This document shows, piece by piece, positions 1-64,000 of a stretch of 64,000 nt of DNA. This DNA is from Eledone cirrhosa (Eukaryota): the NCBI GenBank assembly GCA_964016885.1, contig OZ024744.1, positions 32,860,001 to 32,924,000 of the forward strand. Reading direction: 5' to 3'. The position numbers and the translations under genes were made by a program. Position 1 is the stretch's first letter, and the number at the start of each line of letters is the position of its first letter. The notes under the pieces are model-generated. The model was not told the origin of the DNA and made no database searches. It saw only the letters and a list, made by a program, of their open reading frames with translations.

Positions 1-601
1 GCTCGTCGCTCGTGAGAGTGCCGGTTAGGTCGGTGACCAGGTGCGTCGCATCGTTGAGGTATGGCTCGGTGTTGGTGGTTGCGGCGGTGGCGGTTGTTAA
101 GTTGTTGTTTTCCACGTGGTTCTGGTCCGTCTGTTCGTTAGTGTCGATGTTCTCGTTGTGGCGTTTCGACAAGATCCACTCATATTTTCGCTTGAGCCGT
201 TTTTTCTCGTATTGGACTCTGGAGTGGTAGCACTGGTCGATTGCTTTAGTGATTTTTAGGAGCAAGTCTCCGGGTGCTATTGGCAGTCGATGTGTCCGCT
301 CTGAGAGTGTCCGCTTATGGAAGTGTAATTGGCGGTTGAGATGTCTCAGGATCTGTTTAATACACGTGCGATGTATGCGGTTAGTGGTGTTTTGGAAGGC
401 TGGTGTACGTAGGCTTACTGGTAAGCGGATGTTCTTGATGGTGTTGGGGATGACATCGTTTTTTAGGCAGCGTTTCAGAAAAATTATTTGGCAGCCAGCG
501 TTGGCCCATTTCTCCGACAGTCTAAACAGTTCCCTTACGGACGCAAACAATTCCTGGCTCAGGTGTAAGGATAAGAGAGTATTGAAGTTTGCTTGAAGCA
601 T
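1..601 (-). CDS. Penelope-like polyprotein N-terminus (partial, continues beyond the window start)
   Basis: ATG at 601-599 reads MLQANFNTLLSLHLSQELFASVRELFRLSEKWANAGCQIIFLKRCLKNDVIPNTIKNIR..., with no stop found by hand translation. FLxxCxxxxxxP is typical of PLE N-termini. It is absent from the ORF track, presumably because there is no stop inside the window. Confidence 0.75.
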   Translation of the reverse strand, partial: MLQANFNTLLSLHLSQELFASVRELFRLSEKWANAGCQIIFLKRCLKNDVIPNTIKNIRLPVSLRTPAFQNTTNRIHRTCIKQILRHLNRQLHFHKRTLSERTHRLPIAPGDLLLKITKAIDQCYHSRVQYEKKRLKRKYEWILSKRHNENIDTNEQTDQNHVENNNLTTATAATTNTEPYLNDATHLVTDLTGTLTSDE

Positions 602-831
602 TGTGGAACAATAAGTAAATATCTATAAGTCGTTTGGAAGCCTCGACAATGCAAATGGGTAAATCTCCGGGTAACAAGGTCCGGTGGTGGAGAGAGAGAT
701 GTAAGTGGGTGTACGTTGAGATGCGTGGTGTGTATAAGATGTGTGAGATGTGTAGAATGGAGGGAAGAGTAAAAGGATAAAAATAAAAATAACAACACAA
801 GAGAGAGTTACCTTGGGAGAGATTTAATAGT

Positions 832-867
832 CCCTATATATTTCGGATTCACATCCATCAACTGGGG
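832..867 (-). ncRNA. Hammerhead-like motif with variant core in pLTR (copy 1)
   Basis: Minus strand reads CCC-CAGTTGA-T-GGAT(gtga)ATCC-GAAA-TATA-TA-GGG. Confidence 0.5.
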
Positions 868-1275
868 GGTTTTTTCCGGGGTGGGGGAAAAGGTTGTCTG
901 TCGGACAAGTCCGGAAGGCGTCTTTCGCTGTTTGCTGATTTGAATATCTGAGGTATTCGGCAGAGCGCGCGTGCGCGTGAAATGGGGTCGGTCGTACAAA
1001 GGTCAGCGGCCGAATGAGGGAGTGGGATGGCGCTAGCTGTCAGTCCATTCTCTGCCTGTTTGTTAAATGTTACTGTGTGTGTGTGTGCGTGTGTTGTTGT
1101 CTCGCTTGAGTGTGTGTGTGTGTGTGTGTGTGTTGTTGCCTTGTTCATCTGTATTGGCAGCGTAGTATGTTCGTATGGTGGAATGCTACAATGTGTGTGT
1201 GCGTGTGTGTGTGGTTGTCTCGTTTGCGTGTGTGTGTGTGTGCGTGTGTTGTGTGTTGTTGCATCGCTTGTTAAC

Positions 1276-1660
1276 TTAAACCAGCCATTTCATTTCGCTT
1301 CTTTCTAATCGGTTGTTTATTTGCGGTTGCAGGCGTTTGATAAAAAGTGCTTCTTTGATACGTAACGTGCCGATGTTTCTTTCAGTCGCTAGAATTGTGA
1401 CAATGGGCCTTCCGTCTTTGTTTCCGCATTTGTCTATGTGTTTCCGGAAAGACGAGGCCCTGGTTTTAGTGTATTCCTTGCTCCGGATGTGCAAAGGTCG
1501 AATTGTGCTACCTATGTAGTATTGGTTGCACCTGTCATATTCTATCTTATACACGACGTATGTGCGTAGGCAACAGTTAGCATGGCGTATCGGGCAGTCT
1601 CTGAGGGAGCATGCGTCAATAGATTTTTCGGGTTTCTTGGAGAGGCATCTTCGCAGGTAG
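1276..1660 (-). pseudogene. GIY-YIG endonuclease C-terminal fragment of a PLE
   Basis: CSLRDCPIRHANCC-LRTYVVYKIEYDRCNQYYIGSTIRPLHIR..E...LRIKEALFIKRLQPQINNRLE contains the VVY...YIG motif, the conserved R and E, and a Cys-rich linker. Confidence 0.88.
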
Positions 1661-1699
1661 GGGCCCGACAGACAACCTTTTCCCCCACACCGGAAAAAA

Positions 1700-1736
1700 C
1701 CCCAGTTGATGGATGTGAATCCGAAATATATAGAGA
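1700..1736 (+). ncRNA. Hammerhead-like motif with variant core in inverted pLTR (copy 2)
   Basis: CCC-CAGTTGA-T-GGAT(gtga)ATCC-GAAA-TATA-TA-GAG; stem I has a mismatch. Confidence 0.4.
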
Positions 1737-1991
1737 CTATTAAATCTCTCCCAAGGTAACTCTCTCTTGTGTTGTTATTTTTATTTTTATCCTTTTACTC
1801 TTCCCTCCATTCTACACATCTCATACATCTTATACACACCACGCATCTCAACGTACACCCACTTACATCTCTCTCTCCACCACCGGACCTTGTTACCCGG
1901 AGATTTACCCATTTGCATTGTCGAGGCTTCCAAACGACTTATAGATATTTACTTATTGTTCCACAATGCTTCAAGCAAACTTCAATACTCT

Positions 1992-2871
<880 letters not shown>

Positions 2872-2927
2872 CAAAATATGAATAAATGAAGACGTTCACA
2901 TAATCAAAATATATGTTTTATTATATA

Positions 2928-3116
2928 TAGGGCAGTGAATTGGCACTATCGGTAGAGGGTCGGACAAGCTTTCCAGCATAGTTACGTCCCTTTATGATCT
3001 GATTTCTAATCCTGCCGAGGTTAACTTTGTCTTTCATCCATACAGGGTCGATAAAATAAAGTACCAGTAATGTACTAGGTTATTGCTGGCCTTGTGCCAA
3101 AAGTAGAAACAATTAT
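2928..3116 (+). mobile_element. SINE family 1 copy
   Basis: Colinear with 2085-2270; ends ...GGCCTTGTGCCAAAAGTAGAAACAATTAT. Confidence 0.85.
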
Positions 3117-3207
3117 ATATATTTCGAGATTTGTTGTAATAAATCACTTCCAATACTGGAATTGAACCATCAAGACAGTTGAGGTATGTCATACATCAAT
3201 TCATGTA

Positions 3208-3269
3208 TTTTATCTGATGAGGACGTACTGAAAAAACAGCACAGTACCTTCGAAATATATATAATAAAA
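3208..3269 (+). ncRNA. Type I hammerhead ribozyme (family A) in a ~300-bp dispersed repeat (~3120-3415)
   Basis: TTTTAT-CTGATGA-G..GTACTG/CAGTAC..C-GAAA-TATATA-TA|ATAAAA. Core is intact, stem I pairs, stem III is palindromic. Confidence 0.8.
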
Positions 3270-3869
3270 CATATATTTTGATTATGTGAATGTCTTCATT
3301 TATTAACATTTTGAATAATATTAATAACTCCAGAAAACAACCTTGTAGAGTGCTTTTAATCTATTGTAAAACTATATTAATTGAGTAATCAATGAACCAT
3401 ATTAATCTTTGGTTATATATATATATATCTTTGGCTGTAATCTCTTCAGTCTTCGGACTAAGACGATACTTTGGTTCATAGAGACGTTCACTGTCAATGA
3501 ACGGAAAAAACGAAGATAATACGTCATATGTGGAGCGGGGAGAACAATTGCACGCAAAAACAAAACCACGTAAATGGTATAACTGAAGTCGTAGACTAAA
3601 ATTCTAACTAGGAAACCGAATGATTCTCCGCTTCAGAGTTAAGAATAAAGTAAATAAAATACAGAAGTAACTGAGATTAAATAAATACATACACGGATCC
3701 AAATACGTACATACATAAGCATACACGAAAACACTCGCCATAGGTATACAAATACACGCACGTACACAAAAAAACAAAACAAAAAAGCCCCGCACATACA
3801 GAACCCACGCAACGCCTGTACCCGCACGCATACGAATGTATACACAAAATACTCATAAAAATACATATA

Positions 3870-3872
<3 letters not shown>

Positions 3873-3962
<90 letters not shown>
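3873..3962. repeat. (TA)n(TG)n compound microsatellite
   Basis: Seen directly. Confidence 0.95.
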
Positions 3963-3968
<6 letters not shown>

Positions 3969-4278
3969 ATACATATAATTAAATATACGTATATAAATAA
4001 ATAAATACGTATATAACAATCGCTCACACATACCTACATGTAAATACACATATGTTTGGAGACGTACATCAACCAAAACATAAAGTACACATATACACAC
4101 ATCCTATATACGTACGAACCCTCATACTCACACAGACGCAAAACTCACGTATACACATAACCAAACCATATGTACCAGAATATATAATATATACGCCATA
4201 ACATATACAATCCAGTATTGCCAATACCGGAATTGTATAATCAAGACTGTAGCGGTATGGCATATATCAAATCATATA

Positions 4279-4340
4279 TTTTATCTGATGAAGACGTACG
4301 GAAAAAACAACACAGTACCTTTGAAATATATATAATAAAG
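4279..4340 (+). ncRNA. Type I hammerhead ribozyme (family A)
   Basis: TTTTAT-CTGATGA-A..GTAC/GTAC..T-GAAA-TATATA-TA|ATAAAG. The host repeat (~4212-4388) is colinear with 3145-3320. Confidence 0.72.
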
Positions 4341-4382
4341 CATATATTTTGATTATGTGAATATCCTTCATTTGTTAATATT

Positions 4383-4968
<586 letters not shown>

Positions 4969-5666
4969 ATTCTTCAAGCAGAACTTGAACTATCTTTTGG
5001 GCGAGTTGAGTGGGGGGGATGGGATGGGATAGGATAGAATGGGCTGGTGGTGGAGGGTGTCGAAGAAACCTATTTCCGCACTTGGCACTTCAATTTAGGA
5101 TAGAAGCACCTCCCACGCCAACATATCACCTGGTTCAAGAGGAAGCAAGCTTCAATTCACAAGGTTTATTATATATTGACTTACTGTCTCTATTATTGCG
5201 TGTCTGCACAGATTTTATTTCATGTGTGGAGAGAAATTAAGAAGCTCCCGAAGGATAAAATTGCACAGCTCAACTTTTCGCCAGAACTGTTGTTGTCGTT
5301 GTTGTTGTTGTTGGAAGCTTGTTTAGCCCCAGGTCAGAACTGTTCATATGTATCCCGATTTATTTTCAGATATGGTATATATATATATACTTACACACAC
5401 ACACATATATACGCACACACACACACACGTACACACGCACACACACGCACACCTACATATATATATAGGATAACAAGGTATCGTTTAAGGTAATCCAACT
5501 AGGGGTTATGAGTACTCTGTATCGAGGATAATTTTAACGTACGGCGTTGTTTGACTCAACAAGAAGTTTCTTTAGTCGAGTGGCGGTTTAAGAAAGTTCC
5601 TAGGTAAGTGGTTTTTTGGAGTAATAATAGCAAAAGAATGAAGAACGACATTCATGTGATCAAATA

Positions 5667-5733
5667 TATTTTATTATACATTTTTCAGAGGTATTGAGCT
5701 ATATTCACCAGTACATCCTCATCAGATAAAATA
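5667..5733 (-). ncRNA. Type I hammerhead ribozyme (family A), left arm of inverted repeat
   Basis: Minus strand reads TATTTTAT-CTGATGA-GGATGTAC...TACCTCT-GAAA-AATGTA-TA|ATAAAATA; stem III is decayed. Confidence 0.62.
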
Positions 5734-5844
5734 AGTTGATGCTTGACATACATTGACTATGTTGATGGTTAAAATTCACAACTAATTCACTACCATGACT
5801 GAAATTTCACCATCAACATAGTCAAGGTATGTCAAACATCAACT

Positions 5845-5911
5845 TATTTTATCTGATGAGGACGTACTATTGAGTATAGCTCAGTACCTCTGAAATATGT
5901 ATAATAAAATA
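5845..5911 (+). ncRNA. Type I hammerhead ribozyme (family A), right arm of inverted repeat
   Basis: TATTTTAT-CTGATGA-GG..GTACT/AGTAC..CT-GAAA-TATGTA-TA|ATAAAATA. Confidence 0.75.
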
Positions 5912-6037
5912 TACTTGATCACATGAATGTCGATATCTGTTAATATTTTAAATTAATATTAATAACTCCGGAAAACCAAATACTGTGGAGTGCTTCTAAT
6001 CTATTGTGAAACTTTATTCATTGAACCTTGTTTAACC

Positions 6038-6087
<50 letters not shown>

Positions 6088-6404
6088 TAAGTCTGAAGAA
6101 CAGGGAGTTAAAATTTACCTAATTTTACTTGTTAGTCCGTAGAAATTAACTAAATAAATAATCAATTAAACGGAACTAAATTTTAAATGTAAGTTTGAAG
6201 AAATAATAGATAAATGTTTACCAATATATTCCTGTAGCCCCGACTACCGGCAGTTTCGCTTGGAATTTGTGTGAAAATGTGTAATCGCTGCATATATATA
6301 TTCACACAAGAACTTGATGTTGTGAGTTCTATTTGAATAGTCCAATTTAACTCACAACATTAAGTTCTTGTCTGAATATGTCACTATCTGTAAACCAATT
6401 TTTG

Positions 6405-6465
6405 TATTTTATCTGATGAGAGCGTACCAAAATTTTAGTACCCTTGAAATATATATAATAAAATA
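6405..6465 (+). ncRNA. Type I hammerhead ribozyme (family A)
   Basis: TATTTTAT-CTGATGA-GAG.GTAC/GTAC.CTT-GAAA-TATATA-TA|ATAAAATA. It is preceded by a short fold-back at ~6296-6380. Confidence 0.75.
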
Positions 6466-6599
6466 AATATAGTTTCATCTCTTCATAAAACTATAGCTTC
6501 CATTTATTAATATTATTGATATATATATATGTATATATGTGTATATACATCTTTCTGTGTGTGTGTGTTTGCGTATTTGTCTGGGTCTATATTTATATG

Positions 6600-6760
6600 A
6601 AGGCGGCAAATTGGCAGAGTCGTTAGAACATCAGATAGAATGCTTTATGGTATTCGTTCCGGTTCTCTGCACTCTCAGTTCAAATTCTGCCGAGGTCAAC
6701 TGTGCTTTTCATCGTTTCGAGGTCGATAAAAAAGTACCAGTCTAGTACTGGGGGTTGATT
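6600..6760 (+). mobile_element. SINE family 1, diverged and 3'-truncated
   Basis: TGGCAGAGTCGTTAG head, AGTTCAAATTCTGCCGAGGTCAAC, GTCGATAAAAAAGTACCAG. Confidence 0.78.
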
Positions 6761-7174
6761 CTTCCTCTATATGTCTTTCTCAGTTACTCTCTCTCACTTT
6801 CTATCTTTCTTCGTACTCTGTACGTATCTGCTGTACTCTGCCCTGGATGGGCTCTACCAGGCTTAAACATTTCCAGGAAATGCCGTATATCAATAAGGCA
6901 TTCCCACGATTCTATCAGGAGTTACGGGACCATACATACATATTTATATGGTTGTGTCTCTCAGTCAAAGATACATATATTTAGCGTGTGTAGGAAGGAT
7001 GGAAAATAATTAAATTTACTAGGAAGAAAGATTATTTTTTGTTTTGTGTTTATCTTTTTCTACTTCTTCTTTGCTCTCTGACTGATGTAGTAATCCAACG
7101 AATCACTGAGATTTTCATCTATTTCCTTCAGTCGTGCATGAATTCGAGTCCTTAACGGCACTCCCTCAGATACG

Positions 7175-7607
7175 ACGACAGGAGTTCATGTGGATCCGAT
7201 CAATGGAACAGCCTCCTACTCGTTAAATTAACGTGCAAGTGGCTGAGCATTACACATAAACGCGTACCGTTAACGTAGCTCTCAGGGAGATTCAGCATGA
7301 CAAAGAATGTGACAAGGCTGGCCATTTAAATTATAGATACACTCAATTTTGTGGTATAGTGTAAGTGTCTGAGCATTCAACAGACACGTGTACCCTTAAC
7401 GACTCTCTCAGGGAGATTCAGCGTTACGCAGAATGTCACAAGGCTGGCCATTCAAACTACAGGTAAAACAAATTTTTGCCAGCTGAGTGGACTAGAGCAA
7501 CACAAAATAAAATGTCTTGCTCAGGGACACAACGCGCCGCTGGGAATCGAACTCACAACCTTACGATTGTAAACCGATTACCCTTACAACAAAGCCACGT
7601 GCCTTCA
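7175..7607 (-). mobile_element. tRNA-derived SINE (family 2, CORE-like) with an internal ~125-bp tandem duplication
   Basis: Minus-strand head GAAGGCACGTGGCT...GAGTTCGATTCCC is followed by GTGTCCCTGAGCAAGACA (CORE-like). ~7232-7350 is repeated at ~7358-7477. Confidence 0.75.
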
Positions 7608-7964
7608 ATGCTAGGTAGAAGATTTAATAATCTGAATGTTTTAAATTGAGGAACACCTACAATTTTAAAATAAGTCATGCTACAACTTCATCGTTTCCAA
7701 ATATATATTTTTTCATTTATATTATGTTCATTAATGAGGTTGCTGTGTTAGTTTACGATGTGAAGTGTTAGTTCTATTGATGGTCTCTTGTGGTTGAGTG
7801 GTGTGAACCACAGGAATGGGAAACAAAATCCTATGCTGGAAGAAAAAAATATATATCTATATAAAACAGCAGAACACCTAGGAGTCATGATGTAGGTAGG
7901 ACCGGGTCCGTTAGAGCGTTAGGAGGAATTGTTTGATGGGAGGTTTTCCGTCATACTATCCTCC

Positions 7965-8026
<62 letters not shown>

Positions 8027-8085
8027 ACAGGGAGAAAGAGACGATTATGAGGAAGAAAAATATCTTTTTTTCCTTTTTTGGAGGG

Positions 8086-8340
8086 GTCGTTTTGGAAGCC
8101 TCAACAATGCAGATGGGTAAATCTCCGGGTAACAGAATCCGGGGGTGAAGAGAGAGATGTAAGGGAATGTAAAATGAGATGTATAGTGTGTAGAGGAAAG
8201 TAGGAAAGAGGGTAAAAAATTAAAATAATAACACGAGATAGAGTTACCTTAGGAGAGGTTTCAATTGTCCCTATATTTCGGATTCGCATCCATCAACTGG
8301 GTGGTTTTCGAGGGGGTGGGGGAGAGTTATCTGTCGGAGA
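8086..8340 (-). mobile_element. Solo diverged pLTR fragment related to 575-904
   Basis: Colinear with 628-905 (TTGGAAGCCTC..CAATGCA.ATGGGTAAATCTCCGGGTAACA ... CTGTCGGA). It carries the variant HHR-like motif at 8269-8302. Confidence 0.8.
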
Positions 8341-8444
8341 GGAACGGTGCGTGGCCTCTGTTGTCCGCTGTTTGTGTGTAACTGAGGCTATATATATATA
8401 TATATGTGTGTGTGTGTATATATATATATATGTATATATGTATA

Positions 8445-8553
<109 letters not shown>

Positions 8554-8560
8554 TGTGCGT

Positions 8561-9035
8561 GTAAATAGGGAGAAAAAGTCGATTATTAGGAAGAACAAAT
8601 TTTTTTTTTCCTTCTATTTCTTTCTCCTTTTTCTGGGTTAGAAAATGTTTAAAACAAAATATTTTACTTTGTGTGAAGTGTTAAGATATCAGTTAACTCT
8701 CTAAAAAGGGAAATCATATCCAACCCCACACTACCATTTGCCTCCATCATGGACCAACCAAGCACTCTTGCCATAATAACACATTTTGAACAGCTTATCC
8801 TCAAGAACTATGCCTGTAAATAATATTATTCTTTCTTTCCCATTATCTTATCATGTTCCACATCACCCCCTATTTTTTTCTTTTTACTTCAAAAACCTTG
8901 TTTGTAAATAACATTATTCTTTCTTCACCATTTCCTTAACATGTTCAACATCACCTTATCTTCTCTCCAATACAAATTCCCCCCTTTGATAATGAATAAA
9001 ATGCTGAAACCGGTAATTGACAATTATTAAATATA

Positions 9036-9070
<35 letters not shown>

Positions 9071-9227
9071 ATGCCATTGTTAATTAATAAATTAACTAAT
9101 GCCTTAGCACTTCGCACAAAGTAAAATATTTTGTTTTAAACATTTTCTAACCCAGAAAAAGGAGAAATAAATAAAGGAAAAAAATATATTTTTCTTCCTA
9201 ATAATCGTCTTTTTCTCCCTTTTTACA
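8561..9227. repeat. Inverted-repeat-bounded element (arms ~8561-8684 and ~9103-9227)
   Basis: The arms are reverse complements. A partial third copy of the arm lies at ~8023-8080. Microsatellites flank the element. Confidence 0.7.
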
Positions 9228-9518
9228 TATATATATATATTCCAACTCGTGTGCTCCTTCTCCACATTTTATTATTATTATATATATACATATATATATA
9301 GTGAAAGAATGAAGAGTAACATGGTTGGCTGTACAAGAAGGGGCTTTATTTCAGGTATTGACAATTGTTTCATTGATCAGGTGAGTCTAGAGGTCGCTAA
9401 TCGCTTGAAGCCGTACGTTAAAACTATCCACGACGCAGAGTACTCACAACCTCTAACTGGATTACCTATAACGATAACTTGTTACCCCATATATATATAG
9501 ATAGATATATGCAACCAA

Positions 9519-9603
9519 GGTCCGACGAGCTTTTGATTCCAGAGTCGGGCCAGATCGATACAGATCGAACCTTGAGTTGATCAATAGCGAAATGCGCGTC
9601 ACC
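9519..9603 (+). ncRNA. Type I hammerhead-like motif with extended stem II (U4C core)
   Basis: GGT-CCGACGA-GCTTTTGATT...GATCAATAGC-GAAA-TGCGCG-TC|ACC. Confidence 0.55.
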
Positions 9604-9734
9604 AATCAATAAACATAATGAAGGCTTAACAAATCGTCTTTGTATTATTATATATATAACATGACGATGTTTCATTCAGACACGCAGACACCCACATATA
9701 TACATATATGGGTGTGGGTGTGTTTAAGTGTGAT

Positions 9735-9950
9735 GGTTTCAGGTTTAGGCACAAGCCCAGAAATTTGGGGGTGGAGGGGAAATTCAATTAAATCGACGCC
9801 TGTGCGTGACTGGTACTTTATTTGATCGACTTCGCAAGGATGAAAGGCAAAGCTAACTTCGGCGGGATTTGAACTCAGAACGTAAAATGACGTAACTCTA
9901 TGCCATGAAGCATGTCTGACGCTTTACTGATATGCCAATCCACCCCACCC
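9735..9950 (-). mobile_element. SINE family 1, diverged
   Basis: Plus strand CTGGTACTTTATTTGATCGAC..GGATGAAAGGCAAAG..CGGCGGGATTTGAACTCAG. Confidence 0.8.
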
Positions 9951-9952
9951 TC

Positions 9953-10155
9953 TTAATAATAATAATTGTTTCTACTTTTGGCACAAGGCCAGCAATTACC
10001 CAGTACATTACTGGTACTTTATTTTATCGACCCCGTAAGGATGAAAGGCAGAGTGAACCTCGGCGGGTCTTGAACTCAGACAATAAATGGACATAACTCT
10101 ATGCTGCAAAGCATGGCGTCCGACACTCTACAATACTGCCAATCCACCGTCTTCT
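9953..10155 (-). mobile_element. SINE family 1
   Basis: Reverse complement of the 2085-2270 type, with an (AAT)n tail at 9953-9966. Confidence 0.85.
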
Positions 10156-10451
10156 TAATAATAATAATAATGATTTCATTTATTGGCCACAAGGGCCGAC
10201 ATTTAGGGGACAATACAAAAGACTGGGACAGTGGGGTTTTACAGAAAAATCGAGTAAACAATATGAATAACAATAATAAAGTAACAATAAACAAGTAACA
10301 ATAAAGTAACAAGAAAATTACAACAAGAAAAAATTCCCCAATAGGGGGGATGACCACCTAGGGTTCGCTCAGGTACCCCACCAGTCCTGAACGAGCCGAC
10401 GCTTCGAGAGCACCCTGGAAGGGCACCCCTCTCCTCTTCAAATTTACCTAC

Positions 10452-13400
10452 CTACAGCCGCATGACCAGAGTAGGCCCACTCACACGGGCCATTCTCGCC
10501 ACATTCACCCACCTTTCAGCAAATGTACTGGGGGGCAGCACTTCTCTCTCCACCCTCACCTTCCTTTCCAAGTGAAACTTGAAAAAGTTGATGAGGAATT
10601 GGCCGAAGAGAAAAGTGTCTGTCTTCAGTCCTTTCAACCTGGTCCACCATACAACCTCTTTCGCTACTGCCACCAGAGAGGAAAATTGCCTGCCCTTCCT
10701 GGCCAAAAGAAGGCGGCAGGTCGATCTTCACTATGGACTCGGCCGATAGCCGGATCTGTTCTACACGCGACAACAGCTGTTCAACATAATTCCACAAGTC
10801 AGTAATGCATGGACACTGGACGAGTGCGTGCAGAACGGTTTCGTCGCTCTGCGCGCATCTCGGGTAGGTCCGTCTGAGAGCACTTCCGTGCCTGTAGAGT
10901 TTATCTCGAACCGGCAGTGCCCCCCGGTAGCACTGCCAAGTGAGGGATTTTGGGAAATTATCCATCGTCCCCGGCTCGAAAGTCCTCCGGTACAGACTGG
11001 TTAGTTCGACTTCGTTGACTCCCAGAGCCTCTCCGAGTGCGTCGTCGCACTTGCCCACCACTAATCCTCTATAGAACTCGAGAGTGGAAGTTCCACTGAT
11101 CGCATTGCCCGCCTGGTAGAGGGCAGTGAGTGTCTCGCAACATTCCAGATGCCAGTCACCCAGTCTCGGTCTCATCTTGACCCAGGACTGCAACTCAGTC
11201 AAAGAAACGAGCTGCGGAAAGGCCTGTCTAACAAACGGCGACCACACCTGTTCACCGTTTAGGCAGAATATCTGGAGATGCCGCCGCCTCAGCGCGTACC
11301 TGCGCATCATTAGCCACGGCATGCCCAGCCCTCCACGTAGAGGGTGCTGGCAGCAGATGCACCGCCTCACCAGCGGAACCTGACCCCACCACAAGAATTT
11401 GAAGAGGAGCCGCTCCAAGATGGCGAGGTGCGAACGGGGGCAAGGGACGACAGTCAGACGGTAGTAGATGACGGACGCGATGTACGCGTTCGCCACCTCC
11501 GCCCGACCTTTCAGTGATAGCTTCATCCCAGCCCATTTCTGGGTGAGACTGACTACCCTGCCCGTCACCTCGTCCCAATTCTTATCCACCTGGAGGTCTG
11601 GCCCAAACCAAACCCCTAGCAACTTTATCGGTCCGTCCGTCCAGCGCCTAAAGCCGCTGTTAGACGGCATGGACTTGCCCCTCCAGGTGCCGAGTTGCAA
11701 GCCCACTGACTTTTCCGGGTTAAGTTTTGCTCCCGTCAACCTTTCATATTCCTCCAATAAGTTGCCGACCACCTCGATTTCTGAGGTGTCCGACACCATC
11801 ACGGTGATGTCGTCCGCATAAGCCGACACAGCCTTTCCTCGTCCCGGTTCGAGCGGGATGCCCTGCAACAGCTCCAGCTTCCGCAGTAAAGGCTCGAGAG
11901 TCAATACGTACAGAAGGGAGGAGAGAGGGCACTCTTGACAGACCGATCGGGAGACCTCAAACGGTTCCGAGAGGTGGCCATTAAGTTTGACCGTCGAGCA
12001 GGTGCCGCTGTGCATTGCAGCGATCCAGCTTCTGAAGACGGGGCCGAAGCCACCTGCCTTGAGGACAGCCTCCAGGTACCGATGGTCGACCCTATCGAAT
12101 GCTTTCGAGTGATCTAAATTGATCAGAGCCCCACCGAATCCAGGTTTACACCCAACCCTCTCTATGATGTATCGCATTAGGTGGAGGTTGTCGTGTATGG
12201 ACCTGGTTGGGATTGCGCAAGTTTGCGCCTCCCCAACCAAATCCCCGACGACAAGCGCCAACCTCTTCGCTAACACCTTGGCCAAAATCTTAAACTCTGT
12301 GTTGAGCAGAGTTATGGGCCTGAAATTGTCTAATATGTCCCTCTTGTTCTCGTCTTTCCTTATCAGCGTCACTACGCCCCGGCTCACAGAACTGGGAATA
12401 CTACCGTTTTACTGCCAGTTGCAGTAGAGGGCTTCGAGGAGATTGGAGAACAAGTCTGGCATATTTACGTAAAGCTCGTAGGGCAGGCCATCCAAACCGG
12501 GTGACTTGCACCTCATGTAGCCAACAAGGGCATCCTGAATCTCGGCTGAAGTAATTGGCCTTTCGCAGCGCCCAGCGTCAGCCGTCGAGAGTTGCGGCAA
12601 GCCATCGAGATAGGGACTGAAGTCCGCCACCATCTCTGACCCGCCACTTCCCTCGAACAACCGAGCTAAATGTTGGCGAAAGGCCTCACACATCCTCTTG
12701 GAATCGTTCAGCTCGTGCCCGTCTCTGTCCGCCAAAGACCGAATCGTGGTTTTATTACCACGTTGCGACTCTGCCACGCGGGCCCATCGAACAGCTTTGG
12801 TTCCCTCGTTTCTCAGAGCACGCGCCTTAGCTCTGACAATGCAACCTTCGTGTTTCGCATTGAAGAAATGGTCTAATGCCATTCTCGCCGCTAACACATC
12901 AGTTGCAATGCCACTACCAATAGCCTCGTCTAACTTATCTACCAACTCCCCCTCCTTTCTACTTTTCTCTAATGTTACTTCTTTGCTAAACTCTATCGAC
13001 ATTACTCTAATCTCTCTTTTGAGAGCCCCCCCCCCCCCCCACCATCTATTGTTGACGATTCCCCCTGTCAACTTTTTCTTAACTAAATTGTTGCCCTGGT
13101 CCCTGTAAGCCTTACGTGCCGGAAATGACATATTTAGCTTCCAGTAACCAGGTCCTAACCTACGCGTCTTATCTAGGTCGACCATACAGATCACAAACTT
13201 GTGATCTGAATAGGCGACCGTTACAAAACGTGGACAGCTTATACTATTTCTGTCTATTTTCCTAATGAATATCCTGTCTATATACGATCTAGATGACCCT
13301 ATGCGATTAGCCCAGGTCCACACTGGCGCATTAGGGAAATCTAGTCGGTACCTGTCAGACAGTTGGAACTGGCTGATCAGGTTCTTGAGGCTTTTGCACC

Positions 13401-13871
13401 CCCTGCTCCTATTGGATACTCCCACACAGTCCCAGCGTGCGTCTAAGACCCCCGCTAACAGTAACGGGCGAGAAGTACTCAGAAAGGCTTCCAGGCGTCT
13501 AAAGAAATCCGGCCGTCCTGCCCCAGCAGGAGCATAGACGGCCACCAGTCTAAAGGCACCACCTTCGTTGTTGTTCACGTCCAGGACCACCAACTTCCCG
13601 TCCGGGTCCCGGAATATCGACCTTACCTCGAGATCCAGGCCTTTCCTAAACAGCACTGCCACCCCGCCTCCCATTCCCGGCCGGCTAACAGATGCAAAGA
13701 TCTGTTAGTCATCGAAAATGGGTGCTTGTGCGCGCGTGTCAGAAATCCTGGTCTCGCTCTGACTGCAATTACATCCATTTCTATACACCTGAGGTCGTTG
13801 AGCAGGTGACCCTGCTTCTAGGACGATCCCAGGCCTCGAACATTTAAAGATCCTACTCTTAATACGGGCAT
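10452..13871 (-). pseudogene. LINE ORF2 (APE endonuclease + reverse transcriptase + C-terminal zinc motif), frameshifted
   Basis: ATG at 13871 (MPVLRVGSLNVRGL). APE motifs GGGVAVLF, VAVYAP, SYIDRIF, SDH and WKLN. KSPGLDGLPYE. RT motifs NFRPITLLNTEFKILAK, KAFDRVDH, QECPLS and AYADD. GGLGMP and C..SDETVLHALVQC. Stops or frameshifts near 13820, 13760, 13705, 12400 and 10675. Confidence 0.93.
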
Positions 13872-13906
13872 GTTGGCAGGTTAAACAGAGAGAGAGGAAG
13901 GTTTAC

Positions 13907-15889
13907 TTACTTTCCGGGTCTTGTGAAGGTCGGGTTGTTCGACCTCCATAGTTAGTGGGGTTTCTTTTGGGAACCCCTTTAAAATCTTGAAGTGGGTTTT
14001 ACGTTCGGGGTTCCCACGTCCCGAGGAAAGCTGTCTCGTATTTCTTTGAATATGTCGAGCGACATTCGCACCAGAACCAAATATTCCGGCACGCAGAATG
14101 TGCTCGATTTAAAAATTTCTCTTTTTGTATATTTTCACTTCGTGCTACGAGGGCCATCAATTCCTTGTTGGCCCTCCTGACGAGCACGAAGTTTTGTATG
14201 TTTTGTTGGTGTCATTTTATTTGTTTGCGTGACTGTTGTGGTGATGGTTTTAGTGGTGTTGTTTCGGTTGTGTCTGTGTTTGTTGTCAGTGCGGTGTCTG
14301 TGGTTTCAGATGTTTGTGTGTATATTTGTTCTTGCGTCTGTTTCGGTTGTTTGTGTTTGGGGGATTCTGGTGATAGTGATGGTGGTGTTGATGTTGGTGT
14401 TATTGGAGAGATGTTTGCGTGTGTGGTGTCTGCGTTTTTTTATTGTGGGTGCTTTTGTGCTTTGTTGAGTTTTTTTTTTCTTTTTGTGTTTCCTTTTTTG
14501 TATTTTGGTGGATTTTGGATTTCCCTCATCTTCACTACTGGTAGATGAGGGGTCTGTGTCTGTAAGTGTGTCTGTATGTATGTTTATGGTTTTATTGGTG
14601 TGTGTATTTTTGGGGGGAGGGAGAATTTGAGAGCTTTCCTCGTTTCCCCCCTGGGTGGTCAATGTTGGTGGTGGTCTTTCTATTGGTATTGTTGTTGGTA
14701 GTTTTGCCGGTGCTGGTATTGGTTGTTGTCCTCGCCCCGGCGTCGGCAGCAGTGGAGCCTTTTGACCCCTTGCCTCTTTCAGCAGTTGAAGGCAGAAGGC
14801 TCGCAAATGGGTTTTTTACCCACAAACAAAACACTGCGGCCTTTTTCATTCGGTTATAATGTGAATGACCGTCCCATTCTGAAGGCGGATGTGGTCCGGG
14901 ATTGTCTTCACATTCTCGGGCCTGATCTGGAGAAGGATCTCCAGGTCAACCCCGGACCAGTCCTCTCTGGCCGTTCTGGTCACTTCTATAGGGACTGTAT
15001 CCGTCCCCTCCACAATCACACATCCCAGAAGCCACCACATGTCAAGTCCTGGTGGAATTCTGGGAATGCGGAGACGGGCCGTTCTTTTTCCCATGTGGGA
15101 GGGGTACATTGTGACCTTGCTGGTTTTGAAAAGAGTCATAGCGTGTTTCATAGCGAGAGCTTCTGACTTGAACAACACCGAAATGGTGCCGTACTGTCTG
15201 CCTCTCTCTATGTACTGGGTGTCTTCTCTGATGCACCTCAGCGTGACTTCGACATCTTCTTGTGGGATTAAAGCTGCCCTTTTGGTTTGTGCTGAGATGC
15301 ATCTATAATGCACCGTTTTGCGCTCCACTGCCTCAATAGCTTCTACCGGGACAGTTAAGTTGGCCCAGGTTTGCTCTAGCTTGATGAGCTTCCATGCCTG
15401 GGCCAACTTTTCATCTTTGTTTGAGAGGTCCATGTTGAAGCATGGCCTCTTTTTTGCTGCTGCCGCAGCGAAAGTGTTCTTCTTGTTTTCGTTGGGGGTG
15501 TTGTTGTCGTTGTTCTTGTTGGTGTTGTTGTTAGCACTGTCGCTGTTATCATTGTTGTCTTTTTTGCCACCGTTGTTCTCGGTGCAGTTGGTATTGTTGC
15601 TGTTGGTGTTTTCGCTATTTGTTTTCATGTTAGTGGTGTTGATATTGTTGTTGTATTTTTTTTGTTTTTTTTTATATCTGTATTTTCCTTGTCGCTGTTA
15701 CTGTCATTTTTTTCAAAATTAGAGTTCTTATTGGTATCATTGGTGTCTTTGTTTACCTTGTTTGTGGTGGTGTTTGTGTTATCAATGTGTGTTAATTTCG
15801 CTGTAACGCTCCTCTCAACTTCTACGTCGTTGTCGCACGACAGCCGACATATCGCTGGGGGGGGGGGGGGGGGGGCGGGGCTCAGCCAT
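13907..15889 (-). pseudogene. LINE ORF1 (Asn/Thr-rich N-terminus, RRM-like core, CCHC zinc knuckle), disrupted
   Basis: ORF pieces 14846-15628 and 14306-14806 are in one frame. Reading through two stops gives RPQCFVCG*KTHLRAFC (CX2CX4HX4C). FAAAA motif and Lys-rich tail. Probable ATG at 15889. Confidence 0.75.
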
Positions 15890-16095
15890 GTTTTTTTTTC
15901 TTCGTAAATTTTTTAACATGTAAAAAAAAGTTCAAATATTTGGGCCAAAAGGCCCAAATATTATACTTTCCCCTTCACGGGACAAAGTCTAAGGGCTTAT
16001 ATCCCTTACACAACCAGAAATATTTAACAACAAATAATTTTAACAGGCAAATAAAGCGACTTACTGGGAGCGAGCAAAATACGTCCGCTTAGACC

Positions 16096-16300
16096 AATAA
16101 TAATAATAATTGTTTCTACTTTTGGCACAAGGCCAGCAATTATATCAGTGTATTACTGGTACTTTATTTTATCAACCCCGTAAGGATGAAAGGCAAAGTT
16201 AACCTCGGCGGGATTTGAACTCAGAATGGCAACGGCCGTAACTCTTTGCTGCAAAGCATGGCGTCAGACCCTCTACCGATACTGCCATCCCCGCCCTTAT
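16096..16300 (-). mobile_element. SINE family 1, full length
   Basis: Same head, body and tail as the other copies; (AAT)n on both sides. Confidence 0.87.
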
Positions 16301-17152
16301 ACAATAATAATAATAATAATAATAACAATAATGATGATAAATCCATGAATATAAAAATATTGGGATGAAACCAACTAATTTTATTTCTGTTTATAAATTC
16401 ATCAGAAGACTAATATTTATTTCTATCTTGTAGCAACAATTACTACTATATAGCATTGACACGTGTATCTCACGTTGAATCAGAAGAAAAATACGACGAA
16501 AGAGAATTTATTTAGTTACTCGACCTACTAAATATACCAAACAATTCTTCTTTATATCATACCTTGCTGTCGGTTGGGAGGGGGGGGGGCATAATGTAAT
16601 CCTAGAAGTAGATAATACTGGTTGGTCACATCTAGAACGTCTTTGATAATAGTGATCTGAGTCTAATCGACAATAACATCATCATCATCGAACATCTTTC
16701 GGTTAGTCTTTCTTATAGTATTGTCAAATCAAAGTTTATTGGTTTTATGTTTGCCGTTCCCAGGAGGGGAAAAAAGGATGGAGTATTGCTGATTGTGAAG
16801 TATACGTCAGCCATATGTGAGTGCCAAGCAGTTATCGTAATTTATCATGAAAGAACAGGTGTGCTGAGTATCTCGTAGTGTCATTAGGAAATGTATATAT
16901 GAAGCACAAATACTATGATAACAAGGTCCCACCTTCTGATAATTGTCAGATCAGTTAAATGTGATGTGTATCACATGGAACATATATATATAAATATGTT
17001 CTTTTTACTTTTTATTAAATACGACTGGAGAACTGACCATAGCCTTTTCAAGGGACCTCGGAAACTGGTATGAAGGTGGAAATAAGTTATCTTAAAATTG
17101 GGAAACTAATTAAGTTTGTTTAGTTGCTGCTTTATAAGTATGCCCTTGCCAG

Positions 17153-17272
17153 TCTGAGTTCAAATCCCGCCGAGGTTAACTTTGCCTTTCATCCTTACGG
17201 GGTCGATAAAATAAAGTACCAGTAATACACTGGATAATTGCTGGCCTTGTGCCAAAAGTAGAAACAATTATT
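17153..17272 (+). mobile_element. SINE family 1, 5'-truncated
   Basis: Starts at CTGAGTTCAAATCCCGCCGAGG and ends GTAGAAACAATTATT. Confidence 0.85.
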
Positions 17273-17809
17273 TCGTTTATCGTTGTTGTTTAGCCACAGG
17301 TTAACACTGGTCGTAGAGGCGCCGCATTGGCGTAGGGTGTTTCTTGGGCATTTCTTGAACTCAGAGAGTAGAGAGCTGGAACGAATAACACAAAACACTA
17401 TATCTGACGTTCTAACGACTCTGCCGATCCACAATAGTTGAATGGACAATCGATGGACAACCACAAGTAAGTAATTGTGCATTTCTGTATGCCTGTGTGT
17501 TTATGCCAATTCGCCAATATCAAAGACATTGTAACAATATATATAAATTTGAGCGACATCCCTCCGTCCGTCTCACAATGTGTGTGTGTGTGTGCGTGTG
17601 TGTGAGTGTGTGTGTGAATGTTTATGTGTATAAAGGGAAGGAAGGGGAGGGTGAAAAAAGAATATAGCAAAACAGCGGTTGGCGTTCCATTTGCTACGCT
17701 GTGTGCGTGTACGTGTGTGTTTTGTGTAAATGTATGCGTGTGTGTGCTTGTGTAAATGTTTGTGTGTACTTTTGTTAGTGTATCTGTGTTTGCGCGTTTA
17801 TATTTATAT

Positions 17810-17853
<44 letters not shown>

Positions 17854-17960
17854 CTACATACACACACACCCACACACACATATACATATACGTGTCAGCG
17901 TGTTGAAAGAAACAAAAAAGACTAGTTACTAATATGACATTTTAGACAGTTGACATCAAG

Positions 17961-18062
17961 GGAAGATACGTGCCTTGATAGTTAGGATGTTGAAATCCCG
18001 ATCAATAAGATCGGGTGTTCGATCGGGCGGCGTGTTGTGTTCTTAAGCTTTATACTTTACTA
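17961..18062 (+). mobile_element. Decayed SINE family 2 head
   Basis: GGAAGATACGTGCC...GTGTTCGATC...GTGTTGTGTTCTTAAGC resembles the 7607 head. Confidence 0.45.
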
Positions 18063-18085
18063 GGATTTTTTTCAACAGAAACCAT

Positions 18086-21000
18086 TCATCATCATCCTCA
18101 TCAACTTCATCACCGTTTTACGTCGATTCTTCTACGCTAGCATGGGTTAGACGGGTTGTCCTGTTGTGGGCAATGTTAGGTCGGCTGACCTTATCTTGCT
18201 CATACGGGAACTGATTATAGTTTGAATTCTACAGCTGGATGCCCTTCCTAACACCAACCTCATTTACAGTGAGTGCTGGGTGCTTTTTTTCTGTGGCACC
18301 TACACGTCCACTTTATAGTGTGGGCTGGGTGCTTTTTTGCCGTGGCACATCTACGACCACTTTGCAGTGGGAGGGGATGAGGGTATTTTGCCTATAAGCT
18401 TCAGCTTCGGCTTGTACCGGTGAGGGGACCGGGTCTTCTGTATTACTGCGTGACGCCAGAGGTCTCGGTCGCGTGTCATCGCCGGTCGGCTTTTATCACC
18501 TCATCCCAGGTCTTCTTGGGTCTTCCCGCTCCACGACTTCCATCAACTTTTAGTGCTCTGCACATTTTTATGCTGCTGTCATCCTTCATACGCATCACAT
18601 GTCCATACCAACGCATCTTCCTCTCCTGCACACAGCATTTGATTCCTCTTATGTTCAGTCACTCTCTCAGTTCGTTTGTTTTGCTATTCAGGTATATTAC
18701 TATTTCACATCCATCGGAGCATGCAAGCTTCGTTTCTTTCTAATCTACGCAAGTCTTCTACACACAGCGCCCAGGTCTCCCTACCATGAAACATTGCCGT
18801 TCGTATGCACGCATCATACAGCCTGACTTTCATTTTGAGGGAAAAGCCTGTTGCAGTTAGCAGTGTCAGTAGCTCCCTGAACTTCTTCCACCCCCTTCTT
18901 ACCTTGGTTAGTGTACTTTCAGAACATCCACCTCCACTGCTAATTTGGTCACCTAGGTAGCAAAAGCTGTCTATTCAGTCTAAAGAGCCCTCCCAGAGTT
19001 TGGTAGTGCTTGTTTCCTGTGGCTGTTTGCTGCTTACTGTCCCGGTGCAGCTGCTACATGTAAAGCCTACATTCCTAAATAAGATTCCTGAGATCCCACT
19101 ACATCTCTTGTGTTCCCATAGTTTGTATTTGGGGCAGAGGATAGAATTCCTACCTACACCTTTCCTACATATTGAGCAAGGCCATTTCCCTGAGGGGATC
19201 TGGGTTCTGTTTTCTCGTCTACTTACTTCGTCTTTGACAGGTTGACTTTGAGCCCACTTCTTTCTAATCCCTGCTTCCATGTTTGAAATTTCTTCTTTAG
19301 TTCCGCCATAGATTCAGCTATAAGTGTAAGATCATCCGCATACAGAAGTTACCATGGGCATCCGGTCTTAAACTCCTCTATTATAGCCTGCAATAAACAG
19401 GAGAGGGCTAAGAACAGAGCCCTGGTGGACACCGACCTGTATGCTAAATTCCTCGCTATAGTCATTGTTAACCCTAACTTTGTTGACTGCTCCCCTATAC
19501 ATGGCTTGTACAGATTTCACAAGCCATTAACCAACTCCTAGTTTTCTAAGAGCCCACCAGATTATAGCACGGGACACTATGTCGAAGGCTTTTTCCAGAT
19601 CGACAAATGCCGGGTAGAGCGGTTTACTTTTAGCTAGGTACTTTTCCTGTAACTGCCCCACAAGGAAGAGAGCATCAGTTGTGCTTTTTTTCTGACACAA
19701 ACCCAAACTGCTTCTCATCTAGTTTATAGCTGTGCTATAACTCTTTCCGTTACTTTCATGACCTGGTCTATCAGCTTTATACCTCTATAGTTTACTCTAT
19801 CTAGTGCATCTCTTTTTCCCTTGTAGCAGTTGACAACGATGCTGCTGCGCTAATCCTTTGGTATGACACCTTCTTGTATTACCTGCTTAACAATACGTGT
19901 GGTTATGTTATGACCTACCGACCCAGGTGCTTTCAGCATCTCAGCCGCTATACCCGATAGACCGGTTGCCTTCCCAGTCTTCATATCTGTAATTGCCTTA
20001 CTTATTACGCTGCTGTTATGTTGTATTGCTGGTCCCTCTATAGGGTCCACTTGGGGTAGTGTCGCTTTCTCCCATGCATTCTCCTCATTTTGTAATCTTT
20101 CATAATGGCTCTTCCACGCAGCTTTCTTCTCGGCACTTGTGAAGGCAAGCTCACCTTTATCATTCCGAACACATTTCTCGCCAATGACATCACAATTTTC
20201 TCTAACACACTGCCTCGCAATCCTGAACACCTCCTGTTTCTGGTCCTCACGTTTCAAGACATGCTTGAATTTTCTATCCTCCGCTTCCCTTCTAGCTAAG
20301 TATACTTGTCGCCTAGCTTCCCTCCTGGTCTCTATGTAACATAATACCCTGCTTCCCCCATTCTTCCATTCTTTCCATGCCTGTCTCTTGGCCTTAACTG
20401 CCTCATCTACCTTATTGTTCCCCCATCAAGTCACTCTCAGATTACGTTATCTACCCATATGTCAGCTAATAGTATACCCACACCACCCATCCTACTGTCA
20501 TTTCTCACCCAGAAACATTTGTAGCACTGATTTTTGCCTACAAGCAATCTAACAAACGCTCCTCTCCATCTAATCTCTTGCACACAACATACATCAATTT
20601 CCTTTCGCTCTAGCAACTCTAGGATTTCTTCTGCTCTTCCTTTCATTGTGCTTAAGTTGATGGTGCCAAACCGTAGTTTTGGGCATTTACCATTACTCGT
20701 GGGAATGGGTGGATTTTTGTGGAGGAGTGTGTATGATTTCTGTCTCTGAATTAGAGCTTTGCATGAGTGCTTGGTACCTCGTGGATTCACACTCATGCAT
20801 TTATTCGGAGTTGTTCCATTATCCTCAGCTCATCCATAGCTAACGTTAAACAGGACTTCTTTGGTGCAGAGCTAGGACAGTAGTAGTAATGGCAGAATTG
20901 GTTGGGGCTGGTAAGGGCTAGAATGACCGTAGTAGTAATGGCAGGATATGTTGGGGCTGGTAATGGGTGAGGACATTTTGCTGTGGTTTGATTGGTTGGA

Positions 21001-21200
21001 GAGCCTATGGTGGTGGGAGGGAAATTGTGAGATAGATCGCCAACATGGCGTGGGTAAACCAGCGAGGTTTATTTTGAAGAGAAAACGAAATATATAATTT
21101 GTGTGTGACAGCTCACACCTATGCAGGTTTAGCTGGCCTCCTCCAAGGCATATCTCGTTGGAGGTGTCTTGGGTAATTTAATGATAGGGACCCCAGTCCT
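18086..21200 (-). mobile_element. RTE-clade LINE, decayed with internal deletions, (GAT)n tail
   Basis: Single APE-RT frame remnants. The 3' UTR ends AACCCGTCTAACCCATGCTAGCGTAG...(GAT)n. A ~49-bp tandem duplication lies in the 5' region (~20877-20970). The 5' boundary is uncertain. Confidence 0.88.
18352..20796 (-). pseudogene. RTE ORF (APE + RT + Cys-rich PHD-like insert)
   Basis: LRFGTINLSTMKGR..VCCVQEIRWRG; GKATGLSGIAAEML; STTDALFLV..LQEKY..AFVDLEKAFD; VGVHQGSVLSP; LLYADD (~19331-19348); WPCSICRKGVGRNSILC..WEHKRCSG; GRPKKTW. Multiple stops and frameshifts. Confidence 0.9.
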
Positions 21201-21204
21201 ATCA

Positions 21205-21343
21205 TCTCATTTCTACAGCTGAGTAAACTGGAGCAACGGGAAATAAAGTGTCTTGCTCAAGTAAACAACCTGGTCCGAGAATTGAACTCACAACCTTTCG
21301 ATTGCAAGCCCAATGCTACAATCACTAAGCCATGCACCTTCAC
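21205..21343 (-). mobile_element. SINE family 2 (CORE-like) head, directly upstream of and co-oriented with the RTE
   Basis: Minus strand GAAGGTGCATGGCTTAGTG...GAGTTCAATTCTC...CTTGAGCAAGACACTTTAT...CTCAGCTG matches 7478-7607. Confidence 0.78.
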
Positions 21344-21879
21344 ATGTGGTGACAAACGGACGAAAATAATATAATACAACAATGTATACATAACATTTTC
21401 AAATTGACAAGGAAAAATAGCTGTGGCCAGGAAAAATACCTGTGGGGGCGAAAATAATCTATAGATGGCTGGGAGATGAGTTGGAAATCTTTAAAAATTA
21501 ATTGAGAGAATTTGAAAAAAAACGTCTATCTTCCTAGACCTAAGATGAATGAGTTCATTTAAGCAACAATCTGCTCTGCAGATCGAAGAACCGTACCACA
21601 CGTCATCGCTATTTATGAAGATCCGACACACAAATAGACGCCAAAATGGACTTAGTCATACAGATATCCAGAAAATGATAAGTGAACCGTTGGGATCGGT
21701 AAAATAAATAAACTGATACTCTTTAATGCAGCCCTTCGTTGGATGACCTGTGCTTCACTTGCCACTTGGTATTTTTATTTTTTTTAAATCATCAGTTAAC
21801 GTATCTCCTTAAAAAATTGTTTTTCGTTTTGCCTTTTTTCCTGTTCGTTGTCTTGTCCTCTCTTTGCTAATTTTCTTAA

Positions 21880-21937
<58 letters not shown>

Positions 21938-22055
21938 ATATATATATACATTTATATATATATACATTTATGTATATATAAAAGAGTGTTCAGGATTGCT
22001 TGAAGCATTGTGGAATAAAGAAAATAGTATTCAAAGGGGCTTCCAAACTGGCTAT

Positions 22056-22114
<59 letters not shown>

Positions 22115-22129
22115 CTATTTATTTATATA

Positions 22130-22760
22130 AAGAATACGAAGTATGAAAGCCACGACAACGCAGGTTTGGGCGGAAAAAAATTAAAATATAAGAAACAGGG
22201 GTTTTTTTTTTTTACCTTAATTTATTCATATGTCCTGATATTTCGAGATTAATATCTCTTCTTCCGAAGAAAATAAAGGAACTATTCCAGTGTCCGATGT
22301 GGCTTGCTATACCATGCTGGCCGGAAATGGTTTTGCTATTTATTTATTTGGTTTTGTTTTATCTAACCTTTTTTGTGTTAAAATTAAGATCTGGACAGGT
22401 CAAAGAGGACACAGAGTTGTTTCCCTTTAAATCCGCTTAGACGCATATATATTAATAGGCGCTGACACACACGTGCATGCATACATGTGTGTAGGCACGC
22501 ATGCCAACACGTAAATATGCATGGGTGAAATCGTGTAAACACATGAATGCATATGTACGATTTCTCCCAGATGGATAATGTGGTCATAAGCGGGCCTATG
22601 TGTGCCCTTATATGTAGAGTCCAGTAGCCTTCTGTGTTAGGTATTGTGTGCTTAGTTCTAGTCTATTATTGACTTGTGGGTGTGTTCTGGCTATGATTAA
22701 TACTTCCTTAATTCTGAGGTTTCTTTATTTTGTTTCAACTTTAACTGTTATGTTTTGGAG
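22130..22760 (-). mobile_element. PLE 3' fragment (end of GIY-YIG + 3' UTR)
   Basis: Minus translation NITVKVETK*RNLRIKEVLIIARTHPQVNNRLE parallels LRIKEALFIKRLQPQINNRLE of the 1276-1660 fragment. An HHR-like motif lies downstream. Confidence 0.7.
22233..22270 (-). ncRNA. Minimal hammerhead-like motif (U4G core)
   Basis: TCTT-CGGAAGA-A-GAGAT(atta)ATCTC-GAAA-TA-TC|AGGA. Confidence 0.5.
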
Positions 22761-22761
22761 C

Positions 22762-23060
22762 AAGCCGCAACCTGTTGCAGTCTACCACTAACCCAGGTTC
22801 TGCTGCACGTCGGGCTGACGAGGCCAAACTCTTCAAATACCGGTCACTCTCCGACAGGTTTGCGGTTGTACCCTTGGCAGTGGAGACTTCTGGTGTATTT
22901 GGCCCTAGAGCTACTCACCACCATAGGCGCTGAGCTGGCCAGCCGCAGGTGTGAGCCTCAGGAGCTGGAATGGCTTTTCCACCGCGTCTCCTTTGCCGTC
23001 CTCCGGGGAAACGCCTTCTCCATTCTGTCCGCCGGGGCTGTGGGGAGGCCACCAATATGA
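22762..23060 (+). pseudogene. CRE-clade-like non-LTR retrotransposon 3' fragment (restriction-like endonuclease C-terminus)
   Basis: Joining two frames gives KLFKYRSLSDRFAVVPLAVETSGVFGPRA / LTTIGAELASRRCEPQELEWLFHRVSFAVLRGNAFSIL. KY..., PLAVETxG and RGNA are motifs of CRE-type RLE domains. Confidence 0.72.
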
Positions 23061-23423
23061 TTGACTGACTTATCATTTTATCAGTCAGATGTTCTAACGT
23101 GCCTTAGGTGAGCAGTAAAAAACTCTTCAGACGCTCATCAGCCACCAGTTTGTGTTAATCAAAGTATCATGCAGATGACCGGGCCAGTTTTATGACCTAG
23201 ACCTAGTCTTCTTCTGCACAGATGCACCCGCCACCTTTTTCATACGATACAATCTCTAGGGTCCGTCGCTTTTCTTAATCTACCGAGATATCATCCACTT
23301 GTTCCGTATCCATCTTGTCTCAGTTTAACACACGTGATCGTCCTCAAAATTATTACCTCTTACATGTCAAAATTGGTCACGACAGCCAACTCAACACTTT
23401 TTCTCACGCTCCATTTCTACGCA

Positions 23424-23711
<288 letters not shown>

Positions 23712-24007
23712 ATAGTGCAATCACCAACACCACCTCCACCACCACTATTGTTAGTTAGAAACAACAACACCATCAATCCAACCAAACAACCAATAATACC
23801 AGTAGCAGCAGCAGTATTTATTCAGACGCTGTTTAAAGTAGTTAAGTGTTTGGCCAATGTCTCAAGATATTTTCTAAGGATTCCTTTAGTTCGGTTCACG
23901 CCTGTAAGATATCAATAGGTTTCGACGCACCTACACAGCGCCCGCTCTTCTTTCTTTCGCTTTTATTCGGTCAAGTTCTTACAAACCAACATAAAAGATC
24001 AAATTTT

Positions 24008-24541
<534 letters not shown>

Positions 24542-24631
24542 CAAAAGGGATATTTAATTTGTTGTAATTCAACAAATATAAATGTTTATAACTGATTCGA
24601 AGCACTCGACAGTTTTCTGGAGTATAATATT

Positions 24632-24968
24632 CAATGATATTAAATCAATGGAAGCTATATTTATAAAACCATATTTATTCTATTATATATATATTTCAAC
24701 GGTACCAAACTTTGGTACGCACTCATCAGATAAAATACAAAGTTTGTTTTATAAATATTGACATAACCAGGAAGAAGATCTTAACAGTTCAAGTTTTTCC
24801 TGGAAAAACTTGAACTGTTAAGATCTTCTTCCTGGTTATGTCAATATTTATAAAACAAACTTTGTATTTTATCTGATGAGTGCGTACCAAAGTTTGGTAC
24901 CGTTGAAATATATATATAATAGAATAAATATGGTTTTATAAATATAGCTTCCATTGATTTAATATCAT

Positions 24969-24970
<2 letters not shown>
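24632..24970. repeat. Perfect palindrome (169-bp arms, 1-nt centre at 24801) carrying family A hammerheads on both strands
   Basis: Centre AAGTTTTTCC-T-GGAAAAACTT; the arms read as exact reverse complements. Confidence 0.92.
24865..24926 (+). ncRNA. Type I hammerhead ribozyme (family A); mirror copy on the minus strand at 24676-24737
   Basis: TATTTTAT-CTGATGA-G..GTACCAA(agt)TTGGTAC..T-GAAA-TATATATA-TA|ATAGAATA. Confidence 0.8.
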
Positions 24971-25013
<43 letters not shown>

Positions 25014-25018
<5 letters not shown>

Positions 25019-25129
25019 AAAAAGTTTGACCCCGACGGCAGAGCTCAAGCCGTTTCGACGGCTATTTCAGTCCAGAAATAGCCGTCTAAACGGCTTGAGC
25101 TCTGCGGTCGGGGTCAAACTTTTTCCTAT
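25014..25129. repeat. Fold-back inverted repeat (~56-bp arms) between (TA)n tracts
   Basis: ATAGGAAAAAGTTTGACCCCGAC.GCAGAGCTCAAGCCGTTT.GACGGCTATTTC is followed by its reverse complement after a ~5-nt spacer. Confidence 0.85.
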
Positions 25130-25205
25130 TTCCCACTCTACTACCCTAAGTATTGAGTACTCTGGTGCGTTATGGTCCATCTGGTTCCTTACCACAACTC
25201 CTTTG

Positions 25206-25261
<56 letters not shown>

Positions 25262-25285
25262 TAGAATTGGTGTTCTGAAATAGCG

Positions 25286-25725
25286 ATATATATATGAATG
25301 TATATATAGTGTATTTTGCAATACACTGTATGCTTAATTAAAAGGAATTTGAAGACCATACGCTATTGTTTTAAAGTAGTGACAATGTCATTTACTTAAC
25401 TTTTCGCCAAACAGGGGAGATAAGCTGACAGAGCTCTGTTTCGTACTTGTTGGTACCGCTCTGTATAATCAGTTCCTGATTATTACTGGAATTCTATAAG
25501 AATCCAACACACATAATTTTCAGCAAACAGGGAGAGTAGCGAAATTTGATAAGTACCAACAAGTCCAAAACAGAGCTCTGTCAGCTTACCTCTCCTCTTT
25601 CCTGAAAATTTAAGTAAGTTACATTGTCACTACTTTAAAACAATAGCCTATGTTCTTCAAAATGCTTTTAATTAATCATAAAGTGTATTGCAAAATACAC
25701 TATATATACATTCATATATATATAT
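25286..25725. repeat. Imperfect inverted repeat (~170-bp arms, ~95-bp spacer) with hammerhead remnants
   Basis: Arms ~25286-25456 and ~25553-25725. The minus strand of the left arm has GTAC(caacaa)GTAC-GAAAC-AGAGCTCT-GTC|AGC. Confidence 0.78.
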
Positions 25726-25728
25726 ATT

Positions 25729-26710
25729 TCGTATAGGTGTCATGTTAAAAATAACCCATCCGAAACTGTAAAGTGGTCGTGTAGATGTCATGATAAAAAT
25801 CACCCAGCTCACACTGTAAAGTGGTTGTGTAGGTGTCATGATAAAATCACCCAACCCACACTGTAAAGTGGTCGTGTAGGTGTCATGATAAAAATCACCT
25901 AACCCAGACTGTAAAGTGGTTGTGTAGGTGTCATGATAAAATCACCCAACCCACACTGTAAAGTGGTTGTGTAGGTGTCATGATAAAATCACCCAACCCA
26001 CACTGTAAAGTGGTTGTGTAGGTGTCATGATAAAATCACCCAACCCACACTGTAAAGTGGTCGTGTAGGTGTCATGATAAAAATCACCTAACCCAGACTG
26101 TAAAGTGGTCGTGTAGGTGTCATGATAAAAATCACCCAGCCCTCTCTGTAAAGTGGTTGTGTAGGTGTCATGATAAAAATCACCCAACCCACACTGTAAA
26201 GTGATTGTGTAGGTGTCATGAAAAAAATCACCCAGCCCACACTGTAAAGTGGTCGTTTAGGTGTCATGATGAAATTCATCCAACCCTCTCTGTAAAGTGG
26301 TTTTGTAGGTGTCATGTTAAAAATCACCCAACCCTCTCTGTAAAGTGGTTTTGTAGGTGTCATGATAAAAATCACCCAGCCCTCTCTGTAAAGTGGTTTT
26401 GTAGGTGTCATGATAAAAATCAGCCAGCCCTCTCTGTAAAGTGGTCGTTCAGGTGTCATGATAAAAATCACCCAACCCACTCTGTAAAGTGGTCGTGTAG
26501 GTGTCATGATAGCACCCAGCCCTCTCTGTAAAGTGGTTGTGTAGGTGTCATGATAGCACCCAGTAGTCCCTGTAAATTGGTTGTGTACGTCTCATGATAG
26601 CACCCAGCCCTCTCTGTATAATGGTTATGTACGTGTCATGATAGCACCCAGTAGTCCCTGTAAATTGGTTGTGTAGCTGTCATGATAGCACCCAGTAGTC
26701 CCTGTAAATT
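25729..26710 (-). repeat. Short array (~21 units) of the 48-bp satellite, opposite orientation to the large array; last units are a 44-bp variant
   Basis: Unit TCATGATAAAAATCACCCAGCCCTCTCTGTAAAGTGGTCGTGTAGGTG. From ~26500 the unit is TCATGATAGCACCCAG.... Confidence 0.95.
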
Positions 26711-26870
26711 GAGGTTGACGTTGGGAAGGCATCAGCTACAGAAACTAAGCCAGAAACAGACTGGTATGAAGAAGGCATGGTCAAATGACCTAGGATTGCC
26801 CACAATAGGACAATCTCGCCTAACCCATGCTAGCGTGGAAAATAGACATAAAGACGGAGGTGATGATGAT
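26700..26870 (+). mobile_element. RTE-like 3' tail contiguous with the short array
   Basis: TGTAAATTGAGGTTGACGTTGGGAAGGCATCAGCTACAGAA...CTAACCCATGCTAGCGTGGAAAATAGAC...(GAT)n matches the reverse complement of 18086-18268. Confidence 0.85.
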
Positions 26871-26932
26871 ATGTGTGTATATATACAGAAATATGTATAC
26901 ATAGACCATGTGTGTATATATGTATATAACAT

Positions 26933-27148
26933 CCAGCCATCACTGTAAAGTGGTCGTACACGCCAAAAAGCACCCAGCACACACTGTAAATGTGGTTGGT
27001 GTTAGGAACGGCATCAGCCATAGAAAACCATCCAGAAACAGTCCTATAGGAGCGAGACACGGTCACCCGACACAACCTGCCTCTAAATGGGACAAACCCG
27101 TCTAACCCATGTTAACATGGATGATATACGTTAATCGATGATGATGAT
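26933..27148 (+). mobile_element. Second RTE-like 3' tail with about one satellite-like unit
   Basis: CACTGTAAAGTGGTCGTACAC..AAAAAGCACCCAGCACACACTGTAAATGTGGTTGGTGTTAGGAA...AACCCGTCTAACCCATG...(GAT)n. Confidence 0.85.
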
Positions 27149-27150
27149 AA

Positions 27151-27172
<22 letters not shown>

Positions 27173-27181
<9 letters not shown>

Positions 27182-27584
27182 TAAACAAATAATGAATAAA
27201 CAATTCCTTATATTAAACAAAAAAAGTTCATTATTTAACGATCGTTTCTAGGGTATACATGTGTTATAATTGGTATGCATATTCAACAGATCTATGTACA
27301 AAATTATACAAAATTATACAAATTATCAAGATTAAATATACATACCTAACACATATATACGCCGTCTTCAGAAATAAATTTATTTCTGAAGACGGCGTAT
27401 ATATGTGTTAGGTATGTATATTTAATCTTGATAATTTGTATAATTTTGTATAATTTTGTACATAGATCTGTTGAATATGCATACCAATTATAACACATGT
27501 ATACCCTAGAAACGATCGTTAAATAATGAACTTTTTTTGTTTAATATAAGGAATTGTTTATTCATTATTTGTTTAATATTTTAT
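27173..27584. repeat. Perfect spacerless palindrome (206-bp arms, centre 27378/27379)
   Basis: Centre GCCGTCTTCAGAAATAAA|TTTATTTCTGAAGACGGC; the arms read as exact reverse complements. Confidence 0.92.
27380..27526 (+). ncRNA. Type I hammerhead with a ~115-nt extended stem II; mirror copy on the minus strand at 27231-27377
   Basis: TTATTT-CTGAAGA-[GTATATATGTGTTA/TAACACATGTATAC and GGTATGTATATTTAA/TTGAATATGCATACC]-GAAA-CGATCG-TT|AAATAA. The base of stem II is imperfect. Confidence 0.65.
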
Positions 27585-27942
27585 CTTGACTCTGTATACC
27601 GTTTATCTTTCACCGAAAGTGGATTTTCATTACATCTCTTCTTTCCATGATATCCGGAATACATTGAGTTCTTCATACGGATTGGACACTACCGTAAACT
27701 CTTGGTAGATTTATCTACATATATATATATATATATATATTTCGTTTCTGAATTTGTTTAGCAAGATTCTTTATCTGAAATCGTGTGTTGAAACCAATAT
27801 TGTTATACTTTGGGAGGGTCATGTTGCCAATAAGAAACACACGCACCAGTTGCTTTCACTTCAGTTTATTATATATTTATAAATTTACAAATTTATAAAT
27901 TTCTGGTTGGTTGGTTCCACAACCAGATAGTTGTTTATATAT

Positions 27943-27987
27943 AGTCATAGTTCTTTCGTCACACACTCTGTGACCTCTTCAGTGACT
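27943..27987 (-). ncRNA. Minimal type I hammerhead ribozyme in the PLE 3' UTR
   Basis: AGTCA-CTGAAGA-G-GTCAC(agagtgt)GTGAC-GAAA-GAAC-TA|TGACT, with perfect 5-bp stems I and II and an intact core. Confidence 0.85.
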
Positions 27988-28173
27988 GGGGATTCCTTTC
28001 TTTGTTTCTGTGCCTCTCCTTTGTTCTGTCCTACGCCATTTTGTTTCTGTGTGTGTGTTGTGTGCTCAGTCTGCGCATGCGCCACATCCGGGTGTCTGTG
28101 TGTGTTTATGTGTTTATTTACATGTTAGTGGTTGGTTGTTTGTTCTATGTGTGTGCGTGTTTTCATTTTGTCC

Positions 28174-30681
28174 TTAATTGTAAGTTGTGATGTTGCTGTT
28201 CCACTCATATTTTCTATTTAATTTTGGTTGTAATTCTTTTATGTTTATTGCCTCTGTAATTTGTCTAAACATTGCGTCTTTTCTGTGTGTAGATTCTATT
28301 TTTATTTCTATGTTCTCTAATTTACCCTTGTGTTCTATCTTAGCATGTTGGTAGAGTACAGATGATTCTTTATTATCTTGAAGGTCTCGCCAGTGTTCAT
28401 TTATCCGTTCCCCTACAATACGAGCTGTCTCACCTATGTACACTATATTTTTGTCTCTACATTGTCCTTCAGTACATCTTATGCTATACACTACATTTCT
28501 AGTTTTACAGTTAATATGGGGGCTTATTTTACAGGTTATACATTTCTTATCTATACATGAGGGTCTTTGAAATGGGTATGTCTTGCTAATAAGTGTTTTT
28601 ACGGAGGTACCTGGTCTTTCTACTATCTTAATATTGAGTTTATGTTTATTTAGGGCCCTTCTAAATTTGTAAGCTAGTTCGCCTCTAGGGGTTGTATCGA
28701 TGAACATTACACTCTGGTATTTATTGCTATCATACCATGAGTTTATTCTATTGGCCTTGTTCCTAGTTCTTTCTATTCTATTCCAAAATTTGCTCCTATA
28801 CAAGGGGCAGGTCCCATTTATGTCATTATTTACCATTTTTTCCCATTTGGTTCTGGCTCCTCTATACACTCTGATACTATCTCTCTGATTGTGGCCAGAG
28901 AACTGCATACGGTGGATGAAGTGTTGTATGTGTCTCTCTAGTTCTTCGGGGTTGCACATGCGGGACACATTTCTCATCACCCGTACCAAATCCGCAATCA
29001 GTATGTTGATTTTGGTATGGTCCGAAATGGCCGAGTTTCGGTGGATCAGATGTTTGGAAGTCATGGGTTTGGCATAATGGGAATGGAGGATTTGTTTTTT
29101 GTTGTTAATGTTATCTAACCAGAGCTCTGTGTCTAGTACAGGTAATCGATGGTTGGGGTGTTTAATTGGGTAGTCTATAGTAACTCTAATGCTCTGGTGG
29201 ATGGAGTTTGCTATTTGCTGGATGCTTTCCATTGTGTTTTTCTCTAGTTCCTGACTGTTCTCTAGTGGGGGTGTCTTAACTACGATGTTTATATCATCTA
29301 CGTAGCGGGAGTACATTATCAGGGTTAAGGGGTCTTCTAATTGTTCTTTAAGTTTAAGCTTAAGTCTACTGTCCCACCATACCATGAATAAGTTAGCTAT
29401 GTCGCCTGCAATGCTAACACCAATGGCTGCTCCTTCCTCTTGGGCATATGTTTTTCCATTAAATTTGAACATATGTTCCTTAAGGGTTAGTTTTATGCTG
29501 GCCCCTACCGCATGTGCAATCATTTTCTTCAGTTCATCGTGGTTTTCGGGTGTCCGTATGGCTCTGGTCCACCCGTTCCATCTATCTGTGTGGGTTTTTT
29601 TGGCCATTGAGGTAATGGTAGGTGGTCTGCCTCTTGCTGGTCTTGTAGGGCACAGGTTGCTAAGGTCATATGTGTCTAGGTAACTATTACTATAGGCAAG
29701 CTTAAGTAGGAGCCCAAGCTCACTGGTATCAATCCCACGGAACTCAACCTTGCTCTCACTGATCATTTCTACGCATTTCTCCACAGCAAAATCCACGTCA
29801 ATAGATGGATACAGGGACACAACATCCATATTGCCTATTATGCAGTTTGTTAGGTCCCCAGATCGGTTACTCACGCCGATTCTGCTGAGGAGGTCCTCCG
29901 TGCTCTCACATACATCTGGGGACATTTCAATGATGGGGCGTATGATCAGGGAGAGGAAGTAGGACAGTCTGTAGTTACTAGCAATTTTAGCTCCACAGAC
30001 TGGCCGTGTTGGTGGTCCCGCGACATGGTCACAGCCCGTTTTATGGTCTTTTCGAATCCCATACAACGCCGGCACGTCATTGTTCCAGGCCTGGGAGTTG
30101 TTGGCAGTCCTTTTGTTGGGCTGCATTATATTCGTCCACATCACCATATGGGCATTGAGGGCTTTTTCTCTATCCTCATGCTCCTGTGGTGTTACTTCTC
30201 TGGGGTTAGTAATGTGGGGTTGCATTGCCTGGATATAGTTTGGCAGGCTGTCAACCGACATTCTGCCATACTTGTCTGTTGGAAAGCATGCTATCTCTCC
30301 ATTACGTGAGCGCTGCATGAGCTTACGCAAGCAATTTGCAGATTTTTCTCCCAGTTGCTGGACCTCCATTCTATTATGCTTCTTGCTATACTGTTCTATA
30401 ATATTTCTAAGTTCGGATCTAGCTATACTAAATTGTGCTTCTGTTTGTTCATCGACCTGCGACGGCAATTGCGTGCGTTTGTTAAATAGTAAAGTCGTGG
30501 CGTGGACTCGTCGCAGGTCGAATGATTTATCGGAGGGATTATAAAACGGAGAGTTCCAGGCTGATGCTTTATGTGTACTAGTGCTATTATTATTGTTAGT
30601 TGTGTTGTTTCTATATCTATTTCCACCAACAGCCTCATGGTTGTATCTGTGTCTCTCATAATTACTCCTGTCTCTTTCCAC
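28174..30681 (-). CDS. PLE reverse transcriptase + GIY-YIG endonuclease (835 codons uninterrupted, N-terminus probably missing)
   Basis: PTDKYG, YGIRKDHK..PTRPV, MDVVSLYPSI, QEEGAAIG, YSRYVDD, LPVLD, YAKPM, Cys linker CIDKKCITC, NVVYSIRC..VYIGETAR..ERINEH, RQITEA..LNRKYEW. The track start is GTG and the frame stays open up to the satellite junction. Confidence 0.93.
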   Translation of the reverse strand: MERDRSNYERHRYNHEAVGGNRYRNNTTNNNNSTSTHKASAWNSPFYNPSDKSFDLRRVHATTLLFNKRTQLPSQVDEQTEAQFSIARSELRNIIEQYSKKHNRMEVQQLGEKSANCLRKLMQRSRNGEIACFPTDKYGRMSVDSLPNYIQAMQPHITNPREVTPQEHEDREKALNAHMVMWTNIMQPNKRTANNSQAWNNDVPALYGIRKDHKTGCDHVAGPPTRPVCGAKIASNYRLSYFLSLIIRPIIEMSPDVCESTEDLLSRIGVSNRSGDLTNCIIGNMDVVSLYPSIDVDFAVEKCVEMISESKVEFRGIDTSELGLLLKLAYSNSYLDTYDLSNLCPTRPARGRPPTITSMAKKTHTDRWNGWTRAIRTPENHDELKKMIAHAVGASIKLTLKEHMFKFNGKTYAQEEGAAIGVSIAGDIANLFMVWWDSRLKLKLKEQLEDPLTLIMYSRYVDDINIVVKTPPLENSQELEKNTMESIQQIANSIHQSIRVTIDYPIKHPNHRLPVLDTELWLDNINNKKQILHSHYAKPMTSKHLIHRNSAISDHTKINILIADLVRVMRNVSRMCNPEELERHIQHFIHRMQFSGHNQRDSIRVYRGARTKWEKMVNNDINGTCPLYRSKFWNRIERTRNKANRINSWYDSNKYQSVMFIDTTPRGELAYKFRRALNKHKLNIKIVERPGTSVKTLISKTYPFQRPSCIDKKCITCKISPHINCKTRNVVYSIRCTEGQCRDKNIVYIGETARIVGERINEHWRDLQDNKESSVLYQHAKIEHKGKLENIEIKIESTHRKDAMFRQITEAINIKELQPKLNRKYEWNSNITTYN

Positions 30682-30702
30682 TGGCTCATTGTTGTTATCT
30701 AC

Positions 30703-33700
30703 CCTGGGTGATTTTTATCATGACACCTACACGACCACTTTACAGAGAGGGTTGGGTGATTTTTATCATGACACCTACACGACCAATTTAAAGAGAGGGC
30801 TGGGTGATTTTTATCATGACACCTACACGACCACTTTACAGAGAGGGCTGCGTCATTTTTATCATGACACCTATACGACCACTTTACAGTCTGGGTTAGG
30901 TGATTTTTATCATGAAACCTACACGACCACTTTACAGTCTGATTTAGGTGATTTTTATCATGACACCTACACAACCACTTTACAGTGTGGGTTGAGTGAT
31001 TTTATCATGACACCTACACAACCAATATACAGTGTGACCTGGGTGATTTTTATCATGACACCTACACGACCACTTTACAGTGTGGGATGGGTTATTTTTA
31101 TCATGACAGCTACACAACTACTTTACAGAGAGGGTTGCGTGATTTTTATCATGACACCTACACGACCACTTTACAGAGAGGGCTGTGTGATTTTTATCAT
31201 GACACCTACACGACCACTTTACAGAGAGGGTTGGGTGATTTTTATCATGACACCTACATAAGCACTTTACAGAGAGGGCTGGGTGATTTTTATCATGATA
31301 CCTACACGACCACTTTACACTGAGAGTTGGGTGATTTTTATCATGACACCTACACAACCAATTTGCAGTGTGAGCTGAGTGATTTTTATCATGACACCTA
31401 CACAACCACTTTACAGTGTGCGATGGGTGATTTTTATCATGACGCCTACACGAGAACTTTACAGAGAGGGCTGGGTGGTTTTTATCATGACACCTACACG
31501 ACCACTTTACAGAGAGGGCAGGGTGATTTTTATCATGACACCTACACAACTACTTTACAGTGTGGGCTGGGTGATTTTTATCATGACACCTACACAACAA
31601 CTTTACATAGAGGGATGGGTGATTTTATCATGACACCTACACGACCACTTTTCAGAGAGGACTGGGTGATTTTTATCATGACACCTAAACAACCACTTTA
31701 CAGTGTGGGCTGGGAGATTTTTATCATGACACCTACACGACCACTTTACAGTGTGGGTTGGGTGATTTTTATAATGCCACCTACACAACCACTTTACAGA
31801 GAGGGTTGGGTGATTTTTATCATGACACCTACACGACCACTTTCCAGTGTGGGCTAGGTGATTTTTATCATGACACCTTCACGACAATTTTACAGAGAGG
31901 GCTGGTTGATTTTTATCACGACACCTACACGACCACTTTACAGTGAGGGTTGGATGGTTTTTATCATGACACCTACACAACCACTTTACAGTGTGCGCTG
32001 GGTGATTTTTATGATGACACCTACAGGACCACTTTACAGTGTGGAGTGGGTGATTTTAAGCATGACACCTACACGACCACTTTGCAGAGAGGGCTGGGTG
32101 ATTTTTATCATGACCCCTACACAACAACTTTACAGAGAGGGCTGGTTGATTTTTATCATGACACCTACACGACCACTTTACAGAGAGGGCTGGGTGATTT
32201 TTATCATGACACCTACACAACCACTTTACAGTGTGGGCTGGGTGATTTTTATCATGACACCTTCACGACAACTTTACAGAGAGGGCTGGGTGATTTTTAT
32301 CATGCCACCTACACAACCACTTTACAGAGAGGGTTGGGTGATTTTTATCATGACACTTTCACGACAACTTTACAGAGAGGGCTGGGTGATTTTTATCATA
32401 ACACCTACACAACCACTTTACAGTGAGGGCTGGTTGATTTTTATCATGACACCTACACAACCACTTTACAGAGAGGGCTGGGTGATTTTATCACGACACC
32501 TATACGACCACTTTACAGAGAGGTTTGGGTGATTTTTATCATGACACCTACACAACCACTTTACAGAGTGGGCTGGGTGATTTTTATCATGACACCTTCA
32601 CGACAACTTTACAGAGTGGGTTGGGTGATTTTTATCATAACACCTACACAACCACTTTACAGTGAGGGCTGGTTGATTTTTATAATGACACCTACACGAC
32701 AACTTTACAGAGCGGGCTGGGTGATTTTTATCATGGCACCTACACGACAACTTTGCAGAGAGGGCTGGGTGATTTTTATCATGACACCTACACGACCACT
32801 TTACAGTGAGGGTTGGGTGATTTTTATCATGATACCTACACGACCACTTTACAGAGAGGGCTGGGTGATTTTTATCATGGCACCTACACGACAACTTTAC
32901 AGAGTGGGCTGAGTGATTTTTATCATGACACCTTTACGACAACTTTACAGAGAGGGTTGGGTGATTTTTATCATGACACCCACACAACCACTTTACAGAG
33001 AGGGCTGGGTGATTTTTATCATGACACCTACACAACAACTTTACAAAGAGGGCTGGTTGATTTTTATCATGACACCTACACGACCACTTTACAGTGAGGG
33101 TTGGGTGATTTTTCTCATGACACCTACACAACCACTTTACAGTGTGCGCTGGGTGGTTTTTATCATGACACCTACAGGACCACTTTACAGTGTGGAGTGG
33201 GTGATTTTTATCATGACACCTACACGACCACTTTGCAGAGAGGGCTGGGTGATTTTTATTATGACACCTACACAACCACTTCACAGAGAGGGCTGGTTGA
33301 TTTTTATCATGACACCTACACAACCACTTTCCAGAAAGGGCTGGGTGATTTTTATCATGACACCTACACGACCAGTTTACAGAGAGGGCTGGGTTATTTT
33401 TATCATGAAACCTACAAAACCACTTTACAGTGAGGGCTGGGTGATTTTTATCATGACACCTACACGACCACTTTACAGAGAGGGCTGGGTGATTTTTATC
33501 ATGATACCTACACAACAACTTTACAGAGAGGGGTGGTTGATTTTTATCATGACACCTACACGACCACTTTACAGTGAGGGTTGGGTGATTTATATCATGA
33601 CACCTACACGACCACTTTACAGAGAGGGCTGGGAGATTTTTATCATGACACCTACACGACCACTTTACAGAGTGGGCTGGGTGATTTTTATCATGACACC

Positions 33701-36700
33701 TTTACGACAACTTTAGAGAGAGGGTTGGGTGATTTTTATCATGACACCTACACAACCACTTTACAGAGAGGGCTGGGTGATTTTTATCGTGACACAACAC
33801 AACAACTTTACAGAGAGGGCTGGTTGATTTTTATCAAGACACCTACACAACCACTTTACAGTGAGGGTTGGGTGATTTTTATCATGACACCTACACAACC
33901 ACTTTACAGTGTGCGCTGGGTGATTTTATCATGACACCTACAGGAACACTTTACAGTGTGGAGTGGGTGATTTTTATCACGACACCTACACAACAACTTT
34001 ACAGAGAGGGCTGGTTGATTTTTATCGTGACACCTACACGACCACTTTACAGTGAGGGTTGGGTGATTTTTATCATGATACCTACACGACCACTTTACAG
34101 AGAAGGCTGGGTGATTTTTATCATGGCACCTACACGACCACTTTACAGTGAGGGTTGGATGATTTTTATCATGACACCTACACCACCACTTTACAGTGAG
34201 GGTTGGATGATTTTTATCATGACACCTACACCACCACTTTACAGTGAGGGTTGGATAATTTTTATCATGACACCTACAAAACCACTTTACAGTGTGCGCT
34301 GGGTGATTTTTATCATGACACCTACAGGACAACTTTACAGTGTGGAGTGGGTGATTTTAAGCTTGACACCTACACGACCACTTTACAGTGAGGGTTGGGT
34401 GATTTTTATCATGACACCTACACAACAACTTTACAGAGAGGGCTGGTTGATTTTTATCGTGACACCTACACGACCACTTTACAGTGAGGGTTGGGTGATT
34501 TTTATCATGATACCTACACGACCACTTTACAGAGAGGGTTGCGTGATTTTCATCATGGCACCTACACGACAACTTTACAGAGTGGGCTGGGTGATTTTTA
34601 TCATGACACCTTTGCGACAACTTTGCAGAGAGTGCTGGGTGATTTTTATCATGACACCTTTACGACAACTTTACAGAGAGTGTTGGGTGATTTTTATCAT
34701 GACACCCACACAACCACTTTACAGAGAGGGCTGGGTGATTTTTATCATGACACCTACACAACAACTTTACAGAGAGGGCTGGTTGATTTTTATCATGACA
34801 CCTACACGACCACTTTACAGTGAGGGTTGGGTGATTTTTATCATGACACCTACACAACCACTTTACAGTGTGCGCTGGGTGATTTTTATCATGACACCTA
34901 CACGACCACTTTACAGTGAGGGTCGGGTGATTTTTATAATGCCACCTACACAACCACTTTACAGAGAGGGTTGGGTGATTTTTATCATGACACCTAGACG
35001 ACCACTTTCCAGTGTGGTCTGGGTGATTTTTATCAATACACCTACAAAACCACTTTACAGTGTGGGCTAGGTGATTTTTATCATGACACCTTCACGACAA
35101 CTTTACAGAGAGGGCTGGTTGATTTTTATCACGACTCCTACACGACCACTTTACAGTGAGGTTTGGGTGATTTTTATCATGACACCTACACAACAACTTT
35201 ACAGAGAGGGCTGGTTGATTTTTAATATGACACCTACACCACCACTTTACAGTGAGGGTTGGATGATTTTTATCATGACACCTATACAACCACTTTACAT
35301 AGAGGGCTGGGTGATTTTTATCATGACACCTACACAACCACTTTACAGTGTGCGCTGGGTGATTTTTATCATGACACCTACAGGACCACTTTACAGTGTG
35401 GAGTGGGTGATTTTAAGCATGACACCTACACGACCACTTTGCAGAGAGGGCAGGGTGATTTTTATCATGACACCTACACAACAACTTTACAGAGAGGGCT
35501 GGTTGGTTTTTATCATGACACCTACACGACCACTTAACAGAGAGGGCTGGTTGATTTTTATCATGACACCTACACGACCACTTTACAGAGAGGGCTGGGT
35601 GATTTTTATCATGACACCTACACAACCACTTTACAGTGTGGGCTGGGTGATTTTTATCATGACACCTACACGATCACTTTACAGTGTGGGTTGGGTGATT
35701 TTTATCATGCCACCTACACAACCACTTTAAATAGAGGGCTGGGTGATTTTTATCATGACACCTGCACGACCACTTTACAGAGAGGGTTGGGTGATTTTTA
35801 TCATGACACCTGCACGACCACTTTCCAGTGTGGGATGGGTGATTTTTATCAATACACCTACAAAACCACGTTACAGTGTGGGCTTGGTGATTTTTATCAT
35901 GACACCTTCACGACAACTTGACAGAGAGTGTTGGATGATTTTTATCATGACACCTACACAACCACTTTACAGAGAGGGCTGGGTGATTTTATCACGACAC
36001 CTATACGACCACTTTACAGGGAGGTTTGGGTGATTTTTATCATGACACCTACATAACCACTTTACAGTGTGGGCTGGCTGATTTTTGTCATGACACCTTC
36101 ACGACAACTTTACAGAGTGGGTTGGGTGATTTTTATCATAACACCTACACAACCACTTTAAAGAGAGGGCTGGGTGATTTTTATCATGACACCTACACAA
36201 CAACTTTACAGAGAGGGCTGGTTGATTTTTATCATGACACCTACACGACCACTTTACAGTGAGGGTTGGGTGATTTTATCATGATACCTACACGACCACT
36301 TTACAGAGAGGGCTGGGTGATTTTTATCATGGCACCTACACAACCACTTTACAGATAGGGCTGGTTGATTTTTATCATGACACCTACAAGACCACTTTAC
36401 AGTGAGTGTTGGGTGATTTTTATCATGACACCTACACAACCACTTTACAGTGTGCGCTGGGTGATTTTTATCATGACACCTACACGACCACTTTACAGTG
36501 AGGGTTGGGTGATTTTTGTCATGACACCTACACAACCACTTTACAGTGTGCGCTGGGTGATTTTTATCATGACACCTACAGGAACACTTTACAGTGTGGA
36601 GTGGGTGATTTTTATCATGACACCTACATGACCACTTTGCAGAGAGGGCTGGGTGATTTTTATCACGACACCTACACAACAACTTTACAGAGAGGGCTGG

Positions 36701-39700
36701 GTGATTTTTATCACGACACCTACACGACCACTTTACAGTGAGGGTTGGATGATTTTTATCATGACACCTACACCACCACTTTACAGTGAGGGTTGGATGA
36801 TTTTTATCATGACACCTACACAACCACTTTACAGTGTGCGCTGGGTGATTTTTATCATGACACCCACACGACCACTTTACAGTGAGGGTTGGATGATTTC
36901 TATCATGACACCTACACCACCACTTTACAGTGAGGGTTGGATGATTTTTATCATGACACCTACACCACCACTTTACAGTGAGGGTTGGATGATTTTTATC
37001 ATGACACCTACAAAACCACTTTACAGTGTGCGCTGGGTGATTTTTATCATGACACCTACACGACCACTTTACAGTGTGGAGTGGGTGATTTTAAGCATGA
37101 CACCTACACGACCACTTTGCAGAGAGGGCTAGGTGATTTTTATCATGACACCTACACAACAACTTTACAGAGAGGGCTGGTTTATTTTTATCATGACACC
37201 TACATAACCACTTTACGGTGTGGGCTGGGTGATTTTTATCATGACACGTACACAACAACTTTACATAGAGGGCTGGGTGATTTTATCATGACACCTACAC
37301 GACCACTTTACAGACAGGGTTGGGTGATTTTTATCATGACACCTACATAAGCACTTTACAGTGAGGGCTGGGTGATTTTTATCCAGACACCTACACGACC
37401 ACTTTAAAGAGAGGGCAGGGTGATTTTTATCATGACACCTACACGACCACTTTACAGAGAAGGCTGGGTGGTTTTTATCATGACACCTACACGACCACTT
37501 TACAGAGAGGGCTGGGTGATTTTTATCATGACACCTACACGACACTTTGCAGAGAGGGCTGGGTGATTTTAATCATGACACCTATACGACCACTTTACAG
37601 AGTGGGCTGGGTGATTTTTATCATAACACCTACACAACCACTTTACAGAGAGGGCACGGTGATTTTTATCACGACACCTACGCGACCACTTTACAGAGAG
37701 GGTTGGGTGATTTTTATCATGACCCCTACACGACCACTTTACAGAGAGGGCTGGGTGATTTTTATCATGACACCTACACGAACACCTTACAGAGAGGGTT
37801 GGGTGATTTTTATCAATACACCTACACAACCACTTTACAGTGAGGGCTGGGTGATTTTTATCATGACACGTACACGACCACTTTACACTGAGGGTTGGGT
37901 GATTTTTTTCATGACACCTACACAACCACTTTGCAGTGTGGGCTGGGTGATTGTTATCATGACACCTACACAACCACTTTACAGAGAGGGCTGGGTGATT
38001 TTTATCACGACACCTACACAACTACTTTACAGTGTGGGCTGGGTGATTTTTATCATCATACCTACACAACCACTTTACAGTGAGGGCTGGGTGATTTTTA
38101 TCATAACACCTACACAACCACTTTACAGAGAGGGCTCGGTGATTTTTATCATGACACCTACACGACCACTTTACAGAGAGGGCTGGGTGATTTTTATCAA
38201 TACCTACACGACCACTTTACACTGAGAGTTGGGTGATTTTTATCATGACACCTACACAACCACTTTACAATGTGCGATGGGTGATTTGTATCATGACACC
38301 TACAGTACCACTTTACGGTGTTGACTAGGTGATTTTTATCATGACACCTACACGACCAGTTTGGTAGAGAGGGCTGGGTGATTTTTATCATGACACCTAC
38401 ACAACCACTTTACAGAGAGGGCTGGGTGATTTTTATCATGACACCTACACAACCACTTTACAGTGTGGGCTGGGTGATTTTTATCATGACACCTACACGA
38501 CCAATTTAAAGAGAGGGCAGGGTGCTTTTTATCATGACACCTACACAACAACTTTACATAGAGGCCTGGGTGATTTTATCATGACACCTACACGACCACT
38601 TTTCAGAGAGGACTTGGTGATTTTTATCATGACACCTACACAACCACTTTACAGAGAGGGCTGGGTGATTTTTATCATGACACCTACACGACCACTTTAC
38701 AGTCAGGTTTGGGTGATTTTTATCATGACACCTACACAACCACTTTACAGAGAGGGCTGGTTGATTTTTATCATGACACCTACACGACCACTTTACAGTG
38801 AGGGTTGGATGATTTTTATCATGACACCTACACCACCACTTTACAGTGAGGGTTGGATGATTTTTATCATGACACCTACACCACCACTTTACAGTGAGGG
38901 TTGGATAATTTTTATCATGACACCTACAAAACCACTTTACAGTGTGCGCTGGGTGATTTTTATCATGACACCTACAGGACAACTTTACAGTGTGGAGTGG
39001 GTGATTTTAAGCATGACACCTACACGACCACTTTACAGTGAGGGTTGGGTGATTTTTATCATGACACCTACACAACAACTTTACAGAGAGGGCTGGTTGA
39101 TTTTTATCGTGACACCTACACGACCACTTTACAGTGAGGGTTGGGTGATTTTTATCATGATACCTACACGACCACTTTACAGAGAGGGTTGCGTGATTTT
39201 CATCATGGCACCTACACGACAACTTTACAGAGTGGGCTGGGTGATTTTTATCATGACACCTTTGCGACAACTTTGCAGAGAGGGCTGGGTGATTTTTATC
39301 ATGACACCTTTACGACAACTTTACAGAGAGTGTTGGGTGATTTTTATCATGACACCCACACAACCACTTTACAGAGAGGGCTGGGTGATTTTTATCATGA
39401 CACCTACACAACAACTTTACAGAGAGGGCTGGTTGATTTTTATCATGACACCTACACGACCACTTTACAGTGAGGGTTGGGTGATTTTTATCATGACACC
39501 TACACAACCACTTTACAGTGTGCGCTGGGTGATTTTTATCATGACACCTACACGACCACTTTACAGTGAGGGTCGGGTGATTTTTATAATGCCACCTACA
39601 CAACCACTTTACAGAGAGGGTTGGGTGATTTTTATCATGACACCTAGACGACCACTTTCCAGTGTGGTCTGGGTGATTTTTATCAATACACCTACAAAAC

Positions 39701-42700
39701 CACTTTACAGTGTGGGCTAGGTGATTTTCATCATGACACCTTCACGACAACTTTACAGAGAGGGCTGGTTGATTTTTATCACGACTCCTACACGACCACT
39801 TTACAGTGAGGTTTGGGTGATTTTTATCATGACACCTACACAACAACTTTACAGAGAGGGCTGGTTGATTTTTAATATGACACCTACACCACCACTTTAC
39901 AGTGAGGGTTGGATGATTTTTATCATGACACCTATACAACCACTTTACATAGAGGGCTGGGTGATTTTTATCATGACACCTACACAACCACTTTACAGTG
40001 TGCGCTGGGTGATTTTTATCATGACACCTACAGGACCACTTTACAGTGTGAAGTGGGTGATTTTAAGCATGACACCTACACGACCACTTTGCAGAGAGGG
40101 CTGGGTGATTTTTATCATGACACCTACACAACAACTTTACAGAGAGGGCTGGTTGGTTTTTATCATGACACCTACACGACCACTTAACAGAGAGGGCTGG
40201 TTGATATTTATCATGACACCTACACGACCACTTTACAGAGAGGGCTGGGTGATTTTTATCATGACACCTACACAACCACTTTACAGTGTGGGCTGGGTGA
40301 TTTTTATCATGACACCTACACGATCACTTTACAGTGTGGGTTGGGTGATTTTTATCATGCCACCTACACAACCACTTTAAATAGAGGGCTGGGTGATTTT
40401 TATCATGACACCTGCACGACCACTTTACAGAGAGGGTTGGGTGATTTTTATCATGACACCTGCACGACCACTTTCCAGTGTGGGATGGGTGATTTTTATC
40501 AATACACCTACAAAACCACTTTACAGTGTGGGCTTGGTGATTTTTATCATGACACCTTCACGACAACTTGACAGAGAGTGTTGGATGATTTTTATCATGA
40601 CACCTACACAACCACTTTACAGAGAGGGCTGGGTGATTTTATCACGACACCTATACGACCACTTTACAGGGAGGTTTGGGTGATTTTTATCATGACACCT
40701 ACATAACCACTTTACAGTGTGGGCTGGCTGATTTTTATCATGACACCTTCACGACAACTTTACAGAGTGGGTTGGGTGATTTTTATCATAACACCTACAC
40801 AACCACTTTAAAGAGAGGGCTGGGTGATTTTTATCATGACACCTACACAACAACTTTACAGAGAGGGCTGGTTGATTTTTATCATGACACCTACACGACC
40901 ACTTTACAGTGAGGGTTGGGTGATTTTATCATGATACCTACACGACTACTTTACAGAGAGGGCTGGGTGATTTTTATCATGGCACCTACACAACCACTTT
41001 ACAGATAGGGCTGGTTGATTTGTATCATGACACCTACAAGACCACTTTACAGTGAGTGTTGGGTGATTTTTATCATGACACCTACACAACCACTTTACAG
41101 TGTGCGCTGGGTGATTTTTATCATGACACCTACACGACCACTTTACAGTGAGGGTTGGGTGATTTTTGTCATGACACCTACACAACCACTTTACAGTGTG
41201 CGCTGGGTGATTTTTATCATGACACCTACAGGAACACTTTACAGTGTGGAGTGGGTGATTTTTATCATGACACCTACATGACCACTTTGCAGAGAGGGCT
41301 GGGTGATTTTTATCACGACACCTACACAACAACTTTACAGAGAGGGCTGGGTGATTTTAATCACGACACCTACACGACCACTTTACAGTGAGGGTTGGAT
41401 GATTTTTATCATGACACCTACACCACCACTTTACAGTGAGGGTTGGATGATTTTTATCATGACACCTACACAACCACTTTACAGTGTGCGCTGGGTGATT
41501 TTTATCATGACACCCACACGACCACTTTACAGTGAGGGTTGGATGATTTCTATCATGACACCTACACCACCACTTTACAGTGAGGGTTGGATGATTTTTA
41601 TCATGACACCTACACCACCACTTTACAGTGAGGGTTGGATGATTTTTATCATGACACCTACAAAACCACTTTACAGTGTGCGCTGGGTGATTTTTATCAT
41701 GACACCTACACGACCACTTTACAGTGTGGAGTGGGTGATTTTAAGCATGACACCTACACGACCACTTTGCAGAGAGGGCTGGGTGATTTTTATCATGACA
41801 CCTACACAACAACTTTACAGAGAGGGCTGGTTTATTTTTATCATGACACCTACATAACCACTTTACGGTGTGGGCTGGGTGATTTTTATCATGACACCTA
41901 CACAACAACTTTACATAGAGGGCTGGGTGATTTTATCATGACACCTACACGACCACTTTACAGACAGGGTTGGGTGATTTTTATCATGACACCTACATAA
42001 GCACTTTACAGTGAGGGCTGGGTGATTTTTATCCAGACACCTACACGACCACTTTAAAGAGAGGGCAGGGTGATTTTTATCATGACACCTACACGACCAC
42101 TTTACAGAGAAGGCTGGGTGGTTTTTATCATGACACCTACACGACCACTTTACAGAGAGGGCTGGGTGATTTTTATCATGACACCTACACGACACTTTGC
42201 AGAGAGGGCTGGGTGATTTTAATCATGACACCTATACGACCACTTTACAGAGTGGGCTGGGTGATTTTTATCATAACACCTACACAACCACTTTACAGAG
42301 AGGGCACGGTGATTTTTATCACGACACCTACGCGACCACTTTACAGAGAGGGTTGGGTGATTTTTATCATGACCCCTACACGACCACTTTACAGAGAGGG
42401 CTGGGTGATTTTTATCATGACACCTACACGAACACCTTACAGAGAGGTTTGGGTGATTTTTATCAATACACCTACACAACCACTTTACAGTGAGGGCTGG
42501 GTGATTTTTATCATGACACGTACACGACCACTTTACACTGAGGGTTGGGTGATTTTTTTCATGACACCTACACAACCACTTTGCAGTGTGGGCTGGGTGA
42601 TTGTTATCATGACACCTACACAACCACTTTACAGAGAGGGCTGGGTGATTTTTATCACGACACCTACACAACTACTTTACAGTGTGGGCTGGGTGATTTT

Positions 42701-45700
42701 TATCATCATACCTACACAACCACTTTACAGTGAGGGCTGGGTGATTTTTATCATAACACCTACACAACCACTTTACAGAGAGGGCTCGGTGATTTTTATC
42801 ATGACACCTACACGACCACTTTACAGAGAGGGCTGGGTGATTTTTATCATGATACCTACACGACCACTTTACACTGAGAGTTGGGTGATTTTTATCATGA
42901 CACCTACACAACCACTTTACAGTGTGGGCTGGGTGATTTTTATCATGACACCTACACGACCAATTTAAAGAGAGGGCAGGGTGCTTTTTATCATGACACC
43001 TACAAAACAACTTTACATAGAGGCCTGGGTGATTTTATCATGACACCTACACGACCACTTTTCAGAGAGGACTTGGTGATTTTTATCATGACACCTACAC
43101 AACCACTTTACAGAGAGGGCTGGGTGATTTTTATCATGACACCTACACGACCACTTTACAGTGAGGTTTGGGTGATTTTTATCATGACACCTACACAACC
43201 ACTTTACAGAGAGGGCTGGTTGATTTTTATCATGACACCTACACGACCACTTTACGGTGAGGGTTGGGTGATTTTTATCATGACAACTACACAACCATTT
43301 TACAGTGTGCGCTGGGTGATTTTTATCATGACACCTACAGGACCACTTTACAGTGTGGAGTGGGTGATTTTTATCACGACACCTACACGACCACTTTACA
43401 GAGAGGGTTGGGTGATTTTTATCATGACACCTACACAACCACTTTACAGAGAGGGTTGGGTGATTTTTATCATGACACTTACACGACCACTTTCCAGTGT
43501 GGGCTGGGTGATTTTTATCAATACACCTACAAAACCACTTTACAGAGAGGGCTGGGTGATTTTTATCATGACACCTACACAACCACTTTACAGTGTGGGC
43601 TGGTTGATTTTTATCATGACACCTACACAACCACTTTACAGAGAGGGTTGGGTGATTTTTATCATGAAACCTACACAACCACTTTACAGTGAGGGGTGGT
43701 TGATTTTTATCATGACACCTACACAACCACTTTACAGAGAGGGCTGGGTGATTTTTATCATGACACCTACACGACCACTTTACAGAGAGGGCTTGGTGAT
43801 TTTTATCATGGCACCTACACAACAACTTTACAGTGTGCGCTGGGTGATTTTTATCATGATACCTTTACGACAACTTTACAGAGCGGGTTGGGTGATTTTT
43901 ATCATGACACCCACACAACCACTTTACAGAGAGGGCTGGGTGATTTTTATCATGACACCTACACAACAACTTTACAGAGAGGGCTGGTTGATTTTTATCA
44001 TGACACCTACACGACCACTTTACAGTGAGGGTTGGGTGATTTTTATCACGATACCTACACAACCACTTTACAGTGAGCGCTGGGTGATTTTTATCATGAC
44101 ACCTACAGGACCACTTTACAGTGTGGAGTGGGTGATTTTTATCATGACACCTACACGACCACTTTGCAGAGAGGGCTGGGTGATTTTTATTATGACACCT
44201 ACACAACCACCTTACAGAGGGGGCTGGTTGATTTTTATCATGACACCTACACAACCACTTTACAGAGAGGGCTGGGTGATTTTTATCATGACACCTACAC
44301 GACCAGTTTACAGAGAGGATTGGGGCATTTTATCACGACACCTATACGACCACTTCACACAGAGGGTTGGGTGATTTTTATCATGACATCTACATAACCA
44401 CTTTACAGTGTGGGCTGGGTGATTTTTTTCATGACACCTACAAAACAAGTTTACAGAGAGGTCTGGTTGATTTTTATCATGACACCTACACGACCATTTT
44501 ACAGAAAAGGCTGGGTGGTTTTTTCTCATGACACCTACACGACCACTTTACAGCGAGGACTGGGTGATTTTTATCATGACACCTACACGACCACTTTACA
44601 GAGTGGGCTGGGTCATTTTTATCATGACACCTGCACAACCACTTTACAGAGAGGGTTGGGTGATTTTTATCATGACACTTACACGACCACTTTCCAGTGT
44701 GGGCTGGGTGATTTTTATCAATACACCTACAAAACCACTTTACAGAGAGGGCTGGGTGATTTTTATCATGACACCTACACAACCACTTTACAGTGTGGGC
44801 TGGTTGATTTTTATCATGACACCTACACAACCACTTTACAGAGAGGGTTGGGTGATTTTTATCATGACACCTACACAACCACTTTACAGTGAGGGGTGGT
44901 TGATTTTTATCATGACACCTACACAACCACTTTACAGAGAGGGCTGGGTGATTTTTATCATGACACCTACACGACCACTTTACAGAGAGGGCTGGGTGAT
45001 TTTTATCATGGCACCTACACAACAACTTTACAGTGTGCGCTGGGTGATTTTTATCATGATACCTTTACGACAACTTTACAGAGCGGGTTGGGTGATTTTT
45101 ATCATGACACCCACACAACCACTTTACAGAGAGGGCTGGGTGATTTTTATCATGACACCTACACAATAACTTTACAGAGAGGGCTGGTTGATTTTTATCA
45201 TGACACCTACACGACCACTTTACAGTGAGGGTTGGGTGATTTTTATCACGATACCTACACAACCACTTTACAGGGTGCGCTGGGTGATTTTTATCATAAC
45301 ACCTACAGGACCACTTTACAGTGTGGAGTGGGTGATTTTTATCATGACACCTACACGACCACTTTGCAGAGAGGGCTGGGTGATTTTTATTATGACACCT
45401 ACACAACCACTTTACAGAGGGGGCTGGTTGATTTTTATCATGACACCTACACAACCACTTTACAGAGAGGGCTGGGTGATTTTTATCATGACACCTACAC
45501 GACCAGTTTACAGAGAGGGTTGGGGCATTTTATCACGACACCTATACGACCACTTCACACAGAGGGTTGGGTGATTTTTATCATGACATCTACATAACCA
45601 CTTTACAGTGTGGGCTGGGTGATTTTTTTCATGACACCTACAAAACAAGTTTACAGAGAGGTCTGGTTGATTTTTATCATGACACCTACACGACCATTTT

Positions 45701-48700
45701 ACAGAAAAGGCTGGGTGGTTTTTTCTCATGACACCTACACGACCACTTTACAGCGAGGGCTGGGTGATTTTTATCATGACACCTACACAACCACTTTACA
45801 GTGTGCGCTGGGTGATTTTTATCATGACACCTACAGGACTACTTTACAGTGTGGAGTGGGTGATTTTTATCATGACACCTGCACGACCACCTTGCAGAGA
45901 GGGCTGGGTGATATTTATCACGACACCTACACAACAACTTTACAGAGAGGGCTGGTTGATTTTTATCATGACACCTACACAACCACTTTACAGAGAGGGC
46001 TGGGTGATTTTTATCACGACACCCACACGACCACTTTACAGAGAGGGTTGGGTGATTTTTATCATGACACCTACAAAACCACTTTACAGTGAGGGTTGGG
46101 TGATTTTTATCATGACACCTACACAACCACTTTACAGTGTGGGCTGGATGATTTTTATCATGACACCTACACAATCACTTTACAGAGAGTACTGGGTGAT
46201 TTTTATCATGACACCTACACTACCATTTTACAGAGAGGGCTGGGTAATGTTTATCATGACACCTACAAAACCACTTTACAGTGAGGGCTGGGTGATTTTT
46301 ATCATGACACCTACACGACAACTTTACAGAGAGGGCTGGGTGATTTTTATCATGCCACCTACACAACCTTTTTACAGTGTGGGCTGGGTGATTTTTATCA
46401 TGACACCTACACGATAACTTTACAGTGTGGGTTGGGTGATTTTTAAAATGACAACTACACAACCACTTTACAGAGAGGGATGGGTGATTTTTATCATGAC
46501 ACCTACACGACCACTTTCCAGTGTGGGCTGGGTGATTTTTATCAATACACCTACACAACCACTTTACAGAGAACGCTGGGTGGTTTTTTATCATGACACC
46601 TACACGACCACTTTACAGAGTGGGCTGGGTGATTTTTATCATGACACCTACACAACCACTTTACAGAGAGGGCTCGGTGATTTTTGTCACGACACCTACG
46701 CGACCACTTTACAGAGAGGGTTGGGTGATTTTTATCATGACACCTACAAAACCACGTTACAGAGAGGGCTGGGTGATTTTTATCATGACACCTACACGAC
46801 CACTTTACAGAAAGGGTTGGGGGATTTTTTTCAATACACCTACACAACCACTTTACAGTGAGGGCTGGGTGATTTATATCATGACACCTACACAACCACT
46901 TTACAGTGTGGGCTGGGTGATTTTTATCATGACACCTACACAATCACTTTACAGAGAAGGCTGGGTGATTTTTATCATGACACCTACACGACCACTTTTC
47001 GAGAGGGCTGGGTGATTTTTATCATGACACCTACACGACCACTTTACAGTGTAGGTTGGGTGATTTTTATCATGACACCTACACAACCACTTTACAGAGA
47101 GGGCTGCGTGTTTTTTATCAATACACCTACAAAACCACTTTACAGAGAGTGTTAGGGGATTTTTATCATGACACCTACACGACCACTTTACAGTGTGGGT
47201 TGGGTGATTTTTATCATGACACTACAGAACCACTTTACAGAGAGTGTTGGGGGATTTTTATCATGACACCTACACGACCACTTTACAGAGATGGCTGGGT
47301 GATTTTATCACGACACCTATACGACCACTTAACAGTGAGGTTCGGTGATTTTTATCACGACAACTACATAACCACTTTACAGTGTGGGCTGGGTGATTTT
47401 TATCATGACACCTTCACGACCACTTTACAGAGAGGGTTGGGTGATTTTTATCATGACACCTACAAAACCACTTTACAGAGAGGGTTGGGTGATTTTTATC
47501 ATGACACCTACACAACCACTCTGCAGTGTGGGCTGGGTGATTTTTATCATAACACCTACACAACCACATTACAGATAGGGCTGGGTGATTTCTATCACGA
47601 CACCTACACAACCACTTTACAGTCTGGGCTGGGTGATTTTGATCACGATACCTACACAACCACTTTACAGAGAGGGCTGGGTTACTTTTATCATGACACC
47701 TACACCACCACTTTACAGTGAGGGTGGGAGACCTTTATCTTGACACCTGCACGACCACTGTACAGAGTAGGTTGGGTGATTTTTCAAATGACAACTACAC
47801 AACCACTTTACAGAGAGGGTTCGGTGATTTTTATCATGACACCTACACGACCATTTTCCAGTGTGGGCTGGGTCATTTTTATCAATACACCAACAAAACC
47901 ACTTTACATAGATGGCTGGGTGATCTTATCACGACACCTATACTACCACTTCACAGAGAGGGTTGGGTGATTTTTATCATGACACCTACACGACCACTTT
48001 ACAGAGAAGGCTGGGTGGGTTTTATCATGACACCTACACGTCCACTTTACAGAGAGGGCTGGGTGATATTTATCATGACACCTACACGACTACTTTTCAG
48101 AGTGGGCTGGGGGATTTTTATCATGACACCTACACAACCACTTTACAGAGAGGGCTCGGTGATTTTTATCACGACACCTACGCGACACTTTACAGAGAGG
48201 GTTAGGTGATTTTTATCATGACATCTACACAACCACTTTACAGAGAGGGCTGGGTGATTTTTATCATGACACCTACACGACCACTTTACAGAGAGGGTTG
48301 GGTGATTTTTATCAATACACCTACACAACCACTTTACAGTGAGGGCTGGGTGATTTATATCATGACACCTACACAACCACTTTACAGAGTGGGCTGGGTG
48401 ATTTTTATCATGACACCTACACAACCACTTTACAGAGAGGGCTGGGTGATTTTTATCATGACACCTACACAACCACTTTGCAGTGTGGGCTGGGTGATTT
48501 TTATCATGACACCTACACAACCACTTTACAGTGTGTGCTGGGTGATTTTTATCATGACACCTACACAATCACTTTACAGAGAAGGCTGGGTGATTTTTAT
48601 CATGACACCAACACGACCACTTTTAGAGAGGGCTGGGTGATTTTTATCATGACACCTACACGACCACTTTACAGTGTGGGTTGGGTGATTTTTATCATGA

Positions 48701-51700
48701 CACCTACACAACCACTTTACAGAAAGGGCTGCGTGTTTTTTATCATGACACCTACAAAACCACTTTACAGAGAGGGCTGGTTGATTTTTATCATGACACC
48801 TACACAACCACTTTACAGTGTGCGCTGGGTGATTTTTATCATGACACCTACAGGACCACTTTACAGTGAGGGCTGGGTGATTTTTATCATGACACCTACA
48901 CGACCAATTTAAAGAGAGGGCTGGGTGATTTTTATCATGACACCTACAAAACCAGTTTACAGAGAGGGCTGGGTGATTTTTATCACGACAACTACATAAC
49001 CACTTTACAGTGTGGGCTGGGTGATTTTTATCATGACACCTTCACGACCACTTTACAGAGAGGGTTGGGTGATTTTTATCATGACACCTACAAAACCACT
49101 TTACAGAGAGGGTTGGGTGATTTTTATCATGACACCTACACAACCACTCTGCAGTGTGGGCTGGGTGATTTTTATCATGTCACCTACACAACCACATTAC
49201 AGATAGGGCTGGGTGATTTCTATCACGACACCTACACAACCACTTTACAGTCTGGGCTGGGTGATTTTGATCACGATACCTACACAACCACTTTACAGAG
49301 AGGGCTGGGTTACTTTTATCATGACACCTACACAACCACTTTACAGTGAGGGTGGGAGACTTTTATCTTGACACCTGCACGACCACTGTACAGAGTAGGT
49401 TGGGTGATTTTTCAAATGACAACTACACAACCACTTTACAGAGAGGGTTCGGTGATTTTTATCATGACACCTACACGACCATTTTCCAGTGTGGGCTGGG
49501 TCATTTTTATCAATACACCAACAAAACCACTTTACATAGATGGCTGGGTGATCTTATCACGACACCTATACTACCACTTCACAGAGAGGGTTGGGTGATT
49601 TTTATCATGACACCTACACGACCACTTTACAGAGAAGGCTGGGTGGGTTTTATCATGACACCTACACGTCCACTTTACAGAGAGGGCTGGGTGATATTTA
49701 TCATGACACCTACACGACTACTTTTCAGAGTGGGCTGGGGGATTTTTATCATGACACCTACACAACCACTTTACAGAGAGGGCTCGGTGATTTTTATCAC
49801 GACACCTACGCGACACTTTACAGAGAGGGTTAGGTGATTTTTATCATGACATCTACACAACCACTTTACAGAGAGGGCTGGGTGATTTTTATCATGACAC
49901 CTACACGACCACTTTACAGAGAGGGTTGGATGATTTTTATCAATACACCTACACAACCACTTTACAGTGAGGGCTGGGTGATTTATATCATGACACCTAC
50001 ACAACCACTTTACAGAGTGGGCTGGGTGATTTTTATCATGACACCTACACAACCACTTTACAGAGAGGGCTGGGTGATTTTTATCATGACACCTACACAA
50101 CCACTTTACAGTGTGTGCTGGGTGATTTTTATCATGACACCTACACAATCACTTTACAGAGAAGGCTGGGTGATTTTTATCATGACACCAACACGACCAC
50201 TTTTAGAGAGGGCTGGGTGATTTTTATCATGACACCTACACGACCACTTTACAGTGTGGGTTGGGTGATTTTTATCATGACACCTACACAACCACTTTAC
50301 AGAAAGGGCTGCGTGTTTTTTATCATGACACCTACAAAACCACTTTACAGAGAGGGCTGGTTGATTTTTATCATGACACCTACACAACCACTTTACAGTG
50401 TGCGCTGGGTGATTTTTATCATGACACCTACAGGACCACTTTACAGTGAGGGCTGGGTGATTTTTATCATGACACCTACACGACCAATTTAAAGAGAGGG
50501 CTGGGTGATTTTTATCATGACACCTACAAAACCTGTTTACAGAGAGGGCTGGGTGATTTTTATCACGACACCTACACGACCACTTTACAGAGAGGGTTGG
50601 GTGATTTTTATCATGACACCTACACAACCACTTTACAGTGAGGGCTGGGTGATTTTTATCATGACACCTACACAACCACTTTACAGTGTGGGCTGGGTTA
50701 TTTTTATTATGACACCTACACAACCACTTTACAGTGTGGGTTGGGTGATTTTTATCATGATAACTACACGATTACTTTACAGTGTGGGTTGGGTGATTTT
50801 TCAAATGACAACTACACAACCACTTTACAGAGAGGGTTGGGGGATTTTTATCATGACACCTACACGAGTTTTACAGAGATGGCTGGGTGATTTTATCATG
50901 ACACCTACAAAACCACTTTACAGAGAGGGCTGGGTGATTTTTATCAAGACACCTACACGACCACTTTACAGAGAGGGTTGGGTGATTTTTATCAATACAC
51001 CTACACAACCACTTTACACTGAGGGCTGGGTGATTTATATCATGACACCTACACAACCACTTTACAGAGAGGGTTGGGTGATTTTTATCATGACACCTAC
51101 AAAACCACTTTACAGAGAGGGCTGCGTGTTTTTTGTCATGACACCTACAAAACCACTTTACAGAGAGGGCTGGTTGATTTTTATCATGACACCTACACAA
51201 CCACTTTCCAGTGTGCGCTGGGTGATTTTTATCATGACACCTACAGGACCACTTTACAGTGTGGAGTGGGTGATTTTTATCATGACACCTACACGACCAC
51301 TTTGCAGAGAGGGCTGGGTGATTCTTATCATGACACCTACACAACAACTTTACAGAGAGGGCAGGTTGATTTTTATCATGAAACCTACACAACCACTTTA
51401 CAGAGAGGGCTGGGTGATTTTTATCACGACACCTACACGACCACTTTACAGTGACGGATGGGTGATTCTTATCATGACACCTACACAACAACTTTACAGA
51501 GAGGGCAGGTTGATTTTTATCATGACACCCACACGACTACTTTACAGAGAGGGTTGGGTGATTTTTATCATGACACCTACACAACCACTTTACAGTGACG
51601 GATGGGTGATTTTTATCATGACACCTACACGACCAGTTTAAAGAGAGGGCTGGGTGATTTTTATCATGACACCTACATAACCACTTTACAGTGTGGGCTG

Positions 51701-54700
51701 GGTGATTTTTATCATGACACCTACACGATCACTTTACAGTGTGGGTTGGGTGATTTTTCAAATGACAACTACAAAACCACTTTACAGAGAGGGTTGGGGG
51801 ATTTTTATCATGACACCTACAAGACCACTTTACAGAGATGGCTGGGTGATTTTATCACGACACGTATACGACCACTTCACAGAGAGGGTTGGGTGATTTT
51901 TATCATGACACCTACATAACCACATTACAGTGTGGGCTGGGTGATTTTTATCATGACACCTTCACGACCACTTTACAGAGAGGGTTGGGTGATTTTTATC
52001 ATGACACCTACACAACCACTTTACAGAGAGGGCTGGGTGATTTTTCTCATGACACCTACACAACAACTTTACAGAGAGGGCTGGTTGATTTTTATCATGA
52101 CACCTACACGACCACATTACAGAGAAGGCTGGGTGATTTTTATAATGACACCTACACGACCACTTTAGAGAGTGGGCTGGGTGATTTTTATCATGACACC
52201 TACACGACCAATTTAAAGAGAGGGCTGGGTGATTTTTATCATGACACATACGCGACCACTTTACAGAGAGGGTTGGGTGATTTTTATCATGACACCTACA
52301 AAACCACTTTACAGAGAGGGTTGGGTGATTTTTATCATGACACCTACACAACCACTCTGCAGTGTGGGCTGGGTGATTTTTATCATGTCACCTACACAAC
52401 CACATTACAGATAGGGCTGGGTGATTTCTATCACGACACCTACACAACCACTTTACAGTCTGGGCTGGGTGATTTTGATCACGATACCTACACAACCACT
52501 TTACAGAGAGGGCTGGGTTACTTTTATCATGACACCTACACAACCACTTTACAGTGAGGGTGGGAGACTTTTATCTTGACACCTGCACGACCACTGTACA
52601 GAGTAGGTTGGGTGATTTTTCAAATGACAACTACACAACCACTTTACAGAGAGGGTTCGGTGATTTTTATCATGACACCTACACGACCATTTTCCAGTGT
52701 GGGCTGGGTCATTTTTATCAATACACCAACAAAACCACTTTACATAGATGGCTGGGTGATCTTATCACGACACCTATACTACCACTTCACAGAGAGGGTT
52801 GGGTGATTTTTATCATGACACCTACACGACCACTTTACAGAGAAGGCTGGGTGGGTTTTATCATGACACCTACACGTCCACTTTACAGAGAGGGCTGGGT
52901 GATATTTATCATGACACCTACACGACTACTTTTCAGAGTGGGCTGGGGGATTTTTATCATGACACCTACACAACCACTTTACAGAGAGGGCTCGGTGATT
53001 TTTATCACGACACCTACGCGACACTTTACAGAGAGGGTTAGGTGATTTTTATCATGACATCTACACAACCACTTTACAGAGAGGGCTGGGTGATTTTTAT
53101 CATGACACCTACACGACCACTTTACAGAGAGGGTTGGATGATTTTTATCAATACACCTACACAACCACTTTACAGTGAGGGCTGGGTGATTTATATCATG
53201 ACACCTACACAACCACTTTACAGAGTGGGCTGGGTGATTTTTATCATGACACCTACACAACCACTTTACAGAGAGGGCTGGGTGATTTTTATCATGACAC
53301 CTACACAACCACTTTACAGTGTGTGCTGGGTGATTTTTATCATGACACCTACACAATCACTTTACAGAGAAGGCTGGGTGATTTTTATCATGACACCAAC
53401 ACGACCACTTTTAGAGAGGGCTGGGTGATTTTTATCATGACACCTACACGACCACTTTACAGTGTGGGTTGGGTGATTTTTATCATGACACCTACACAAC
53501 CACTTTACAGAAAGGGCTGCGTGTTTTTTATCATGACACCTACAAAACCACTTTACAGAGAGGGCTGGTTGATTTTTATCATGACACCTACACAACCACT
53601 TTACAGTGTGCGCTGGGTGATTTTTATCATGACACCTACAGGACCACTTTACAGTGAGGGCTGGGTGATTTTTATCATGACACCTACACGACCAATTTAA
53701 AGAGAGGGCTGGGTGATTTTTATCATGACACCTACAAAACCTGTTTACAGAGAGGGCTGGGTGATTTTTATCACGACACCTACACGACCACTTTACAGAG
53801 AGGGTTGGGTGATTTTTATCATGACACCTACACAACCACTTTACAGTGAGGGCTGGGTGATTTTTATCATGACACCTACACAACCACTTTACAGTGTGGG
53901 CTGGGTTATTTTTATTATGACACCTACACAACCACTTTACAGTGTGGGTTGGGTGATTTTTATCATGATAACTACACGATTACTTTACAGTGTGGGTTGG
54001 GTGATTTTTCAAATGACAACTACACAACCACTTTACAGAGAGGGTTGGGGGATTTTTATCATGACACCTACACGAGTTTTACAGAGATGGCTGGGTGATT
54101 TTATCATGACACCTACAAAACCACTTTACAGAGAGGGCTGGGTGATTTTTATCAAGACACCTACACGACCACTTTACAGAGAGGGTTGGGTGATTTTTAT
54201 CAATACACCTACACAACCACTTTACACTGAGGGCTGGGTGATTTATATCATGACACCTACACAACCACTTTACAGAGAGGGTTGGGTGATTTTTATCATG
54301 ACACCTACAAAACCACTTTACAGAGAGGGCTGCGTGTTTTTTGTCATGACACCTACAAAACCACTTTACAGAGAGGGCTGGTTGATTTTTATCATGACAC
54401 CTACACAACCACTTTCCAGTGTGCGCTGGGTGATTTTTATCATGACACCTACAGGACCACTTTACAGTGTGGAGTGGGTGATTTTTATCATGACACCTAC
54501 ACGACCACTTTGCAGAGAGGGCTGGGTGATTCTTATCATGACACCTACACAACAACTTTACAGAGAGGGCAGGTTGATTTTTATCATGAAACCTACACAA
54601 CCACTTTACAGAGAGGGCTGGGTGATTTTTATCACGACACCTACACGACCACTTTACAGTGACGGATGGGTGATTCTTATCATGACACCTACACAACAAC

Positions 54701-57700
54701 TTTACAGAGAGGGCAGGTTGATTTTTATCATGACACCCACACGACTACTTTACAGAGAGGGTTGGGTGATTTTTATCATGACACCTACACAACCACTTTA
54801 CAGTGACGGATGGGTGATTTTTATCATGACACCTACACGACCAGTTTAAAGAGAGGGCTGGGTGATTTTTATCATGACACCTACATAACCACTTTACAGT
54901 GTGGGCTGGGTGATTTTTATCATGACACCTACACGATCACTTTACAGTGTGGGTTGGGTGATTTTTCAAATGACAACTACAAAACCACTTTACAGAGAGG
55001 GTTGGGGGATTTTTATCATGACACCTACAAGACCACTTTACAGAGATGGCTGGGTGATTTTATCACGACACGTATACGACCACTTCACAGAGAGGGTTGG
55101 GTGATTTTTATCATGACACCTACATAACCACATTACAGTGTGGGCTGGGTGATTTTTATCATGACACCTTCACGACCACTTTACAGAGAGGGTTGGGTGA
55201 TTTTTATCATGACACCTACACAACCACTTTACAGAGAGGGCTGGGTGATTTTTCTCATGACACCTACACAACAACTTTACAGAGAGGGCTGGTTGATTTT
55301 TATCATGACACCTACACGACCACATTACAGAGAAGGCTGGGTGGTTTTTTACCATGACACCTACACGACCACTTTACAGAGAGGGCTGGGTGATTTTTAT
55401 AATGACACCTACACGACCACTTTAGAGAGTGGGCTGGGTGATTTTTATCATGACACCTACACGACCAATTTAAAGAGAGGGCTGGGTGATTTTTATCATG
55501 ACACATACGCGACCACTTTACAGAGAGGGTTGGGTGATTTTTATCATGACACCTACACAACCACTTTACAGAGAGGGCTGGGTGATTTTTATCATGACAC
55601 CTACACGACCACTTTACAGAGAGGGTTGGGTGATTTTTATCAATACACCTACACAACCACTTTACAATGAGGGCTGGGTGATTTATATCATGACACCTAC
55701 ACAACCACTTTACAGTGTGGGCTGGATGATTTTTATCATGACACCTACACAACCACATTACAGTGTGTGCTGGGTGATTTTTATCATGACAACTACACAA
55801 TCACTTTACAGAGAAGGCTGGGTGATTTTATCATGACACCTACACGACCCCTTTTAGAGAGGGCTGGGTGATTTTTATCATGTCACTTACACGACCACTT
55901 TACAGTGTGGGTTGGGTGATTTTTATCATGACACCTACAAAACCACTTTACAGTGCGGGCTGGGTGATTTTTATCAATACACCTACAAAACCACTTTACA
56001 GAGTGGGTTGGGGGATTTTTATCATGACACCTACAGAACCACTTTACAGTGCGGGTTGGGTGATTTTTATCATGACATCTACACGACCACTTTACAGAGT
56101 GGGCTGGGTGATTATTATCATGACACCAACACGACCACTTTACACTGAGGGTTGGGTGATTTTTATCATGTCACCTGCACAACCACTTTGCAGTGTGGGC
56201 TGGGTGATTTTTATCATGACACCTACACAACCACTTTACAGAGAGGGCTGGGTGATTTATATCATGACACCTACACAACCACTTTACAGAGAGGGCTGGG
56301 TGATTTTTAAAACGACACCTACACAACCACTTTACAGTGAGGGCTGGGTGAATTTTATCATGACACCTACACAACCACTTTACAGTGTGGGCTGGGTGAT
56401 TTTTATCATGACACCTACACAATCACTTTACAGAGAGGTTTGGGTGATTTTTATCATGACACCTACACAACCACTTTACAGAGAGGGCTGCGTGTTTTTT
56501 ATAATGACCCCTACACGACCACTTTCCAGTGTGGGCTGGGTGACTTTTATCAATACACCTACAAAACCACTTTACAAAAAGGGTTGGAGGATATTATCAT
56601 GACACCTACAAGACCACTTTACAGAGATGGCTGGGTGATTTTATCACGACACCTATACGACCACTTTACAGAGATGGTTGGGTGATTTTTATCATGACAC
56701 CTACACGAACACTTTACAGAGAGGGTTGCGTGGTTTTTATCATGACACCTACACAACCACTTTACAGAGAGGGCTGGGTTATTTTTATCATGACACCTAC
56801 ACGAACACTTTTAGAGGGGGCTGGGTGATTTTTATCATGACACCTACAAAGCACTTTACAGAGAGGGCTGCGTGTTTTTTATCATGACACCTACACGACC
56901 ACTTTACAGTGAGGGCTGGGTGATTTTTATCATGACACCTACACGAGCACTTTACAGTGTGGGTTGGGTGATTTTTATCATGACACCTACACAACCACTT
57001 TTAAGAGAGGGTTGGGTGATTTTTATCATGACACCTACACAACCACTTTACAGAGAGGGTTGGGTGATTTTTATCATGACACCTACACGACCACTTAAAC
57101 AGAGATGGCTGGGTGATTTTATCACGACACCTATACGACCACTTTACAGAGAGGGCTGTGTTATTTTTATCATGACAATTACACGACCACTTTCCAGTGT
57201 GGGCTGGGTGATTTTTATCAATACACCTACAAAACCACTTTACAGAGAGTGTTGGGGGATTTTTATCATGACACCTACACGACCACTTAAACAGAGATGG
57301 CTGGGTGATTTTATCACGACACCTATACGACCACTTTACAGAGAGGGCTGGGAGATTTTTATCATGACACCTTCACGACCACTTTACAGTGAGGGTTGGG
57401 TGATTTTTATCATGACATCTACACGACCACATTACAGAGTGGGCTGGGTGATTTTCATCATGACACCTACACGACCACTTTAACACTGAGGGTTGGGTAA
57501 TTTTATCATGACACCTACAGAACCAATTTACAGATAGGGCTGGGTGATTTTTATCACGACACCTACACCACCACTTTACAGTGTGGGCTGGGTGGTTTTT
57601 ATCATGATACCTACACAACCACTTTTCAGTGTGGGCTGGGTGATTTTTATCATGACACCTACACGACCACTTTACAGAGAGGGCTGGGTGATTTTTATCA

Positions 57701-60700
57701 TGACACCTACACAACCACTTTACAGTGAGGGTGGGAGATTTTTATCATGTCACCTGCTCGACCACTTTACAGAGTGGGCTGGGTGATTTTTATCATGACA
57801 CCTACACAAACACTTTACAGAGAGGGCTGGGTGATATTTATCATGACACCTACAAAACCACTTTACGTTGAGGGTGGGTGATTTTTATCATGACATCTAC
57901 ACGACCACATTACAGAGTGGGCTGGGTGATTTTTTATCATGACACCTACAGGACCACTTTACAGTGTGGAGTGGGTGATTTTTATCATGACACCTACACG
58001 ACCACTTTGCAGAGAGGGCTGGGTGATTTTCATCATGACACCTACACAACAACTTTACAGAGAGGGCTGGGTGATTTTTATCACGACACCTACACGACCA
58101 CTTTACAGAGAGGGTTGGGTGATTTTTATCATGACACCTACACAACCACTTTACAGTGAGGGCTGGGTGATTTTTATCATGACACCTACACGACCACTTT
58201 ACAGTGAGGGCCGGGTGATTTTTATCATGACACCTACACGACCACGTTTCAGAGAGGGCTGGGTAATTTTTACATGACACCTACACAACCACTTTACAGT
58301 GTTGGCTGGGTGATTTTTATCATGACACCTACACGATCAATTTACAGTGTGGGCTGCGTGATTTTTCAAATGACAACTACCCAACCACTTTACAGAGAGG
58401 GTTGGGCGATTTTTATCATGACACCTACATGAACACTTTCCAGTGGGGGCTGGGTGATTTTTATCAATACACCTACAAAACCACTTTACAAAGAGGGTTG
58501 GGTTATATTTATCATCACACCTACAAGACCACTTTACAGAGATGGCTGGGTGATTTTATCACGACACCAATACGACCACTTTACAGAGAGGGTTGGGTGA
58601 TTTTTATCATGACACCTACAGAACCACTTTACAGTGTGGGCTGGGTGATTTTTATCATGACACCTTCACGACCACTTTACACAGAGGGCTGCGTGATTTT
58701 TATCATGATACCTACACGACCACTGTACAGTGAGGGTTGGTTGATTTTTATCATGACACCTAAACGACCACTTTACAGAGAGGGCTGCGTGATTTTTATC
58801 ATGATACCTACACGACAACTTTACAGTGAGGGTTGGTTGATTTTTATCATGATACCTACACGACCACTTTACAGTGAGGGTTGGTTGATTTTTATCATGA
58901 TACCTACAGAACCACTCTACAGAGAGGGCTGGGGGATTTTTATCACGACACCTACACAACCAGTTTACAGTGTGGGCTGGGTGATTTTTTTCATGATACC
59001 TACACAACCACTTTACAGTGTGGGCTGGGTGAGTTTTATCATGACACCTACACGACCACTTTACAGAGAGGGCTGGGTGATTTTTATCATGACACCTACA
59101 CAACCACTTTACAGTGTGGGCTGGGTGATTTTTATCATGACACCTACACGATCACTTTACAGTGTGGGTTGGGTGATTTTTCAAATGACAACTTCACAAC
59201 CACTTTACAGAGAGGGTTGGGTGATTTTTATCATGACACCTACACGACCACTTTCCAGTGTGGGCTGGGTGTTTTTTATCAATACACCTACAAAACCACT
59301 TTACAAAGAGGGTTGAGTGATTTTTATCATGACACCTACACGAACACTTTTAGAGAGGGCTGGGTGATTTTTATCATGACACCTTCACGATCACTTTACA
59401 GAGAGGGCTGCGTGTTTTTTATCATTACACCTACACAAGCACTTTACAGTGTGGGCTCGTTGATTTTTATCATGACACCTACACGATCACTTTGCAGTGT
59501 GGGTTGGGTGATTTTTATCATGACACCTACACAACCACTATTAAGAGAGGGTTGGGAGATTTCTATCATGACACCTACACAACCACTTTACAGAGAGGGC
59601 TGGGTGATTTTTATCATAATACCTACACAACCACTTTACACTGAGGGTTGGGTGATTTTTATCATGACACCTACACAACCACTTTACAGTGAGGGTGGGA
59701 GATTTTTATCATGACACCTGCTCGACCACTTAACAGAGTGGGCTGGGTGATTTTTATCATGACACCTACACAACCACTTTACATTGAGGGTGGGGGATTT
59801 TATCATGACACCTACACAACCAGTTTACAGTGTGCGCTGGGTGATTTTTATCATGACACCTACAGGACCACTTTACAGAATGGAGTGTGTGATTTATATC
59901 ATGACACCTACACGACCACTTTACTGAGAGGGCTGGGTTATTTTTATCATGACACCTAAACAACCACTTTACAGTGAGGGTGGGATATTTTTATCATGAC
60001 ACCTGCTCGACCACTTTACAGAGTGGGCTGGGTGATTTTTATCATGACACCTACACAACCACTTTACAGTTAGGGCTGGGTGATTTTTATCATGACACCT
60101 ACACGACCACTTTACAGTGAGGGCTGGGTGATTTTTATCATGACACCTACACGACCACGTTTCAGAGAGGGCTGGGTGATTTTTACATGACACCTACACA
60201 ACCACTTTACAGTGTTGGCTGGGTGATTTTTATCATGACACCTACACGATCACTTTACAGTGTGGGTTGGGTGATTTTTCAAATAACAACTACACAACCA
60301 CTTTACAGAGTGGGTTGGGCGATTTTTATCATGACACCTACACGACCACTTTACAGAGAAGGCTGTGTGGGTTTTATCATGACACCTACACGACCACTTT
60401 ACAGAGAGGGCTGGGTGATATTTATCATGACACCTACACGACTACTTTTCAGAGTGGGCTGGGGGATTTATATCATGACACCTACACAACCACTTTACAG
60501 AGAGGGCTCGGTGATTTTTATCACGACACCTACGCGACACTTTACAGAGAGGGTTGGGTGATTTTTATCATGACATCTACACAACCACTTTACAGAGAGG
60601 GCTGGGTGATTTTTATCATGACACCTACACGACCACTTTACAGAGAGGGTTGGGTGATTTTTATCAATACACCTACACAACCACTTTACAGTGAGGGCTG

Positions 60701-63700
60701 GGTGATTTATATCATGACACCTACACAACCACTTTACAGAGTGGGCTGGGTGATTTTTATCATGACACCTACACAACCACTTTACAGAGAGGGCTGGGTG
60801 ATTTTTATCATGACACCTACACAACCACTTTGCAGTGTGGGCTGGGTGATTTTTATCATGACACCTACACAACCACTTTACAGTGTGTGCTGGGTGATTT
60901 TTATCATGACACCTACACAATCACTTTACAGAGAAGGCTGGGTGATTTTTATCATGACACCAACACGACCACTTTTAGAGAGGGCTGGGTGATTTTTATC
61001 ATGACACCTACACGACCACGTTTCAGAGAGGGCTGGGTAATTTTTACATGACACCTACACAACCACTTTACAGTGTTGGCTGGGTGATTTTTATCATGAC
61101 ACCTACACGATCAATTTACAGTGTGGGCTGCGTGATTTTTCAAATGACAACTACCCAACCACTTTACAGAGAGGGTTGGGCGATTTTTATCATTACACCT
61201 ACACGACCACTTTACAGTGTGGAGTGGGTGATTTTTATCATGACACCTACACGACCACTTTGCAGAGAGGGCTGGGTGATTCTTATCATGACACCTACAC
61301 AACAACTTTACAGAGAGGGCAGGTTGATTTTTATCATGACACCTACACAACCACTTTACAGAGAGGGCTGGGTGATTTTTATCACGACACCTACACGACC
61401 ACTTTACAGTGACGGATGGGTGATTCTTATCATGACACCTACACAACAACTTTACAGAGAGGGCAGGTTGATTTTTATCATGACACCCACACGACTACTT
61501 TACAGAGAGGGTTGGGTGATTTTTATCATGACACCTACACAACCACTTTACAGTGACGGATGGGTGATTTTTATCATGACACCTACACAACTACTTTACA
61601 GTGTGGGCTGGGTGATTTTTATCATGACACCTACACAATCACTTTACAGAGAGGGCTGGGTGATTTTTATCATGACACCTACACGACCAGTTTACAGAGA
61701 GGCCGGGTTATTTTCATCATGACACCTACAAAACCACTTTACAGTGAGGGCTGGTTGATTTTTATCATGACACCTACACGACCAGTTTAAAGAGAGGGCT
61801 GGGTGATTTTTATCAATACACCTACAAAACCACTTTACATAGATGGCTGGGTGATCTTATCACGACACCTATACTACCACTTCACAGAGAGGGTTGGGTG
61901 ATTTTTATCATGACACCTACACGACCACTTTACAGAGAAGGCTGTGTGGGTTTTATCATGACACCTACACGACCACTTTACAGAGAGGGCTGGGTGATAT
62001 TTATCATGACACCTACACGACTACTTTTCAGAGTGGGCTGGGGGATTTTTATCATGACACCTACACAACCACTTTACAGAGAGGGCTCGGTGATTTTTAT
62101 CACGACACCTACGCGACACTTTACAGAGAGGGTTGGGTGATTTTTATCATGACATCTACACAACCACTTTACAGAGAGGGCTGGGTGATTTTTATCATGA
62201 CACCTACACGACCACTTTACAGAGAGGGTTGGGTGATTTTTATCAATACACCTACACAACCACTTTACAGTGAGGGCTGGGTGATTTATATCATGACACC
62301 TACACAACCACTTTACAGAGTGGGCTGGGTGATTTTTATCATGACACCTACACAACCACTTTACAGAGAGGGCTGGGTGATTTTTATCATGACACCTACA
62401 CAACCACTTTGCAGTGTGGGCTGGGTGATTTTTATCATGACACCTACACAACCACTTTACAGTGTGTGCTGGGTGATTTTTATCATGACACCTACACAAT
62501 CACTTTACAGAGAAGGCTGGGTGATTTTTATCATGACACCAACACGACCACTTTTAGAGAGGGCTGGGTGATTTTTATCATGACACCTACACGACCACGT
62601 TTCAGAGAGGGCTGGGTAATTTTTACATGACACCTACACAACCACTTTACAGTGTTGGCTGGGTGATTTTTATCATGACACCTACACGATCAATTTACAG
62701 TGTGGGCTGCGTGATTTTTCAAATGACAACTACCCAACCACTTTACAGAGAGGGTTGGGCGATTTTTATCATTACACCTACACGACCACTTTACAGTGTG
62801 GAGTGGGTGATTCTTATCATGACACCTACACGACCACTTTGCAGAGAGGGCTGGGTGATTCTTATCATGACACCTACACAACAACTTTACAGAGAGGGCA
62901 GGTTGATTTTTATCATGACACCTACACAACCACTTTACAGAGAGGGCTGGGTGATTTTTATCACGACACCTACACGACCACTTTACAGTGACGGATGGGT
63001 GATTCTTATCATGACACCTACACAACAACTTTACAGAGAGGGCAGGTTGATTTTTATCATGACACCCACACGACTACTTTACAGAGAGGGTTGGGTGATT
63101 TTTATCATGACACCTACACAACCACTTTACAGTGACGGATGGGTGATTTTTATCATGACACCTACACAACTACTTTACAGTGTGGGCTGGGTGATTTTTA
63201 TCATGACACCTACACAATCACTTTACAGAGAGGGCTGGGTGATTTTTATCATGACACCTACACGACCAGTTTACAGAGAGGCTGGGTTATTTTCATCATG
63301 ACACCTACAAAACCACTTTACAGTGAGGGCTGGTTGATTTTTATCATGACACCTACACGACCAGTTTAAAGAGAGGGCTGGGTGATTTTTATCATGACAC
63401 CTACATAACCACTTTACAGTGTGGGCTGGGTGATTTTTATCATGACACCTACACGATCACTTTACAGTGTGGGTTGGGTGATTTTTCAAATGACAACTAC
63501 AAAACCACTTAACAGAGAGGGTTGGGGGATTTTTATCATGACACCTACAAGACCACTTTACAGAGATGGCTGGGTGATTTTATCACGACACGTATACGAC
63601 CACTTCACAGAGAGGGTTGGGTGATTTTTATCATGACACCTACATAACCACATTACAGTGTGGGCTGGGTGATTTTTATCATGACACCTTCACGACCACT

Positions 63701-64000
63701 TTACAGAGAGGGTTGGGTGATTTTTATCATGACACCTACACAACCACTTTACAGAGAGGGCTGGGTGATTTTTCTCATGACACCTACACAACAACTTTAC
63801 AGAGAGGGCTGGTTGATTTTTATCATGACACCTACACGACCACTTTACAGAGAAGGCTGGGTGGTTTTTTATCATGACACCTACACGACCACTTTACAGA
63901 GAGGGCTGGTTGATTTTTATAATGACACCTACACGACCACTTTAGAGAGTGGGCTGGGTTGTTTTTATCATGACACCTACAAGACCAATTTAAAGAGAGG
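30703..64000 (+). repeat. 48-bp satellite array, >33 kb (~690 monomers), continues past the window end
   Basis: Consensus CTGGGTGATTTTTATCATGACACCTACACRACCACTTTACAGWGWGGG, head-to-tail, with no insertion seen. 48 bp equals 16 codons, which explains the repetitive ORFs. Confidence 0.98.

Follow-up and report, generated by a model that had tools for sequence, protein, structure and literature searches.

Satellite arrays of a 48-bp unit that very probably arose in place within the 3' UTR of an RTE-like LINE in Eledone cirrhosa

The birth of satellites, and why few of their seeds grow, is an old question that usually has to be asked without a known start sequence or replicates. Repeats of variable length inside mobile elements are familiar from the VNTR of SVA. 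LINEs of the RTE clade, about 3-3.5 kb long, have one ORF in which an AP endonuclease precedes RT, lack a separate ORF1, and carry a short tandem microsatellite in place of poly(A) at the 3' end. The family described here resembles the Ogre/Tat LTR retrotransposons of plants, in which short 3'-UTR arrays are dispersed with the element and are occasionally long, with all intermediate sizes (as described in PMC7004042). Like the cetacean common satellite (from the 3' end of L1), chicken HinfI (from CR1) and Drosophila 18HT (from the HeT-A/TART 3' UTR), it takes its monomer from 3' sequence of a non-LTR retrotransposon (as summarised in PMC9659126). Reviews name such 3'-end satellites for L1, CR1 and HeT-A and give no RTE case in their accessible parts (PMC9659126, PMC12628747); the term 'RTE' is absent from the main text of PMC9659126. 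A variable-length internal repeat is also shared with MITEs, Helitrons/Helentrons and Tetris (in the accounts of PMC12628747 and PMC9659126).

The window (the whole stretch of 64,000 nucleotides that was analysed, G000:C28:32860001-32924000) lies in an assembly of 3.0 Gb and holds two arrays in opposite orientation (Table 1). Their TRF scores, 1,231 and 48,232, exclude arrays by chance. The larger one had been read from the sequence as an array of ~690 units; a large array is indeed present, but 690 is its in-window share, and the whole comprises about 1,204 units in 57.6 kb (~58 kb). No N was found in the 124 kb spanning this region. We found a mean pairwise difference of 12% between the units, while blocks of 3.1-4.3 kb were 99% identical to their neighbours (block duplications), and growth of the big array therefore continued recently. 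It is a satellite by its long head-to-tail array, homogenised monomer and higher-order blocks. Self-comparison of the big array gave no minus-strand matches, and four apparent plus-strand matches, which would have been inverted units, proved to be fuzzy mismatches. At the 3' end the units break off at position 42 and no tail follows. The far (5') end adjoins a head on the same strand with the units in register; this head, preceded by (TA)n, consists of the last 63 ORF codons with the stop codon and of ~120 bp from the proximal 3' UTR, and is 81-87% identical to 29 other heads of the family.

The small array begins at unit position 12 behind an (AT)n run and has no head. Walking upstream from each RTE-type tail, we counted 21 units before 26702, one before 26984 and two in the broken RTE-like copy (18270-18367), in agreement with the counts of 1, 2 and ~21 in the sequence-only reading. 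The join of the array to an RTE 3' terminus was also seamless, as had been described, with the last unit continuing in register into a tail of ~165 bp with (GAT)n. AGCACCCAG was present in 5/5 of the 44-bp units and in 0/16 other units of the small array, and the big array has T in this variant column in 1,020/1,057 of its 48-bp units. Outside AGCACCCAG and the deletion, the 44-bp units carry satellite-type letters. Alignment distances to 24 family units were 8.6-10.6 for the 44-bp units and 9.64 +/- 0.65 for 200 interior units. The edge units had been thought nearer to the RTE type; they do keep two family letters, but their overall distance is no smaller than that of interior units. Because the distances overlap, the edge gradient amounts to the two retained letters. 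The 1-unit tail forms the rear half of an element with two tails, a layout of a subfamily: the order tail, spacer, one or two units, tail recurs at many loci (e.g. L005, L006, L008, L019, L020, L074, L084, L085). The 1-unit and 21-unit tails, taken earlier for stages side by side, thus belong to one double-tailed element. The RTE-like copy at 18090-20830 is a separate relative and not part of this element.

Table 1. Features of the window and related loci; positions are those of the window unless a contig is given.
Feature	Position	Strand	Details
Broken, near full-length RTE-like copy	18090-20830	-	2 units of 49 bp, one tail
Inverted-repeat (MITE-like) element in (AT)n	25286-25723		171-nt arms, 90%; abuts left breakpoint
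Small array, satellite-type units	25729-26481	+	1 partial unit and 15 of 47-48 bp
Five 44-bp tail-proximal units	26482-26701	+	4-bp deletion, family G in AGCACCCAG
Tail 1, RTE-type 3' end	26702-26870	+	(GAT)n, predicted terminal stem-loop
AT-rich spacer between tail 1 and second unit block	26871-26942	+	common to many family copies
One 41-bp unit and tail 2 with (GAT)n	26943-27148	+	the '1-unit tail' of the sequence-only reading
Penelope-like element, 5'-truncated	27741-30705	-	open frame 28174-30714, 846 aa
Big 48-bp array	30704-64000	-	extends 24 kb beyond the window to G000:C28:32948364
RTE-like head, 5'-truncated	G000:C28:32948365-32948678 (L063:4365-4678)	-	outside the window
87-kb array	C3:361,447,429-361,534,390		86.9 kb, ~1,810 units; headless, ends in tail
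22-kb array	C1:31,523,113-31,545,100		22 kb, ~460 units; headless, ends in tail

The carrier of these units is a very abundant old LINE family that likely belongs to the RTE clade, a name we take from its architecture. Its copies run from the end of the ORF through a UTR head and n units to a tail with (GAT)n, and one subfamily adds a spacer, units and a second tail. The copy at 18090-20830 matches Exo_endo_phos at its 5' end and has RT-region fragments downstream, and reading across this broken copy suggests a single ORF, endonuclease then RT, with no separate ORF1. A 421-aa frame of the family matches RVT_1 and PHD-type finger proteins, and one homolog of a family ORF, with 62% identity, is labelled Octopus bimaculoides. 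(GAT)n ends the three tails of the window and most array tails. RNAalifold predicts a terminal hairpin for six tails (columns 120-152), with one two-sided change and a covariation term that is not favourable. Target-site duplications had been named as a check on the arrays; flanking words of at least 7 bp were shared in 8/29 arrays (control 14%) and of at least 8 bp in 2/29 (control 5%), so that no clear excess was seen among these 29. For the C-terminal peptide, the best other copy was 82% identical among the best 150 scored of 87,673 candidates, and there is therefore no young subfamily source among the 150.

Several other features were noted. SINE-like sequence lies upstream of the RTE-like copy (window ~21150-21345, minus strand), and at L021, L023 and L028 such sequence is joined directly to one unit and a tail, which suggests a SINE partner that shares the 48-bp unit with the LINE. 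A second LINE (10516-15697, minus strand), presumably L1/Tx1-like, has endonuclease, RT and zf-RVT, an upstream ORF and nearly intact frames. A perfect palindrome of 206 + 206 nt without spacer stands between (AT)n and unique DNA (27173-27584); further palindromes lie at 24627-24975 (99%) and about 25016-25130, and inverted arms of 303 nt at 571-873/1694-1996.

Unit numbers across the genome were counted in four samples of 29 non-self loci, drawn from the first 30 of the best 40 scored matches per search. Head sample A had 0-3 units in 25 loci, 13 in one and about 42 in one (2 unresolved), while in head sample B 20 loci had 0-4 units and two had 10 and 11 (7 loci unresolved). Tail sample C gave 0-4 units in 23 loci and 7-13 in six, and tail sample D 0-5 units in 27, 9 in one and 32 or more in one. 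Altogether 95/107 resolved copies had 0-5 units and 12/107 had at least 7. A query with the unit only returned 39 other arrays of 8 units upward, a lower bound from one query; at L196 and L221 the scored array is the longest in the stretch and not the matched one. Tails stood at the end of 35/39 of these arrays (32 by BLAST, 2 partial by eye, 1 upon extension) and 4 had none, which bears out the expectation that arrays of this monomer carry an RTE tail at one end. Array sizes in family copies take every value up to 87 kb. Four giant contigs held 9/39 unit-picked arrays vs 39/78 tail-picked copies (p = 0.006, a post hoc comparison from one query), a hint that arrays are rarer on the four largest contigs than tail-picked copies.

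Some surroundings of these arrays were also recorded. Telomere-type (CCCTAA)n begins ~18 kb past the 87-kb array (G000:C3:361,552,600-361,564,500; L336, L296, L297), and (CCCCAA)n was met at a probe 10 kb beyond it, 17 Mb from the contig end; the telomere-type repeats are possibly an old chromosome end or fusion site. Penelope-like fragments, ~70% identical to the window copy, lie 2.5-9 kb beyond the same array (L335-L336). The array cluster of L072 (G000:C20:13,035,001-13,045,000) has units in both orientations and no head or tail match. It holds the sole satellite-type 30-mer away from the window locus, probably a convergent one.

We consider it probable that the 58-kb array grew in one dead, 5'-truncated LINE copy, the end of which was flipped together with its double tail by an inversion of ~5 kb. 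The 21 units and tail beside the big array are likely the flipped end of that array, and the 21-unit and ~1,200-unit arrays, earlier seen as further stages side by side, are probably two pieces of one. The halves are complementary: a head is attached to the big array but not to the small one, tails to the small array but not to the big one, and 17 missing bp would join the two broken ends. Within the big array, four unit variants seen at the start of the small array are confined to the last 15 units, where their order is similar. Of the occurrences of rare shared 16-mers in the big array, 13/38 fell in its last 800 bp where 1.4% were expected (overlapping words are not independent), and the same test from the middle of the small array gave 0/31. 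On a whole-segment score with the small array's first 370 bp, the broken edge of the big array ranked only 7th of 240 windows, which speaks against this reading. For a satellite-type 30-mer, 298/299 genome matches lie within these two arrays. The loci nearest to the head and those nearest to the tail were each selected among about 4,000 candidates, and 8/39 of the former adjoin one of the latter. In the tail tree, tail 1 falls in a clade with five loci picked by head alone (support 100/99, a weak test as the bootstrap had not settled), and the one diagnostic column that the head offers agrees. Undoing an inversion of 25729-30703 restores the order head, array, tail, spacer, unit, tail and leaves the Penelope-like copy with an (AT)n run on either side. 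Target-site duplications are not readable at the array element, both outer flanks of which are (TA)n.

The right breakpoint coincides with the 5' end of the Penelope-like element, which we assign to that group also by its C-terminal motif. Such elements have one ORF with RT followed by a GIY-YIG endonuclease. Pfam gave a weak RVT_1 match and nothing else; HTH_animal, RVT_1 and GIY-YIG are found in atlas look-alikes (0.95-0.96), where 26-58% of members have GIY-YIG. Its 5' end meets the end of the big array through a 2-bp microhomology, the first residues of its open frame being encoded by the array, and its 3' end lies at an (AT)n run. The copy is ~98% identical to its nearest copies, and 10/11 of these continue upstream at the point of truncation. 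Queries with the upstream 1.5 kb of three relatives did not find the missing 5' part within 10 kb to the left or 60 kb to the right of the window. During or after the Penelope-like insertion, a break inside the array may have been mis-joined to the free 5' end of the new copy, inverting 25729-30703 with a loss of at least 17 bp. TE insertions and short deletions have been described at Chlamydomonas inversion breakpoints, with other element types (in the account of PMC9977147).

Two elements could have given a similar picture if the big-array copy lost its tail at the Penelope-like insertion and a neighbouring headless copy received satellite-type units from the big array via inverted duplication or gene conversion. 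We judge this improbable. The family is dense enough for neighbours to be common (87,673 first-look candidates for the C-terminal peptide), the start of the small array differs from the big-array edge at several sites, and the head falls outside the tail clade: the head tree, which has no starred branch, groups it weakly (84) with a locus not belonging to that clade. Yet two losses would be needed, and a transfer that happened to fit the register of a tail; letters of both types, satellite and family, are combined in the 44-bp units, and head and tail indicate one subfamily. That a single element was turned around by an assembly error is scarcely credible, even though palindromes and (AT)n abound in the region and the array/Penelope junction is spanned by no read or contig among the matches listed. 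The Penelope-like family has many copies, and repeats are where contigs break. At one breakpoint a 5' truncation joins cleanly through microhomology, the sequence runs without N, and the perfect palindrome sits inside the inverted segment and not at its ends. The reading of one element split by a genuine inversion is therefore preferred.

The sequence-only reading had proposed that the array expanded inside an RTE-type 3' UTR, and this is supported by the far end of the big array, which abuts the ORF's end and the proximal UTR, and by the tails on 35/39 other arrays. We regard an in-situ birth inside the LINE 3' UTR as very well supported. It had also been suggested that array and tail are mobilised together: array-plus-tail transcripts would be reverse-transcribed by the RTE enzyme and seed new arrays, headless arrays being 5' truncations within the array. 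This we hold to be distinctly improbable. Most arrays do keep a tail with the predicted stem-loop, and stringent 3'-end recognition is presumed for LINE/SINE pairs including RTE (as stated in PMC3747384). The double-tail layout shows that units between two tails are carried along, and 29/38 arrays are headless. However, arrays were not headless more often than tail-picked copies (head present in 9/38 vs 10/29, p = 0.42), and this control removed headlessness as a sign of reverse transcription. Units differed by 3.3 per unit within and 6.1 between loci across the 39 arrays; three-unit runs were shared in 2/871 and four-unit runs in 0/883, the closest tails were 91% alike, and no pair copied from one another was found among the 39. 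With one marker 30-mer per large array, 432/432 genome matches for the 87-kb array and 124/126 for the 22-kb array fell in the own locus. Nor were arrays clustered on the tail tree (134 rows, poorly resolved, 4/131 branches starred), where the array label required 32 changes vs 34.8 when shuffled, 70/500 shuffles being as low. This tree omits L196, L224, one duplicate, two long branches and the six arrays whose tails were not usable, and took the tail of the C3 array from L335 in place of L197. The sole all-array clade, of six tails in the tree that placed tail 1, was a sampling effect and dissolved, as 27/29 of its nearest tails have 0-5 units. Nor did the 150 scored copies of the C-terminal peptide, the best of them 82% identical, include a young source. 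An element-mobilised repeat would leave dispersed copies with the private units and ends of a single array, and these tests found none. Local homogenisation could erase old kinship, and there is a small chance, somewhat above that of mobilisation as proposed, that some headless arrays of 8-70 units were reverse-transcribed long ago from array-plus-tail transcripts and have since been homogenised beyond recognition. If so, the LINE would have both founded and spread satellite arrays on all chromosomes.

Growth in place is thus the reading that we follow. The arrays of 22, 58 and 87 kb likely arose independently, and since each has its own unit they were likely grown in place and not moved by the retrotransposon. 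The LINE would spread seeds of 1-4 units rather than grown arrays. After insertion, one variant unit would have been amplified and homogenised locally, likely by unequal exchange, at first as monomers and lately as blocks of 1.2-4.7 kb. Edge units may have been left out of homogenisation and so kept some family letters. A hairpin-prone unit was rejected as the driver of expansion, as 0/6 two-unit stretches folded better than shuffles (z -1.47 to +1.78).

End branches of the tail trees measured ~0.08, the nearest Penelope-like copies differ by 2% and the blocks by 1%, which roughly orders the events as LINE insertion, Penelope-like insertion and inversion, and latest block duplications. On the O. 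vulgaris scale 0.065 corresponds to 18 My and 0.09 to 25 My (as given in PMC13282606). If that rate applies, these events would date to roughly 20 My, a few My and 1-2 My ago.

The candidate LINE copies, tens of thousands of them, have scattered nearly one seed of 1-4 units through a single genome, with outcomes from no growth to 22, 58 and 87 kb. As the attached LINE end dates and orients each array, a single genome allows the size of arrays to be related by regression to recombination rate, chromatin and founder variant. Searches of the open-access literature found no account of a satellite from an RTE 3' UTR, nor of this 48-bp repeat, and neither octopus nor RTE is mentioned in a centromere atlas preprint. 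RTE-2_OV of Octopus vulgaris, an RTE-clade LINE, likewise encodes endonuclease, RT and zinc finger in one ORF and ends in a microsatellite; its published account makes the 3' UTR mostly microsatellite and mentions no tandem unit (PMC9115989). The L1, CR1 and HeT-A satellites rest on monomer likeness, and in the account of PMC9659126 none is described with an array capped by element ends. MITEs, Helitrons/Helentrons and Tetris are proposed to carry arrays (in the accounts of PMC12628747 and PMC9659126), whereas here seeds of 1-4 units are dispersed and no copied array was seen. The likeness to Ogre extends to few units in most copies and expansion in few, but the carrier here has the architecture of a non-LTR element, in an animal, whereas Ogre is a Ty3/gypsy LTR element. 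In contrast to the Ogre satellites as described in PMC7004042, single loci are resolved here that have kept their head and/or tail, and several locus-private satellites derive from one monomer family. The family works like Ogre-type 3'-UTR satellites but is no member of that kind. This route to a satellite is known from plant LTR elements, and the present locus is an unusually clear animal, non-LTR case of it rather than a new principle.
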